Positions 1-64,000 of a DNA stretch of 64,000 nt are shown here, piece after piece. Position 1 is the first letter of the stretch. The number at the start of each line of letters is the position of its first letter. The notes beneath the pieces are model-generated. The model was given only the letters and a program-made list of their open reading frames with translations. It was not told where the DNA came from and did no database searches. The stretch is from positions 32,001-96,000 of the IMG/VR virus record IMGVR_UViG_3300029305_002366; one strand, 5' to 3'. Position numbers and translations under genes: made by a program. The DNA is from a virus. Lineage: Duplodnaviria; Caudoviricetes.

Positions 1-650
1 GCTTTTGTAATGTCATCAATATACTTACCAACGATATTAGAACGCTCTTTCTCAATTTGAAGAATACCTCTATCAGAACCGTTAGAACCAAGTAGGCTAA
101 CTTTGCCACCTTCCTCAACAGCGTAATTAAATTTCTGTAAGTCACCAGTTGCTTGCTTTGCAGAAATACTAAAACTCTTTAATGCTCCTTCTGCGTTCCT
201 TTCCCATGTTGTCCATATCTCAGTAGTTTGACCCAGTGTGTTCTTTGTTTCTTCAAGCAAGCCTTTAAGAACCGCATCAGCTTCTCCTTTTAAATTGCTA
301 CGCAATAACTTACCAAGTTCTTCTACCTGAGACTGAGCAGACATTTTATCTATCTTAACCGTTGAAGTTGTTGCACTATTATCTGACTGTGTTTTAGAAG
401 CCACCGTAGAAGCAATAGATTTAGCATCAACTCCTATATTAAGTTTGAGTTTGCTTGCCAACGTATTCAGTTCGCCTTGTAATTTATTTACAGCTTCACT
501 ACTTGTGTCTATATGACATTGAATATTTAAGCCATTGTCTTTTAAGCCATTCAGTTCACCAGATATTACCTTTAAATCTTCTTTTATTTGTGACTTAGAT
601 TTATTCTTATTAAGTCTTGCAATCAAGTCTATAAAAGCATTTTTACTCAA
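1..650 (-). CDS. Tape measure protein, N-terminal part (runs off window)
   Basis: TTG start at 650 after AAGGTGG RBS (MSKNAFIDLIARLNK...); reading frame appears open toward position 1; follows tail genes. Confidence 0.6.
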   Translation of the reverse strand, partial: MSKNAFIDLIARLNKNKSKSQIKEDLKVISGELNGLKDNGLNIQCHIDTSSEAVNKLQGELNTLASKLKLNIGVDAKSIASTVASKTQSDNSATTSTVKIDKMSAQSQVEELGKLLRSNLKGEADAVLKGLLEETKNTLGQTTEIWTTWERNAEGALKSFSISAKQATGDLQKFNYAVEEGGKVSLLGSNGSDRGILQIEKERSNIVGKYIDDITK

Positions 651-664
651 ACATTTTCACCACC

Positions 665-1234
665 TTATCTATATAAATTCCTTGAACGTAATTTATCAAA
701 TTTAATTTTAATTCCAAACTTATTCGTTTGATTCCATTCTGCAATACCATCTTCGATAAAGCCTACACCACTAAAATGAGTTAACCCATCTACTCTACGT
801 CCTATTAACCATTCTAACTTAGGGGCATACCAACCATAGTTCATTGTAAGCAATGTTGATGTTTCGTGTTCGTCTTTGATAGGAATTATTCTATCCTCCA
901 ACCAATATCCGTTGTATTCATGAATATCAGTCCAACGAACTTCACTAAGATTTTTATGATAATCTAAATCATCATGAACGCAAACCGATAAAGTAAGAGT
1001 TTTTTTATCAACTCTTATGTCTGCTAAATCCTCTGCATAGAGCGCACCTTGCAAACGATAAGTACGCTCATATACCTGTGGATTATATTTGTCATACCAT
1101 GCATCTATATATTTTTGAATACAGCGATATAACCTATTGACTTCATCTTTGAGAACTTCTGCAATAGTTCTACCATCATCAACCTTTGCGTATTGTAATG
1201 AAATCATATTGAGTTGTTCTTCAATAGAAGCCAT
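665..1234 (-). CDS. Hypothetical tail-region protein
   Basis: 189 aa ORF in tail operon. Confidence 0.6.
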   Translation of the reverse strand: MASIEEQLNMISLQYAKVDDGRTIAEVLKDEVNRLYRCIQKYIDAWYDKYNPQVYERTYRLQGALYAEDLADIRVDKKTLTLSVCVHDDLDYHKNLSEVRWTDIHEYNGYWLEDRIIPIKDEHETSTLLTMNYGWYAPKLEWLIGRRVDGLTHFSGVGFIEDGIAEWNQTNKFGIKIKFDKLRSRNLYR

Positions 1235-1240
1235 TACTTA

Positions 1241-1753
1241 TCACTCCTTTTCAATTATTGCTTCTGCAACTTTCTTGTCATCAAGTCCTTCAAGTCTTGT
1301 TGCAAGTTTCTCGAATACACTTGTGTCTCCCATTCTAAAGGCAAAGTCACTAAGAGTATCGCACAGATAATCAAATGAATTTTTCTGTGTGCGAATCTTG
1401 TATTCCAGTCCGTCATTTACTGCATTAATAATTTCATGATATATAGGTAATTCTGCAACCTTGTTCTCAATGATGTTATACCAATCTGACTGAGATACCT
1501 TAAATACTTCCTCAATAGGCATATCTCCCAAATCAATATCAGTAAACGTTGTCAATATCATATATCTTGTTGCAACATCTTTAAACTCAGGCACGTATTT
1601 GTCATTAGGAAAACAGCCATCAATAACCATATTAACCGCTTCTGAAAACTCATCTACTGAAAGAAAGTTTTTTATCTGTACTATTGCCTTTCCAATTTTT
1701 ACCTTTGAATGAGAAAGTGGATATTTGTCTGTAAGCTTATTAATATTAATCAT
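1241..1753 (-). CDS. Putative tail assembly chaperone
   Basis: Acidic 170 aa ORF between tail tube and tape measure genes; positional call. Confidence 0.4.
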   Translation of the reverse strand: MININKLTDKYPLSHSKVKIGKAIVQIKNFLSVDEFSEAVNMVIDGCFPNDKYVPEFKDVATRYMILTTFTDIDLGDMPIEEVFKVSQSDWYNIIENKVAELPIYHEIINAVNDGLEYKIRTQKNSFDYLCDTLSDFAFRMGDTSVFEKLATRLEGLDDKKVAEAIIEKE

Positions 1754-1755
1754 AA

Positions 1756-2328
1756 TTATTCTCCTTTAGTTTTAGATTCTTCAATTGATACAGCGTATCT
1801 TCCAATGGCAATGGCATCACTTACGTCATTGACGGTTAATGATAAATCATACCATTCGTTTACTTTACGCATAATATCCTTTTTGCGTTCTGGTCTTTTT
1901 ATTTTCTTATCGTATTTACCCCAATAGTTTATCCATGTATTTTCAGCAACAATCTTAATAGGGATTACTTTCTTATGACAGATGTGCAAGACAAATCCTT
2001 GTAGTCTTGCAAGATTAAATTCACTCTTAACATTTTGACTTGAAAATATATCTTCCATATAAATCATATCAGGTCTATATTTGTCAATAAGATATTCAAT
2101 TCTATCCGAAACAATACAGATACGATTAAGAATATTCTTGTATATAATTTCTGGCATGGTTACTTGATAAAGGTGTTCTTCTTCTTTAAGAACCATATCA
2201 GTTATTTTCTTGCTTGTAGTTTTTTTCATTTCAATAAGTTCGTAGTAAACAAGTTCTCCATTATCAAAAACACTTAGTCCTGTTGAAGAACTACTCTGGT
2301 CTGTTGAGAGTATAATCACTCTTGTCAT
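1756..2328 (-). CDS. RuvC-like Holliday junction resolvase
   Basis: Motifs LSTDQSSSSTG, IYMED, DVSDAIAIG. Confidence 0.75.
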   Translation of the reverse strand: MTRVIILSTDQSSSSTGLSVFDNGELVYYELIEMKKTTSKKITDMVLKEEEHLYQVTMPEIIYKNILNRICIVSDRIEYLIDKYRPDMIYMEDIFSSQNVKSEFNLARLQGFVLHICHKKVIPIKIVAENTWINYWGKYDKKIKRPERKKDIMRKVNEWYDLSLTVNDVSDAIAIGRYAVSIEESKTKGE

Positions 2329-2339
2329 TCCTCCTTGTT

Positions 2340-2379
2340 AAAAAAATAGGGGCAAGCCAATCGTAATTAACTTGCCCCT
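2340..2379 (-). terminator. Intrinsic terminator candidate
   Basis: AGGGGCAAG...CTTGCCCCT stem followed by a T-run on the minus strand. Confidence 0.55.
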
Positions 2380-2384
2380 TTCTT

Positions 2385-2702
2385 TTATTCATCGTCAACG
2401 TCTTTATCGACTGACTTGCTTTTTGGTTTAGGTACGCTCTTAGGAGTGCCTTTTGCTATAATAGCCTTGATATCTGTTGTTATAGCTTCAAGCAGATTTA
2501 ACTCAGTATCAGCTTTGATATCAAGATGCTCAAACATTTCTGTAGCTTCTTTGGGATTTATGATGCCCTCTCTGTACTCTGAAAGAATCTGGTGAATCTG
2601 ATAATGTTCTTCCGAACAGGTGAATCTTTTCCAACCATTTGTTTTATTGCAGTTCAGACAAGCATCGTATTCCTTGCCACAAATCCAACAGTTATTCTTC
2701 AA
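2385..2702 (-). CDS. Small Cys-rich hypothetical protein
   Basis: CxxC...CxxC...C N-terminus, directly downstream of tail tube gene. Confidence 0.6.
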   Translation of the reverse strand: MKNNCWICGKEYDACLNCNKTNGWKRFTCSEEHYQIHQILSEYREGIINPKEATEMFEHLDIKADTELNLLEAITTDIKAIIAKGTPKSVPKPKSKSVDKDVDDE

Positions 2703-2716
2703 ATCAAATCACCCCA

Positions 2717-3547
2717 TTAAACAGTAGGAAGATTTGGGAATACCTGTCTGAAAAGCTGTTTCTCATCGTCACAATAATCCTGCTGTGCTGAGAATGAGAA
2801 TGGGAACGTATCTGTTCTACCAAATGAAGCAGTAGTAGAAGCTGAAAGCTGTGCTTTAGGGAATACTGTATAACCTGCCTGTGCGTTACCGCAAGCATCC
2901 TTAAACAGACCCTCTACAACAATCTCAATATCTTCGGGGAACTTATCAGCAGAGTCAATAACAGCCACACAGTCCTCGGAATTGAAGTCATACTCAACAA
3001 ACAGCTTATCACCAATTGCGATATCGCCCTCGGCAAATGTCAGTGTATGTGATTCAGCAGTATAAGTAAATACACCAGCACTTGTTGCATCACCCTGTCT
3101 AAATCTCTTGTTTACACTACCGTCCTTATTAAGTGTACAAACAGAAATCTTATATGCAGGTGTAGCAGTTGAACTAACATTTGCCGCACTGTACTTCATT
3201 ACATATGTAGTAAGAGTATCACCGTCAGCATATGTTTTAATAGGGTCAGAAATAGGAACGATAACACCGTTACCAGTTGTACCAATTGTCTTACCTTCAC
3301 CATTGAGTTGCTGTGCATAAAGGTCAAGATTCCAGAATGTTTCATCACCTGTAAACTCTGCTGTCTTAGCGTTCATCCATCTTGCGAGTGTTGAACCTTC
3401 TGCATCTGTCTTTACTTCTTCCTGTGCATCGGTTGCAAGAGAACCATTTGCTACCTTACCTGTAATGAAAAGAATTTCGGCAGTAAGACGATTTCTACCA
3501 ACAATACGCTGAATTATATCTGGAATTACACTATTAACTGTTGCCAT
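2717..3547 (-). CDS. Major tail tube protein
   Basis: 276 aa, Thr/Ala/Gly-rich; position matches SPbeta-like tail tube. Confidence 0.65.
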   Translation of the reverse strand: MATVNSVIPDIIQRIVGRNRLTAEILFITGKVANGSLATDAQEEVKTDAEGSTLARWMNAKTAEFTGDETFWNLDLYAQQLNGEGKTIGTTGNGVIVPISDPIKTYADGDTLTTYVMKYSAANVSSTATPAYKISVCTLNKDGSVNKRFRQGDATSAGVFTYTAESHTLTFAEGDIAIGDKLFVEYDFNSEDCVAVIDSADKFPEDIEIVVEGLFKDACGNAQAGYTVFPKAQLSASTTASFGRTDTFPFSFSAQQDYCDDEKQLFRQVFPNLPTV

Positions 3548-3565
3548 ATAATCACTTTCCTTTCT

Positions 3566-4306
3566 TTAATCCTTGACTTCTCTGAGCCAATTAAAATTAT
3601 TCTTGTTTATTTTACTCAAATCTAACTTACCTGAGTATACACCCATACTTAATTGATTTGAGCTTTCAACTATATTAATACTTTTTATAGCATCATAGAA
3701 AGCATAAACTTTCATGTCCCATACTTCATTTAATTTATATTTAAAATAAGGGTGGTTAGTCGCTCTTGATATCATAGTCCTTAAACTTGATTTCGGTGTA
3801 CTTCGTTTTGCAAACTCTAATTCATCATAGGCATATTCAATCATCTTCTGCTTTGTATATTCGTCTGCCACACCCTTAAACTGAGGTGGGGGAATTGAAT
3901 GAATAGTACGAATAGTGTCAGCAATTTGTTTATAAGTTCTTTCAGTGATAGTAATATTTTTATTTCTTAATTCAACTTGCTTCTTTTCTTCATTTATAAA
4001 AACCCTAAAGGAAGAAAAGTCTAAATCCCCAAAAAGAATCTTAGTATCATCTTTGTTTAAATTCTGACACAACGCACAGAACAATTGAAAGTCTGTTATC
4101 TCAGTAAAGTCATATCCCTCTTTGTCAAGTTGTGCAATCATATCAAATGGGGAGCATACAAAGTTTGAAATCATAGACATATATTTAAACTCATCATGTT
4201 CCTCAATTTCACCTAACGATGGCTGACGAATATAAATGTCATCATTTATTTTTATATCCTTACCACGCAAAAGACTTAAACCTTGAATCATTGGATAACC
4301 TCGCAC
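3566..4306 (-). CDS. Conserved SPbeta-like tail-region protein
   Basis: 246 aa ORF immediately upstream of tail tube gene. Confidence 0.55.
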   Translation of the reverse strand: MRGYPMIQGLSLLRGKDIKINDDIYIRQPSLGEIEEHDEFKYMSMISNFVCSPFDMIAQLDKEGYDFTEITDFQLFCALCQNLNKDDTKILFGDLDFSSFRVFINEEKKQVELRNKNITITERTYKQIADTIRTIHSIPPPQFKGVADEYTKQKMIEYAYDELEFAKRSTPKSSLRTMISRATNHPYFKYKLNEVWDMKVYAFYDAIKSINIVESSNQLSMGVYSGKLDLSKINKNNFNWLREVKD

Positions 4307-4824
4307 ATATTATCATTGAAATCAACTGCTTGAAATACAATTTGTCTATAACGATGTACATTGTCTTTAAGGCTATAAGGTTCGTTACTTATTCGCTGTA
4401 ACGTGCCTATGCCAAATTCATTAGAACCATTAAACTTTTCATCAATCAAAACCGAAAGGTAGTCTGGACGAATTGCTGATACACCTGCCTTATTCATATA
4501 TAAATCGTCCTGATGGGACAATACATATATGGTTATTGTAGCTATATCATATGTTTTAGGCGCAACGCTTGAAGTAAACCTTCTTTCAATTGCCGTAACA
4601 CCTGCTTCAATACAGATATACGTCTTGGCAATATCTTGTGTTTTTGGCACAAACCAATGAGGAAATAATCTTTTTTTTGATAAAGCATCTTTATCACTAT
4701 CTGCAATCAGATTGTCGATATCCTCATCATCATGTATACCAAGTGCTTCTATAATTCTGTCATCATTTTGAAGTGCTACAAGCATATCGTTCTTTGCCTG
4801 TATTACCAGAGAACTATTTGGCAT
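4288..4824 (-). CDS. Putative tail terminator/completion protein
   Basis: Size and position in neck cluster. Confidence 0.45.
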   Translation of the reverse strand: MPNSSLVIQAKNDMLVALQNDDRIIEALGIHDDEDIDNLIADSDKDALSKKRLFPHWFVPKTQDIAKTYICIEAGVTAIERRFTSSVAPKTYDIATITIYVLSHQDDLYMNKAGVSAIRPDYLSVLIDEKFNGSNEFGIGTLQRISNEPYSLKDNVHRYRQIVFQAVDFNDNMCEVIQ

Positions 4825-5858
4825 TATATCACTCCCTTTATTGTTATTAATAGTTCTGCTTGTCCATCATTAGTAGTTGCAATTAATTTAAAATGACTGC
4901 CAACTATATTTACATCGTTAACACATCTAATGACACACTGATTATCAGTTTGTTCTAAACTAACTTTATTCACAAGTGAAGTGTCATGCAATAAACTGAA
5001 AACAACAGAAGTTTCATTTTCAATCTTAAATGTCTTACGTCCACCAATCTTAATCTCTGGATTTCCCTTATAAGATATTACAATTGGAATAGTTGGTTGA
5101 GGTATATCATTGGGGTCAACATAATCACACAAACCTAATTCTAAATCGTCTACATCAGGATTATATACATCCTCTGTAAACAACAAGCGTATAATGCGCC
5201 TATCATTATAAGAATAAGGTACTTTTGATGTTGAAGTTATTTTATAAACTTCTGGTGGATATGCAGTAGTATAATCAATAAACATACGTCTATCACGTTT
5301 AAGACCAATTGTATTATCATCAAACGATATCCAACACATAAGCTGATTATAAGGTGTTCTGATTACACTATTTACATCATTAACACCACTATTATATTGA
5401 GAAGCATCTTCTATAAAACAAGGATAATTGTAAACAATTCCTTGTTTATTTTGCCAACGCAATGTGTAATTACACTCATGTATGACAGACTTAGTATAAA
5501 TATGATTCTGGTCTGGCATTGTCATAATAAGATATATTTGCCAATCACCTTTAGTATCTTTTACCTTTACATACTTATAATTGACAAGTATATCTGAAAT
5601 GCGTGTAAGTATCTGTCGTTTCCAACCCTGAGTATAAGCATCGGGAGTTACATTCTGAATAACCGCCTGTGTTTCAAATTCGGTTTCAAACAAACCAGTT
5701 TCGATATCATATAAACCATTACAAAGAAAAACAGTTTGCCCTAACTTAGTTTCAGTTAAAACTTCATCAAAGGCATCTGTAACATAATTGTCCCATTCGT
5801 CATTTTCATATCCGCTATTCATTGTAGGTTGCGGTTGTATAACATACCATGATTCCAT
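4824..5858 (-). CDS. Putative head closure/neck protein
   Basis: 344 aa, CNYTLRWQ motif, position in neck cluster. Confidence 0.5.
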   Translation of the reverse strand: MESWYVIQPQPTMNSGYENDEWDNYVTDAFDEVLTETKLGQTVFLCNGLYDIETGLFETEFETQAVIQNVTPDAYTQGWKRQILTRISDILVNYKYVKVKDTKGDWQIYLIMTMPDQNHIYTKSVIHECNYTLRWQNKQGIVYNYPCFIEDASQYNSGVNDVNSVIRTPYNQLMCWISFDDNTIGLKRDRRMFIDYTTAYPPEVYKITSTSKVPYSYNDRRIIRLLFTEDVYNPDVDDLELGLCDYVDPNDIPQPTIPIVISYKGNPEIKIGGRKTFKIENETSVVFSLLHDTSLVNKVSLEQTDNQCVIRCVNDVNIVGSHFKLIATTNDGQAELLITIKGVI

Positions 5859-5869
5859 ACCGCATCACC

Positions 5870-6265
5870 TCAATTATATCCATGCCTTTTCTGTTTATGA
5901 AGATACTCATTACATCTTTGAAGTTCAAGTTCTAAGTCTGCCTTAGTGGTTCGTTTGCTTTCGTCACTTCCTGTTAACTGAATATCTTTGCCATGAAAAC
6001 CTTGTAATTTTTCAATCCTACTTAGTTCTCTTGTAAGATATTCAGTATACATTATCATGCCTAAAGTATATACCACCGTTCTATTATGCTTTGAATCAAA
6101 CTTGCTTTCGTCCTCGTTATAATCAAGATGGTCTATTTCAAGTTCGTAGTAAGCAAGGGCTGACTCAAAGAACGCATTTTCTAATCCAGTAGGTAATGGT
6201 TGTTTTTCTTGAAGATGAGTATGAAAACTATTCAACACATCTTCAAAAGTTGTTGTGTCAGCCAT
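5870..6265 (-). CDS. Putative head-tail adaptor
   Basis: 131 aa helical ORF downstream of capsid gene. Confidence 0.45.
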   Translation of the reverse strand: MADTTTFEDVLNSFHTHLQEKQPLPTGLENAFFESALAYYELEIDHLDYNEDESKFDSKHNRTVVYTLGMIMYTEYLTRELSRIEKLQGFHGKDIQLTGSDESKRTTKADLELELQRCNEYLHKQKRHGYN

Positions 6266-6282
6266 AGTCTCACCACCTTATC

Positions 6283-6744
6283 TTATTCGTCAATCTTCAT
6301 TTCTGTATACTTTTCAACAAATTTAATCTTGTTATGGTCGTTGATACCAAGTTTCTTAATTGTTTCAATAAGCATTTTCTTTTCAGCTAAAGTTACAACT
6401 GTTTCGGTAATAGCCTTTTCAAAAGACTTCTGTGTTTTAATCTCAAAAATCTTTTTAATCTTATCTTCATTAATAATATCCTGTGGCTTTTCCTCTGTCT
6501 CAAATCCAACAAACACCCTTGTTTCCTTATCGTCAACATAAATATATGGATGCGAGGAATCATAATTCTCTCCGCAGAATAAAATACTCTGTGACTGAAT
6601 CTGAGAAATAACTTCTGCCCTATCAATAAGAACTGATGTATTGGGTGGAAGGTTCACCTCTCCATTACCATTAATTCTTTTAAAACCCACAGGGAAGTTT
6701 GTAAGGTTCTTTATTGATATATTTTCATTCATATTAAGATTCAT
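6283..6744 (-). CDS. Hypothetical protein downstream of capsid gene
   Basis: 153 aa ORF with GGAGG RBS. Confidence 0.6.
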   Translation of the reverse strand: MNLNMNENISIKNLTNFPVGFKRINGNGEVNLPPNTSVLIDRAEVISQIQSQSILFCGENYDSSHPYIYVDDKETRVFVGFETEEKPQDIINEDKIKKIFEIKTQKSFEKAITETVVTLAEKKMLIETIKKLGINDHNKIKFVEKYTEMKIDE

Positions 6745-6807
6745 TAAAAAATCCTCCTTGATTAATTAGTGGGGCAGTTTACACTACCCCACCTTTTTTT
6801 AATTCAA

Positions 6808-7896
6808 TTATGATACAGTGTCAATAAGACCAATCTTGTATTCCTCGCCCTTTGCTACATCAGCGGCTACTTCAAGGTCATATCTTGTAAGCAGTCTACC
6901 AGTTGTAATATCAGTGCCAGTCATGGATGTAAGACCGCCCCTTGTCCAAAGCTGAACAGGTGAAGTAACACCAGTAGGAACTACATAAATATATCTGTCA
7001 TCTGCAACCTTATCAAACCATGTACCTGCGGCATTAAGCTTGCTAACGTCATAAGCATTATCCATACCGTAGATTGTTGCACCCATAATATTTGAAACAT
7101 ATGCGTTCTTAGCAATCTCATTCATAGCGTCCTGAGAAATGTTAATGTAAGGTGTAGCCTGTGAATCTGCATATGTAGCGATATCATTAAGCTTGATAAC
7201 AGCAGAAGTATCACCAACGAGAGTTACCTTACCAAAAGGACGAGCCTTATTAATAACTGTCTGAACGTTTGCTCTTGTAACACCTGCAACAACGTTCTTA
7301 ATTGTAGCGTTACTTACTGCATTAATTACCTTGTCGAACGCATAAGAAGCCGCCTTGTTTCTCATATCTGTCTTGATGTTTTCAATAAGAATGTTTTCAG
7401 CGGACATATCGCCAAACTGTGCCTTACGATAATCTACCTCATAACCTGCACCAAGAGATGTAGAGGGAACAGTATACTTATCAGCATAATTGAAGCTGAA
7501 AGGTACGTCACCATTAAGAGCCTGTCCTCTTGTGTTTACACTCTGCTTGATAATCTTACGCTCAATTGTTTCATCATAGCCAAGATTCTCGTAACCACCA
7601 AAGAAGCCAAGCAGTTTGAGTTCTTCAAGAAGCAGAGGGTTTACCACATAACTTCTAATAGTGTTAATCTCGGAAATAGCAGAAACATCACCTGATTCTG
7701 CTCTTGCGTTAAGTTCCTTAATAGCTGTTACGCATCTATCGCCACACTTAACACCGTTGGTGTCCTTGATATTCTCAATGGACTCACCCTTGACAAGCGC
7801 AGAAAAAGTCTCTACGATGGGAGATGTTGAGTGAAGATTCTTGTTTACTGAATCTCTACGGCAATTTGTCATTTCATTTATTTCAAATGTTTTCAT
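6808..7896 (-). CDS. Major capsid protein
   Basis: 362 aa, follows protease/scaffold and decoration genes, hairpin downstream. Confidence 0.75.
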   Translation of the reverse strand: MKTFEINEMTNCRRDSVNKNLHSTSPIVETFSALVKGESIENIKDTNGVKCGDRCVTAIKELNARAESGDVSAISEINTIRSYVVNPLLLEELKLLGFFGGYENLGYDETIERKIIKQSVNTRGQALNGDVPFSFNYADKYTVPSTSLGAGYEVDYRKAQFGDMSAENILIENIKTDMRNKAASYAFDKVINAVSNATIKNVVAGVTRANVQTVINKARPFGKVTLVGDTSAVIKLNDIATYADSQATPYINISQDAMNEIAKNAYVSNIMGATIYGMDNAYDVSKLNAAGTWFDKVADDRYIYVVPTGVTSPVQLWTRGGLTSMTGTDITTGRLLTRYDLEVAADVAKGEEYKIGLIDTVS

Positions 7897-7923
7897 ATTT
7901 TATTACCTTCCTTTCCTCTTTGA

Positions 7924-8373
7924 TTAAGCGGCAATCTTAATAAGCACTCTTACACCAATAGGAGTAATTGCAAGTACCTCAAATGCAATGTCGCCAGCAG
8001 TAGCAGTATCTTCCTTAAACTTAAAAGTTGTAGCATCGAATGTAAGAGTATCACCTACTGCAATATCAGCGAATGTACCTACGATATTTTCCTTTGTTAC
8101 AGTAAGTTCCTTACCAACCCAATTTGAAAGCTTAAAGAGATTTACATATTCGCCCTGTGCGATTGTGTATTCAAGGTCATACTCATTGTCTCCCTCCTGT
8201 GTATTAAGAACAATATAAAGTTCCTCACCAGTTGCAGGGGCTTTTGTTGTCTGAGTTGTACCTGTGTAAGTAAGACCTACAAGCGCACCGTTAGGCAGGT
8301 CTGCGTGTGCAGTTACATTAGGTGTGCTGTGTGCTGAGTGTTCAATCATTTCAACTGTAAAAACCTTTACCAT
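7924..8373 (-). CDS. Head decoration/capsid stabilising protein
   Basis: 149 aa beta-rich ORF between scaffold and capsid genes. Confidence 0.55.
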   Translation of the reverse strand: MVKVFTVEMIEHSAHSTPNVTAHADLPNGALVGLTYTGTTQTTKAPATGEELYIVLNTQEGDNEYDLEYTIAQGEYVNLFKLSNWVGKELTVTKENIVGTFADIAVGDTLTFDATTFKFKEDTATAGDIAFEVLAITPIGVRVLIKIAA

Positions 8374-8396
8374 AATAAAACCATCCTTTCTTGTAA

Positions 8397-9578
8397 TTAA
8401 TAAATAGAACCTTCTACGGGCTGATTAGCCTGAGATGTAGGGTGAATTACCTCACCATAAATATCTGCTGAATTAACTTCAACTACAGGCTCATCCTTCT
8501 TTTCCATTGACTGCTTACCGATACCACGATAAATAGCATCGAGTACAGTATTAATCTCTACGTTAGTAGGGTCTGCATTGAACTTTTCGATTTCATCCTT
8601 TGCGTAGTTCTTCTGCTCATCAGAGAAATCCTTAATAGCTTCATTGAGTTCGCCAAGTCTTTCCTTTGCCATTGCTTCACCAAGAGCCTTTTCAAGAGCC
8701 GCCTTTTCTTCCCATGCCGCATTAAGTTCAGTTTCCTTCTTAGCCATCTCAGCCTTTACGGTTTCAATAGCAGCCTGAATTTCTGCAACAGAAGCATTAA
8801 GTTCATTAATCTTAGCATCCTTATCAGTAATAATCTGATTAAGTTCTGCAATCTTTGTTTCATATTCTGCGTTCTTAGAATTAGTTTCTGAGATTGTATT
8901 CTTTACTGAATCACAAATCAGAGCAAGTGTCTTTTCATCCATTACATTGTCCTCACTTTCTTTATTTTTGTTTTTATTTAAAGAAGCGGCTTCTAATACA
9001 ATTGCATTTTCGTCAGCTTCTTTTACACTTAAAATTGCACTACCGCTAAAGTCAAATTCTTTAGGGACACGATGTTCCTCAGTTACTTCGCCATCGTAAA
9101 TAATATGACCTTTGTTTTCCTCTGTGCCAACTATTTCAATAGAGGATTTAATAGAACTTTCAGCCATATTATCTTTAAGCCATCTTACAAAATTAGGATA
9201 TCTTTGATTGTATAAATATCCTTCTCCTACAAGAACACGCTTTTCTTCGTTGTCGATAACTATGTTTTCAATCTGTGCTGTTTCTATAACACCTACTGTT
9301 TCAGAGTTTTCAAAAAGAGGAATTTGATTTCCATTCTCATCAGTCATTTGGTCAGTATATCCATGTCCTAAAGGAACTGTCTTTGTTTCGTCTGTAAATT
9401 CACAACATAACGGCATACCTTTTGCGCTTTCGATATTATTAAGTACATATTGTTCTCGCCAATTAATGCCGTTTAAATTGGTATCTTCTTCATTTTCATG
9501 AATGGTGAGAAGTGCTAATTTGATATATCGTCTACCACCTTTGGTTTTCTTACTTCCCATTTCGAGAATTGTGTTCAT
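8397..9578 (-). CDS. Prohead protease/scaffold fusion
   Basis: Protease-like N-domain (LGHG, SSIEI) plus Ala/Glu/Lys coiled-coil C-terminus. Confidence 0.7.
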   Translation of the reverse strand: MNTILEMGSKKTKGGRRYIKLALLTIHENEEDTNLNGINWREQYVLNNIESAKGMPLCCEFTDETKTVPLGHGYTDQMTDENGNQIPLFENSETVGVIETAQIENIVIDNEEKRVLVGEGYLYNQRYPNFVRWLKDNMAESSIKSSIEIVGTEENKGHIIYDGEVTEEHRVPKEFDFSGSAILSVKEADENAIVLEAASLNKNKNKESEDNVMDEKTLALICDSVKNTISETNSKNAEYETKIAELNQIITDKDAKINELNASVAEIQAAIETVKAEMAKKETELNAAWEEKAALEKALGEAMAKERLGELNEAIKDFSDEQKNYAKDEIEKFNADPTNVEINTVLDAIYRGIGKQSMEKKDEPVVEVNSADIYGEVIHPTSQANQPVEGSIY

Positions 9579-9643
9579 TTAGTCTCACCACCTTTCAATG
9601 AAATAATAATATAAAAAGAACCGCTAATGTTTTAGCGATTCTT

Positions 9644-11239
9644 TTACACATTTGGTTTGGGCTGACCATTTGAATTATTAGCTTGACTTTTAACAGTGTT
9701 GTCATTGGTAGGATTATCTTCCGTTGGTCTACCGCCCTTATCATCTTCTGTATTATTTACATCATTACCAGAGGTGTTATAAGAAGTTGCATTAACAGGA
9801 TATTTGTCCATGACTCCTTCTTCTAACTGTTCATCCAACATGGCGAAATATACTTCCTTTGATAAACCTGCACAATTAGCAAGATAAGCAAGCGAACCTC
9901 TACCGATTGTAAATAATTCTTTTGCGATATTAAAATATTTTTCCCTATTAAGATTGGTAATAGGAAGATAGTTAATTTCAACGTCAATATAATTAAGACC
10001 AAGTACATTATAATTAATAACTTTATTCAGTTCGGTTACAATTATATCAACCCATTCAAACACCTTTGCTGTAATCAATTCAAGATTTGTTTGTTGTGAT
10101 GCATAGTTAGCACCGTTACCATTCAATAAGGATATGGCGATACCTAAATCTGAACCAACATTTAGGTCAAGATTTGTTTCGTAGTCACTATCAAACAAAT
10201 CTGTATTAACATCTATACTTCCTATTTTTGTACCTGCGGCAACGGAAAAGAAAGTTGTTCCATTTCCCTTTCTTGTCTGCACAGCTTCTTTAACAGCATT
10301 ATGTTGCTGTTTCTGTTGTTCATTGCTCAAAGCCGAAGTACCTGCGGTCTTGCCCTCTGGAAATGTTTCGTAAATAATTTTATTATTTACCTTATCAAGT
10401 ACATTCCTTTTAGTATTTATAAAATCATCAGAGTAAAGAATATCCTTGATAGCCGAAAGCACAAGTGGTCTACCCCACGGTTCATCAAGATTAGAAGATA
10501 TTTTATGAACAATTGTTTTTGTATTGTCCAATATAAACATCTGGTTGGTATCTTTGTTTCCCTGTTTCCACTTGTTGTATGCTTGTGTAAACTCAGAAGG
10601 ATATCTTCTTAATCTGCTTTCTGCACTTTCATTGCCAAGATTAAAATAACTTAAATCAAACGCAACGACATAAGAATTATTTTTAGTTCCAATTATTCTA
10701 CAATAATCAGTAGGCAATGACTTAATAGACACGTTTAATTTAGCCAACTTTGGTTTTAACGCATTGACCTCTGATATACTATCGGCTTGGAATTGACTTA
10801 TAAACTTCTTTCTATCTTCTTTAGTTTTACCAGTATCAAGATAGTAAAAAGCCACACCGTCAATACATCCCTTTAGAATAGCATCTCTAACAAATTGTTT
10901 GTGTCTTATCTTCTTCATTGCATATCTAACAACTTCTTTGTTAATTTTAGAAGCTTTGTCATTGGCATAGCTTGTTACAATATAATCCAAAGTTGGAAGA
11001 ACCTTAATATAATCAAGAGCATTACGAACAATACCATCACTTGAATAGAATCTTCTTGATATCTTTCTTATAAGTTCATTATTGCTATCTATCATTGGCT
11101 CTTGAATCATACCAATAAGCTGTTCAATTTTATAATCGTATAGAATATTAAAATATGTAGCGGTAGTTACATCGTTATGATACCAATAGCTACACGCTTC
11201 ATAGTTTTTATTATCATAATTCTTTTGTATCTTAGCCAT
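9644..11239 (-). CDS. Portal protein
   Basis: 531 aa after terminase; EPWGRP motif; disordered C-terminal tail. Confidence 0.75.
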   Translation of the reverse strand: MAKIQKNYDNKNYEACSYWYHNDVTTATYFNILYDYKIEQLIGMIQEPMIDSNNELIRKISRRFYSSDGIVRNALDYIKVLPTLDYIVTSYANDKASKINKEVVRYAMKKIRHKQFVRDAILKGCIDGVAFYYLDTGKTKEDRKKFISQFQADSISEVNALKPKLAKLNVSIKSLPTDYCRIIGTKNNSYVVAFDLSYFNLGNESAESRLRRYPSEFTQAYNKWKQGNKDTNQMFILDNTKTIVHKISSNLDEPWGRPLVLSAIKDILYSDDFINTKRNVLDKVNNKIIYETFPEGKTAGTSALSNEQQKQQHNAVKEAVQTRKGNGTTFFSVAAGTKIGSIDVNTDLFDSDYETNLDLNVGSDLGIAISLLNGNGANYASQQTNLELITAKVFEWVDIIVTELNKVINYNVLGLNYIDVEINYLPITNLNREKYFNIAKELFTIGRGSLAYLANCAGLSKEVYFAMLDEQLEEGVMDKYPVNATSYNTSGNDVNNTEDDKGGRPTEDNPTNDNTVKSQANNSNGQPKPNV

Positions 11240-11258
11240 TTCGCCCTCCTTTCTTTGT

Positions 11259-13061
11259 TTAGTTTACAAGCGCAACAACTTCATATTGTGTATTAATTGA
11301 CATTAAATCTTGTTCTAATAAATCTGCAAAATAATTTGAATACGAAACAGAAGTATATCTATCCTTACGGTTAGCACCTCTCTCGCTTATAACAAGAACA
11401 CCTGTTTGTTCCTTCCTTTCACAAAGCAATCCATTTGTTTCTGCAATAAATTCCTGAGTTTCAAGATATGGCTTTTCGTAAAACAATTGGTCATCAAGTT
11501 CAATCGCCTGATTGTATTCGTCAATCTTAGGTAACTGTTCTTCAAGAGCCTTATTATACGATATAAGTAAATCAATCTTATTATCCTGTAATGCCGTTTT
11601 CAAAGCCATTGCTATATCACTGTTCATCTTTTGTGAAGCTGTGATAACAAATATACATGGATTTGCGTTTGGTGTTTTAACTCTGTTTGCTATGCTATCA
11701 TCGTTCATACAGGTTAATGGCGAATATTCTATTTGTCTTTCTTCGTCATACATAACTTTTGCAAGACGGTCATAAACTGCAATACCTGCATTTCTTAGGT
11801 CAAGTACAATATAATCGGCATTAAAGTCCTCATACAATTGCCTAATACGAATTGCTTGCATATCAATGTCTCCACCTTGTACACTTTCAAGATAAGGGAA
11901 TTGTCTACGATATCCGTTATTAATTTCAATACTTTTATCAGCCAATGTGTGAGTTGTACTTTCTGGCAGTAACCTTGTGCAAGAGAAAATAGAATTATCA
12001 TTCTTCTCATTTTCTACAAAAGCCATATCACAAGCGACAACTCTAATTTCACCTTCTTGTTTTGGGATGGCAAATGGATTCTTTTTTCCCGATAAAACAT
12101 CTATTGTTTTTCTTGGATAGAAAGGTCTTACCAACCTTTGCTGTCTTGCAAGTTCCTGATAATTAAAAAACGCACCAGTATTTTCCTTAACTCTTTCATT
12201 AAGGTACTCAATGCGCCATGATAGGTTATCCAGTTTTCTCTTTTCTCTCCTAAGATAATTAAGAGTTTTAAGTTTATGTTCTATAACAACACTTAGGTCA
12301 AAAGCAAGAAGAATTTGTTTTCCATGTTTCATCATTTGACTAAAGGCTTCGTCTGCTATTTCCCACATCCAATGTCCATTGTCTAACCAAGAAGAAGTTA
12401 TATAAACATCTTTGGGTTCTTCAATGCATCCTTGTATATTAGTATAGAAAGCGTTTTTCATGTACTCAACATTTCTTACGTGTTGGAAAGGGGAGAATAC
12501 CGAATCATCTATTTCCTTTTTAATCATACGACTTTCTTCTCTAATGAGAAGTGTGCTTCGTTCACCTCTGGAATTACCTATCTTAATGGTACTTCCATTA
12601 TTAAAGAATACACAAAGGTTTCCATCAACTCGTCTAACTGCTTTTATTTCAGCACGTAACTGAGGGGAACTACGCATCAATTCACCTTGAATTTTCTTAG
12701 TTATAATTAATTCAGCTTGCTTGACAGTTGCACTAACTATAACAATCTCACTATGAGGATAGAGGATTGCGTGACAACATGAATACAGACCAATGATAAA
12801 TGACTTTGCTATACATCTTGAACCTACCGTATTAAATAAATCACATATACCAAGTAAATACATCATTAATGCTTGGTAAGGATATAATTTGATACCGAGA
12901 TAATCAATAGCACATCTATGCATATTTCTTCTAAAGAATGTTATCCATGCAATAGTATTCAAAACTCTTTTAGGACTACTAAGAAAATGAGTGGAAGGAA
13001 ACTGTTTGTATAATTGCATTTGGTTCTTATCGGCATAATCACTCAGTTTCATTTGCATCAC
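11259..13061 (-). CDS. Terminase large subunit
   Basis: LYPYQ, SRCIAKSF Walker-A-like, RGERS..LIREE Walker B, ACDMA and KDRYTS nuclease motifs. Confidence 0.9.
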   Translation of the reverse strand: MMQMKLSDYADKNQMQLYKQFPSTHFLSSPKRVLNTIAWITFFRRNMHRCAIDYLGIKLYPYQALMMYLLGICDLFNTVGSRCIAKSFIIGLYSCCHAILYPHSEIVIVSATVKQAELIITKKIQGELMRSSPQLRAEIKAVRRVDGNLCVFFNNGSTIKIGNSRGERSTLLIREESRMIKKEIDDSVFSPFQHVRNVEYMKNAFYTNIQGCIEEPKDVYITSSWLDNGHWMWEIADEAFSQMMKHGKQILLAFDLSVVIEHKLKTLNYLRREKRKLDNLSWRIEYLNERVKENTGAFFNYQELARQQRLVRPFYPRKTIDVLSGKKNPFAIPKQEGEIRVVACDMAFVENEKNDNSIFSCTRLLPESTTHTLADKSIEINNGYRRQFPYLESVQGGDIDMQAIRIRQLYEDFNADYIVLDLRNAGIAVYDRLAKVMYDEERQIEYSPLTCMNDDSIANRVKTPNANPCIFVITASQKMNSDIAMALKTALQDNKIDLLISYNKALEEQLPKIDEYNQAIELDDQLFYEKPYLETQEFIAETNGLLCERKEQTGVLVISERGANRKDRYTSVSYSNYFADLLEQDLMSINTQYEVVALVN

Positions 13062-14058
13062 CTATTTCATATACCTTATTAGCATGGAACATAAGATTCT
13101 CCAAAGGTCTTTCTACGTGTGTAGCAAAGTATTCGCCAAGCCCATCATAATCTTCATAAAGTTTTTTATCTTTATAAAATTCTTCTGGTGTATACTGGGA
13201 AATAATTTCGGCATTAACACCTAAAGGATTCTGTACACTTGTATCTTCTTCCTGTACAGTTTGCAAACCTGCCTGTTTAAATGTTTCCCTATACATCTTG
13301 ATACACTTTTCAAATGCGGCAATATCACTTTTCTTCTGTGCTTTAACTTGCATTAATTGAATTATACATAACTGTTTAATGAATATTTCCTGATTGTTGT
13401 CAGCGTTAGGATTTGTTCGTTTTAACATCTTGTAATGTTCTTCCAAGAAAATAATATCTTCTGGTGTATTACCTTGCCAACGTTCAAACATAACCTTACT
13501 GATTCTGCTACCATCATTATAATTGTCAAGGTCATCGTAAGAATCAATTCCACCTTGCTCACTTATTTCAGAAAGGTAAGTATCATAAGTTTTACCTGCG
13601 TTCTGTTGAAGGTTCAACTTACTTATATAGTTTGATATTCGTGAAGTATTTTCATCCTTCTTTACTGATTGTTCACAAGTGGATTCACTAAAGTAAATAT
13701 CAAACTTCATACAGATTCGCTTTATTGCGGCATCCTGTGAACCAAGCAATGCTGTATACTGGTCTAATAGAGAATCGACACAAGACTTGCAAACAGTTAC
13801 GTAATGATTATTACCATTATGAAGTACGCTTTCTGAGTGCATAAAATTTCCCTGTTGTTTCTTAAATCTCCTTCCGCAACAAGTACACTGATATGGGGCT
13901 TCAAGCATCCTTATTTCACTATCAGAAGCATTTATTTCCCTAAGTTTCTTTACTGTTTCCTCATCAAACTTCAACTCTTTAAGACCTGATTTGTTTAACT
14001 TTGTAAAAGTACCTTTGGCTTTAGTGCCACCACTTCCTTTAGGTCTACCTCTTGGCAT
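13039..14058 (-). CDS. Putative terminase small subunit
   Basis: Zn-finger ORF overlapping the TerL start, as in SPbeta-like phages. Confidence 0.55.
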   Translation of the reverse strand: MPRGRPKGSGGTKAKGTFTKLNKSGLKELKFDEETVKKLREINASDSEIRMLEAPYQCTCCGRRFKKQQGNFMHSESVLHNGNNHYVTVCKSCVDSLLDQYTALLGSQDAAIKRICMKFDIYFSESTCEQSVKKDENTSRISNYISKLNLQQNAGKTYDTYLSEISEQGGIDSYDDLDNYNDGSRISKVMFERWQGNTPEDIIFLEEHYKMLKRTNPNADNNQEIFIKQLCIIQLMQVKAQKKSDIAAFEKCIKMYRETFKQAGLQTVQEEDTSVQNPLGVNAEIISQYTPEEFYKDKKLYEDYDGLGEYFATHVERPLENLMFHANKVYEIGDANETE

Positions 14059-14070
14059 ATTATTCCTCCT

Positions 14071-14259
14071 TTAACTGGAAGTCTTGCCATAAAATCCACT
14101 ACATTTAACAACATAGTTTCCATTACAGTAGTTGACTTCCATATCTCTGTTTGATTCCTCACCACATTTGGGACAAATTTCATGAGGATTATATTCAGAT
14201 ATTTTCTTTTCAACCATAAATCTATTTTTACACTTAGGACATTTATAATAATATTCCAT
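14071..14259 (-). CDS. FmdB-like zinc ribbon protein
   Basis: YYYKCPKC...CPKCG...SGFY. Confidence 0.7.
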   Translation of the reverse strand: MEYYYKCPKCKNRFMVEKKISEYNPHEICPKCGEESNRDMEVNYCNGNYVVKCSGFYGKTSS

Positions 14260-14481
14260 TTTATTTCCCCTTATATTTTATTTGGTGCTGTCTTGTGTAT
14301 CGTTGCAACACTTAACGGCATAGCCCTCCAAGAGGGCAAGGAGGAAATATATTAATTTAGTAGTTGTCTTTAAATATATTTATAAATTTGTTTTTCACAT
14401 TTACGGCATTTGTAACATATTACCTTACCCATGCCACCATTAATCATGTGAGAATAATAAAATTGATATTCATGGTTACAC

Positions 14482-14730
14482 TTAATCCTTGATAACCACG
14501 TTCTGAAATTTCTTATAAGCATCAAGATACCATTCCTTCTTGTCACCGTTGTATGTAAGTTCATAGTACATTCCGTCAGGCAATGTGCTTGAAAGCAGAT
14601 ACTTCCAGTTCTGTAATGCCTTACACTTCCATACTGTGTATACCTCAAAACTTGCATTTGCTGTATAATCTGTAATATCAAGATGTTCTATAATATAATC
14701 TCTGACAATCTGTAATGCTCTTTCGTCCAT
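14482..14730 (-). CDS. DUF6275-like protein
   Basis: VWKCKALQNWK...DGMYYELTYNGDK..YLDAYKK. Confidence 0.7.
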   Translation of the reverse strand: MDERALQIVRDYIIEHLDITDYTANASFEVYTVWKCKALQNWKYLLSSTLPDGMYYELTYNGDKKEWYLDAYKKFQNVVIKD

Positions 14731-14758
14731 TAATTAAAATCTCCTTTATACTTATTGT

Positions 14759-14832
14759 TGGTTGCAGACCTACGAATCGAACGTAGAACAAAAGGGTATG
14801 AACCTTATATGATGCCATTTCACCAATCTGCC
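14759..14832 (-). tRNA. tRNA-Met(CAT), possibly initiator-like
   Basis: Cloverleaf, loop TTCATAC, TTCGATT T-loop, encoded CCA, 1:72 mismatch. Confidence 0.8.
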
Positions 14833-15047
14833 ATTTTGCTCCACAAAATTGCTTTTAATACAATAAAGTGGAGAAAATCGGTGTTATGATTCCCACACCG
14901 TAGGTAATTTGTAACTGCGGTTTTACGTTCCGCAAAACTCTTAGCTTGTGATTTTGCAGGACTTGTCCTGAGTATCTAACTACTGCAAGTGTACAGCGGT
15001 GAGAGGTTTTCATCTCACGTAATCTCCTAAAAGATTACCCTCTATTC

Positions 15048-15124
15048 TGGTGAGCGTAGGGAGATTTGAACTCGCCATTGCAACCTTGAAAGGGTTGTGT
15101 CCTTACCTATTAGACGATACACCC
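15048..15124 (-). tRNA. tRNA-Glu(TTC)
   Basis: CAACC-CTTTCAA-GGTTG anticodon arm, TTCAAAT T-loop, CCA. Confidence 0.85.
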
Positions 15125-15434
15125 ATAATGCGCACCTTTACATTGTACTGTAAAGGGTATAATGCGCAAGTATTGTAAGCACGAAAATCAAAGCGATACC
15201 TGTGCGCACAGACAACGCAATGCAAGAGATGCTTGCAAACTCTTTAGCTTGAAAGTTGACTGCAAAGAAACTAAGCGCAACGTAAACATTATGCTTACAA
15301 AGAAGCAGTCTAATTCTTTTATACTGGTGTAGATTACAACATCATTGCAGTTGCTCTCTGCATATGGGGCATCATCAAGCCCCATCTCATCTTTTATTAC
15401 TCGTTATGATTTGCAACGAGAACTATATAAACGG

Positions 15435-15869
15435 TTATACCGTTATAGTCTTTTTCTCAATTTTAAATGGTACAATATTCTTCTTGGGGATAGCATATCC
15501 CATAGCCTTTTCAATAGCATCTTCTTCAATGAAATATGCACTATCAATAAAACTATTTGCCTTGTCTGAATATATAACAGGTTCGCCAACAATAATAGAA
15601 TTATTATTATAAACTGTTATCATCATGTTTCCATCATGGTCTATCGCTGTCTTGATATCATCATCAAAATATTCTGCTGTCTCAATATCAGTAGCAAGCG
15701 ACTTGCCATTCAGAACTTTACCATTAAGATTTTCAATCACGCCTTGATAGTCTTTATAGTTAACTACAATGATTGCATGACCATTGTCCATTACAGTGAA
15801 AAGAAATTCTTCAATAAATTTGTCATAGGACTCATACTTTCGATAATTAGCATCAATCATTTGACTCAC
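15435..15869 (-). CDS. Hypothetical protein
   Basis: 144 aa ORF coupled to upstream gene. Confidence 0.6.
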   Translation of the reverse strand: MSQMIDANYRKYESYDKFIEEFLFTVMDNGHAIIVVNYKDYQGVIENLNGKVLNGKSLATDIETAEYFDDDIKTAIDHDGNMMITVYNNNSIIVGEPVIYSDKANSFIDSAYFIEEDAIEKAMGYAIPKKNIVPFKIEKKTITV

Positions 15870-16224
15870 CGCCTACAAGAATTATTTTATTGATTCCTTC
15901 ATTTTCAACAAGAAATTCCTCTGGTCTATGTGTGCCTATTGAGTTTTTATCAATAACATAAACACCTATTCCTCTGGCAATTCTTCCATCATCAAAATAA
16001 GCTTTCTGAATCCAGATAGTATTATCCTCGTCAAACGTAAGAAGAAATGCACCCTCATACCCATCCCACTCAGGGGATTCCAAATGTACACCTTCTATAA
16101 TAGTATCAGGCAACGCTATAAGCATCTTAGCAACTTCTCTTACATTTTCAAAATTTGACACATAAGTTACAACGTTATCATTATGTGACTTAATCATCTT
16201 CTTGAATATTTTCTTTGCTTTCAT
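15853..16224 (-). CDS. Hypothetical protein
   Basis: 123 aa ORF in operon. Confidence 0.6.
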   Translation of the reverse strand: MKAKKIFKKMIKSHNDNVVTYVSNFENVREVAKMLIALPDTIIEGVHLESPEWDGYEGAFLLTFDEDNTIWIQKAYFDDGRIARGIGVYVIDKNSIGTHRPEEFLVENEGINKIILVGGESND

Positions 16225-16537
16225 AATTGAAAGTCTCCTTTACAGCTTTAGTTAATTCCTTACCTGCCACAAAAACAGGACAGATTGTTGGTGGTTTAAT
16301 TACCTTTTCGCCACGCTTACTTGGGTTTGCGTATGCTTTTGAATTACGATGTTTTATTTTAAAAGTTCCAAAGCCACGAATATTTACGTCATTACCGCTG
16401 ACAAGAACATTTGTTATTGCTGTTGCAAAAACATCTATTAAAATTCCACATACTCTTTTATTTAAAAATTCACCATCTGTCACTTCTGCAAAGGCTTTCT
16501 GCATTTCATCAATCAATTGTTTTCTTTGCAGTTTCAT
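16190..16537 (-). CDS. HU-family DNA-binding protein
   Basis: VNIRGFGTFKI..R..ANP..GE..PVFVAGKELTKAV; start placed at MKLQRK. Confidence 0.85.
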   Translation of the reverse strand: MKLQRKQLIDEMQKAFAEVTDGEFLNKRVCGILIDVFATAITNVLVSGNDVNIRGFGTFKIKHRNSKAYANPSKRGEKVIKPPTICPVFVAGKELTKAVKETFNYESKENIQEDD

Positions 16538-16547
16538 AATATCATCC

Positions 16548-17729
16548 TTAATGTAATGTAACAGGATATATACATTCAATACCCTCATGGTTACATATAG
16601 CAACTGTCTGTGAGGGTTTACCTGTTAATCTCTTTTCAATAGTGTAATCATCTCCACTACCGCCAAAAGAACCTGACCTTATAAATTTAATATCAGAGAT
16701 ATCGTCCATAGCCGCAGAGTGCATATGACCACAGAATACTCCTGATGGTTTATACCCCATAGCAAGAACAAGATTTGCTAATCCCTGTTTATTGAATGGG
16801 TCATAGTCTCCATGTACCACCCAATACTTTTGACCACAAACATCAACTTCACCAAGACTTGTATCTTTGTTTTCTATATATTCAAAGTTGTCAAGATGGG
16901 AAAGTGATTTATTAACATACCAACCGATAAGTTTATCAAGACGTTCATCTTTAAGAGCGTCATCTTTCTTATCAATTCTTGAATGATTTCCAGACACATT
17001 AACAAATCTAACAGAAAAATTCTTACATAGTTCTCCTATAAACTCTGAAATATATTCAGAAGCAAGAATAATCTGTTCGATAACAGTTTCCCTATTTGTG
17101 ACCTGTATAGACTTATGGATAGAACCACTTATCAAATCACCAATTCCAAGAACCACGACATTATTAACGTTATGTCTTTTTCCAATAGACTTTACTTCCG
17201 AACAATACTCCGCAAGTCTACGTTCTGCAATATCAGAATTATATTTACCCCACATACTATTGTATTCTGCGCCAATATGTAGGTCACTCAGACATACTAC
17301 CATTGTTTCATTACCATTTAATACAAAAGGGGAGTAGTTAGGATTAAACTTACGTCTACCTGTTTCTTCAATAACCTGTTCAAGATAATCAAGTTTCTGT
17401 TCAATTCTTGCATCGGCATAATTTTGTCTTTGCCATGCGTTACGTTCGTCACGAAACTGAATCTTTGCACGTTCAAGTTCACGCTTCTGAACATCAACCT
17501 CAGTTGTATCACCTGTGAAATCAGGGTCTATGTCTTTACAAGCTAACTTCATATCACAATATGACTGATATTTCTTTCGATACGTTGACTCATTATAATC
17601 TTTTTTTAGCCTTGTATTTAATATGTCTCTGATTTTATTCCAATCTCCCGTAAGGTCTTTACGAGAACATACATCAAATATTTCTCGCAATTCGGATTGA
17701 GTAAACTTTTTGTTAGCCGAGATTCCCAA
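16548..17729 (-). CDS. Calcineurin-like metallophosphoesterase
   Basis: SDLHIG, GDLI, GNH, VHGD, GHMH motifs. Confidence 0.85.
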   Translation of the reverse strand: MGISANKKFTQSELREIFDVCSRKDLTGDWNKIRDILNTRLKKDYNESTYRKKYQSYCDMKLACKDIDPDFTGDTTEVDVQKRELERAKIQFRDERNAWQRQNYADARIEQKLDYLEQVIEETGRRKFNPNYSPFVLNGNETMVVCLSDLHIGAEYNSMWGKYNSDIAERRLAEYCSEVKSIGKRHNVNNVVVLGIGDLISGSIHKSIQVTNRETVIEQIILASEYISEFIGELCKNFSVRFVNVSGNHSRIDKKDDALKDERLDKLIGWYVNKSLSHLDNFEYIENKDTSLGEVDVCGQKYWVVHGDYDPFNKQGLANLVLAMGYKPSGVFCGHMHSAAMDDISDIKFIRSGSFGGSGDDYTIEKRLTGKPSQTVAICNHEGIECIYPVTLH

Positions 17730-17741
17730 TCATATTCCTCC

Positions 17742-17933
17742 TTATGCAAGGTCAATACTTTCGTTAACAGAAAGACTTACTTCACAATTATTAAATGCTT
17801 CAAGATACTCCGAAATAGGTGTTGCTTCACCATCTTCATTTACAATATAAATAATCTTCTCATCGGCATCAATATTAAGAACACCTTTGAGACTAACTGT
17901 TGTTTTCTTTGTTGCCATACTTGACTTACTCAT
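17742..17933 (-). CDS. yonK: YonK-like protein
   Basis: KKTTVSLKGVL..EVSLSVNE; GGAGG RBS before 17933; SPbeta-like gene order. Confidence 0.6.
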   Translation of the reverse strand: MSKSSMATKKTTVSLKGVLNIDADEKIIYIVNEDGEATPISEYLEAFNNCEVSLSVNESIDLA

Positions 17934-18131
17934 AGTTATATCCTCCAAATTTATTCCTTGTTTTAGTAATTCTGCGTTAATGTCAATGTGACCATACTTT
18001 CTTTTTAATTTGATGTTTTGTCCAATGAAAGGTTTATCATTTGGTATAGCATAAACAGCCATATAATCACCTACATATCGCATTATTTATTTTAATAGAT
18101 TTCTGCAAAATTAAATTAGTGCAGAATAATA

Positions 18132-19571
18132 TTAGAATGTTATTTTATCACCCATAACAGGTGTGTGAACCTTTGAAGTTTTATTTGCTGAACTCAATTC
18201 TTTACGAAGCAATTCTGCAAATTCTTTCTTGCCATCACTCTCGCTATGAACAAGATATATTTTGTTATAATTCATTGAAGTGTATCTTTCAAGCAACTCG
18301 CTTCTACAAGCGTGACTTGAAAATGAAACTAATTGCATTACATTGGCTCTACTTCTTATTTGTTCTCCGTCAATGTTTACGTATTTCTTACTGTGCTGAA
18401 TTTGATACGCAACGCTATCTTTGTCACCTGCATAGCCACATAACATAACTCTCGCATTTTCATTCGGTAATATAGATTTGAGCCATGAAACAATACGTCC
18501 ATTCTTTAAGAAATTGCTTGTACTAATTACTACTTGCGAGGTTTTTAACTTCTGCCATTCCTGAGAATTTTCAAAGCTATCAACCCATACAATGTTTTTC
18601 CAATTAATAACTCTTTTCCAAAGGTCATTATCCTTTTCAATTAACTTGTCCCATATGTCAGATACCTTTTTACCAAGTGGGGCATCAATAACAATTGGTG
18701 TCGCAAATGATTCATCATCACCGTATATCTTGTATAATGTAGTTAATATATCTTGTAAACGATTCAAAGAGAATGAACCAAACAAAACCTTTTGTGTATC
18801 ATATTGGCAACATTGGTCAACAACACATTTTATTTTTTCAATATCCTTATCTCTGTCTTTTTGTTTATGTGTCTTATGACTACCACCATAAGTACATTCA
18901 GCCAAGACAATATCAGAGTAGGGAAGTGGCTCATATGATAAGATATAATCTTTATCAATATCAGAACCAATATCTCCTGTGTATGATAATGTCTTTATAG
19001 TTTCACCAACCTTAAATGTCAAATGAATCTGTGCGGCATTTACAATATGACTGGCATGATAATATTTCAAAATCAAATCATCAAACAGAACAATATTTTC
19101 ACCGAATGGTAGTTCAACCAAATGCTCCATTGCAACTTCTATATCCTCTTGTGTATATAATGGAGTAGCTTTCATATCGTAACGCTTTTCTAATTTTACA
19201 CAATCACTTTCAAATATCTTCAAACTATCTTCCCACATAATTCGTGCAAGATATTTATTTCCTTTTGGAATATAAATATTACCCTTGTAACCTCTTGCAA
19301 AAAGATAAGGTACAATTCCTATGTGGTCTATGTGAGCGTGACTAATTATCACAGCATCAAGGTCAGCAAATGGGACTTTATAATTCCTATGATTGACCTT
19401 ATATTGTTTAAGGATATCATCAGACGAGGTTTGATAAAGACCTGTATCGAGAAGTATTTGTTTATCGTTGAATGTGACGAAGTACATACTTCCTGTTACT
19501 CCGTCACCACTCTTGCCAACTATTTCAATTTTAATCTTATCCTTGCTTTTAGCCATGAGGACATACCTCAC
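18132..19571 (-). CDS. MBL-fold/beta-CASP ribonuclease
   Basis: VTGS, HAHIDH, YTGDIG, ECTYG, FSSHA, LVHSE. Confidence 0.85.
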   Translation of the reverse strand: MRYVLMAKSKDKIKIEIVGKSGDGVTGSMYFVTFNDKQILLDTGLYQTSSDDILKQYKVNHRNYKVPFADLDAVIISHAHIDHIGIVPYLFARGYKGNIYIPKGNKYLARIMWEDSLKIFESDCVKLEKRYDMKATPLYTQEDIEVAMEHLVELPFGENIVLFDDLILKYYHASHIVNAAQIHLTFKVGETIKTLSYTGDIGSDIDKDYILSYEPLPYSDIVLAECTYGGSHKTHKQKDRDKDIEKIKCVVDQCCQYDTQKVLFGSFSLNRLQDILTTLYKIYGDDESFATPIVIDAPLGKKVSDIWDKLIEKDNDLWKRVINWKNIVWVDSFENSQEWQKLKTSQVVISTSNFLKNGRIVSWLKSILPNENARVMLCGYAGDKDSVAYQIQHSKKYVNIDGEQIRSRANVMQLVSFSSHACRSELLERYTSMNYNKIYLVHSESDGKKEFAELLRKELSSANKTSKVHTPVMGDKITF

Positions 19572-20326
19572 TTTTCAGAACATTCATGTTCATTACAACA
19601 GTCACAAGACATATCACTCATAAAAGAAAATATTTCTTCCATTTCAATATCCTTGCCAATGATACCATCGACCATCCCCATATCCACAAGGTCATCTGCA
19701 AAGAACCAACAATCATGCGGAGACATATCTTCAAGTTCCTTTACCGTAAATTTAGTTCTTGCCGCAATAGCCTTATTATATCTATTAGTCAGACGAGGGG
19801 AGAATTTAGCCCAATCCTGTGCCTTTGTTGTCGTAGATATAGGATTGTATTCATAACCATCATGTACCATAAATGTTGCATCTGCAACAGACAGCCTTGT
19901 ATGGCAAACCGCAAATACTCCAAAAGCCATGCTTGCACACATACCAAGACATACACCAATTACAGGAGTAATAGAACTCTGAATAGCGTTCACTAATGCC
20001 ATACCTATAATTGCATTGCCACCAGAACTATTTATTACTAAAGTAATAGGCACTCTCTCGTCCCTTGACTTACCAGAATCTTCTCCGTTTATCTTGCATA
20101 TTTGTAGAATAAGCGTATGGAGAACATCATCGTCTACTTCTCCATCAAGATAAAGAATCCTATCTGCCCTATCTTCAAGGTAAAGTCTTTCAGCCAGTCC
20201 GATGCTCATTATGGTTTGCATACCACTCTGCATTTCTACAAGTTGCTCAGGTGTGATTTCTACATATCCCTCTGGAATATTAGTTGTTTCTTCAATCTTT
20301 GTTTCTGGTTTCTTTTTGTTAGCCAT
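19568..20326 (-). CDS. clpP: ClpP-family protease
   Basis: INSSGG, CASMA (Ser), FMVHD (His), DCWF, GMVD. Confidence 0.8.
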   Translation of the reverse strand: MANKKKPETKIEETTNIPEGYVEITPEQLVEMQSGMQTIMSIGLAERLYLEDRADRILYLDGEVDDDVLHTLILQICKINGEDSGKSRDERVPITLVINSSGGNAIIGMALVNAIQSSITPVIGVCLGMCASMAFGVFAVCHTRLSVADATFMVHDGYEYNPISTTTKAQDWAKFSPRLTNRYNKAIAARTKFTVKELEDMSPHDCWFFADDLVDMGMVDGIIGKDIEMEEIFSFMSDMSCDCCNEHECSEK

Positions 20327-20395
20327 TAATATTTCCTCAATTCATTTAAGTTACTATCATTAAAGATAGCCCTCTGTGTATAACAGGGGATATTA

Positions 20396-20587
20396 TTACT
20401 TACTATTATTGCTAAACTTTTCTGCCTGTTCCTTGCGATACTGTTCAAGTTTTCTGATAGCATCTGCTTCATTAGGACAGAAATACTTGCCACGCTTACT
20501 ACCATCTCTTTTAAGTCTGCAAGTCTTTGGACAATGAATACCCTGAGACATAAGTGCCTGTGCTTCATCACGGTTAATCTGAATCAT
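20396..20587 (-). CDS. Small hypothetical protein
   Basis: 63 aa ORF at head of late block. Confidence 0.5.
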   Translation of the reverse strand: MIQINRDEAQALMSQGIHCPKTCRLKRDGSKRGKYFCPNEADAIRKLEQYRKEQAEKFSNNSK

Positions 20588-20625
20588 TAATTATTTCACT
20601 ACTTTCAATTTATTTATCATACCTC

Positions 20626-20700
20626 TTGACTTTTTAACTTTGATATGGTATGATATATTGGGAGATTGTACGTATAAAAAGATAAGAGGAACACAAGTTC
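20626..20700 (+). promoter_or_regulatory. Antisense sigma-A promoter with downstream LexA-like box
   Basis: TTGACT-17-TATGAT with extended -10 TG; GAAC-acaa-GTTC at 20689-20700. Confidence 0.45.
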
Positions 20701-20818
20701 TATCTTATGTTCCTCATCACTTTAAGAGTTGCTTGTAACTTATGCGGTTGTACTTTCTCCATATAGCCCCAGTTTTTTGTTACGACACCCTTAACAAATG
20801 GCTATTTATAGGCGAATA

Positions 20819-23455
20819 TCAAACATTTTCGGTGCGTGACATACTTCTTTGTTTACGTTTTCTTAATGTTGCTAATATTGTTTTTTGTTTCTTCTGACAT
20901 TCTTCACATCTGCATTTACCGTTTACTCTCTTTATCTCAGCACCACAATCAATACAAGTGTAGCCGTATTTAGTTTTGTTGGCTACAATGTTTTCATAAA
21001 CAATATCACCATATATCGTAAAGAAGAACTCTTTATATCTAATGTCCTTAAACACCGTATGTTCCTTAAACATATCCTTGACAAGCATATCACATATTTC
21101 GTATTGAGCATAATCAAATTTCTGCATTTCTGAAATAATATCATTAATAACTATTGCATTGGTTTCTTCTTCTTTATGTTTCTTTAATTTAGCAGTTGAT
21201 ACCATGTCACTATATGTTCTAAGTACATTCTCGTCTACTTCTATGTTAGGATTGTTCATAAGCATACGATAATCAAATCTTTTTTTATCTTCAAACGAAA
21301 GTTTAAATTCATTTTCTGGATATAGTGTAAAGATTCTATTTACAATACAATCATTAAGAGATTCTACCTGTGTTTCTTTCTTGTCCTTTGCGTAAGTAAA
21401 GAAAGCAGGTAATTTCTTATTGACATACTTTGATATTGTTTCCTTAATTTGCTTTGGCGGTGTACTCTTATATAAAGTCTTGGCAAAGTCAATTACTTCG
21501 TTATTTACCATACAAAGATATTTCAAACAGTCAATGGCTTCTTGTCTTGTCTCAGGTGTTCTGATTTCCTGACTGTTTTTTATCTTACTGATATTATTTG
21601 ACACTACTCCAATATTGCCACCTGTAAAGGCAGTTGATAGTCCTCTGTATCTGCTTTCGCTTGTAACCTGTTCTTTTGCCGCCTTACGCATATTATAGTA
21701 CAAGGGAACAACACCCATTTGATTTCTTTTTGCAACGCTAATAATATTATCATCCTGTAATATCAACGTCTTGTCTCCGTCTACATCGAATTGGAGAACC
21801 TTACTAATAACATCATGTGTACTTGTATAGCAAGCATTAGTTGTAAACCATTTCTGAATTTTAGAATTAACAACATTATTCCTTATAGCGTGTTCAAAAT
21901 ATAAATGAGGGCTTCTTAAACAATCAACTTCCTTATTAAATTCATGAAGATTACAATATACATCACCGTTTGCAAGCAAACCATTTGGTATTTGATTACC
22001 CTCAAATAACCATTCACAAAAAGCATATAGGTCTGGCAAAAGGAAAGTGTAATATCCATTGACTCTAAACTTAGCCGAATATAAATCTTTGATAAGTTTC
22101 TTTCTGGAATCACGCAGTTTCTCTCTAAAAAAGTTATCCTTGATTAGTCCGTTATATTCAATAAGACATTTCTGCATACCATTGTACTTGTTATAAGATT
22201 TACCATCCCTAATACCAAACTGTTCAAGCTGAACTTGTTTATCAGTGCAAATGCCATTAATTAAACTCACGCTGTCAGCGCACATCTTCTTTAATTCAGA
22301 ATCCTTATAATCAATAAAACTCTGAATCATCTGATAATTGATACTTGCTTTCTTGTAATAGTTTTCTTCAACATTACATTTACCTGCATGGCAATTATAT
22401 TTTTTAAACCTATTCTTATAATCTTCCCAACTGTCATAATAGGCATACATTTTAAGCTGAGATTTAGTAAGAATGATTTGAATATTATCTTCAATAATAT
22501 CCCATTCCTTGCCCCAAATATCTTTTACTATGGACGAACACTTGTTTTCAATAATAAATCTTTTGAAGTCAAATACCCCAAGTAATCCTTTGACCCACGG
22601 CATCCTGACCATAAAGTTTTTACTACTCAGTTCTGGACTTATCATTCCGCATCCATCGGTATGAGGAATTGGCACAGGCATAGTTTGACGAGTAATACTA
22701 TAATCTCTATCGTCAACATAATCAACCTCAGTGATAACATTAGTTTCAAAATCATCAACAACAATACAACGGTCAATATCAAAGTCAGTCCATTCCTCTG
22801 TTGCTGAATTACAAAGAGCAAGATACGCATTGTATTTATTAAGATTCATACCACCCTTTTGATTAACTTCTTCGATTGAAAGACCGCATGATAGTCTATT
22901 CCAATTTAGGTTAAGCAAATCTTCTCTAACGAAAACAGCCTTCTTTGTTCGTATCTGACCTGCACTACTTGCAAAATACACATACTTATTTCCATTATAA
23001 CCGAATCCACTATGAATCATATTTTCAAGAACTTCAAAATAAAATACCGATATTACCATAATCTGCTCATTGACAGTTGTGTTTTCAACTGTCTGTCTTA
23101 CATTAAGGTTTAAAGGTATCATACCAAAACAACGAGTTAGTTCACTGTCGAATATAGATATTCTATTGCGAGGATTTAACTTTAAAGGATTAATGTATCT
23201 ATAACGATTCATATTCCCTCTCATCATTGACAAGAGAATTTCTTTTAAAGTTGAAAGTTGTCTTGATACTTCCTTGTATTTTTTTTCCAAAACAAATCTT
23301 ACGGCATCACAAATATTTTTATCTTCAAGCAATGTTTTATATTGATTCTTCTGTTCTCTTATTTTATACATTTTCTGCTCTACGTTTCTTTCATCGTCAA
23401 AGTAAAATGCAGAGGTATCTATACCATAAATACAATACTGTTTATCTAATGCCAT
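20819..23455 (-). CDS. yonO: YonO-like single-subunit RNA polymerase (two-barrel family)
   Basis: SAGQIRTKK, HTDGCG, VRMPWVKG, LRSPHL, catalytic QFDVDGD, IDFAKT. Confidence 0.9.
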   Translation of the reverse strand: MALDKQYCIYGIDTSAFYFDDERNVEQKMYKIREQKNQYKTLLEDKNICDAVRFVLEKKYKEVSRQLSTLKEILLSMMRGNMNRYRYINPLKLNPRNRISIFDSELTRCFGMIPLNLNVRQTVENTTVNEQIMVISVFYFEVLENMIHSGFGYNGNKYVYFASSAGQIRTKKAVFVREDLLNLNWNRLSCGLSIEEVNQKGGMNLNKYNAYLALCNSATEEWTDFDIDRCIVVDDFETNVITEVDYVDDRDYSITRQTMPVPIPHTDGCGMISPELSSKNFMVRMPWVKGLLGVFDFKRFIIENKCSSIVKDIWGKEWDIIEDNIQIILTKSQLKMYAYYDSWEDYKNRFKKYNCHAGKCNVEENYYKKASINYQMIQSFIDYKDSELKKMCADSVSLINGICTDKQVQLEQFGIRDGKSYNKYNGMQKCLIEYNGLIKDNFFREKLRDSRKKLIKDLYSAKFRVNGYYTFLLPDLYAFCEWLFEGNQIPNGLLANGDVYCNLHEFNKEVDCLRSPHLYFEHAIRNNVVNSKIQKWFTTNACYTSTHDVISKVLQFDVDGDKTLILQDDNIISVAKRNQMGVVPLYYNMRKAAKEQVTSESRYRGLSTAFTGGNIGVVSNNISKIKNSQEIRTPETRQEAIDCLKYLCMVNNEVIDFAKTLYKSTPPKQIKETISKYVNKKLPAFFTYAKDKKETQVESLNDCIVNRIFTLYPENEFKLSFEDKKRFDYRMLMNNPNIEVDENVLRTYSDMVSTAKLKKHKEEETNAIVINDIISEMQKFDYAQYEICDMLVKDMFKEHTVFKDIRYKEFFFTIYGDIVYENIVANKTKYGYTCIDCGAEIKRVNGKCRCEECQKKQKTILATLRKRKQRSMSRTENV

Positions 23456-24350
23456 TTCCCTGTTCCTTCACTTTCTCCACAATTTTTTCAAATAGCCTTT
23501 CATCTTCTACAAACTGCCTATTGTATTTCGCCCACCACTGGGCTACAATATCACTTGGCTCAGTTTTTAATTCTCGTTCAAGATTCATATATCTTAATCT
23601 ACATATTAACTTTCTATCTTCAACGGACAACTTATAATAACCATGGTTTAATATCTCATAGTTTAATGTTCTTGCACACGATGCCTGCTCTATTGTAATC
23701 TTCCTCCAATATTCATTCCATTTATCTTCATTTTCAAACCAACGCTGTTTATATTCACCATGCATCCCCTCAGTAAAACCTACAAGAACAGCCGTATCTT
23801 TATAAGGTGATATTGTTTTGTATTCTTCTTTGCGATTCTTATTCCAGTTTATATTGCACCCTATATAATAATAACCATCTGTATCTTTCCATACTGTATA
23901 TCCGTAAACTTTGCAAATAGCTTTACCGCACAGCTTCTTAACTTCTTTCAAAGAGAATAACCAACCACACTTCTTATCAGGAACAGGTTTTAAATACATA
24001 TCAACAAACTCATGCGCTGTACAAGTAGACCATAAGGCAGGTGCTATAAGTCTACCACCATTAATACGATATTGAACTAAGTCATAATATCTTCCGTCCG
24101 TTTCATCTTTACTGATTCTGTAAGTACAATAATTACAACCAATATTAACCTCTCTGTATTCTCTACCTTTATTGTCTCTGTGGACTATTGGTAATTCCGT
24201 AAGCCTATCAAACAATTCTTGTGGATAGGGGAGAGGTATAATATCACTTCCATTATCAATTGTACTTGAATATTTCTGTCTTACTTCTTCTGCCGTACTG
24301 CCATACAACATGAATGGTTTACCTAAGTATGTTACCTGCCAACGCTTCAA
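23442..24350 (-). CDS. Hypothetical protein
   Basis: 302 aa ORF; two operator boxes at 24351-24380 overlap its RBS region. Confidence 0.6.
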   Translation of the reverse strand: MKRWQVTYLGKPFMLYGSTAEEVRQKYSSTIDNGSDIIPLPYPQELFDRLTELPIVHRDNKGREYREVNIGCNYCTYRISKDETDGRYYDLVQYRINGGRLIAPALWSTCTAHEFVDMYLKPVPDKKCGWLFSLKEVKKLCGKAICKVYGYTVWKDTDGYYYIGCNINWNKNRKEEYKTISPYKDTAVLVGFTEGMHGEYKQRWFENEDKWNEYWRKITIEQASCARTLNYEILNHGYYKLSVEDRKLICRLRYMNLERELKTEPSDIVAQWWAKYNRQFVEDERLFEKIVEKVKEQGNGIR

Positions 24351-24383
24351 TACAATTCACTCCTTGTATACAATTTACTCTTT

Positions 24384-24698
24384 CTACATATTTCCTCTCA
24401 ATGTTATTATTTCTTTTCTTAGCAAATCATTTTCTTCTTGAATTAATTTAATCTGAGATTTTAATTCTGATATCTGTTCTCTCATTAAATTTGAATATTC
24501 TCCAAGAAATGATTCAACTGTTTTATGAGCATCCGTGTTTTTAGAAGCCCAATTGCGCTTATTCATTTTCCTTCGGTAAGCCGCACACTCAGGGCAGTAT
24601 TTAATTCTTATATGACTCATCCAATCCGTATTGGGGTCATTGATATCACTTATTTTTTTTCCACACATTTCACAAAACTTTACATCAGGACAATTCAT
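24384..24698 (-). CDS. Zn-finger/coiled-coil protein
   Basis: CEMC...CPEC plus heptad repeat. Confidence 0.6.
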   Translation of the reverse strand: MNCPDVKFCEMCGKKISDINDPNTDWMSHIRIKYCPECAAYRRKMNKRNWASKNTDAHKTVESFLGEYSNLMREQISELKSQIKLIQEENDLLRKEIITLRGNM

Positions 24699-24791
24699 AT
24701 ACCCTCCCCTTTCGTCAATAGTAGTTAAAAATTTATAGATTAATCTACCTCAAAGGTAAAAATACTTCTTTAGTTTCGGTAGGGGAGTGGC

Positions 24792-25280
24792 TTAAAAATA
24801 TACTTTTGTATCATCACCCAAAGTCTCAATATCTCTTGTTGGCTTTTCTGCTACATACTCATCATCTGTTTTAAACTCTGTTCCTACCAAGTTGCTTCTT
24901 AACTTCAACTTGTATATACCTGTTTTAATATCAGGCGCAAGGTTAGTCAACTCGATGTTCGCTAATTCAGTCAGGGCATTTGCATTAGCTGATTTCTTAT
25001 CAGTGATATAAATATCGTAAGCATATATTTGACCGTCCATTTCTGATTTCCAAGATAAATTAAATACCTTGTAGTTTTCATTCTTTTTATCACATATGTT
25101 TACATCAGTAAGTAATCGGTGTAATGTCATTGCCCTATCTCGTTTTAACATTAAGTCTGAAACTTCTTGGTCAAACCTTACCACATCAAGCTGAGATTTT
25201 TTTAACTTGATGTATTTATAAAGTTTGAAGCTACCCACTCCCACACCGATGTAGGTAAGAAGTAATAACAAATCGCCCAT
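24792..25280 (-). CDS. Membrane-anchored hypothetical protein
   Basis: N-terminal hydrophobic helix. Confidence 0.55.
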   Translation of the reverse strand: MGDLLLLLTYIGVGVGSFKLYKYIKLKKSQLDVVRFDQEVSDLMLKRDRAMTLHRLLTDVNICDKKNENYKVFNLSWKSEMDGQIYAYDIYITDKKSANANALTELANIELTNLAPDIKTGIYKLKLRSNLVGTEFKTDDEYVAEKPTRDIETLGDDTKVYF

Positions 25281-25777
25281 ATCATCACCCCCATTAAAAC
25301 ATACAAGAATAATCGCACTACATAATTATATTGAGCCGCTATAAGAATATGTGGCATCCATCTTCTCATAAATACCAAACGTTTCCTGACCCATCGTCTG
25401 TAACGTTTGTATCTTTTGAACCGCCCTTCAAAGTTTCCATTAAGGGCAAATGATTTTAACATACTGCCAGTATCTTCCGTATTATATAACTCATCTGTCA
25501 TTCTCATATAATATGCTTCTCTGAGAAACAACATTAATATTAATTTATCTCTATTAACAAAATAGTTTGTAAATAGAAATATTTCTTTTATACGAAACTT
25601 AAAACAAATCGAAGGTGTTTTGCTCCATGCTTTTTGTAAAGCCTTGCAATGATGCTTATGGGTTTCAAGGTCATGTTTGTGTTCTGCGAACCTTTTGGCA
25701 ATCGAAACTGATTCCCCTATATACCTTTTGCCATTAATTCGATTTATTATTTGATAAACACCAACTATTTCAAACAC
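25202..25777 (-). CDS. GIY-YIG nuclease with C-terminal hydrophobic helix
   Basis: GVYQI..KRYIGES..RFAEH. Confidence 0.75.
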   Translation of the reverse strand: MFEIVGVYQIINRINGKRYIGESVSIAKRFAEHKHDLETHKHHCKALQKAWSKTPSICFKFRIKEIFLFTNYFVNRDKLILMLFLREAYYMRMTDELYNTEDTGSMLKSFALNGNFEGRFKRYKRYRRWVRKRLVFMRRWMPHILIAAQYNYVVRLFLYVLMGVMIWAICYYFLPTSVWEWVASNFINTSS

Positions 25778-26687
25778 CTCTTTTCATAGATGCGTCATAA
25801 CTGAAAACACCAAAGTATTTTTGCTCCGCTTCTTTTCTTGCAGATATAGCTTCATCAAGTGAAGCAAAACTTCCCAAGTGTATTCCCTTGTTTCTTATTC
25901 TTATTTGAGCCACCCACCTGTTTGACCCATTCGGTTTATACACACCTACAACACCTGATGTGTTATTACTCTGCAATTTTCTGTTCATGTTGTTTTGTCT
26001 TACAGTTGCAATTCTCAGATTACTTTTACGGTTATCAGTTATATCATGATTGATATGGTCAACTACCATATCGTCAGGACAATTCATTATTAATCTGTGC
26101 AATAAAATTGGATTACCATTATCTTGACTTTTTAAATATCCATCTCCGTCCTTTCTCCAACAATAATCTTTTACTTTCCAAAAATCATCTAAATCCACAT
26201 CAAATGGCTCGTTTTTCAGTGTATACATAGTTACATAATTTCCACAAAATTCATAACGATTATACCTTCTACGATGTTCCGCTGAAAGACATCCACACGA
26301 TTTAGAATTTCCACTTTTAAGACTTCTTTCCAATACTTCAACTTCGTTACCACAATCACAAATACATTTCCACTTAGAGTAATGGTGTCCCTTACTATTA
26401 ATATAATCCTCTGCCCTCGACAAAACCCTAAGTTTACCAAATTTCTCACCTTCCAAATTGCTAAACTTTCTACGAGATTTGCTTAGGTCTGCTGAAAGGC
26501 ATCCGCATGATTTGGTCTTGCCAGATTTTAAATCTTTAACCTGAGTGGTTTTTTCACCACCGCACTCGCACAAGCACTTACATCTTTTTCTATGCGTACC
26601 ATTAGGTTCTACGTAATCTTCTGCGTATTCAATAACTGTAAGCCTTCCAAATGTCATGCCTATTAAATCTTCTCTTGCTTTAACCAT
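25770..26687 (-). CDS. HNH-AP2 homing endonuclease
   Basis: Two FGRLTV..CxCG..SCGC repeats, LHRLI..DHINH..DNRKSNLR, AP2 domain (NTSGVVGV). Confidence 0.9.
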   Translation of the reverse strand: MVKAREDLIGMTFGRLTVIEYAEDYVEPNGTHRKRCKCLCECGGEKTTQVKDLKSGKTKSCGCLSADLSKSRRKFSNLEGEKFGKLRVLSRAEDYINSKGHHYSKWKCICDCGNEVEVLERSLKSGNSKSCGCLSAEHRRRYNRYEFCGNYVTMYTLKNEPFDVDLDDFWKVKDYCWRKDGDGYLKSQDNGNPILLHRLIMNCPDDMVVDHINHDITDNRKSNLRIATVRQNNMNRKLQSNNTSGVVGVYKPNGSNRWVAQIRIRNKGIHLGSFASLDEAISARKEAEQKYFGVFSYDASMKRGV

Positions 26688-26802
26688 TTATTATCTCCTA
26701 TGACATTCATTGCACATCCATCCATATTCATCTTTGTGGCAGAAACAATTTTTCTTGGAACACCACTTGTAATCCGCACTATCACAAACTATTGAATACT
26801 TA

Positions 26803-27135
26803 TCAAATATCATTTCTTATTTCCTTCTTTCTTGTTTTTCTTACAATTACTCCATGTTTCTTTCGTGCCAATCTATATATACCCCATGTAAATGCTTCAA
26901 CTCTGTATTCAAACGTCCAGAGCATATAACACAAGCATATAATATTAATTATTGGTATCAAGCCAATTATTAATATTGACACAAGTCTATCAAATTGATA
27001 ATCACTATCAAACTTTGCAACACCCTTGCCATATAAAATATCTATTGCGATTATATCTACAATGTGATAAACTACAACAAGCATTATTGCGACAAATATA
27101 TCAAGTAATAAATCAAATAGAATAATTCTTATCAA
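26803..27135 (-). CDS. Membrane protein
   Basis: Two hydrophobic segments. Confidence 0.55.
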   Translation of the reverse strand: MIRIILFDLLLDIFVAIMLVVVYHIVDIIAIDILYGKGVAKFDSDYQFDRLVSILIIGLIPIINIICLCYMLWTFEYRVEAFTWGIYRLARKKHGVIVRKTRKKEIRNDI

Positions 27136-27323
27136 ACCTTTACCTCACCACTTTCAAGCATTGCAAGAAATTCTAATGCGGCAGTCTCAGGAATATTTTC
27201 AAGGTCATTAACTCCATACCAATCCATAAGTATTGTTAAAGTCTCATGCCTATCGGTCTTACTAAATGAAGCTATCTTTTTAGTAGTTGCTGAACACATT
27301 ATTATCACTTCCTTTCCAACCAA
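27132..27323 (-). CDS. Hypothetical protein
   Basis: Small ORF; resembles the C-terminal end of the adjacent 27305-27958 product. Confidence 0.45.
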   Translation of the reverse strand: MVGKEVIIMCSATTKKIASFSKTDRHETLTILMDWYGVNDLENIPETAALEFLAMLESGEVKV

Positions 27324-27958
27324 CTCTTAGCCATATCTTCTGTAATCTTGGTAAGGTCTTTGTTTTCTATATGGTAGTAGTCAAGTATCTCATTGAAAGC
27401 TGACCCGTGCTTATCACCTTTATTAAGAACCTTCCTTAAAGTTTCAAATGTCAACTGCAATAACCCCCTGTCATATAACTTACATAATTCCTGTGTTAGT
27501 TTTAGTCCATCAGGTGTTTCATAAACTGTGCGATATTTTGAACAACTCTTTCTATCTGGAACTGAATAACATTTATGTCTCCATTTAAGAGAACCATCTT
27601 CGTTGATAAAAGTATTATTATAAAAATCTGAGCCTAACACACAATACATTACATCTGTGTTTCCGTCAACATTAAGTCCAACACAAGCTAATTCTCCGCA
27701 AGGTATAATTTGCTCTTTGACCTCATCCCAATGATTATACAGCCACGGCACTTTCTTTTCATCTGGTTCAAAGTCAGCACAGGTGGTTATATCAAAACAT
27801 CCACAATCGTAGGATTTGAAAATCTTTTTGGCAAATCTTAAATGCTTATGGTCTAATCTCTTACAGGTAGATTCAACACCGTCCATATCAGCATTAACTT
27901 TAAACCATTTACAATGACCACATTCAATTCTGCACCATTCTTCACAGTTAGTATTCAT
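27305..27958 (-). CDS. Cys-rich hypothetical protein
   Basis: 217 aa ORF. Confidence 0.6.
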   Translation of the reverse strand: MNTNCEEWCRIECGHCKWFKVNADMDGVESTCKRLDHKHLRFAKKIFKSYDCGCFDITTCADFEPDEKKVPWLYNHWDEVKEQIIPCGELACVGLNVDGNTDVMYCVLGSDFYNNTFINEDGSLKWRHKCYSVPDRKSCSKYRTVYETPDGLKLTQELCKLYDRGLLQLTFETLRKVLNKGDKHGSAFNEILDYYHIENKDLTKITEDMAKSWLERK

Positions 27959-27964
27959 ATTACG

Positions 27965-28123
27965 TTACCTCGCAAAGAATTTGGCTAAACTCATACCTGC
28001 CAACATCAGTGACCAAATAGCCATAGTCATAATAAAATCAAACTTGCCCTTACTATTGGTATGTCTACTAATGATAGTAGAACCTATTACAGATAACGTA
28101 ACCGCTGATAATAAATTAATCAT
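27965..28123 (-). CDS. Small membrane protein
   Basis: Two hydrophobic helices; AAGGAG RBS. Confidence 0.5.
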   Translation of the reverse strand: MINLLSAVTLSVIGSTIISRHTNSKGKFDFIMTMAIWSLMLAGMSLAKFFAR

Positions 28124-28373
28124 TTTCAAATCTCTCCTTTTCATTTTTATAAATCTCATAAGCATCACGATAATTCATGCAGGTAAATACTTGTTTATCA
28201 TTTATCCAAATATGATATATGGGTGAAGTCCAATTGTAGCATGGAACTCCATTACCTATTTTCTTCTTTGTCATATATAGTCCTGTTATATCTGATTCAT
28301 GTTCAAGTCTCCATACTTCTATACCGTCTTGCTGACAGCGTTCAGCCCACTCATTTAATTCGTTCATACTCAT
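28116..28373 (-). CDS. Hypothetical protein
   Basis: Coupled ORF. Confidence 0.55.
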   Translation of the reverse strand: MSMNELNEWAERCQQDGIEVWRLEHESDITGLYMTKKKIGNGVPCYNWTSPIYHIWINDKQVFTCMNYRDAYEIYKNEKERFEND

Positions 28374-28831
28374 TCTTCACGCTCTCTTTCGATTTCTCTC
28401 ATTATTGTATCAACTTTAGTAATAGTTTCTGAAATTCCTCTGGAAGAACTAATTGTATATCTTACAAACTCAGGCACATCAATTTCTGATGTATAACACC
28501 ATTCAAGAAGGTCATGTTTCTCTTTATCGGTATACTTTCCTGATTCATTGCATATGTCTGTTACAATTTCGGTAAGCATAGTATATACAGCATAAACATC
28601 TTCAACGTAGTTTATGTTATAACACCAATCCTTAAATATCATATCAAATGCTCGGTTTGCTATTCTTACTTCAAGTGGAAACGAACAAGTCTTAATCCTT
28701 TTTGCAAGAGGATTTAATAAATTCAAATCATCCTTTATCGCATGAATCTCAGTCCAGTAATTTGTTGCTCCTTTAAATTCCCATGCTCTCTGTTTAATAT
28801 CATTTATATCCATATTATCTCTCCTTATCAT
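28370..28831 (-). CDS. Hypothetical protein
   Basis: Coupled ORF. Confidence 0.55.
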   Translation of the reverse strand: MIRRDNMDINDIKQRAWEFKGATNYWTEIHAIKDDLNLLNPLAKRIKTCSFPLEVRIANRAFDMIFKDWCYNINYVEDVYAVYTMLTEIVTDICNESGKYTDKEKHDLLEWCYTSEIDVPEFVRYTISSSRGISETITKVDTIMREIEREREE

Positions 28832-29100
28832 TCTTCCTCATCTTCTTGTGCAAAGAAATCATATAAATCCCAATGGTCAAATTCAAAAGCAAGTTCTGGT
28901 ATTTGTTGTAATCTATCGTCAGTAAGTTCATCTAATTTCCATTTATGGGGATAACCTAATAAGCATGGTTCATGCATATAGATATTCTTTTTAAACTTAC
29001 AATGACTGCAATTATGTTTACTACAATCATCTTGAATCATTTTTAATAATCGTAGTAATACCACTGATAGTTTCATTTGTTTCTCTCCTCGTTTAACCAA
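28828..29100 (-). CDS. Hypothetical protein
   Basis: Coupled ORF. Confidence 0.5.
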   Translation of the reverse strand: MVKRGEKQMKLSVVLLRLLKMIQDDCSKHNCSHCKFKKNIYMHEPCLLGYPHKWKLDELTDDRLQQIPELAFEFDHWDLYDFFAQEDEEE

Positions 29101-29282
29101 TCACACATACAATGATAGCAAGTATCAGTCATATCAGGGTCATTAATCTGTGAATACTTATCACATCTTGCAGACGAATAATGTTTTCCGAATAAATATA
29201 ATGGACAACCGTCTGTATGCTTTAATAGAATAAGTAGCTTATCTATCAATGCCATATTATTAAGCCACTGTCTGTTTGTCAT
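29073..29282 (-). CDS. Hypothetical protein
   Basis: MTN...C..WL type small phage protein. Confidence 0.5.
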   Translation of the reverse strand: MTNRQWLNNMALIDKLLILLKHTDGCPLYLFGKHYSSARCDKYSQINDPDMTDTCYHCMCDWLNEERNK

Positions 29283-29511
29283 TGCTCTTTTCCTCTTGTA
29301 GAATATATCTTGTGTAAGTTACCTTTTCGCCCCATCTGTTTACGTTCGTTTCATTAGTTGAAATAATATCAACACCTTTCTTCCTGAGAAGAAATACTGT
29401 AGCGGCTAATCTTGTATCTCCAAGTTCCGAAATAGCATCCATTGAAGTAATACTACCAAACTCATGCAGGTATCTCATTAATCTTGTTTCTTTATTACTC
29501 ATATAATTCAT
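29260..29511 (-). CDS. Winged helix-turn-helix protein
   Basis: GSITSMDA..LGDTRLAA..LRKKG. Confidence 0.7.
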   Translation of the reverse strand: MNYMSNKETRLMRYLHEFGSITSMDAISELGDTRLAATVFLLRKKGVDIISTNETNVNRWGEKVTYTRYILQEEKSNDKQTVA

Positions 29512-29804
29512 TCCTCACAATCAGGATGCCACAGCTTACGCTCATCCTTTATCCACTGATATATTTCGTCAAGGTGTTCTCTTGCCAAATCTACAATCTG
29601 TTTTGATGAAGCGTATGAACGCATATCTTCTTTTCTGGCACACGTAATCAGTTCATATATAATATGTCTGTTAAACTCAGTCCAGTCTTTCAGATGTTCA
29701 TATCGTTCATTATCTACATTTGTTTCTGCAATAGGACGAAAACATCCTAATACTTTATAACATAACTCTTGTACACTGAATAATTTCATATTAACTCCTT
29801 TCAA
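29508..29804 (-). CDS. Hypothetical protein
   Basis: Coupled ORF. Confidence 0.55.
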   Translation of the reverse strand: MKGVNMKLFSVQELCYKVLGCFRPIAETNVDNERYEHLKDWTEFNRHIIYELITCARKEDMRSYASSKQIVDLAREHLDEIYQWIKDERKLWHPDCEE

Positions 29805-30001
29805 TATTTTCCATCGTCAATCAACCAAAACGATATTGTTGTCATATCATGACAAGTGTCGTTACATGGACAATCACACGGTATAGTTTCATAGAAATCA
29901 TTTAGGCATCTATCAACCATATTGCAGTTATGACATTTATAGCAAATATCCCTACAACAATATTGCATGACTTCAATTAACAAATCCCCTTTGGTCATCA
30001 T
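29801..30001 (-). CDS. Cys-rich hypothetical protein
   Basis: Coupled ORF. Confidence 0.45.
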   Translation of the reverse strand: MMTKGDLLIEVMQYCCRDICYKCHNCNMVDRCLNDFYETIPCDCPCNDTCHDMTTISFWLIDDGKY

Positions 30002-30064
30002 TCTTCTTCATCATCCTCGTCGCTATCTTCCTGACCGCACAAAGCATTAAATCTATTATTCATT

Positions 30065-30442
30065 TCATTCTCCTATTAACTTCATTGCTTCTTCTTTAAA
30101 CTTCCATGTACATCTCTTATGTTTACCATTTCCAAGAGGACAAGAGTTACACGCATCATAAGGATTAGCATACTTCATAGCGTAGTCGCATACAATACAT
30201 CTCTGTTCAAAACCTACTACTGTGTCAAGCAGTTTATCAAAACTTTCAACTGCAATCTTCAATAATCTCTTGGCTTCTGTAAGTTCTTCTTCGTAATGAG
30301 CAATCTGTCTACATTCATTCCAATGCTTATCCTGTAAATCAGAAATAGTTCTATCTGAATCAGAGATAGCTTCTTTTAACTGCTTGATATAAGCTGACAA
30401 CTCAGGTTCTTCGTACCATTTGTTTTCAATCCATATTCCCAT
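30065..30442 (-). CDS. Coiled-coil/Cys protein, paralogue of 62765 and 63192 products
   Basis: KRLLKIAVE..CxxC..C.W..EAMKLIGE. Confidence 0.6.
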   Translation of the reverse strand: MGIWIENKWYEEPELSAYIKQLKEAISDSDRTISDLQDKHWNECRQIAHYEEELTEAKRLLKIAVESFDKLLDTVVGFEQRCIVCDYAMKYANPYDACNSCPLGNGKHKRCTWKFKEEAMKLIGE

Positions 30443-30465
30443 AATATATTTTTCTCCTTTTATTT

Positions 30466-31185
30466 TTAATTTGTTTGACTGTTATCATAACTAAACTCTC
30501 CAAAGTATTTATTTTCTGCTTCTTTTCGAGCCTTGACCGCATCATCAAAATTAGTGAAATGTCCAAGAAAAATTGTTTTAGAATTTACACCTATCTGTAC
30601 CTCCCACTTTTTTCTACCTTTATTCCAGTATACCCCAGTAACTCCCGATGTATTATTGTCCTGTAACCCTCTATTCATGCTATTCTGACTTCTTGTAGCT
30701 ATCCTAAGATTTGATTTACGATTGTCCGATTTATCATGATTAATGTGGTCTACGTCCATACTATCAGGACAGTTCATAATAAATCTATGCAGTCCAACGT
30801 CTTTGCCATTTGTCCATCCTATTACATATCCATTGAGGTCTATGTGCCAACATATATCTTTAACCTTATCAAAGTCCTCTAAATCAATATAGAATGATTT
30901 ACCATTTAAATCATGCATGATAACACAATCTTCTTGAACTTCGTAGTCATTATATTTTTTATTTTGCCGAATAATCTTTTCTGAGTTAAAACATCCACAA
31001 GAATAAGTAGACCCGTTTTTTAAATTATTTTCCATTACTGTAACATATTTATCATCACAACAAGTACACTTACACAAATATTTAGCACGATGCTTACCTT
31101 TAGGACTTACATAATCCTCAACCTATTCAATAACAGTCAGCCTACCAAACTGCTTGCCAACTAAACTTTCTTTTACTTTGACCAT
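30466..31185 (-). pseudogene. HNH-AP2 endonuclease with premature TAG
   Basis: GGAGG RBS and ATG at 31185; MVKVKESLVGKQFGRLTVIE*VEDY with in-frame TAG at 31123-31125; paralogue of 25770-26687. Confidence 0.75.
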
Positions 31186-31230
31186 ATCATTACCTCCTAT
31201 TCCTTTAATGTTTATGAGATTTGCAGTAGT

Positions 31231-31377
31231 TCAACACCAATTTGTATAGTAATCGTACCATGACCCGCATCCCTGATAGGTGTCATAGCAGTCATAATCG
31301 TTCTGTTGGTCATCTGTGTAATCACTCTCTGTGTTAGAGTTTAATACAGTCTGTAAGTAGTCAATCCAGTCTTTCAA
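31231..31377 (-). CDS. Small acidic protein (not in ORF track)
   Basis: AAGGTGG RBS, TTG start, 48 aa MKDWIDYLQ...YTNWC. Confidence 0.5.
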   Translation of the reverse strand: MKDWIDYLQTVLNSNTESDYTDDQQNDYDCYDTYQGCGSWYDYYTNWC

Positions 31378-31449
31378 TAAGTTCACCACCTTTCTATTAT
31401 ACAATTTACTCTATGAGGGTTAAAATATAAATCGTTTACCTCTATATAT

Positions 31450-31478
31450 ATTATACTATAAAATTCGCTCTTTGTCAA
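31450..31478 (-). promoter_or_regulatory. Sigma-A promoter with operator in spacer
   Basis: TTGACA-17-TATAAT; GAGCGAATTTTA in spacer. Confidence 0.75.
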
Positions 31479-31505
31479 GAGGGAAATGAAATTTTATATT
31501 TTTAA

Positions 31506-31883
31506 CTATTCTAAGTCATCAAAATCTATTCCCTTATAATAAACTCTATTGCAATTCAAATTATAATCACGTTGTTTTAACATATCCCCTTCTGAACGAA
31601 CAATTATTTTCTTACCCTTATCTATTTTCTTATTTTCATTAAATTCATCCCAATTAATATAAGGGAAATCCCCAATCATTAATCCTACATTCTTACAAGA
31701 TATATTACCATCTTTGTCATAAAGGTTAATATCTTCACAGTTATTATTCTCGTTATAAAGGGTTACGTATACAGTGAGATTCTTTATAGTACAATTATTG
31801 TTTTTCAAAAACCTCCATACTCCCTTACAAATATTAATAAATTCTCTGAATGTCTTAAACTCGTCATACACTTTTATTTTCAT
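31506..31883 (-). CDS. Hypothetical protein
   Basis: 125 aa ORF. Confidence 0.55.
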   Translation of the reverse strand: MKIKVYDEFKTFREFINICKGVWRFLKNNNCTIKNLTVYVTLYNENNNCEDINLYDKDGNISCKNVGLMIGDFPYINWDEFNENKKIDKGKKIIVRSEGDMLKQRDYNLNCNRVYYKGIDFDDLE

Positions 31884-32862
31884 AATAGTTCTCCTTTAGG
31901 TTAATATTTAATGCTTTATTTTCTTTTATACACTTGTCAGCGATTATTGGTGCTATGTCCTCATTACAATAATAACCTGAGTAAAATTGAGGATTAATTG
32001 TAATGAATTTTCTTATCTTGTCATCCTTGACGTTTTGGATAATAGTAATTACACTTCTGCTACTTCCATCTTTATCTATAAAACAAATCTTAAATAAAGT
32101 GTCAATTAATCTTTTCTCTTGTCTTTCTCCAAGTCCAAGTAGCGACAGCATATCCTTTGTTGTCATTAAATCTATTTCATTCACATCTAATTCCAATGGA
32201 TTCCTACAAAGCACATTGTATTTTACATTGATATACGGAATGAATCGCAGTAGCATTGCAAGATATTTTCGTGAGCGTGGTTCAGTCTTTTCATAAAGAT
32301 ATCTAACGCAATGTGAAAATATTTTTATAGCACAAGTATCTTCTCCAATATCTTTTTTTATACAACCCCTTTTAAAGTTTTCGGACACAGTTAGCTTACC
32401 ATCTTCTTGTTCAGCGACAATTTCAGTTTTAAGAAGTTCTTTCCAAAAACGAGCGAAATGAGTTTTATCTACACCAATAATCTTCTTCACATCTTCTTTG
32501 GTCATATAACGATAGGTTGAATAACAATCATCCCTAATAACTAAAACATTATCATTATATTTTAAATATGTCATTAGATACATTACTTGTACAAGCATAC
32601 TATCGGATAAAGTAGGGTAGTATATTTCGATTGGATTATATATCCCCCAAAAGAAGTTTCCACCCAATTCTGATGTAACCATTTTTAAATTCTGTTTCTT
32701 TTCGTAAAACTCTTTTCTTATTTTTTTATTTTGACGTTCTCGCTCTTTTTCTTCTTCTCGTCCTTTGACCTCGGCAGCATATATATCTTCTTCTGTGTAT
32801 GTGGTTTTTTCTGTTATCACTTCTCCTGTTTCTTCGTTAATGTTTGTTGGTATTATCTCCAT
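31864..32862 (-). CDS. Putative plasmid-type replication initiator
   Basis: Winged-helix-like; FIPYINVKYNVLCRNPLE recalls Firmicute plasmid Rep-like proteins (from memory); next to direct repeats and AT-rich tract. Confidence 0.45.
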   Translation of the reverse strand: MEIIPTNINEETGEVITEKTTYTEEDIYAAEVKGREEEKERERQNKKIRKEFYEKKQNLKMVTSELGGNFFWGIYNPIEIYYPTLSDSMLVQVMYLMTYLKYNDNVLVIRDDCYSTYRYMTKEDVKKIIGVDKTHFARFWKELLKTEIVAEQEDGKLTVSENFKRGCIKKDIGEDTCAIKIFSHCVRYLYEKTEPRSRKYLAMLLRFIPYINVKYNVLCRNPLELDVNEIDLMTTKDMLSLLGLGERQEKRLIDTLFKICFIDKDGSSRSVITIIQNVKDDKIRKFITINPQFYSGYYCNEDIAPIIADKCIKENKALNINLKENYYENKSV

Positions 32863-32917
32863 TAAACCAATCCTTTCAATTGTATTTATTAGAAACACTA
32901 TGCGTTTCTGCAATTAA

Positions 32918-32946
32918 ATTATACTATACATTTTACTCCTTGTCAA
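32918..32946 (-). promoter_or_regulatory. Sigma-A promoter with operator
   Basis: TTGACA-17-TATAAT; GAGTAAAATGTA in spacer. Confidence 0.75.
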
Positions 32947-32960
32947 GAGGTTTTTAAAAA

Positions 32961-33012
32961 TTTCGGACATTTCAGGCGAGAAACACCCCCTTTTTCGGAC
33001 ATTTCAGGCGAG
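32961..33012. repeat. Two 20-bp direct repeats (iteron-like)
   Basis: TTTCGGACATTTCAGGCGAG at 32961 and 32993; nearly pure AT tract at ~33108-33170. Confidence 0.8.
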
Positions 33013-33300
33013 GGTGCAATTCCTAAAAAACCGCTATATATAGGCAAATAGTTCCGATTTTGGTCGTTTACGTTGCTCGTAATACACACACCCGATACGC
33101 TTGCCAATAATTAATATATAATATAATTAATATAAATATATATAATATAATTAATAATAAATAAAAAACAAAAAAGAGATGGAACAATAAGCCGCTTGCG
33201 GATTATTGTTCGTGAAGATAAGTGAACGAACGGAGAGAATCGGAGTTCGGGCAATTATCTTCACAATATCCTACAATTATCATCTCACGTTCTAACTTAT

Positions 33301-33329
33301 ATTATAACATACAATTTACTCTTTGTCAA
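33301..33329 (-). promoter_or_regulatory. Sigma-A promoter with operator, no ORF downstream
   Basis: TTGACA-17-TATAAT; GAGTAAATTGTA in spacer. Confidence 0.7.
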
Positions 33330-34817
33330 TAGACCGTTACAAAAATTGTTGCATAGCTACTATTAAGCATACCCCCAATTTTTTACATTGTCTGATTCTG
33401 CCGTGTATGAACATTCGCTTACGCTCGTTCATACACTCGCATAATCAGTTTTACCTTTAATCGTCTGCTTCGCATCCGTTTAAAGGTAAAAACTATCTGA
33501 CCTGTTTTTATTTATTGAATGGGAAATGTTTTATAGTATTATAATACGCTTTTAAATGCGCTGTAAGGCTTTGTATTATTTGGAATATAGTTACACTACT
33601 TATGTTGTTAGAATTGATTGTAGTTTATTGTAGAGCGAATAGGAGTATTATAAAGTGATTAATTATATAGATAATAAAATAATAGAATAGATACGTTCTT
33701 GATTGGATTAAATTAGCTTTTTAGGAATTAAGAGATGTTTATTTGAAATTTAATATTAGATATTATATTGAATGTATTAAGCCGATATCTGATAAGGGAT
33801 AGTTCTGAGGGAGAGAGGTGAGGGAGAAGTAATAAGAATATGTGTGAAGTTATATGATTTTGAATTGCATTTTGGAATGTATGTGAAGTGTATATAAGGT
33901 GCATATGAAGTGTATGTAATTTTTTTGAAGGCTGTGAATGGAATACCTTTACCGTGTAAAACAGTTGTTAAAAGATTTTACGATGTAAACCAATCCCCGA
34001 TATATCGCCAAGTTAGGGCTTGCTAACAGTAGATTCGCACATTTTCTACTGTTAGTACCGCCTAACACATTTCCCTTTTATATTATAATAGTATACGATA
34101 AATCCTTAACAATTGAAGAATCATTCATATATATTTTTTTAATGCTGTTATATGATATCCCTATACATATGTAAAGTAATTTTGGTTTACAGTGATTTTT
34201 GTCGGTCGTTTTGTTGCAATTGCAACACTTTTATTTTTTGATATCATTTTGATATCATACCGATATCAAAACATAACACATAACCAATGCACCAATAACA
34301 TATAACCAAAACCAATAACACAAATAAAATTAATAGTCTATACCTATAACACATTCACTTCAATAACAATCTGTATAAATACCATACAAATAAACAATAA
34401 GTAATAAACCGTTAAAATATACACAAAATACTGAATATTCATATTCACAAAACCCTGATTCTATCCGAAATATAGGCATAAACTCCGAATCTATTCTCAT
34501 GAATATTCACTACTTAATGAATACATTTGTGCAATGTATACAACTTTCAACAATTAAAGCAAAGTTTTCAACAGCCTTCAAATGACCGTATATCGCTACA
34601 AAACAGCAAAATCGTTTCTAATGCCCTTTGTAACATATGGGTAATATAATATCATTCCGATAATAAAAAGCCGTTAAAAAGCATTTTAAAGGCTATTTTG
34701 AGACAGCACAACAAGACTATTTTGTTTAATATCTTTACAAAACAGCCTGATATCATCTATTTAGTTTACTATGTTAACAATAATATTGATATTCAATAAA
34801 CTGATGCTGAAAAATGC

Positions 34818-35024
34818 CTATTCTATGGGCTGTTTTGATATATCTATCATATTTTCATAACAATACAAAACACATTTTTGAATTAATGCAGTTTTAGAAA
34901 TGCCTAAATTTTGGCTATATTCCGTTATTATTTGCATATTTTTAGGTTTAATTTTAATACTACAACTTGTATAATTATCCTTATTGTATTGATTTACATA
35001 TTTTGACTGATTAAATTTATCCAT
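34818..35024 (-). CDS. Small RHH/CopG-like regulator
   Basis: Beta-strand SIKIK then helices (GISKTALIQKC); similar to 51387-51602 product. Confidence 0.55.
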   Translation of the reverse strand: MDKFNQSKYVNQYNKDNYTSCSIKIKPKNMQIITEYSQNLGISKTALIQKCVLYCYENMIDISKQPIE

Positions 35025-35123
35025 ATAGTATAATTCACTTCCTTTTTTAGTGCATTATGCACAACACAAGATATTGAAAAACAATAATTATATGTGCAAA
35101 ACATAGAACGTCAAAAAAACATA

Positions 35124-35152
35124 TTGACATATTCGTGAATATGTGATATACT
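35124..35152 (+). promoter_or_regulatory. Sigma-A promoter with palindromic site
   Basis: TTGACA-17-TATACT; near-palindrome CATATTCGTGAATATG. Confidence 0.7.
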
Positions 35153-35568
35153 TAAACCATAGAAGGGGCGAATTGCATACATACGCAAAAAATCAGGGGT
35201 TGACTTCCTGATATCGCTTTAGTAATTTAGTCAATTACGTTCCGTGTACTATGCCCTAAATGGGTCAACAAATAGTATCCGTTGTGCAGACAACGTAAAA
35301 TAAACAGTGTTGTAACAGTGCTATAATTCTATCTATTTATCGAATAGTTGGCAATAGAATTATAGTCAATAGGTACTATGTTCTTACTGTGCAATAACAC
35401 TAACTTTGTGCAGTATTACCTTAAAACATAGGCGGTAAATTAAAGTATGCTATACCGTAAATTAGCAGTATATCAAGGTAATTTTGAAAGGTTTTTAACC
35501 AAGCATTTATTGCGGACTGAATTAGAAAAACCTGTTTTTAACAATATACATAGAAAGGAGGGCGCAAA

Positions 35569-35649
35569 ATGGGTTTTGTAACCTTTTGGATATGTTTCAA
35601 TATCTTTGGTGGTTTACTTCTTAATCACTACAACAACCACAAAGACTAA
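35569..35649 (+). CDS. Type I toxin-like hydrophobic peptide (Fst-like), 26 aa
   Basis: AGAAAGGAGG RBS; MGFVTFWICFNIFGGLLLNHYNNHKD; convergent antisense promoter. Confidence 0.6.
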   Translation: MGFVTFWICFNIFGGLLLNHYNNHKD

Positions 35650-35745
35650 AAGCTAATCCACAGGCAAGAGCGGATTTAACATCCGCTCTGTAAGTCCTGC
35701 GCCCTTCACACTTAATATTATAACATTTTTTGAATTATTTGTCAA
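35650..35745 (-). ncRNA. Putative antitoxin antisense RNA and its promoter
   Basis: TTGACA(35745)-17-TATAAT(35722); hairpin AGAGCGGAT..ATCCGCTCT. Confidence 0.55.
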
Positions 35746-35829
35746 GATTTATTCATGCTGAAACTGCCGTAAATCCGACAAAATCAGCACCAATTACATA
35801 GTCTTATGGACTTTAAACGGAGGTATATT

Positions 35830-36147
35830 ATGACAAATGCAACTAAGGTAATTTTATTCTGTGGCTTATTCGACAAGGATTCAAAGGCTCAGGAAGTGTC
35901 AACTCTTGACGCTTACAAGGTGGCTTCAAACCTGCTTACCGAAATTATCGGTTTCGGCACTATTACCGAAGCCTGCGGAGTGTATACTCACGAAAATGGT
36001 GAGATTGTACAAGAGCCTACACTCAGAATCGAAGTGTCAAGCATTGACATTGAGAGCATGAAAAGACTGGCTCTCGCCTTAAAGCAAGCCTTCAACCAAG
36101 AGTCAATCGGATTCGAGGTTATAAAAAGCGACTTCTCATTCATCTAA
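35830..36147 (+). CDS. DUF3574/SAM-lyase-like protein
   Basis: GTITEACGVY..E.T..LKQAFNQESI pattern; first sizeable early gene. Confidence 0.45.
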   Translation: MTNATKVILFCGLFDKDSKAQEVSTLDAYKVASNLLTEIIGFGTITEACGVYTHENGEIVQEPTLRIEVSSIDIESMKRLALALKQAFNQESIGFEVIKSDFSFI

Positions 36148-36394
36148 TAGCAAAGAGCGAATTGTATAATAAAAAATGCAGACAGCGGAGGAAATTCCGT
36201 CAACTGAATATCATACCAACATTACGGAAAGCAAGGGAGGGAATATCCCACAACTTGCGGAACGTCCACCGAATACAGATACGAATACAGATAGGCGGTG
36301 CGGATGCACCGTTAATGTAGCTTGTTACCAGTCAAAAGGTCTAAAGCCCTGACTACTGGAAATACTACTAAATACATAACAGGAGGTAATTATC

Positions 36395-36976
36395 ATGAGT
36401 ATTATCAAAACAGCTCACGGATATAAACTTTTCAGAAAAGACAGCAAGGGAAATCTTCATCCCTTGTATGTCAATGCAAGTGAAATCCTTCCCATGAATA
36501 CATGGATGTTCGCAAAGTGCGGAGAACGCACAAAGTCTGGCAAGGTTAAAAGCAAGCTTGGAGAACTTGCTTACCGTGGCGGTTGGCATTTAAACGATGA
36601 ATGTCCGTATGTTACCCATATATACGGAAAGCACTATTGCACTAACGGCACAGAACTGGAAAAGAATACAGGCAGAAGATTTAACAAAGTGCAGAAAAAA
36701 GACCATGTTTGGTGCTTAGTGGAATATGAAACAACTGTTGACTGTCAGCCTATGGCAAATGAAAAAGGCAGAAACAAACAGGGAAAAATCATTCCTAAAA
36801 ATGCACAGCTTGAAATGGTAGACCTTCACGGATATTACCGTTACAAGACCAATCCAAATATGTTTGGAACTTGGATAATTGCAGGTAATATGCGTATTGT
36901 CAAGGAACTTACATACAATGAAGTGGTCAGCAAATGTGCTGAATACGGATTAACACCAATGCCAATGGAGGGATAA
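36395..36976 (+). CDS. Hypothetical phage protein
   Basis: 193 aa, GGAGG RBS, LAYRGGWH motif. Confidence 0.65.
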   Translation: MSIIKTAHGYKLFRKDSKGNLHPLYVNASEILPMNTWMFAKCGERTKSGKVKSKLGELAYRGGWHLNDECPYVTHIYGKHYCTNGTELEKNTGRRFNKVQKKDHVWCLVEYETTVDCQPMANEKGRNKQGKIIPKNAQLEMVDLHGYYRYKTNPNMFGTWIIAGNMRIVKELTYNEVVSKCAEYGLTPMPMEG

Positions 36977-36977
36977 T

Positions 36978-37178
36978 ATGAAATTAAAAGAACTCAAAAA
37001 GGGCGATTTATTCGCCCTTAAACCGCATGGAGAAAAGCACGTTACAGACAGTCAAGTTTACATCAAAGGAGAATATGACCGCACCGAAAAGAAGTATGAC
37101 TGCGGAAGATGTGATGATATCAGCTATTCACGATACTTTGACGGAAATAAGACTGTATACACTGACTTTGTGTATTGA
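36978..37178 (+). CDS. Hypothetical protein
   Basis: 66 aa coupled ORF. Confidence 0.6.
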   Translation: MKLKELKKGDLFALKPHGEKHVTDSQVYIKGEYDRTEKKYDCGRCDDISYSRYFDGNKTVYTDFVY

Positions 37179-37180
37179 CA

Positions 37181-37219
37181 TTTTTCAAGCCTATCGGATT
37201 TTTCGATAGGCTTGAAAAA
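37181..37219. terminator. Bidirectional hairpin
   Basis: TTTTTCAAGCCTATCG...CGATAGGCTTGAAAAA. Confidence 0.6.
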
Positions 37220-37257
37220 GTGCCATTGCACTTAATACATATCACGGAGGTACTGTT

Positions 37258-38412
37258 ATGGAAATGACGATTTTTATGAACCGTTTGGAAGAACTGCAAA
37301 AGCAGTTTAACAGGTTCGCAAAAAAAGCTAATGCAATAGGTCTGGAAACATCATTGACTATAGGTGAACCATACGTTAAGGAACTCACCATATACGGATA
37401 TGATGAAATCGCACACGCTACAATTGACAAGGGAACTGCTCATGTTGATGTAGTAAATGTTAGTGTTGTGTTCCCTGACTATAAACTCGGAGAATATGAC
37501 GTTATCGGAGTTATTGACCATACATTTTCAACAAAGGAAAATGCAGTATATCCGTGTGGTGATTGGAGTATTCCCACAAAATACCGCAAAGGTCAAGGAA
37601 TCTGCGAACATTGCAGAACGAACCACAAGAGAAGCAAAACCGTTCTTCTCATGAACAAAAGCGGAGAATATAAACAGGTTGGAACATCCTGTCTTAAAGA
37701 GTACACGGGAATAACGGATATCGGTTTATTATCTTGTTTTCGTGCATTGGATGCACTGTTTGAAGAATGCAATATTGATACAGGTATGTATACAGGCAGA
37801 CCGTCAAGGAAAATTCCTATTGAGGATTATCTTGCCGCTTGTGTGCATTACGTTAAGTCCAATGGATATACAAAGTCATTGAAAAATGAAGCTATGGATG
37901 ATATATCACATAGAGACTTGACAAAATCGGATTTTGAAAAAGCACAGGAAATCCGTGAGTATTTTAAAAACGGAGAATTTACAGACGATTTTCTTCACAA
38001 TATCCATATGCACATGATGAAGGGATATACTGAGGAAGATGGTTTGCTTGCCTATGCTCCAATTGCATACGCAAAGGAAATGGAAAAGGCAAGAGCAAAA
38101 GCCGAAAAGGAAAAGGCTAATGCAATGATAGAATATTACGGAAATGTAGGTGAAAAGGTCAAGGGTATAGCAGTAACAGGAAAATGCCTGACTTCATATA
38201 CGAACTGTTACGGAAGTTTCTACAATGCAGTAACAACTTTTGTGTATCAGTTTACAAGTGGAAATCATGTGTTTATCTGGAAAACCGCAAAGGATATTCC
38301 GCTGAATGATGACGGAATTTTTAACGGAGTTATCAGCGGAACTATCAAGGAACATTCAGAATATAAAGGAACAAAACAAACTGTATTAACAAGAGTGAAA
38401 GTGATTGGATAA
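37258..38412 (+). CDS. Zn-binding/OB-fold-like phage protein
   Basis: CEHC...QVGTSCL; C-terminal GTIKEHSEYKGTKQTVLTR. Confidence 0.6.
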   Translation: MEMTIFMNRLEELQKQFNRFAKKANAIGLETSLTIGEPYVKELTIYGYDEIAHATIDKGTAHVDVVNVSVVFPDYKLGEYDVIGVIDHTFSTKENAVYPCGDWSIPTKYRKGQGICEHCRTNHKRSKTVLLMNKSGEYKQVGTSCLKEYTGITDIGLLSCFRALDALFEECNIDTGMYTGRPSRKIPIEDYLAACVHYVKSNGYTKSLKNEAMDDISHRDLTKSDFEKAQEIREYFKNGEFTDDFLHNIHMHMMKGYTEEDGLLAYAPIAYAKEMEKARAKAEKEKANAMIEYYGNVGEKVKGIAVTGKCLTSYTNCYGSFYNAVTTFVYQFTSGNHVFIWKTAKDIPLNDDGIFNGVISGTIKEHSEYKGTKQTVLTRVKVIG

Positions 38413-38615
38413 TTCCAGTCACTTTCACAAATATCAAGGAGGACTGATTATGTACATAAGTTATAGGGAATATCTGAAATCACGAGGATATAAAGATAGT
38501 ACATGGGCTTATAAGTGGTGGAGAATTGACATTTTCCATCAGTCGGAAAGGGATGCAATAAAATTCATGTTGAAAAATTATCAATATAGGGACTTAAAGT
38601 AAAGGAGGAATAATC

Positions 38616-39104
38616 ATGTTAAAAACTTTATTTATGTGTTTTTCACTTCTTGCAGGTACACCACAACCTGCGGAGAATTACAATTCATGGATATCCCCTG
38701 AGATATCAGATATTATAGTTGACTATGTTATCAAGGGAGAATATCACGAACACGTTGATTTTAACGGTGATGGAGAATTAACTATAGCCGATGCCGTGGG
38801 AGTACGTAAACGGTACGAAGATAACTGTACATACGGAAACGAAATCACGCTTGACAAGGAAACTATTGTCGATATAGCGTGGGAAAATTACACAACTGAA
38901 TATATGGAGCGTGAAGATTTTGTGGATAATCTTATGCTCTATTATGAGATAGACTTTGTAAATGGAGAGCCGTGCAGACAGTATGAACTGACTGTATCGG
39001 AAATTACAACAGCGCATATCTATTATGAGTTTACGGATGATACAACAGGTTCAATTGACATTGAGATTAATCCGTTTGAGGAAACTGTAAGAGTTACGGA
39101 TTAA
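38616..39104 (+). CDS. Secreted protein with dockerin/EF-hand-like loop
   Basis: Hydrophobic N-terminus; DFNGDGELTIADAV. Confidence 0.55.
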   Translation: MLKTLFMCFSLLAGTPQPAENYNSWISPEISDIIVDYVIKGEYHEHVDFNGDGELTIADAVGVRKRYEDNCTYGNEITLDKETIVDIAWENYTTEYMEREDFVDNLMLYYEIDFVNGEPCRQYELTVSEITTAHIYYEFTDDTTGSIDIEINPFEETVRVTD

Positions 39105-39131
39105 TTAAAACAAAAATATTTTAAAAAGCTA

Positions 39132-39190
39132 TTGACAGAGCAAATTGTATATGATATAATATAATCACAGCAAAGATATACAATTTGCTC
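39132..39190 (+). promoter_or_regulatory. Repeated promoter/operator cassette
   Basis: TTGACA-17-TATAAT; GAGCAAATTGTA in spacer and inverted TACAATTTGCTC downstream. Confidence 0.8.
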
Positions 39191-39213
39191 TATGATACAT
39201 AAGGAGGATTATT

Positions 39214-39438
39214 ATGAATAAAGCGGAATTTCTTGCAATGGTTAAAAACCATATGCGCAACTTCAAAAACGAATGGTTAAACGGAACTTTTGAAGTTGAC
39301 AGTCATACCATAGGTATTAAACTTTATGGAAAGTCTATTCAGAATATGACTATTGATGGATTCAGTACAGGCGGTATGTGGGATATTCCTACACAGAAAA
39401 GGGTACTGGAAATCATATCGGAAAAGATAGGAGGATAA
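39214..39438 (+). CDS. Hypothetical protein
   Basis: AAGGAGG RBS. Confidence 0.6.
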   Translation: MNKAEFLAMVKNHMRNFKNEWLNGTFEVDSHTIGIKLYGKSIQNMTIDGFSTGGMWDIPTQKRVLEIISEKIGG

Positions 39439-39442
39439 TATC

Positions 39443-39640
39443 ATGGAACAGAAAATACTTGAATATTATGCGGAATGTTTAAAGGCAGAGGAAGAAGCTG
39501 AAAAGGCATACGATGAGGACAGAAGAAGCGTTCGGAAAAGAGAGCAGTATCAGTGGTGTTCTGCACAGGTCATGACATTGGAAGAACTTATGGATAAACT
39601 TGATATTGACTATGATGATTTGGAGGATGATGAAGAATGA
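39443..39640 (+). CDS. Acidic hypothetical protein
   Basis: GGAGG RBS. Confidence 0.55.
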   Translation: MEQKILEYYAECLKAEEEAEKAYDEDRRSVRKREQYQWCSAQVMTLEELMDKLDIDYDDLEDDEE

Positions 39641-39858
39641 AAACAGCATATACTTTCGGAGTTATCGGAAAACTCCCTGACGGTTCATATGATTATGTTT
39701 CACAGGTAGGAACATACACAACGGATAAACCAAGGGATGAAGCTATTCTGGAAATAGCAAAACTGCTTCATCGTGCGCCCTGTGATGTATTTGTGGATGC
39801 AGAAAACGACTGCTTTTTTGACAAACCACAGGGACTTTACGGAGAATGGGAGGGATAA
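39637..39858 (+). CDS. Hypothetical protein
   Basis: Coupled ORF. Confidence 0.55.
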   Translation: MKTAYTFGVIGKLPDGSYDYVSQVGTYTTDKPRDEAILEIAKLLHRAPCDVFVDAENDCFFDKPQGLYGEWEG

Positions 39859-39888
39859 AGTTAAAACAAAAAAATATATAAAAACTAC

Positions 39889-39950
39889 TTGACAAAGAGT
39901 GAATTGTATGATATACTTAAACCATAGCAAAGAGATATACAATTCGCTCT
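39889..39950 (+). promoter_or_regulatory. Repeated promoter/operator cassette
   Basis: TTGACA-17-TATACT; GAGTGAATTGTA and TACAATTCGCTC. Confidence 0.8.
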
Positions 39951-39970
39951 TTGGAAACGGAGGAACATAT

Positions 39971-40441
39971 ATGAATTTTTTTAAAGAAGTCAAGACACTG
40001 GATGAACTGAAAAAATTATATCACAAGTTGTGCAGGAAATATCATCCTGACATGGGCGGTGATGTGGAAACTATGCAGAAAATCAATAGCGAATACGATG
40101 AAATGATTAAGTATTTCGCTACTCACGGAAACAAAAAGGAAAAGGAAAAAGCTTCAAAAGAAGTCCCTGAGAAGTTCAGAGGGATAATTGAAAAGCTGAT
40201 ACACTTTTCGGATATCCGTATCGAGATAATAGGCGGTTGGATATGGCTTGACAACGTAGGAAAGTATCTTGTAAAAATCAAGTCAATGGGATTCCAATAT
40301 AGCACAAAGCAGAAACGCTATTACTTAGCGGATGATGAAACGAAGGGAGGAAGGGCTTCAAGATATTCCATGAACAGAATCCGTGATATATACGGTTCAC
40401 AGTTCGTGGACACCATAAAGGTAGCAACACTCACTTGCTGA
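39971..40441 (+). CDS. J-domain (DnaJ-like) protein
   Basis: LKKLYHKLCRKYHPDMGG..MQKINSEY; start placed after GGAGG. Confidence 0.8.
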   Translation: MNFFKEVKTLDELKKLYHKLCRKYHPDMGGDVETMQKINSEYDEMIKYFATHGNKKEKEKASKEVPEKFRGIIEKLIHFSDIRIEIIGGWIWLDNVGKYLVKIKSMGFQYSTKQKRYYLADDETKGGRASRYSMNRIRDIYGSQFVDTIKVATLTC

Positions 40442-40514
40442 CAAACAATAGCCATGCGGATTTTATATTCGCATGGCATAGAGTAAAATGTATACAATTT
40501 AGGAGGAAAATATT

Positions 40515-40958
40515 ATGGCAAATATTACAACAGCACAGGTACAGAAGTACAACGAAAAAATGTCAAACAATTGGAAGTTTGACCTGAGACATTTCTATAT
40601 GCACAGCGGAGAAAAACAGCCTGTTAAGGTTATTAAGCTGAGTGATACTGAGTATATCGAAGCACAGCTTTGGTTCTCGGAAAAGTATCAGAACTTTAGA
40701 CAGGTAGGACTGGAAATCAATCTGCATATCAGTAAATTCAGTTCTTGTGGAAATGGTATGGCTTCATCTTCTGGACTGGGATTGTTTAGAACAATTCCAT
40801 ACAGCAAGACAAGAAAATCCTTTGCGGATTTACAGAAGTTAACAAAGGTGATTGATGATAAATATATTATGGACATTTACAACAGCGGAGACAATGCGGA
40901 AAGATGTGCAGATAATATCCTTCTTGACAAAGACGGATGGCATATCCACGAGGTGTGA
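40515..40958 (+). CDS. Hypothetical protein
   Basis: 147 aa, RBS. Confidence 0.6.
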   Translation: MANITTAQVQKYNEKMSNNWKFDLRHFYMHSGEKQPVKVIKLSDTEYIEAQLWFSEKYQNFRQVGLEINLHISKFSSCGNGMASSSGLGLFRTIPYSKTRKSFADLQKLTKVIDDKYIMDIYNSGDNAERCADNILLDKDGWHIHEV

Positions 40959-41036
40959 GAACTTTTATAATAGGGCATTGGAAATTCCGATGCCCTGATA
41001 TAAGGTTTTTAACCTAAATCAAAGGAGGAAATTACT

Positions 41037-41372
41037 ATGAATAAAATCAAATGCTTATCAGTAGAGGTTTACAAGTTTCCATTAGGAGACTGCACCAATG
41101 GTGGTGTATCTGGAAAATACAGAGAACTTCTGATTCCGTGTGATGATGGAAATGAGAGTGTGGACTTAGATAATCCACCTGAGAATTTCTGTATCGTGGA
41201 AAAGCGTATACTTTGGGGAGAAAAACATTATTATATTGTCCCCTATAATCTTAAACAGTCTGGAAGATGGGTTATGATGGGCGGTAATTTCGCCTATACT
41301 TGCGACTCACGTTTTCAAGAATGTACGGAATCATGGAATCCATTACCGATTCATGATAGAGTGGAGGATTAA
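41037..41372 (+). CDS. Hypothetical phage protein
   Basis: DCTNGGVS, MMGGNF..DSRF, PIHDR motifs. Confidence 0.65.
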   Translation: MNKIKCLSVEVYKFPLGDCTNGGVSGKYRELLIPCDDGNESVDLDNPPENFCIVEKRILWGEKHYYIVPYNLKQSGRWVMMGGNFAYTCDSRFQECTESWNPLPIHDRVED

Positions 41373-41409
41373 GAAGAATTAATTAAAATAAAAAAATAAT
41401 AAAAAACAC

Positions 41410-41470
41410 TTGACAGAGTGAATTGTATATGGTATAATAAAACCATAGCAAAGAGATACAATTCACTCTA
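41410..41470 (+). promoter_or_regulatory. Repeated promoter/operator cassette
   Basis: TTGACA-17-TATAAT; GAGTGAATTGTA and TACAATTCACTC. Confidence 0.8.
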
Positions 41471-41498
41471 TGATACATAAGCATAAGGAGGAATCAAT

Positions 41499-41678
41499 AT
41501 GTCAAACATTTATAAGGAAAACGGATATGAAAATCGCAAGGAATATCTTGAAAGTCTTGCGGATGATTACGGAATTGACTACGGAACAGTTGCAATGCTT
41601 GCAAGTATGTTAGGAGCATCAGAGGATTTTGACGGACTTATATCTGCACTGGAAGATTATGAGGACTTTGATTTTTAA
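41499..41678 (+). CDS. Small acidic protein (not in ORF track)
   Basis: AAGGAGG RBS; MSNIYKENGYENRKEYLESLADDYG..EDFDGL. Confidence 0.65.
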   Translation: MSNIYKENGYENRKEYLESLADDYGIDYGTVAMLASMLGASEDFDGLISALEDYEDFDF

Positions 41679-41690
41679 GGAGGAAATAAT

Positions 41691-42095
41691 ATGTTACATC
41701 ACGGACAGAAAATCACCTGCGAAGGACAGGTCTACACAAGTTCATACAATGGAGAACCCACAACAAATATTAATTATTCGGATATCTTTACGGAACTTAT
41801 ACAGGCGGCAGGAATGACCTGCGAATACTACGCAAGCGATTTATATTATACTCTGACAGCGATAGAGAAAGTCGTTCAGAACTTTGAAAATGATGTGCTT
41901 TACATCGGAATCAGAGACAGCGGAGTTGATGGAAACTCTTTCGTAAAATCAAGACTTGAAAACTCATCTACCTATGGAACAAATAACTACATCAAAATGT
42001 ATCGTTTGGAAATCAAATCATACAACGATTTACAGACAATGGAATTACGAAGGGTTTCTGAATTGGATGTACGAAGCGAATTAGGAATCAAGTAA
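41691..42095 (+). CDS. Hypothetical protein
   Basis: 134 aa, RBS. Confidence 0.6.
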   Translation: MLHHGQKITCEGQVYTSSYNGEPTTNINYSDIFTELIQAAGMTCEYYASDLYYTLTAIEKVVQNFENDVLYIGIRDSGVDGNSFVKSRLENSSTYGTNNYIKMYRLEIKSYNDLQTMELRRVSELDVRSELGIK

Positions 42096-42153
42096 AAATA
42101 TATTCGGAGAGTGAATTGTATAACAGTTCACTCTCCATAAGGAGGAAACATAT

Positions 42154-42669
42154 ATGAACATCAACTTAATCTTAAATGACCTTGCAAATAAATCATGGAC
42201 TCACAGCGCAGTATATTATACAAGCGGATATTTAAAGGGATATATACAGGGTACAGTTGAGGTCTTTGATGAAGAATCTGAGACAGCTTATACAGCGGAA
42301 TTTCTTTTCAGAGTACATGACCCCGAAAACGGAAATGCTTTAAGAATGGTCAACTTTTCAGAGATACCAAAACCAGAAATTAAAAATAAGGTTGATGAAA
42401 CATGGAAGCTTTTAAGCGAACAGCTTACGGAAGTTTCTCTTAAAGCGAATTTAAAAGGACTTTTAACAGCGGATATTCCACACCTTTACTCATTGCATCG
42501 TTTTGATATCAAACAGGATGAGACAGGATTTTATTTCTACATTGGGGGCGCAAGTGGATATTCACTTGACAAGTGGACAATCCCTGATGCTATTGCTTAT
42601 CATCATACACCAGAAGCAGAACTGGAAAGAGATATAGCAGACCGTGAAGCATGGGGATATTACGATTAA
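42154..42669 (+). CDS. Hypothetical protein
   Basis: 171 aa, RBS; operator box at ~42109. Confidence 0.6.
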   Translation: MNINLILNDLANKSWTHSAVYYTSGYLKGYIQGTVEVFDEESETAYTAEFLFRVHDPENGNALRMVNFSEIPKPEIKNKVDETWKLLSEQLTEVSLKANLKGLLTADIPHLYSLHRFDIKQDETGFYFYIGGASGYSLDKWTIPDAIAYHHTPEAELERDIADREAWGYYD

Positions 42670-42682
42670 GGAGGATTAAATT

Positions 42683-43063
42683 ATGCGTGAATCATTTGAA
42701 ATTAAGGATAACAAACTAATAGTTACAAGTATATTTAACACAAGAGAATTTGAGATTGTAGAAAAAATTCCTAAAGGATTTTTTATATGGAATATCGGAA
42801 ATAATATGATAACGGATGAATACATTCCGTTATGTGAAAGAGTAAGACCAAATGACCCTGAGTGTTTCGACATTAATGCTAATACATTAAAGGCAATACA
42901 TCTTGATAAAGAAACAGTATATTTTTTAAGGGATATTTCTCATTACGGATGCAATTCTCTTGAATCGTGTATAACGAAGATGCATGACAAGAATAGTTCA
43001 GATGAGGAAAAAGCAAACGCTTATAAAGCATATAACATATTTATCAAGATAACGGAGGATTAA
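42683..43063 (+). CDS. Hypothetical protein
   Basis: 126 aa, RBS. Confidence 0.6.
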   Translation: MRESFEIKDNKLIVTSIFNTREFEIVEKIPKGFFIWNIGNNMITDEYIPLCERVRPNDPECFDINANTLKAIHLDKETVYFLRDISHYGCNSLESCITKMHDKNSSDEEKANAYKAYNIFIKITED

Positions 43064-43066
43064 ACT

Positions 43067-43597
43067 ATGGCACAGCGTAAACTTAAAGACTATATGGAAA
43101 AGTGTATGAGGATGCTTGATGAACTGAACATCCCATACTGTAAGGATATCAAGGAACTTTCCGTATCTCATGCGGAAAGAAGATGGGGACAGACCTCATG
43201 GAGACAGAGTGTAGGCACAGGAGAAAGAACAGATTTTAAAATCAGCATATCTTACAAGCTGATTAATGAGAAATATACGCCCACAGATGAAGGACTTATG
43301 AATACCATGATTCATGAATTGCTTCATACTTGTCCTGACTGTCACGGTCATGGTACACAGTGGAAAGCATATGCTAAGATGGTTTATGACCGCTACGGAA
43401 TAGATATAAAGCGTTGCGGAAACGATAACGACAAGGGAGTAGATGAGAAAGAACAGGACGTTGTAAAGAAATTTACATACGTAATACAATGTGAAAAATG
43501 CGGTGCAAAAATCGGAAGATACCGTATGAGTAAAGTGATAGAACATCCACAGAATTTTCGCTGTAAATGCGGTGGAGAACTTAATAGGATAAAGTAA
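43067..43597 (+). CDS. SprT-like zinc metalloprotease
   Basis: HELLH, HGTQWK, CEKC...CKCGG. Confidence 0.8.
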   Translation: MAQRKLKDYMEKCMRMLDELNIPYCKDIKELSVSHAERRWGQTSWRQSVGTGERTDFKISISYKLINEKYTPTDEGLMNTMIHELLHTCPDCHGHGTQWKAYAKMVYDRYGIDIKRCGNDNDKGVDEKEQDVVKKFTYVIQCEKCGAKIGRYRMSKVIEHPQNFRCKCGGELNRIK

Positions 43598-43611
43598 GGA
43601 GAAACATTATC

Positions 43612-44001
43612 ATGAAGGAAATTGTAATAAAGGAATCCAATGCAGAAAAGATTATGTCTGCGCTGAATGTAATACAGGGCAGAGCAACGGAGAGAATCTT
43701 CTATAGTTATTACCAAATAGAAGGTATCTGTAATGATGTGGAAAAACGATTAAATATTATTCCATCGAGGGGATTTAAGAAAGCTGTTGAGGGAACGGAA
43801 TTTGTTTATGACTTCCGTCAGCACTTTCCAAACTGTTACAGATGGACACCATATTCTTCATGGATAAGATGTAGATATCATAAGGGAACATGGAGATTAG
43901 TTTCGTTTGGTAGAGATATCTGTCCTAATAAATATGGATATCCATATGAACTACGGCTGTCAGAGACAGCAAAAGAAGCTGTCTTAAAGGAGTATGAGTG
44001 A
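43612..44001 (+). CDS. Hypothetical protein
   Basis: 129 aa, RBS. Confidence 0.6.
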   Translation: MKEIVIKESNAEKIMSALNVIQGRATERIFYSYYQIEGICNDVEKRLNIIPSRGFKKAVEGTEFVYDFRQHFPNCYRWTPYSSWIRCRYHKGTWRLVSFGRDICPNKYGYPYELRLSETAKEAVLKEYE

Positions 44002-44171
44002 TGTATAAGGAGTTAAAGGAAAAGCTGAGACAAGAAGCTATTGAATGGCAGAATACAATGTCAGAGTTTCAGTTAAGCTATGAAGAACTTACGGAAATGC
44101 AAAGGTACTTTGAACGCATGGGAAAGAAATTCGGACTTCTCAAAGAGTTCAGAGAGAACGGAATTATATAA
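44001..44171 (+). CDS. Small hypothetical protein (not in ORF track)
   Basis: MYKELKEKLRQEAIEWQ..GLLKEFRENGII, TGATG-coupled. Confidence 0.6.
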   Translation: MYKELKEKLRQEAIEWQNTMSEFQLSYEELTEMQRYFERMGKKFGLLKEFRENGII

Positions 44172-44184
44172 CGGAGGTAAAACA

Positions 44185-44421
44185 ATGGACACAAGAAAAG
44201 TCACAAAAGTAAAGGTTGCGTTGGAAGATATGTTTTATAATGGAAATCTTAAACGTTACAAAATGACACCATCAGAAGCCCATGAAGCATGGGATGCAAT
44301 GGTAGGGATTCTGAATGACGGAGAAACCAGAACTATCAGCGAACGTGTAAAGGACTTCTATGTTAAGTATGGGTTCAACGTTCGTGAGGAAGGAATCGGA
44401 TGGGTTATTAAGTTAAAATAA
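44185..44421 (+). CDS. Hypothetical protein
   Basis: GGAGG RBS before MDTRKV. Confidence 0.55.
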   Translation: MDTRKVTKVKVALEDMFYNGNLKRYKMTPSEAHEAWDAMVGILNDGETRTISERVKDFYVKYGFNVREEGIGWVIKLK

Positions 44422-44439
44422 AAATATTTCAATTTGCTC

Positions 44440-44468
44440 TTGACAGAGTGAATTGTATATGGTATAAT
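44440..44468 (+). promoter_or_regulatory. Repeated promoter/operator cassette
   Basis: TTGACAGAGTGAATTGTATATGGTATAAT, identical to 41410. Confidence 0.8.
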
Positions 44469-44491
44469 AGAATCATGAAAGGAGGAATTAA

Positions 44492-44653
44492 ATGTCAAAG
44501 TACAGCATAGTATTTACAAAAGGAAACGAAGAAATCCTTGTTGGAGAATGTGATACTCTTGATAAGGCTAAAGAAGCTATCAAGGAGTTAAGCAAGGAAA
44601 CAAGGTACAGGGATGGACTTCTTACCATCGAAAAGGATGGAAGAATCTATTAA
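44492..44653 (+). CDS. Small protein, 53 aa (not in ORF track)
   Basis: AAAGGAGG RBS; MSKYSIVFTKG. Confidence 0.6.
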   Translation: MSKYSIVFTKGNEEILVGECDTLDKAKEAIKELSKETRYRDGLLTIEKDGRIY

Positions 44654-44708
44654 GGAAACGTCAAGCACATTTTGGAATAAGTTAAAAAATAAAAATTTCA
44701 AAATGTGC

Positions 44709-44752
44709 TTGACAAAGAGCAAATAATATAGTATAATAAAACCATAGCAAAG
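44709..44752 (+). promoter_or_regulatory. Repeated promoter cassette
   Basis: TTGACA-17-TATAAT followed by AAAACCATAGCAAAG. Confidence 0.75.
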
Positions 44753-44803
44753 GACAGCAAGTCCGAAAATAAAATTTAAAGTTAATTTAGGAGGAAATTT
44801 ATT

Positions 44804-45823
44804 ATGACAAGAGCAGCTTTAAACTGGAACATCAATCAGGTGGTAAAGGGTATTACAAACGGAACAATTAGTTCTGACAATGCAATTCAGAGAGGTTTTG
44901 TATGGGACAAAAAGAGAGGTTCACTTCTCATTGATTCCGTACTCAGGGATATGCCTATTCCTGCAATCTACACAATCAAGACTAATGAGACAATCAAGGT
45001 CAAGAACAAGGAAGTTTCCGTGTATGACCTTATTGACGGAAAGCAGAGAACAACTACATTCGCAAGATTCTTAAACAACGAGTTTGCACTGGAAGGACTT
45101 GAACCATTCATCACTGACGATGAGGAAGTTGATATCAATGGACTTACATTTGACGAACTTTCTGAGGAAATGCAGGACACTATAAAGTCATATGGACTTA
45201 CAGTTTACTACTTCTCAGATATCACAGATGAGGAAATCGCTGATATGATGAGCAGACTTAATAACGGTAAGCCACTGACAGGTACGGAAAACGCTCGTAT
45301 CAAGGCAAAACAGCTTGATACTATTAAGGGAATAGCATCACATAAACTGCTTATGGATAATCTTTCTGCAACTGCCCTCAGAGGGTATGCAAATGAAGAT
45401 ATCATTATTAAGCTTGCACTTCTCCTTAATGACCAGAGCGAACTTTCTTCAAAGAATGTACGTCAGGCATATGAGACATTCACATTTGGAGAAAACACAG
45501 TTAATGAAATCAATTCAATTCTTGACTTCACATACCTTGCAATCGAAGCGGCTACAGATGATAAGAAGATTATCAAGCGTATCACTTCAAAGGCAAATCT
45601 CATAACTGTTCTGTATGTAGCAAAGCAGTTCATGGATGAAAGCGAAGAAGAATACGAAGATAAAATATCAATCTACGGAGATAAGCTGTCACAGTTCTTT
45701 GATGGAACAGATGGTGCTACAGTAAGTGCGGATTATAATGAAGCCTGCACTAACGGAACTATGAGAGCATCAAATGTAATCACAAGAAATGATGAACTTT
45801 ACAAGTTCGTTATGGAAGGTTAA
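44804..45823 (+). CDS. DUF262 (ParB/GmrS-like) protein
   Basis: QRGFVWD, LIDSVL..PIPAIY, IDGKQR, RLNNG. Confidence 0.8.
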   Translation: MTRAALNWNINQVVKGITNGTISSDNAIQRGFVWDKKRGSLLIDSVLRDMPIPAIYTIKTNETIKVKNKEVSVYDLIDGKQRTTTFARFLNNEFALEGLEPFITDDEEVDINGLTFDELSEEMQDTIKSYGLTVYYFSDITDEEIADMMSRLNNGKPLTGTENARIKAKQLDTIKGIASHKLLMDNLSATALRGYANEDIIIKLALLLNDQSELSSKNVRQAYETFTFGENTVNEINSILDFTYLAIEAATDDKKIIKRITSKANLITVLYVAKQFMDESEEEYEDKISIYGDKLSQFFDGTDGATVSADYNEACTNGTMRASNVITRNDELYKFVMEG

Positions 45824-45893
45824 TAATCAATACGGATTCTCACCTGTGCTTTAATAGCATGGGTGAGAAAATACATAAAACACAAGGAGGAAA

Positions 45894-48214
45894 TTGTATA
45901 TGTTCAATAATAGATTCAAGGGATATACCTATACGGAATATCAGAACGAGATGTGTGATAAGGCGATTGAAAGTAACGAGAACGCATTGGAACTTTATAA
46001 AAAAGCAAGGGATGGTAAACCAACATCGTCATCAATAGGATTCATGGGCTTGCCCTCATATGCTCCACAGCTTATCGGAATATCTGAACTGAATAGAAGA
46101 ATAGAGAAAACCGAAAAGGCTATCGAATATCTCAGAGCAATAAGGAATAGCAATGGTCAGATAATTGAACCAACGTACAAGAGATATTGGGATAACGTGT
46201 ATAACAGATAAGGAGTGTATATCATGAGAGATAGATTAATAACTAAGAGACAGAAGAATAAAAAAGTCATTGGATATATCAGGGAAATTGAACCTTATCC
46301 AGTTTACTCATGCAAGTATTGTGGAAAGTCTTATGCTTTATTCGATGCAAAGGGAAATCTCATTGCAGAAGATATGAACTATAACAATCTTCATAAGAAG
46401 TTATATGAAATGTAAGGAGGAAGTCTATGACTGACCGTGAAAAATTAAACTGCATATTTGATTACTTAGATGCATTTCATGTGGATTTATGGAATGAATT
46501 TATTAACGGCAATGAAGTAACAAGACCTATTATTGATGCTAAAAAATCTGTTATAGATGAAATAATAGATTATATAGAACGTAAGACAGGTGAAACGGTG
46601 ATATTTTGGTGAACAATTAAAAGGAGGAAATACTATGACAGTAAAGGAATTTTTTGAAAAATTTGATAGCTTAATGAAATTTGATGTTAATCTGTATGAA
46701 GTCAACGAAAATGTAGAAATTGACATGACAGCCAGTCAAATTAAACGAGAGGATGGGCTTCACGAAGAATGGAAAAATGCAAGAGTTTATGACTGGACTG
46801 TATGCGATAGGCAATTTAATCTGAATGTTATAAAGTAAGGAGGTAGAATGATTATGGCAAGAGTAAAATATCTTACAGTTGCAAGGGGAGAAAGACTTCA
46901 TATAGAAAATTATCCCAACTTTCACAAGTCAGGCAGTATCAAAGGAATGAAAGAAAAATACTATGGAAAAAATGCTCTGCTTGTACAGTGTGGCAGTTAT
47001 ATCTATAAAGTTCCGCAGAGAATATATGATATGGCAAAGTGAGGTAAGATTATGAGTGATTTAAAAAGGTTCTTATGGCAGAGTAATGGTGACGGAACTT
47101 ATCTTGTCACTGATAGAATGACAGGTAAGGAGTATGGAGTATCTAAAACAATAGGTGGAAAGTTTCACATAGACGGATGTACAAAGACGATGACAAATTA
47201 TTACGGTCAGGAAACACCATACTTTTTTAAGAATAAGTTTGAGGTAATGGAATATTTAAAGGAGGAAAAGTAAAATGGAAGAACGTATGAATCTTTATGA
47301 TTGGTTAAAGGAAAAGGATAATGACTATGATACATACGATACCGTATATGATATATGCGTGACAGTATGTGTTCCGTATGAGGGATTGTCTCCTGAGTGG
47401 TATGATAAATTTAGTGACTTCGTTCTAAAACACGTTGATGTTATTGAGGAAACAAGTGATTATGAATGTATCGCTGACTGGAATAAGTTCATAGAGGACA
47501 ACGCAGAAACATTTAAAAAGATAACAGAAGAATCATGGAGTTATATGCCTGATGATGAGGACTTCAATTATGAATGGATAAACGAAATTGACAAACTTCT
47601 TGCAGACTATGGCTCAGAAAAGACATATCATTATCTCATGGATATGTTTACAAAGAACACAAGGGAGGATTAAGTATGATGAGCTTTTACGAAAAGATGT
47701 TTGAGGTACACAAAGAATTAGCTGTTAAGAAAATGTGTCACGGATGTATTTATTTGGTAAAACGTAAGGGCAATTATGGTTCACACATAAAAACCTGTGG
47801 AAAAATGGCTCAGAATATTATATGGGATAAAGAGAATTGTCCTATGTTCTATCCATTACATCCGCATCTTTTGGATAACGATTATACTTTTGAGAAATTT
47901 TTAGAAGATATAAAGGAGGATTAAGTATGACTACACAGGATATAAACTGGACAATCAGGTTCGCAAGACTTTTCAAGGGACATATACTTGCCCTTGATAT
48001 TGTGGAGTATTTAATAAACAATAATGGAGAATACGTTGGCAGTTACTATACCTTTGCAGAGGAATTGCGAGGGGATAGAAATGCCGCAAGTAATGTCAGA
48101 GCCGCTTGTATATGGCTAAAGAGCAAGGGAATAGCTTACGCACAGTCTACTAAGGGAAAAGACGATTACAATACAATAATCGTTATGGATGCAAATTGGA
48201 GGAATAATATCTAA
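45894..48214 (+). other. Run of nine small hypothetical early genes (45894, 46215, 46427, 46635, 46848, 47052, 47275, 47676, 47927)
   Basis: Tightly packed plus-strand ORFs, each with a GGAG/GAGG RBS. Confidence 0.6.
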
Positions 48215-48738
48215 TGTTAAAGAAGTTTGAAAAGATAATTAATAAGGTTATCAATCCAAAGCATGAGCAGACAAAGAAGTTGGTATTCAAGGACGGATTC
48301 TATTATGCTACAGACGGATTCAGAGTAGTTCAATTTGGAGTCGAAAATGTAATAGCAGACGCTCCTGTTTTTGAGGAAGGCGAAAATCAATACAATTGTA
48401 AGAGAGAGTACGAACAAGCAAACGAAATTGATTATGATTCATTGGAAATTCCCTATACTATAGAGCAGATAAAAGCATGGGTAAAGGAAACTAAAAAGAC
48501 TCACAAAGGACTGAGAGTTCCGTTTAAGTTAGGAACAACAACAGATAGAATATGGATAGGTATTAATCCTAAGTTCCTTATAGATGCTATGGAAACAACA
48601 AAATCAAATATATTATTTGTGCCACATAAGGGAAAAAGATTATTGATGCAAGGCAATGGCTTCGCATGGCTTATAATGCCTGTTATGTTACAGGGATATG
48701 AAAGTGATAAACATATGACAGAGATTCCAATTGAGTGA
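48214..48738 (+). CDS. Truncated DNA pol III beta-clamp-like protein
   Basis: YATDGFR, IGINPKFLIDAM, LIMPV resemble DnaN motifs; only 174 aa. Confidence 0.55.
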   Translation: MLKKFEKIINKVINPKHEQTKKLVFKDGFYYATDGFRVVQFGVENVIADAPVFEEGENQYNCKREYEQANEIDYDSLEIPYTIEQIKAWVKETKKTHKGLRVPFKLGTTTDRIWIGINPKFLIDAMETTKSNILFVPHKGKRLLMQGNGFAWLIMPVMLQGYESDKHMTEIPIE

Positions 48739-48986
48739 GGTGTAATATTATGATTATGAAATATGTATATCTTCAAAAGAAATGGGATGGATGTGCAAAT
48801 AACATATGGCTAACTGTAGACTACACAGGAAAGACATACGTAAAATCTATTACTCCCTTTTGTGATACAAGTAGACCATACGTATATGAGTTAATACGCA
48901 AATCGGATATCGAAAAGATGATAGAAGAACTTACAAGAGTAGGTTTTGTGGAAATTAAATCTTAATCAAATGGAGGAAATTATATA

Positions 48987-50774
48987 ATGCAGATAGTTAA
49001 TTATGTAGAGGATAAAAATACATCAGAGTTCTATCCTACACCTGAGAATCTTATTCAGATGATGTATTCAAAAGTGAATTGGAATTATGTTAATACAGTT
49101 CTTGAACCGTCAGTAGGTAAGGGAGATATAGTAAGATACCTTAATCGCAAAACTGATGGAAAACTTGATATAGACTGCATAGAGATTGACAACAATCTGA
49201 GACAGATATTTCTGTATACTTTTTCTGAGGAAAATTCTAATAGACTGCTTGACGAAAAGAAGAAGATAACAAAGCAGTACAATGACTTTGATTCATGGAG
49301 TGAAAATTATAAGTATTATAATCAGGAACTTAAACAGTATGTTCCTGTTCCAGAACCAGACAATTCAAGACTGAGAGCGATTGACACAGAGCGCAAGGAA
49401 GTAAAGGGAAAAAATGTTCATCTTGTTCATGATAATTTCCTCACCTTTACAGCATACAAGCAGTACAATGTTATTATTATGAATCCACCATTCAGCAATG
49501 GAGATAAGCATTTGTTAAAAGCATTGGAGATTCAGAAGTATGGAGGACAGATAGTGTGCTTGCTTAATGCGGAGACTATCAGAAATCCCTACACAGAGAC
49601 ACGCAAGGAACTTATCAAGATACTGAATGAGTATAATGCAAATATAGAATATTATAGCGGAGAATTTAATAACGCAGAACGTCAGACAGATGTAGACGTT
49701 GCTATGATTTATGTGAATATTCCTATGAGTGTTAATGATAATGATGATTCTATATTCGATAAACTCAAAAAGGAAGAACACTACGAAGAACCCACAGCCG
49801 AAGAAGTAACCGCACTGGATGTTACAGATTATTTAAAGTCAGTTGTTAATAAATACAACATAGAAATCAAATCAGGAATTGAACTTATTAATTCCTTTGA
49901 ACGAATGAAACCTTATCTTTCAAACTCTTTTACTGATGAGTATGCCTATCCTATCATACAGCTTGTAGATGGCTATGGAAAAGACAAGATGACTATTAAT
50001 AAATATGTCAAGGCAGTTCGATATAAGTATTGGAGAGCATTGTTTTCAAATCCAAAGTTTACTGGAAATCTTACAAGTAAATTACAAGAACAGTACAGGG
50101 CGAAAGTAGAGACATTCTCTGACTATGACTTTTCTGAATTTAATATCAACAATCTTTATACAGAAATGAAAAGCAAGGTAAAGACAGGCATCGAGGATGA
50201 GATTGAAAAGATGTTCGATAAGATGACTGTTGATTACGCTTGTTCAGACAATTCTAAATATCTTTATAACGCATGGAAAACTAACATTGGTCACAAGATT
50301 GGCAAGAAGGTTATTATGCCGTTCTATGGTCTTTATGATTCAATCTTTGGTCACTTGGATTTATACAAGTTAAATGAAAGACTTTCTGACATAGAGAGAA
50401 TATTGAATTACTTTGACGGAAATATGACCGCTGACGTAGATATTTACAGCACAGTAAAGGAATACGCAGACAAGGGAATTACAAAGAACATTCCTCTTAA
50501 ATACTTTACTATCAATCTGTACTTAAAGGGTAGTGTCCATATAACTTTCAATTGTCCAGAACTGATTCAGAAATACAATATCTATGTAGGAAAGAATCGT
50601 GGATGGCTACCTTTTGATTTTGGTACAAAGACATACAAGCAGATGAATGAGGAAGAAAAGAAAGTTGTTGATAGCTTCTCAGGCGAAAGAGAGTATGACA
50701 AAATAATAGGTAATAGAAAGTATTATCTTGGTGGAATAAACAACACACAGGCTTTACTAAGCATTAACGCTTAA
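48987..50774 (+). CDS. Amino-DNA methyltransferase, DUF4942-like
   Basis: EFYPTP, VLEPSVGKG (motif I), MNPPF (motif IV), YLKGSVHITF. Confidence 0.8.
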   Translation: MQIVNYVEDKNTSEFYPTPENLIQMMYSKVNWNYVNTVLEPSVGKGDIVRYLNRKTDGKLDIDCIEIDNNLRQIFLYTFSEENSNRLLDEKKKITKQYNDFDSWSENYKYYNQELKQYVPVPEPDNSRLRAIDTERKEVKGKNVHLVHDNFLTFTAYKQYNVIIMNPPFSNGDKHLLKALEIQKYGGQIVCLLNAETIRNPYTETRKELIKILNEYNANIEYYSGEFNNAERQTDVDVAMIYVNIPMSVNDNDDSIFDKLKKEEHYEEPTAEEVTALDVTDYLKSVVNKYNIEIKSGIELINSFERMKPYLSNSFTDEYAYPIIQLVDGYGKDKMTINKYVKAVRYKYWRALFSNPKFTGNLTSKLQEQYRAKVETFSDYDFSEFNINNLYTEMKSKVKTGIEDEIEKMFDKMTVDYACSDNSKYLYNAWKTNIGHKIGKKVIMPFYGLYDSIFGHLDLYKLNERLSDIERILNYFDGNMTADVDIYSTVKEYADKGITKNIPLKYFTINLYLKGSVHITFNCPELIQKYNIYVGKNRGWLPFDFGTKTYKQMNEEEKKVVDSFSGEREYDKIIGNRKYYLGGINNTQALLSINA

Positions 50775-50796
50775 AACAATATTAATTAAAGGAGAA

Positions 50797-51345
50797 ATGA
50801 TTATGAAAAAAGCAACAATGATTTTATCAGCCATGCTTGCAATAGGTATGGCAACACCAATGACCACACACGCAAGACAGCATGATATGGGGACACTCCG
50901 ATATGACGTTAATCTTGATGGTAGAGTGGATGGTATTGATGCTTCAATGGTACTTACTGAATATGCGAGTATTTCAGTTGGGAATGAACGCTCGTTCACA
51001 TCAACACAGCGTTGGCTTGCAGACACAAATTATGATGGAATGGTTACTGCCGTAGATGCAAGTAATATCCTTACACGATACGCTTATAACAGTTCACACG
51101 AAAAGCAGATGCCAGTTGTGACATTGACATTTAATGCGTACTGCATCCCAAAGGGAGAAGTGGGGACGGAAATAAAGCCCATGAACTATGAAGCGTATAA
51201 CATTGAGGACGTATATCATTTCATCGAATGTTCAAGAGACAGCTATCCAGAAACGGCAAAGTTCGTAATATCTATCAATGAAACTATTTGGGATAAGCCT
51301 ATAACTCAGAGTGATATACTGTGTGATATGGAAGATTCGTATTAA
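50797..51345 (+). CDS. Secreted type I dockerin-domain protein
   Basis: Signal peptide MKKATMIL..TTHA; two Ca-loops DVNLDGRVDGIDAS and DTNYDGMVTAVDAS. Confidence 0.85.
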   Translation: MIMKKATMILSAMLAIGMATPMTTHARQHDMGTLRYDVNLDGRVDGIDASMVLTEYASISVGNERSFTSTQRWLADTNYDGMVTAVDASNILTRYAYNSSHEKQMPVVTLTFNAYCIPKGEVGTEIKPMNYEAYNIEDVYHFIECSRDSYPETAKFVISINETIWDKPITQSDILCDMEDSY

Positions 51346-51356
51346 AAAAAATAAAT

Positions 51357-51378
51357 CCCTCAGTCATTTGACTGAGGG
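51357..51378. terminator. Hairpin between convergent genes
   Basis: CCCTCAGTCA-TT-TGACTGAGGG. Confidence 0.6.
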
Positions 51379-51386
51379 TAAGACAA

Positions 51387-51602
51387 TTATTCTTTTTCTT
51401 TTATCCCACTTATATCTATATTATTTTCAATAATATATTTGACAGCAGTATTAAAGAAAGATGATGAAGATGTAAAGTTGTGTTCACTCATATACTTTTC
51501 GATTGTCGGAACGTATTCAAGTCTTGTATTAATAGCATAACGCTTATACGTTTTAGCAATGTATTTTTTGTCTGCTCTTTTCTGTGCTTCACTTCTCGGC
51601 AT
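51387..51602 (-). CDS. Small RHH-like regulator
   Basis: MPRSEAQKRADKKY..KRYAIN.. Confidence 0.55.
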   Translation of the reverse strand: MPRSEAQKRADKKYIAKTYKRYAINTRLEYVPTIEKYMSEHNFTSSSSFFNTAVKYIIENNIDISGIKEKE

Positions 51603-51673
51603 ACAATCACCCCTTTGTAGAAAATAAACAAATACATATCATAGAACATGATAAAATTTGTGTCTATAAACAC

Positions 51674-51764
51674 TTGACAATTATCGTGTTCTATGATATA
51701 ATCTAAACATAGAAACGATAAGTTTTATCGTTTTTATTATAACACGAATAACCCATAAAGTCAA
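51674..51764. promoter_or_regulatory. Face-to-face sigma-A promoters
   Basis: Plus TTGACA(51674)-17-TATAAT; minus TTGACT(51764)-17-TATAAT. Confidence 0.65.
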
Positions 51765-51780
51765 TAGACAGGAGGATAAT

Positions 51781-52743
51781 ATGATACATAAATTAAAAGA
51801 AAACGAATGTCAGATAATTGACATATCAGACCGATTAGGTAATGATGATATTGATTTCGATGACCTTGTTCCCGATGTAAACATACAGGACGGAGACTAT
51901 CAGAGAATCAAGGAACTTGAAAAGCGTAGGGCTGAAAAGATAGGCATGGATTCGCTACCAGAAGAAGTGTTTAATCAGGTACTTGAAACCTGTTTCAAAC
52001 AAGGTGGTTATAAAGGATTCAGAGATGCATTATTCTTTGTAACACAGGCAAACTGGGGAGTAAGATGCTCCGATGCAAGAATAATCAAGAGGATAGATTT
52101 TTTAAATGAGTATAACAAGTTCCGTGAAAGCTGTTTATTCTCAGAATTGAAAACAGGAAAGCCACGTACTATGTATATCAATGATGCTATAAAGATGTGT
52201 GTACTTATGGTAACATGGAGTGGTGATTTTTCTCCGCTTGATTGGCTCATTATCTCTGACGGTGGATATAAAAACTATCGCAAACTTAAAGACCCTAAGA
52301 CTGGTAAACCTTTAAAAATTAATGGTGACTTCCAGTATGAACTTGATGAGAACGGAAATAAAATTCTTGACCCATTAAGCTATTCAAGAATCTATAATCT
52401 TATGTCAAAAAAGTTAGTAGATGATTTGGGTATACAGCTTAAAGGTAGAGAAAACTGCACAGATGGTAAAGTAAGATACGCTACTCATTCATTGAGAAAA
52501 TTATATTCTAATAAAGTTGAACAGCTTTTCCAAGAGATGTATGGCGATATGGGACAGGCTCACACAGCGGCTATGCAGTTCTTGAACTGGGATTTAAACC
52601 ACAGCAATCTTGTTACAACAAGTCGTTATTGTGGGGATTTTGAAAGTATTAAAAAGAATATAGATATGAATATGAATCTTGGTCTTAATGTTATAAAGAA
52701 ATATTTTGAGGTAGAAAAGGAAAAGTATGTTAAAAGGTTATAA
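51781..52743 (+). CDS. Tyrosine recombinase
   Basis: R (GVRCSD), K (KTGK), HSLR, H (LNHS), Y (SRYC); no obvious arm-binding domain. Confidence 0.85.
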
Positions 52744-53946
52744 ATTCAGACTTTATCCAGATAAAGAACAAGAGTTACTTATACAGAAAACTTTTGGATG
52801 TGTACGATTTGTGTATAATCAATGTTTAGCATATAAAATAAATAAGTACAAAACAGAAGAAATAACTTTGTCTAAAATTGATGTCAATAATTACAAAAAT
52901 CGCACACTCAAATCTGAGTACGAATGGTTAAAAGAAGTAGATAAATTTGCTTTAGATAATGCTGTTATTAATCTCGATTCGGCATATCAAAAGTTCTTTA
53001 GGGAACACAAAGGATTCCCGAAGTTTAAGTCTAAGAAAAATAATCGCAAGTCTTATAAAACAAATTGTAATTATATTGGCAGACCTACAATAGAAGTTAA
53101 TTTTGATAATCGCAAAATAAAACTTCCTAAACTCAAATGGGTTAAAGTAAGAGGAATCAGAAAGTTTGACGGTAAAATCAAATCAGCTACAATAAGTCAA
53201 ACTCCAAGTGGTAAATATTATTGTTCTGTTTTAGTAGAGCAAGAGAACCACGAACCGTTTACAAGGACTGATTGCAATGTAGGCATTGACCTCGGTATTA
53301 AAGATTTTGCTATCACATCAAATGGAGATAAAATATCAAGTCCCAAGTATCTTGCCAAATCAGAAAAGAAACTTGTTATGTTACAAAGACAGCTATCCCG
53401 AAAGTCAAAGGGTAGTAACAATTGGGACAAAGCAAGAATCAGATTAGCAAGAGCATGGGACAAGATAACTAATCAGCGAACAGACTTCTTACAAAAACTC
53501 TCTACTGAATTAATTCGTAGATATGATGTAATCTGTTTAGAGGATTTGAACGTATCAGGCATGGTTAAAAATCATTGCCTTGCAAAGTCCATATCAGATT
53601 GTTCATGGTCTGAGTTTGTAAGGATGTTGCAGTATAAAGCTGATTGGTATGGTAGGACTATTTCAAAGATAGATAGGTTTTGTCCAAGTAGTCAAACGTG
53701 TAGTTGTTGTGGTTGTATAAATCCTGAGACTAAGGATTTATCTGTAAGAGAATGGACTTGTCCTGAGTGCGGTGCAAAACATGATAGGGATATTAATGCG
53801 GCTAAGAATATTCTTAAACAAGGATTATTAGCAGTCTAATAAACAATTAGTACGGTAGGAATTATCGGAATTTACGCTTGTGGAGTTAGTAGGTTGCGAG
53901 GACGTTGAAGCAAGAAAGAAGTCTTATTACAAGACAAATGGTTCAA
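52677..53946 (+). mobile_element. tnpB-only IS200/IS605-derived element carrying a replacement recombinase tail
   Basis: Bounded by homologous recombinase tails at 52675-52743 and 53945-54022; right end GGTTCAA; no tnpA in window. Confidence 0.75.
52727..53839 (+). CDS. tnpB: TnpB RNA-guided endonuclease
   Basis: [42 protein letters not shown]; catalytic D-E-D intact. Confidence 0.95.
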
Positions 53947-53966
53947 TCTCGGATATGATGTTATAA
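53850..53966 (+). ncRNA. TnpB omegaRNA (reRNA) scaffold plus predicted guide
   Basis: ACGGTAGGAATTATCGGAATTTACGCTTGTGGAG...GAAGCAAGAA...GGTTCAA resembles clostridial IS605 right ends; guide starts ~53947. Confidence 0.7.
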
Positions 53967-54022
53967 AAAAGTATTATAACATTGAAAGAGAAAAATATTT
54001 ACGTTCACATTCTAAACACTAA
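53945..54022 (+). pseudogene. Displaced original 3' end of the recombinase
   Basis: NLGYDVIKKYYNIEREKYLRSHSKH* versus current [22 protein letters not shown]. Confidence 0.8.
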
Positions 54023-54082
54023 ATGCACACAGAATGATTATAATTACCATTAAATTATAACATAATTTCCATCAATCTGCTA

Positions 54083-54111
54083 TTGACAAATAAGAACATC
54101 TGTTCTATAAT
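54083..54111 (+). promoter_or_regulatory. Sigma-A promoter with LexA (Cheo) box
   Basis: TTGACA-17-TATAAT; GAAC-atct-GTTC at 54094-54105. Confidence 0.7.
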
Positions 54112-54129
54112 TAAACATAAGGAGGATAT

Positions 54130-54480
54130 ATGAGTTTAATAAGTAGAGGAAGTATTTATATGGCAAGACTACCCATCCTTGACGAACACAGTTCCGTACA
54201 AGGTGGACTCAGACCAGTATTAATTATTCAGAATGATATTGGTAATGCACACGCACCAACGGTACAGGTAATACCATTGACTTCAAAGAATAAAAAAACA
54301 TTACCAATACATACGACCATCAAAAGCGGAGGACTTCTTAAAGAATCCACAGCTTTAGCAGAACAAATACAAACGGTCAACAAAACGATACTTCGCCAGT
54401 ATATAGGTAAGGTAGACGATGAGACTATGAATAGAGTTAATGCTTGTATTATGATTCAGCTTGGTCTTATTAAAAATTAA
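54130..54480 (+). CDS. PemK/MazF-family endoribonuclease
   Basis: RGSIY, SVQGGLRPVLIIQNDIGN, IPLTS, LAEQIQTV. Confidence 0.9.
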   Translation: MSLISRGSIYMARLPILDEHSSVQGGLRPVLIIQNDIGNAHAPTVQVIPLTSKNKKTLPIHTTIKSGGLLKESTALAEQIQTVNKTILRQYIGKVDDETMNRVNACIMIQLGLIKN

Positions 54481-54493
54481 GGAGGAAAAGAAA

Positions 54494-54847
54494 ATGGAAA
54501 TTGTATCTTTACTTGGAGCGATTCTTGACAGGATGGCTTTTGAACAAGATGTTGACTGGGACTATGATTGTGATTCTATAAACATAATAGTCAAGGCAAC
54601 ATCTGAGATAAAAGACTATGCGGAATCGCTCATTGACGAATGTACTGATAGCATTAATATAAATCGTAATCAGTACGATTATATAACAATGACATTAAAG
54701 AACAATCGAATAAATAAAGTATGTTATGGCAATGAAGAACATGACGTAAGAGATGATATTGACAGATATGTAAACGATTGGGATTTAGAAGATATCTATT
54801 CAGCAATGTGTAGAAAAATAATGAATCTTTTGTATACACAAAATTAA
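54494..54847 (+). CDS. Acidic hypothetical protein
   Basis: AAGGAGG RBS; directly after mazF. Confidence 0.55.
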   Translation: MEIVSLLGAILDRMAFEQDVDWDYDCDSINIIVKATSEIKDYAESLIDECTDSININRNQYDYITMTLKNNRINKVCYGNEEHDVRDDIDRYVNDWDLEDIYSAMCRKIMNLLYTQN

Positions 54848-54915
54848 AATCTCTTGACATAGTGTGGATGCTTTGCTATAATTATACTGTACAATTATAT
54901 CTTAGGAGGTATATT

Positions 54916-55965
54916 ATGGTATATTTAATAGATGAATATTATAAGCAACATCCAGAACGTGAGAATTTAATCAGACCTGTTTTTGATAAGTTTATAAGCG
55001 CAGAAAAGTATCTGCACGAAATGTCATTAGATGAACTTAATGAGATAGTAAAAGATTGGGTACAAAAACCTAACACTATCGAAGCAAGAAGGGGAGCATT
55101 ATCTTTATATCTTTATTGGCTTAAAGAGCAAGGAATAAATGCAAACCCTGACATAGCAAAGGGGATAGTTTTTTCTGAAAGAGAAAATCAATTTTTAATA
55201 TACTCTACCGATGATATTCATAGTATATGGAAAGACTTTGTTAGAGATATTGACATTACTGCTGAGAAGAAAGGAAAGGTATCAAGCACAGAACCTTTAC
55301 TTGTATGTTATGTAGCAGGTATACTTGGATTCTATGGCATGACTAAACAACAGATTATGTCATTACAGCTTAGTGATGTTCAGAATGATGGTATTGTAGG
55401 GTATGATTTACCTTTGACTTCAAAAGACAAAGAGGTATTACTTAAATATAAAGACCTTGATACACTTGCAAACAGACAGCCATTATTAGGAACAGGATAT
55501 ATTCGTTCATCAAGAACAGAACATCCAAACGAACTTATATTAGATAAGGCACTTGGCAAGGTAGATTGTTCGCAAGAATCAAAACCACTCATGAGCCTGT
55601 TGACTTATTCAAGTTTGTATAAACTTGGACTTATGGGGAGAGTTTACGAATATGAAAAGACCCATAGACCAACTGTCGATAATGGCTTTACTATCCCCGA
55701 CTGGTTTAAGGATATGATAAATGAAAGCATGGGTAAAGTGGTAACATTAAGAACGATATCACAGTACAAACAGAACTACATTGCGTACCGTACAGAAAGA
55801 AACGCATATAAGAATGTGTTGAATAACAAGGTAAAGTACGCAAATTCTCAGAATGTAAATGATATTATTGTCAAACTTGATTCTATTATCAATTCTATCT
55901 CAGATGTAAAAATTCAAAATGAATTAAAGAATGTTCAGAATCAGATAAGAGAATTAGTTAAATGA
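54916..55965 (+). CDS. MrpR/YopR-like recombinase-fold repressor
   Basis: SAM-like N-domain (LSLYLYWL), GILGFYGMTKQQIMSLQLSDV box-I-like segment lacking Arg; own promoter at 54854-54882. Confidence 0.5.
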   Translation: MVYLIDEYYKQHPERENLIRPVFDKFISAEKYLHEMSLDELNEIVKDWVQKPNTIEARRGALSLYLYWLKEQGINANPDIAKGIVFSERENQFLIYSTDDIHSIWKDFVRDIDITAEKKGKVSSTEPLLVCYVAGILGFYGMTKQQIMSLQLSDVQNDGIVGYDLPLTSKDKEVLLKYKDLDTLANRQPLLGTGYIRSSRTEHPNELILDKALGKVDCSQESKPLMSLLTYSSLYKLGLMGRVYEYEKTHRPTVDNGFTIPDWFKDMINESMGKVVTLRTISQYKQNYIAYRTERNAYKNVLNNKVKYANSQNVNDIIVKLDSIINSISDVKIQNELKNVQNQIRELVK

Positions 55966-55986
55966 AAAAAATATATAATTTACCCC

Positions 55987-56015
55987 TTGACAAATAAGAA
56001 ATAGTGTGCTATAAT
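55987..56015 (+). promoter_or_regulatory. Promoter of tRNA cluster
   Basis: TTGACA-17-TATAAT with extended -10. Confidence 0.7.
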
Positions 56016-56086
56016 AATATACAGAGAGAGGGAAATAAAAAACCTAATCTCTGTATATTAAATAGTACAAAGAGTAAAATGTATAA

Positions 56087-56162
56087 TGTGGATTCGCCAA
56101 GCGGTGAAGGCACAGGACTTTGACTCCTGCATACGTGAGTTCAAATCTCACATCCACAACCA
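56087..56162 (+). tRNA. tRNA-Gln(TTG)
   Basis: CAGGA-CTTTGAC-TCCTG, TTCAAAT, CCA. Confidence 0.9.
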
Positions 56163-56442
56163 ATGGGACAATTATGTGTTAAGAGAACCGTGTCTACTTC
56201 ATCTCTCCAATAAATAAGAAGATGTGAAAGATTTACTTTCAAAAAAGGTAACGGTGTAGATAGACCTTCTTGCCAAAGGCTATTGAAATTCGGAATGGTA
56301 ATTGACTATACTTGTCAGTGGAGTGGTCAATGATGTGATTCGCTGAAATGCGGATAGGATAGTGAACTGTAGGAACTGCGGATATGTGATAGATGGAGTT
56401 CGCAAGTGCTGTTTGGTTGGTGGTTTTGAACAGCATATTACT

Positions 56443-56516
56443 GGGAATATAGTTTAATGGTAAAACAAGTCCCTTTTAAGGATTAGTTGAGAGTTCGATT
56501 CTCTCTGTTCCCACCA
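56443..56516 (+). tRNA. tRNA-Lys(TTT)
   Basis: AGTCC-CTTTTAA-GGATT, TTCGATT, CCA. Confidence 0.85.
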
Positions 56517-56656
56517 ATTAGATTGGGTACACAATAGCAGTCAAGCTGTTAGGGACAGTTGTGTAGTCCCCTCCAATCTAACACCAATAACCAGATGCAT
56601 TTGTAACACCTCCTTTCTGCCTTGCGGTAGGGGCTAATCTACCGCATAATACATAT

Positions 56657-56771
56657 GACAGTATAGTTCAATGGTAGAACAGGTTTAAATTCTATCTTGT
56701 ATAAGATAGTAACAGCAATTATTCTGCGTACCAAGCACCTGACATGAGTTCGATTCTCATTACTGTCACTA
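56657..56771 (+). ncRNA. tRNA-like RNA with 41-nt insertion in anticodon stem
   Basis: Intact acceptor, D and T arms; insert at 56684-56724. Confidence 0.6.
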
Positions 56772-56774
56772 TTA

Positions 56775-56964
56775 TATGAGAGCCTTGTCAGTTATAGGTA
56801 AGCCTGTCGATGAGGAAGATAGGTGAAATAAACTATGGGTCATTAAACTCAAAATGGCTTCTGTATTATGGTGAACGTAATGCGGAAAGATTGCGTTCCT
56901 GATTCTTGCAAGTCGATACAGTTTAAACATAGTTTCGGTGGTGCAACTCCACCCTCTCATACCA
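56775..56964 (+). ncRNA. ~190-nt RNA with tRNA-like ends
   Basis: ATGAGAG/CTCTCAT stem, GGTGG-TGCAACT-CCACC arm, ACCA end. Confidence 0.55.
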
Positions 56965-57095
56965 ATATCTTCACTTATTATGCTTGTCATAGTAAGACAC
57001 CTCCTAAGATGCCCTGATTGTCAGGGCAAGCAATCTTCACACGTTCTGACATAACGTGTTCCTCCATATAGCCCTACTTGGTAGGGCATACATAA

Positions 57096-57178
57096 GTCCT
57101 CTTGATGGAATTGGTAGACATGGCTGATTCAAAATCAGTTGCGAAAGCGTATGAGTTCGACTCTCATAGAGGACACCA
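57096..57178 (+). tRNA. tRNA-Leu(CAA)
   Basis: GCTGA-TTCAAAA-TCAGT, long variable arm, CCA. Confidence 0.9.
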
Positions 57179-57352
57179 ATAGGAATATCGCTTTTCCTTT
57201 AAGAAAGATGGGATGACACCAACGTTGCAACATTTTTGGTGTGTAAATCGTTCCCTACTTTAAGCGGTGGTGTTAATGGATTCCAAGAGCAATATCCATA
57301 TCGTATACGCAAGATATTGGGGACTTGACTTGTAAAAAGAAGTCTCATTAAT

Positions 57353-57442
57353 GGGGCAATGGCGAAGTTGGATGAAACGCATTGGTCTTAAAAACCAATA
57401 CCCATGTGGTAAACACCGAGGGTTCGATTCCCTCTTGCCCCA
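57353..57442 (+). tRNA. tRNA-Leu(TAA)
   Basis: TTGGT-CTTAAAA-ACCAA, long variable arm, GTTCGATT; CCA not encoded. Confidence 0.8.
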
Positions 57443-57480
57443 CTTTATTTTTTTATATCAAAACAAGGAGTGAATTGTAA

Positions 57481-57780
57481 ATGAGTAGATTCTACAAATT
57501 GAATAGTCGTGACGAGTTTATTTCTTTTGTGGAAAAAATGAGAGATAATTTTGATTGTCCCGAAGATTGGGAGCAGTTCTTTGGGATTAGATTAAAAACC
57601 GATGAAGAAGGAAATGAACTTGAAACTCTTAGAGAGTATGCACAAGAACATAATATTGATAGTGAGCCGTGGAGTTATGAATATCCAGTTATTCTTTATT
57701 GCAATATAGCTTATGACCGTGATAGGTTTGGGAGATGCGGTATAAGGATTCTCGAAATGGAATCTTTAAATAATTTATAA
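57481..57780 (+). CDS. Hypothetical protein
   Basis: RBS overlaps operator GAGTGAATTGTA. Confidence 0.6.
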   Translation: MSRFYKLNSRDEFISFVEKMRDNFDCPEDWEQFFGIRLKTDEEGNELETLREYAQEHNIDSEPWSYEYPVILYCNIAYDRDRFGRCGIRILEMESLNNL

Positions 57781-57802
57781 TTTTATAAGGAGGAAATAAG
57801 AA

Positions 57803-58138
57803 ATGAGTAAATTAAGAGTATGGTGGGTATCACAGATGGGAACAGATGCTATTCATATTCCTGTACAGTCAGTGAAAGAAGCCAAGAAAACAATGGATTT
57901 ACTTTCATATTTTGATTGCTTTCAGTATAATCAGCATATCAGACCTGATTATAGTAATACAGGCGGTCTTGAAATGTATGATGAGGAAACACAGGAATGG
58001 TGTGACTGGGTATACGAAGATGATAATGAATATATCGAGGACATTGATGAATGGTGCGAGAAGTTCCTTTCAAAAGACGAACAGGAAGAACTTAAAAATT
58101 ATGAGAACACACTTCGCTCTCAGGTAAGATTTGATTAA
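57803..58138 (+). CDS. Hypothetical phage protein
   Basis: KLRVWW..PDYSNTGGLEMYD..WCDW. Confidence 0.6.
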   Translation: MSKLRVWWVSQMGTDAIHIPVQSVKEAKKTMDLLSYFDCFQYNQHIRPDYSNTGGLEMYDEETQEWCDWVYEDDNEYIEDIDEWCEKFLSKDEQEELKNYENTLRSQVRFD

Positions 58139-58150
58139 GGAGGAAATAGT

Positions 58151-58657
58151 ATGATGACCATTGTCGAAAGGATAGAATTACTTGAATCACAGATAGCAGA
58201 AACCAATAAACTGCTTGCAGAGATAAAGAAAGAAAGGGAAAACGAAGAAAAGGAAAACACAGAAAGCGTTCTTGCTGAATACTGGGATGCTATTAATAAT
58301 AAGGATAATTACTATATAAATTCATTTAATAATATTCTTAAATGTGAAGCTAATAACAGTATTGATGAAGATGATTACTCCAATTATCCTACAAAAGAAT
58401 ATGCAGAACAGGCACAGAAGATAAAAGAGTTCAATGATAAACTCTTGGCTTTCAAATGGTGTTATGACAGAGACTATAAGCCTGTTTTCTCAGGTGATTA
58501 CGATAATCGTGCCTACTATATATATTTTGATTCGGAATATGGAAAGTATGATTGGGACTGGGAAAGTGTATGTGATAGAAATGTTATTTATTTCAGTTCA
58601 AAAGAAATCATACAGAAATGCTGTGATTGGTTAAACGCAGAAATGGAGGAAGAATAA
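58151..58657 (+). CDS. Hypothetical protein
   Basis: 168 aa, RBS. Confidence 0.6.
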   Translation: MMTIVERIELLESQIAETNKLLAEIKKERENEEKENTESVLAEYWDAINNKDNYYINSFNNILKCEANNSIDEDDYSNYPTKEYAEQAQKIKEFNDKLLAFKWCYDRDYKPVFSGDYDNRAYYIYFDSEYGKYDWDWESVCDRNVIYFSSKEIIQKCCDWLNAEMEEE

Positions 58658-58659
58658 TT

Positions 58660-58971
58660 ATGGAAAATACAATTACAAACAATGTTGTGCTTGAAAAGAA
58701 AATGGATTGTTATAGCAATAATAATCTTGATAACTTTACAGCACCACAGGAACTTACAGTTACGGTTACACTTCACGAATACCGTAACCTTGTCGAAGAA
58801 GTAGCAACAAAGAAACAGGATATTGATAAAGCTAATCGGGACAAGTACGAAAGAGACTGTGAGAACAGAAAACTCAAAGAAGAAGTGGCGAAACTCAAAG
58901 AGGAAATATATAATTTAAGGTCTGAATCAACACCAAAGGTTGATAATCCTGCGGAAAGGGGTGAGTTTTAA
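58660..58971 (+). CDS. Coiled-coil hypothetical protein
   Basis: GGAGG RBS before MENTIT. Confidence 0.55.
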   Translation: MENTITNNVVLEKKMDCYSNNNLDNFTAPQELTVTVTLHEYRNLVEEVATKKQDIDKANRDKYERDCENRKLKEEVAKLKEEIYNLRSESTPKVDNPAERGEF

Positions 58972-59501
58972 TGAGCAAAACAGTAATCAGAAACGGAATG
59001 TTTGAGACAAATAGTTCAAGTGTACATTCGATATGCATTTCAAAGAAGCCAGTTGGTGATGTTAAGGGAAAGAAAATCTCTTTTTATCTTGGAGAATATG
59101 GATGGGAAAATGAGACTGTTGATACACCAGATTATCTTTATACTGCTATTATGTGCCAGAGCCTTTCCGATTATCTTCTCGATAAGCTGAAATCAATTCT
59201 TGACAAGTATGAAATTGATTATACATTTCAGCCAGAGGAAAAGGCTTCTCGTTGGTGGGGAATTGACCACTCAGAAGATACAATTGATTTCATAAATGCT
59301 GTACTTGAAGATGAGGATTTACTTCTTAGGTGTTTGTTTAATGATGATTCTGTTGTATATACAGGAAATGATAACTGTGGTAGCAAGAATTATCTTGATA
59401 CTTGTTTTATAGGTGAAGAATATTACTGGGGTGATGGTGGTGAAAAACCTAATCCATATCACGATTCAGAAAACTTTGATTATTTTGTAAAGGGAAACTA
59501 A
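58971..59501 (+). CDS. FETNSSSVHS-motif protein 1
   Basis: VIRNGMFETNSSSVHS N-terminus. Confidence 0.65.
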   Translation: MSKTVIRNGMFETNSSSVHSICISKKPVGDVKGKKISFYLGEYGWENETVDTPDYLYTAIMCQSLSDYLLDKLKSILDKYEIDYTFQPEEKASRWWGIDHSEDTIDFINAVLEDEDLLLRCLFNDDSVVYTGNDNCGSKNYLDTCFIGEEYYWGDGGEKPNPYHDSENFDYFVKGN

Positions 59502-59513
59502 GGAGAGATAAGC

Positions 59514-59825
59514 ATGAAAGAAGTAATTCGCAGAGGTATTTTTGAAACAAACAGCAGTTCAGTTCATTCGCTTACAATGTGTTCTGATGATGAGTATACG
59601 AAGTGGAGAAATGGTGAAGCATATTATGATAGATATGCAAAGCAAATTGTTGAATCAACTGAGGAAATTGAAAAGGAAAGAGAAAATGATGGAAGATATT
59701 CACAGTATTTAACATATGATGAATTTCATGATTGGGACTATATTGAATACGAAACATTTTCAGAGAGATATACTACACCTAATGGTGAAACAGTTGTTGC
59801 GTTTGGTTACTATGGACACGATTAA
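59514..59825 (+). CDS. FETNSSSVHS-motif protein 2
   Basis: VIRRGIFETNSSSVHS N-terminus. Confidence 0.65.
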   Translation: MKEVIRRGIFETNSSSVHSLTMCSDDEYTKWRNGEAYYDRYAKQIVESTEEIEKERENDGRYSQYLTYDEFHDWDYIEYETFSERYTTPNGETVVAFGYYGHD

Positions 59826-59898
59826 TAATTAATATAGGAGCGTATGCTCCTAATACATACTCCGTTTTAGGAGAAGAAATAATTTAGGAGGAAATACT

Positions 59899-60807
59899 AT
59901 GAAACTTTTAGCAAGATACAAGAATGGAAATGTAAGTGTGATACGTTGGGATGATGGTACAACTGTTAGACGTACTGAGGATGATGAGTTCAGACCTGTC
60001 TTTGCAGAAAACGTAGATTGTAAGATTACGGATAGATGTGATGGCGGTTGTCAGTTCTGTTATGAGGGTTGCACTACGTTAGGTAAGCATGGAGATATAA
60101 TGAATGATAAGTTTATTGATTCACTTCATCCGTATACAGAAATGGCTCTCAACGGCAATGACCTTTCACATCCATACCTTATAGCTTTTCTTTCAAAGTT
60201 AAAGGAGAAGAAAGTTATTGCAAATCTGACAGTAAACCAGATTCATTTTGAAAGATTCTACTATTTTATCAAGGAACTTCTTGATAAGAAGTTAATATGG
60301 GGACTTGGTATTTCTTTAAGAGAACCTACGGATGCTTTTATCAATCTTGTAAAGACCATTCCTAATGCGGTTATCCATACTATCAATGGAATCCTTACGG
60401 AGAATGACCTTGATAGACTTGCCAATCACGATTTAAAGATTCTGATACTTGGATATAAAACAACAGGCAGAGGTCTTGAATATCGTTCAAACAATCTTAA
60501 AGAACTCGGAAAGAACACAACTTATCTTGGATTTATGCTCCCTACAATTGTAAAAGAAGGATGGTTTAAGAATCTTTCATTTGACAATCTCGCAATTAAA
60601 CAGCTTGATGTTAAGCGATTAATGAGTGAAGAAGAATGGGAAAGATTCTACATGGGTGACGATGGTACGTTTACCTTTTATATTGACCTTGTTAATCAGA
60701 CATTCTCAAAGAACAGTGTTATTGCAAAGGTAAAGAGCATACCGATTAACGGAATGACCATTGATGAAATGTTTGAGATTGTAAAGACTACAAATTGGGA
60801 GGATTGA
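59899..60807 (+). CDS. Radical SAM enzyme
   Basis: CDGGCQFCYE (CxxxCxxC). Confidence 0.85.
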   Translation: MKLLARYKNGNVSVIRWDDGTTVRRTEDDEFRPVFAENVDCKITDRCDGGCQFCYEGCTTLGKHGDIMNDKFIDSLHPYTEMALNGNDLSHPYLIAFLSKLKEKKVIANLTVNQIHFERFYYFIKELLDKKLIWGLGISLREPTDAFINLVKTIPNAVIHTINGILTENDLDRLANHDLKILILGYKTTGRGLEYRSNNLKELGKNTTYLGFMLPTIVKEGWFKNLSFDNLAIKQLDVKRLMSEEEWERFYMGDDGTFTFYIDLVNQTFSKNSVIAKVKSIPINGMTIDEMFEIVKTTNWED

Positions 60808-61196
60808 GATGGTTAAAATCTTATTGGGGCTTCTTACGCTTGGCGGTTGTTTTATCATACTACTTATTATCATGGCTATATTTTATCTAATGGTATTATT
60901 GGCAATCGAGATTAAAGGTGTAATCGAAGAACTGATGGATAAGGAATAATGAACCAAGATAAATATGAGGATTAGTAAGGAGGTTGTGTTATGAGCAACA
61001 CAAAAAAGATTAAGAGAAAATATTACAGAAAATGTGGGCTATGTGGTGAACGCCACGAACAGTCAGAGATGATACGCACAGAGTGTTCTCCTAATGGGTG
61101 GATTTGTAAGGAGTGCAGGTGGAAAGAACACCCAGAATATGAAGTGGAGTTCGATGACTAAGAAATAGAAGTCTTGTTTAATTATGAGGTGATGAT

Positions 61197-62768
61197 ATGC
61201 CAAACGATGTTTGGTTTTATTGCAAAGTGGATTTGACAGTATTAAGACATAAAAGCACAAGTTATTCGCTTGGGAATGATGGGTATTGGTATCCTTGTAT
61301 TTCTAAAAGTTGTGAAGGGTATATAGCTATCTTTAAAGACGGTTACAGCGAAAAGGTTACAGTTTTCAAAAATTCTTATGAACATCCTTGTTCTGTAAGA
61401 CTAAAGTTTGACATAGAAACAAGAACACTTTATATAGATACTTCAAGTATGTTTGGTTGTGGTAGAGTTTCTTTCAAGATTATAGAATATAAATCCGATA
61501 TGATTAAATGTTATGTTCCAAGAGCAACACAATTATTGAAAGAATATAAAGAGTTCAAAATAAAATTAAGAAAAATAAAAGAATGATTTTTAAGGAGAGT
61601 AAAATGAGCAGTTTTTGTTTAAGACAAGAAGAACCACATATCGGTGATACCGCAACGCATACTTTATATGGAACTGTTTACTTAGTAGGTAAACTTAAAG
61701 TTGAAGATAGCCATGAAACCTTCTGGCTTGTTGAACTTCTTTATGAAAATAATGAATTAAAAATCGTGCGAGAAAACGACCTTGAAGATATAGGTTACTA
61801 TGGGGATTGAGATGAAAGGAGTATTTTTATGGATGAGAGACTTAAAGCAATATTGGAGCAAGCAAATGAAAATTATACCAATGGTGCGAAGGTAGCTTTA
61901 AAAATCGTATCTGAACAGTCACCCACCGCTACCGAAAAGCTTTTAGGTACGCTTGTACAGATAGAAGTAACTAACGGTTGCATATTAGCAGAGATATTAT
62001 CATTACTGAATACACCAAAGGACGGTGATACTAATGGCTGAGTATGAGTATTATATACAGGACAAAACGGCAGAACTTAATAAGCGTGTTAACGATGCGT
62101 TTACAGAACTTGATACTCAGAGAAACAGAATGAGTGGACTTACAAAAGAGTGTAATGAACTTAAACAGGAACTTTTACATTTACAGGAAGAACAGAAGTC
62201 AAACCTTTTTCAGACACGTATTCTTACAGGAGTATTGGTTGGATTTGCAATTATGAGATTAGTATTATTATTCATATAATAGAATTTCACTTTTATGAGG
62301 AGGTTTAAAATGAAAAAATATCCATTACCACCAGAAGATAGGATTGCTTCGCTTTATTCAAAATTTCAAAACGAGAAGCCAGTCATAAATCCAACTTCAA
62401 GATTTTATACAGATTGTGCAGAGTGTGCCGCAGAACACCGTCAACTGGTAAAGACCACAATAGATATGTTTTACGAGATGGCTTTAATGGCGTTTTACGA
62501 TGGTCATATAGCAATATATGTCGATAATAAAGAAGCGGCTGATGTTCTTTATAGATTTTGTTGGGACTATCCAATAGAGATGGATTACCCTAACGGAGAA
62601 GGTCACGGAATACAAATAGATTACACTTATAAGGTCGCATTTGTCGAATATGTTAATAGGCACACAGGTCAGAAGGGAACAAGACGTATACTCCTACGAT
62701 ATAAAGGCAAAAATGATGCGTGTCAGGTTGATATTCTTAATGCAGGAAATGTGTTTAGGGAGGATTGA
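61197..62768 (+). other. Small hypothetical genes (61197, 61583, 61829, 62025 with C-terminal TM, 62295)
   Basis: Co-oriented packed ORFs with RBSs. Confidence 0.55.
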
Positions 62769-63211
62769 AAATGACACTTGATGAAGCAATAGAAGAACGT
62801 TTGAAAGTTATCAAAGTACAAGAAAAACTATATGAAGAATCTTATTCCGATGAATCAAAGGAAATAATAAAAAGTGCTATAGATAATGACCGTCAGCTTG
62901 CAGAGTGGCTTATGGAAGCTAAAGACCTAAGAGAAGAAAACATATATCTGATAAGCGAGTTCGACAGACTGATAAAGGAAAATGGAGAGCAGATAGCAGA
63001 GTACAAGCGACTTCTGAAAGCGGCGGTTGAGGATATTCATGATGTGCTAAGTAGTCAAATAAAAATCACAAACTATACACTCTGCGAGAAATGTAAACAT
63101 TATCTGAACTGTAATTGTAAAGACAAATGCATGGCGAGATATAATTTAAAACAATGGCGTTTTGCTGATGAAGCCTTAAAGCTGATAGGAGATGAATCAA
63201 GTGGGGTATAA
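62765..63211 (+). CDS. Coiled-coil/Cys paralogue
   Basis: KRLLKAAVED..CEKC..WRFADEALKLIG. Confidence 0.6.
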   Translation: MKMTLDEAIEERLKVIKVQEKLYEESYSDESKEIIKSAIDNDRQLAEWLMEAKDLREENIYLISEFDRLIKENGEQIAEYKRLLKAAVEDIHDVLSSQIKITNYTLCEKCKHYLNCNCKDKCMARYNLKQWRFADEALKLIGDESSGV

Positions 63212-63545
63212 ATCATATAGTGATAGCTACCTTATGTCACTAACAAAGGCTCAGATTATAGAACTTCTAAGAGTTGCAGAGCATAACTTCTTCACAACAG
63301 AAGAAGCCTTAAACAATTCAGTAAAGACAGGAACGGAGATAGCGGAGAAGTTTGATAAGGCGAAGGAACTGCTGAAAGCGGCAGTTGAGGATTTTAATAA
63401 ATCTCTCGGTGCTATGTATACTTGTCCTTATTGTAAATACGTAAAGAGAAAACGTGAAGTATGTGCATCAAGAAAAGAACAATATTGTGGAGACATATGC
63501 GAATGGAGATACGCAGACGAAGCGTTAAAGATTGTAGGAGAATGA
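63192..63545 (+). CDS. Coiled-coil/Cys paralogue
   Basis: KELLKAAVED..CPYC..WRYADEALKIVGE. Confidence 0.6.
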   Translation: MNQVGYKSYSDSYLMSLTKAQIIELLRVAEHNFFTTEEALNNSVKTGTEIAEKFDKAKELLKAAVEDFNKSLGAMYTCPYCKYVKRKREVCASRKEQYCGDICEWRYADEALKIVGE

Positions 63546-63546
63546 T

Positions 63547-63939
63547 ATGGAACATATAGTTAAACTTAATATAGATGAATGGCAGTTATTTGAAATGCTA
63601 TGCAAAGAACTTCACATGGGTTTTGTTCTTGATACTGAAAGAAAATTTTATATTAACAATGGTCAGGTATGTAGCATGGAGAATGGTGCTGAAAAGGTAT
63701 ACGATGATAGGGCGAATTTGTTTGTCGCTTTAAGAAATACGTTGGTGCAAATGAGTCCTAATTCAGAGTGCAGAAGTGAAAAACATATTTTTAATTACGA
63801 ATACTGTGGTGACATAAAGATTGCAATGCCAAAGATAGGCTGTGGCTTAGACAGACTTAAATGGAATGATGTAGAACAGATTATTAAAGAAGTATTCGCT
63901 GATACAGATATTGAAATTCTTGTGTGTGATTGGAAGTGA
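63547..63939 (+). CDS. Chimeric protein ending in a macrodomain C-terminal fragment
   Basis: IAMPKIGCGLDRLKW..V..II..F. Confidence 0.55.
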   Translation: MEHIVKLNIDEWQLFEMLCKELHMGFVLDTERKFYINNGQVCSMENGAEKVYDDRANLFVALRNTLVQMSPNSECRSEKHIFNYEYCGDIKIAMPKIGCGLDRLKWNDVEQIIKEVFADTDIEILVCDWK

Positions 63940-64000
63940 TTATATGAGAGAAATATTATTCCGAGCAAAACTTAAAGATGATTATTTTAACAAAGGGTGG

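What the first reader, a model, noticed from the sequence alone, without database searches (positions are those of the whole stretch)
56580..57090. tRNA-flanked small RNAs complementary to ribosome-binding site plus start codon
Seen: three spacer units have the form [variable]-CAT-N-CCTCC-hairpin. They are ...ATGCATTTGTAACACCTCCTTTCT (~56595-56618), ...GTCATAGTAAGACACCTCC-N6-GCCCTGA-TTG-TCAGGGC, and ...GACATAACGTGTTCCTCC-N5-GCCCTAC-TTG-GTAGGGC. Their reverse complements are well-spaced GGAGG..ATG starts (MHLVIG, MTSIISE, MSERVKI). I noticed no matching gene start in the window. Inference: an array of antisense RNAs cut from the tRNA transcript that block translation of specific host or competitor genes. 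Alternatives are 16S 3'-end mimics or tiny minus-strand ORFs.
Basis: partly seen in the sequence, partly recalled or inferred. Interest (0 to 1): 0.72.

Follow-up and report, generated by a model that had tools for sequence, protein, structure and literature searches.

The report
Phage tRNA-operon anti-ribosome-site RNA modules
The spacers of this phage's tRNA operon hold conserved folded RNA modules that display, between two hairpins, the same short sequence the ribosome uses to find genes, so they most likely mask ribosome-binding sites in general and are not guides against particular genes.

Summary

They are two kinds of element:
- u2 and u3 are tandem copies of one module: AAUCUUCAC, hairpin B, single-stranded (A)CCUCC(U), GC-rich hairpin C with a UUG loop, then AUA.
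- u1 is different: a pyrimidine run followed by two interleaved helices.
- A fourth module, u4, lies on the minus strand at 14317-14365, in a gene's 5' leader.

I found 38 distinct modules in the window plus 29 related uncultured phage loci.
- CCUCC is present in 38 of 38.
- The stems of hairpin C covary.
- 32 of 38 end 4-8 nt before tRNA-Leu(CAA) or before a small helix ending in ACCA.
- Every tRNA called in these loci lies on the modules' strand.

The minus-strand ORFs are not conserved. No target pairs beyond the ribosome site. CAU is missing in 5 of 38.

Best reading (0.42): the modules are leader RNAs that mask Shine-Dalgarno sites, in cis on the next gene and perhaps in trans after excision by tRNA-processing enzymes. 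Folding predicts masking in 18 of 18 relatives tested and for u4. Expression, strand and processing are not shown.

Rfam and the four literature searches aimed at this hold nothing like it. The scan had noted this stretch only on this same genome.

The parts
55987..56015 (+). Promoter of the tRNA operon: TTGACA, 17 nt, TG-TATAAT
   Evidence: 12 of 12 consensus positions with an extended -10. It is the only strong promoter-like site in 55800-57700. No comparable site on the minus strand could drive the units.
56087..57443 (+). tRNA operon: Gln(UUG) 56087-56162, Lys(UUU) 56443-56516, tRNA with about 41 extra nt in the anticodon region 56657-56768, tRNA-Leu(CAA) 57096-57178, tRNA-Leu(UAA) 57353-57443
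   Evidence: Rfam tRNA scores 49-72 bits. ARAGORN finds the interrupted tRNA only at a relaxed threshold.
56595..56646 (+). u1, the 'segment I' element: GUAACA-CCUCCUUUCU, then two interleaved helices. S1 is GCCU 56619-56622 with GGGC 56631-56634. S2 is GCGGUAG 56624-56630 with CUACCGC 56639-56645. It ends 11 nt before the interrupted tRNA.
   Evidence: One search listed about 25 relatives by eye, with both helices changed in step (GCCCU/AGGGC, AGUCU/AGACU, AGCCU/AGGCU; GCGGAG/CUCCGC, GUGGCG/CGCCAC, GUGGCA/UGCCAC). In relatives CCUCC is usually CUCC, and sometimes UUCC, AUCC or GUCC. This was not counted with a control.
56965..57031 (+). u2, a type II module. It starts right after the ACCA end (56961-56964) of the 190-nt tRNA-like RNA. 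AAUAUCUUCAC; hairpin B 56974-56996 (CUUAUUAUG / CAUAGUAAG); single-stranded ACA-CCUCC-UAAGAU (CCUCC 57000-57004); hairpin C 57012-57028.
   Evidence: hairpin B, -6.7 kcal/mol; model R1 scores 51.2 bits. CCUCC unpaired probability 0.96.
57032..57095 (+). u3, a type II module and a tandem copy of u2. AAUCUUCAC; hairpin B 57039-57059 (ACACGUU / AACGUGU, CAU in the loop); CCUCC 57061-57065; hairpin C 57071-57087; tail AUACAUAA ending at the 5' end of tRNA-Leu(CAA).
   Evidence: 50.5 bits; unpaired probability 1.0; 8-nt gap to tRNA-Leu(CAA). Close to the L118, L163 and L200 units.
14317..14365 (-). u4, a type II-like module in the 5' leader of a zinc-ribbon protein gene (ATG at 14259), downstream of tRNA-Glu and tRNA-Met. 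CCUCC 14344-14340; hairpin C GCCCUC-UUG-GAGGGC 14337-14323; no hairpin B and no CAU.
   Evidence: (17.5 bits, E 0.004-0.006). Same position as the L039 and L227 units upstream of a protein 68% identical; predicted probability 0.80 that CCUCC pairs with this gene's ribosome site.
56517..56582 (+). Structured spacer after tRNA-Lys that holds the remaining sense-strand CCTCC (56570). Here it is paired in a long stem, not exposed.
   Evidence: (minimum-energy fold of 56517-56656).

Best explanation
u2, u3 and u4 are copies of a conserved structured leader RNA module found in a clade of uncultured gut and rumen phages. u1 is a different element class.

Each module is transcribed as part of a tRNA operon or a 5' leader. 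It holds an invariant CCUCC single-stranded between two hairpins. In most copies this reads ACCUCCU, identical to the core of the 3' tail of 16S rRNA. The module ends 4-8 nt before a substrate of the RNase P type: tRNA-Leu(CAA), or a small acceptor-like helix followed by ACCA.

Most likely mechanism: the exposed anti-Shine-Dalgarno sequence pairs with Shine-Dalgarno sites. In the unprocessed transcript it masks the site of the first gene downstream. Cleavage by tRNA-processing enzymes cuts the mask away from that message. This releases a hairpin-capped RNA of about 60-70 nt that could still bind ribosome sites in trans.

Shown: the family, its structure, its orientation, its position next to tRNA-type ends, and the invariance and predicted exposure of CCUCC.

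Inferred: transcription of this strand only, cleavage by RNase P, stability of the released RNA, and any effect on translation.
For: 1. Family. There are 38 distinct units in the window plus 29 loci (276 kb). All 38 GCCC..GGGC hairpins with a 3-nt loop in that DNA have CCTCC within 13 nt upstream. At least 12 of these units came in on flanks or through an unrelated spacer pattern, so they were not picked for CCTCC.

2. Structure.
- Hairpin C: 7 pairs, 3 with changes on both sides, 100% of cells paired against 25-50% when the partner strand is slid.
- Across 19 sequences, hairpin C plus helices E and D: 97.8% paired against 28-49% slid, 5 pairs changed on both sides, and 0 of 500 shuffles reach the covariation score.
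- RNAalifold finds the same helices on its own and leaves CCUCC unpaired.
- There are 11 different hairpin C stem sequences. The loop is UUG in 36 of 38.

3. Selection. Four of the six window proteins with a match in relatives are 32-53% identical, and two are 64% and 74%. Unconstrained DNA should no longer align at that distance.

4. Strand. A consensus promoter lies on the + strand and none on the minus strand. Every tRNA that ARAGORN called in the loci checked is on the unit's strand. u4 is flipped together with its gene module.

5. Ends. Downstream lie 20 ACCA helices, 12 copies of tRNA-Leu(CAA) at 4-8 nt, and 6 other contexts. In 21 of 38 units an ARAGORN tRNA 3' end (10) or a CCA-A motif (11) lies within about 60 nt upstream.

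6. Exposure. The mean unpaired probability of CCUCC in its local context is 0.92, n = 38, with one outlier at 0.26.

7. Masking in cis. I folded 18 leaders through the next start codon.
- CCUCC pairs with that gene's ribosome site with mean probability 0.66, and 0.5 or more in 13 of 18.
- The ribosome-site core is unpaired at 0.15 in the native sequence, 0.43 when CCUCC is changed to AAUAA, and 0.70 after removing unit plus helix.
- For u4 the pairing probability is 0.80. For u2 and u3 it is 0.27 and 0.25 with a site more than 400 nt away.

8. Tail identity. ACCUCCU is in the E. coli 16S tail AUCACCUCCUUA as printed in PMC9032327 (passages). From, A precedes CCUCC in 33 of 38 units, U follows in 36 of 38, and UU follows in 20 of 38.
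Against: - No strand-specific or end-resolved RNA data were available. The RNA-library runs are contigs only.
- Pairing of any exposed CCUCC with a ribosome site is almost guaranteed in a thermodynamic model, so searches are permissive and not specific. In 5 of 18 leaders the probability is below 0.5, and it is 0.00-0.02 in L217 and L219.
- Twelve units sit inside arrays with no ribosome site nearby. RNase P usually acts fast, so a cis mask could be short-lived.
- A free anti-SD RNA would hit the phage's own messages too. GGAGG occurs 49 times on the sense strand of the + module.
- The near-constant UUG loop, the AAAUCUACAC start and the frequent CAUAG are not explained by this reading. They may point to a protein or nuclease partner.
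- CCUCC is not conserved in the u1 class.
Confidence: 0.42

Rival explanations
1. A purely cis processing and stability module. The single-stranded linker between two hairpins is a cut site or protein landing site for a host or phage ribonuclease. I recall, and did not check here, that RNase Y of Firmicutes is guided by a hairpin just downstream of its cut. After cleavage, hairpin B caps the upstream product and hairpin C caps the downstream tRNA or message. CCUCC would be a recognition sequence and not a pairing seed.
For: - Every tRNA in these arrays has its own conserved structured leader. One example is the 137-nt block before tRNA-Leu(UAA), 81-82% identical to L200 and L163.
- Stable hairpins end 4-11 nt before tRNA 5' ends.
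- The conserved UUG loop and AUA tail look like protein contacts.
- The module marks the border between the tRNA array and whatever gene follows. The next ORFs have many different lengths (58-680 aa).
Against: A stability or insulation role does not need an invariant CCUCC that matches the ribosome's own tail. No nuclease with this specificity was identified. The phage's MazF-like gene is absent from the fetched flanks of relatives.
Confidence: 0.25
2. A decoy for factors that act on the 16S 3' tail. The abundant spacer RNAs would titrate a protein that binds or cleaves the anti-SD tail. Candidates are the assembly GTPase Era or a tail-cutting toxin. This would fit an operon of tRNAs often read as counter-defence.
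For: - The units share a 7-8 nt identity with the 16S tail, held single-stranded.
- Era binds AUCACCUCCUUA, and that RNA fragment alone stimulates its GTPase (PMC9032327, passages).
- The operon also carries a tRNA with a disrupted anticodon arm and tRNA-like RNAs that could be decoys.
- The tRNA set is Gln(UUG), Lys(UUU), Glu(UUC) and Leu. From memory, these are typical targets of anticodon nucleases.
Against: No such host factor is identified. The base before ACCUCC is G in most units, where one search prints C for E. coli 16S. Nothing here tests binding.
Confidence: 0.08
3. One reading: each unit is a gene-specific antisense RNA whose variable part guides it to one host or competitor start site.
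For: CAU lies 5-13 nt upstream of CCUCC in 33 of 38 units, so the complement reads as a full ribosome site plus start codon. The host genome was not available to search.
Against: - The 'guide' is the 3' arm or the loop of a conserved hairpin and is nearly identical in different phages.
- No start site in the phage's own genome pairs better than with shuffled units. Best energies are -27.4, -29.5 and -28.0 kcal/mol, against control means of -27.2, -26.1 and -26.3.
- Cultured phages give only chance hits.
- CAU is lacking in u4, L061, L115, L220 and L227.
Confidence: 0.05
4. Processive antitermination signals of the nut or rrn boxA type. A linear motif plus an adjacent hairpin would load Nus-type factors, or a phage protein, onto RNA polymerase. 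This would protect a long untranslated operon from termination.
For: - The layout is a linear motif, a 2-6 nt spacer and a hairpin, repeated along an untranslated operon and in long leaders.
- B. subtilis rrn operons start with a small hairpin followed by boxA (PMC13753749, passages), and these phage operons also start with a small hairpin.
- The u1-class motif in L001 and L163 (CUCCUUUCUGAAAAG) loosely resembles the printed B. subtilis consensus AUGAUCUUUGAAA.
Against: The type II motif (UGACCUCCUUC) matches neither printed boxA consensus. The u1-class match needs two insertions and fails in the window. No N-like or NusG-like gene was looked for beyond the eleven window proteins.
Confidence: 0.05
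5. Real minus-strand small genes: hairpin, ribosome site, ATG, then tiny peptides.
For: GGAGG-N4-13-ATG is found on the opposite strand in 33 of 38 units. In the window the 21-aa ORF stop overlaps the 72-aa ORF start as ATGA.
Against: - ORF lengths run from 2 to 78 aa, many run into antisense tRNA, and the peptides are unrelated.
- The conserved bases are read in different frames in L001 and L118, and L061 has an in-frame stop and no ATG.
- The 72-aa ORF has one near-identical cluster and no diverged relative among 5.8 billion proteins of 39-126 aa.
- There is no minus-strand promoter.
- The orientation always follows the tRNAs.
Confidence: 0.03

Closest known systems
Small RNAs cut from tRNA-operon spacers in E. 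coli (3'ETS-leuZ and internal spacers)
   Same: A functional RNA lies in a spacer of a tRNA precursor and owes its ends to tRNA-processing enzymes.
   Different: Those act as Hfq-dependent sponges for other small RNAs. They are bacterial, have no anti-SD motif and have no dedicated tRNA-like helix to define an end. What I saw: the search listing and abstract starts only; the rest is recalled.
C-rich-seed small RNAs of Firmicutes (RsaE / RoxS)
   Same: Unpaired C-rich motifs next to stable hairpins pair with G-rich ribosome-site regions.
   Different: They are free-standing genes with their own promoter and terminator, are host-encoded and use CCCC motifs. Rfam holds RsaE, and nothing in the operon matched it at E up to 10. 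What I saw: listing and abstract starts.
Cis anti-SD in the icaR 3' UTR of Staphylococcus aureus (PMC3868564)
   Same: A C-rich anti-SD elsewhere in the same transcript pairs with the ribosome site and blocks translation.
   Different: It lies in the 3' UTR and not in a leader. It is not repeated, not linked to tRNAs and not in a phage. What I saw: title and abstract start only.
Phage T4 small RNAs RNAC and RNAD
   Same: Phage-encoded small stable RNAs of still unknown function (PMC9697503, passage). From memory they lie in the T4 tRNA gene region.
   Different: I made no sequence or structure comparison. The host is E. coli, and no anti-SD feature is known to me.
tRNA-like processing handles (MALAT1-mascRNA; gammaherpesvirus tRNA-miRNA units)
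   Same: A tRNA-like fold placed next to a non-tRNA RNA so that RNase P or RNase Z defines its end.
   Different: Those are eukaryotic or animal-virus systems. This is recalled only, and cleavage of the ACCA helix here is untested.
Lambda nut / rrn boxA-boxB antitermination sites
   Same: A short linear motif and an adjacent hairpin in nascent untranslated RNA.
   Different: The motif matches neither printed boxA consensus (PMC13753749), and no partner protein is known.

Membership tests
Any Rfam 15 family | A covariance-model match to the units | tested here: not met
   E up to 10 over 55900-57500; whole window at gathering scores; L217 1-1500. Only tRNAs and chance-level hits were found, and none on the units' strand and span.
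Spacer-derived small RNA of a tRNA operon | Lies between tRNA genes on their strand, inside one transcription unit | tested here: met
Spacer-derived small RNA of a tRNA operon | Accumulates as a discrete processed RNA | not testable with these tools
   Only contigs of RNA libraries were available. They show no ends and no strand.
Anti-SD / 16S 3'-tail mimic | Contains the CCUCC core with flanks matching the 16S tail, in single-stranded form | tested here: met
   CCUCC in 38 of 38 units. A precedes it in 33 and U follows in 36. Mean unpaired probability is 0.92. Compared with AUCACCUCCUUA as printed in PMC9032327.
Anti-SD / 16S 3'-tail mimic | Pairs with ribosome-binding sites and lowers initiation | tested here: inconclusive
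   Folding predicts it, but the model would predict this for any exposed CCUCC. No experiment.
Gene-specific antisense RNA | Extended complementarity to a particular target beyond the ribosome site | tested here: not met
   (275 start sites of the phage's own genome, no better than shuffles). (cultured phages, E 0.5 or worse). Host not searched.
Protein-coding small ORFs on the minus strand | Conserved reading frame and peptide among relatives | tested here: not met
   and frame comparison.
Intrinsic terminator | GC-rich hairpin followed by a U run | tested here: not met
   Hairpin C is followed by AUA(A), AAGC or UAUG. The terminator scan flags none of the units.
nut / boxA antitermination site | Match to a boxA consensus (UGCUCUUUAACA or AUGAUCUUUGAAA) | tested here: not met
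   Compared by eye with the consensus printed in PMC13753749. Type II units do not match. The u1 class matches only loosely in some relatives.
CRISPR repeat mimic (solitary repeat unit) | Near identity to a host CRISPR repeat | tested here: inconclusive
   No CRISPR-DR family hit. In one genome for each of 185,579 species, the CCTCC-plus-hairpin pattern never occurs more than once per stretch. The host is unknown, and the hairpin alone was not scanned.

The most novel reading that the evidence does not exclude
A clade of gut and rumen phages uses its tRNA operon as a factory for processed RNAs that copy the ribosome's own mRNA-docking tail. Each copy is cut out by tRNA-processing enzymes, helped where needed by a purpose-built tRNA-like ACCA helix. 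The free RNAs then compete with 16S rRNA for ribosome-binding sites, or soak up proteins and toxins that act on the 16S tail. That would make it a virus-encoded ribosome-tail decoy acting on translation initiation as a whole.
Probability: 0.2. Interest if true: 0.85.

Novelty: new variant of a known kind. Interest (0 to 1): 0.6.

Why it matters
Phage tRNA arrays are usually read as codon supply or as replacements for tRNAs cut by host defences, and their spacers are ignored. Here the spacers are at least as conserved as the proteins. They form a family of folded RNAs that is absent from Rfam and from cultured phages.

If the exposed anti-SD works as proposed, three things follow:
- It would be a simple way to gate or damp translation, and it could be tested directly.
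- It would be a first bacterial-virus case of a tRNA-like handle used to cut out another RNA.
- It would be a natural design for tRNA-flanked RNA release.

Even if the role is only processing, the family gives about 40 aligned examples with covariation for experiments.

Tried and rejected
**Leads that gave nothing**
- Minus-strand genes: rejected.
- Specific targets: none in the phage's own genome (a noisy first pass, then) or in cultured phages.
- Terminators and internal promoters at the units: none. By eye, TTGAC in the linker has no -10 element at a usable distance.
- Known RNA families, ribozymes and CRISPR repeats: none.
- Cultured relatives: none.
- Relatives through the neighbouring 349-aa protein in viral contigs: no confirmed hit.
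- A paper on phage single-guide RNAs (10.64898/2026.06.01.729453): no mention of tRNA, RNase P or hairpins in the text search, so dropped.
- Link to the phage's MazF-like gene: no MazF in the fetched flanks of relatives, so left as an open idea.
- UUG loop as the codon for tRNA-Leu(CAA): dropped. L201, which sits before tRNA-Leu(CAA), has CUG. Many UUG units follow other tRNAs or precede no tRNA.
- CCUCC pairing with a GAGGGAG stretch downstream: the partner is not conserved (L061, L118 and L220 differ).
- boxA likeness: weak.

**RNA libraries**
- In X12 one 887-nt contig bridges 56458-57321, which covers u1, u2, u3 and tRNA-Leu(CAA).
- Other stretches have no cover.
- A loose end in X19 shows a relative's hairpin C joined to tRNA-Leu.
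- Contigs give neither strand, nor ends, nor levels, and DNA carry-over is possible. I draw no conclusion on expression or processing, and none from the uncovered parts.

**Ascertainment**
Most loci were found with patterns that required CCTCC and a paired stem. The invariance and pairing counts therefore lean on the 12 or more units that came in unselected. Units from related phages are not independent events.

**Mistakes**
- translated the zinc-ribbon gene out of frame. This was corrected.
- One search used a faulty pattern and found 11 units. One search replaced it.
- One search had the same fault. One search replaced it.
- One search failed on a script error and was rerun.
This call adds it.

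Supplementary files of papers were not opened. Figures S1 of PMC13753749 could bear on the boxA comparison.
Full report
**Setting.** The window is bases 32001-96000 of a single 111,317-bp virus record with 34% G+C. Genes run on the minus strand up to about 33 kb of the window and on the plus strand from about 35 kb. At 55987-56015 lies a perfect TTGACA-17-TG-TATAAT promoter. It is followed by a small hairpin and then five tRNAs on the plus strand: Gln(UUG), Lys(UUU), a tRNA with about 41 extra bases in the anticodon region, Leu(CAA) and Leu(UAA). The spacers between them are long, 140-327 nt.

- The u2/u3 pattern occurs twice in the window and in none of 100 shuffles.
- CCTCC on the sense strand occurs five times in 62.5 kb, always in untranslated RNA beside the two tRNA clusters.

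**Relatives.**
- Pattern scans of viral contigs gave L001, L039, L061, L115 and L117/L118.
- One scan of one genome per 185,579 species gave 80 stretches. Only one, L163, a 7.4-kb phage-like contig, belongs to the family.
- A 20-base stretch of an unrelated spacer gave L200 and L201.
- A metagenome scan gave 24 loci. Of these, 21 have a fully paired stem and the family context, and 3 (L208, L211, L230) are chance hits.
- Cultured phages hold nothing similar.
- Proteins shared with these relatives are 32-53% identical for four of six and 64% and 74% for the other two. The non-coding similarity must therefore be selected.

**Anatomy of the type II module (u2, u3, u4).** The scripts found 38 distinct copies.
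- Start: AAAUC(U/C)NCAC. In 21 of 38 an ARAGORN tRNA 3' end (10) or a CCA-A motif (11) lies within about 60 nt upstream. By eye the start sits right after the CCA of a tRNA or tRNA-like RNA in many of them.
- Hairpin B: folded in 34 of 38, with stems of quite different sequence such as CUAUGA/UCAUAG, CAUUAUG/CAUAAUG, CUAUGC/GCAUAG, ACACG/CGUGU and GUUAUGUC/GGCAUAAC.
- Linker: single-stranded, usually UGA-CCUCC-UUC.
- Hairpin C: a constant GCCC/GGGC base, 2-4 covarying pairs on top, and a 3-nt loop (UUG 36, ACG 1, CUG 1).
- Tail: AUA.
- All 38 such hairpins in 276 kb of family DNA have CCTCC just upstream.
- Covariation is supported by counts with controls and by an independent RNAalifold prediction that leaves CCUCC unpaired.

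**What follows the module.** In 12 cases tRNA-Leu(CAA) starts 4-8 nt after hairpin C. In 20 cases a small two-part helix follows: stem E (CGGUA/UACCG, alternating with CGGCA/UGCCG) and stem D with a 7-nt loop, then ACCA. E, the internal loop and D together span about 12-13 layers. That is the length of the acceptor plus T stems that RNase P measures; this is my inference from established knowledge of RNase P. So 32 of 38 modules sit directly 5' of a tRNA or of a tRNA-end look-alike. u2 is followed by u3. The u4, L039 and L227 copies have a less clear variant that ends in CCAA(A)UAA.

**u1 is another element.** It is a conserved run, GUAAUA-CUCCUUUC(A/U)G in relatives and GUAACA-CCUCCUUUCUG in the window. 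Two interleaved helices follow, and both change in step among about 25 relatives (read by eye and not counted with a control). This is either a compact pseudoknot or a pair of alternative hairpins. In this class only UCCUUU is constant, so the full CCUCC of the window's u1 is not a family trait.

**Which strand acts.**
- Every tRNA that ARAGORN called in the loci checked lies on the units' strand.
- u4 is inverted together with its gene module.
- There is a consensus promoter on the sense strand and none on the other.
- The opposite strand does read GGAGG-N4-13-ATG in 33 of 38 units. However, the ORFs are 2-78 aa, unrelated, often run into antisense tRNA, and read the conserved bases in different frames. 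The only sizeable one, 72 aa, has no diverged relative among 5.8 billion proteins.
- The conserved object is therefore the sense RNA. A single-stranded DNA role cannot be excluded strictly.

**What it does.** Gene-specific guiding fails the tests I could run. It also conflicts with the 'guide' being a conserved hairpin. What is constant is an exposed copy of the 16S tail core: mean unpaired probability 0.92, and ACCUCCU as in AUCACCUCCUUA (PMC9032327).

I folded 18 relatives' leaders through the next start codon.
- The CCUCC pairs with that gene's ribosome site with mean probability 0.66.
- The site's accessibility rises from 0.15 to 0.43 when CCUCC is replaced, and to 0.70 when the unit and helix are removed, as RNase P would do.
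- For u4 the pairing probability is 0.80. For u2 and u3 it is about 0.25 each with a site more than 400 nt away.
- The genes that follow differ between phages. The module belongs to the border between untranslated RNA and message, not to one gene.

I therefore favour a ribosome-site mask in the leader that tRNA-processing enzymes cut off. The excised hairpin-capped RNA is possibly active in trans. This stays a prediction, because any exposed CCUCC would pair with a ribosome site in a folding model. The UUG loop, the AAAUCUACAC start and the common CAUAG have no role in this reading. For that reason I give a processing or protein-binding reading a quarter of the weight.

**RNA evidence.** Public RNA-library runs hold the region only as contigs. 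One contig bridges 56458-57321. Strand, ends and levels cannot be read.

**Comparison with known systems.** In concept the nearest are:
- tRNA-spacer small RNAs of E. coli (listing only);
- C-rich-seed RNAs of Firmicutes (listing only);
- the cis anti-SD of icaR (listing only);
- T4's RNAC and RNAD, of unknown function (passage);
- tRNA-like processing handles of eukaryotes and herpesviruses (recalled).

None shares sequence or the full layout. Rfam has no matching family. Four full-text searches aimed at such a description turned up none.

**Verdict.** This is a real, conserved and so far undescribed RNA family.

Earlier notes of this scan on the same genome flagged the same stretch, the interrupted tRNA, the 190-nt tRNA-like RNA, a MazF-like gene and a TnpB gene. 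No note from other genomes matched.

Noticed in passing
window 56657-56768 (+): A tRNA with intact acceptor, D and T arms (Rfam 49.3 bits) but about 41 extra bases, including a 7-bp hairpin, where the anticodon arm should be. ARAGORN calls it only at a relaxed threshold.
   Followed up: partly
window 56778-56964 (+); also L200 7647-7767, L201 (minus strand) around 9977-10125, L218/L219/L223/L224 upstream of their units: RNAs of about 90-190 nt whose two ends pair like an acceptor stem and end in ACCA, with a T-arm-like hairpin (window GGUGG-UGCAACU-CCACC). The 3' ends are conserved among relatives (..CCACCCUCUCCCACCA). The type II module often starts right after them.
   Followed up: partly
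window 57179-57352 (+): The spacer before tRNA-Leu(UAA) is 81-82% identical over 137 nt to L200 and L163, and 76.5% over 260 nt to L201. It ends in a covarying hairpin 6 nt before the tRNA. This is another conserved leader RNA.
   Followed up: partly
window 56595-56646 (+) and about 25 relatives: The u1 class carries two interleaved helices that both covary, with a short A-rich connecting loop. This is a likely H-type pseudoknot, placed just before a tRNA, a tRNA-like RNA or a type II module.
   Followed up: partly
L163 5250-5320; L200 8505-8575: Between the ACCA helix and the next gene, relatives carry a conserved hairpin of about 20 bp (GCAAUAUCUUGUGUUUUACG pairing with ..CAUAAGACAUAAGAUAUUGC). 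It may be a double-strand-specific nuclease site or a regulatory stem.
   Followed up: no
window 54130-54480 (+): A PemK/MazF-type endoribonuclease gene (Pfam E 7e-26) lies 1.5 kb upstream of the tRNA operon promoter. It is not found in the fetched flanks of relatives. Its cutting specificity, and any link to the single-stranded CCUCC sites, are unknown.
   Followed up: partly
window 52727-53839 (+); L118 10562-11650: A TnpB-like ORF of 370 aa lies upstream of the array. A 45.6% identical copy lies at a similar place in L118.
   Followed up: no
window 57803-58138 (+): A 111-aa protein matches Pfam GP17, a superinfection exclusion protein (E 1.3e-17).
   Followed up: no
window 56085-56174, run X16: One RNA-library contig replaces the 88 bases around tRNA-Gln with 96 other letters. 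A variant of this phage may carry a different first tRNA.
   Followed up: no
window 14071-14259 (-): The gene behind u4 encodes a 62-aa four-cysteine zinc-ribbon protein (Zn_ribbon_8, 31.1 bits, below the 34.4 cut-off). It is 68% identical to the gene behind the L039 unit.
   Followed up: yes
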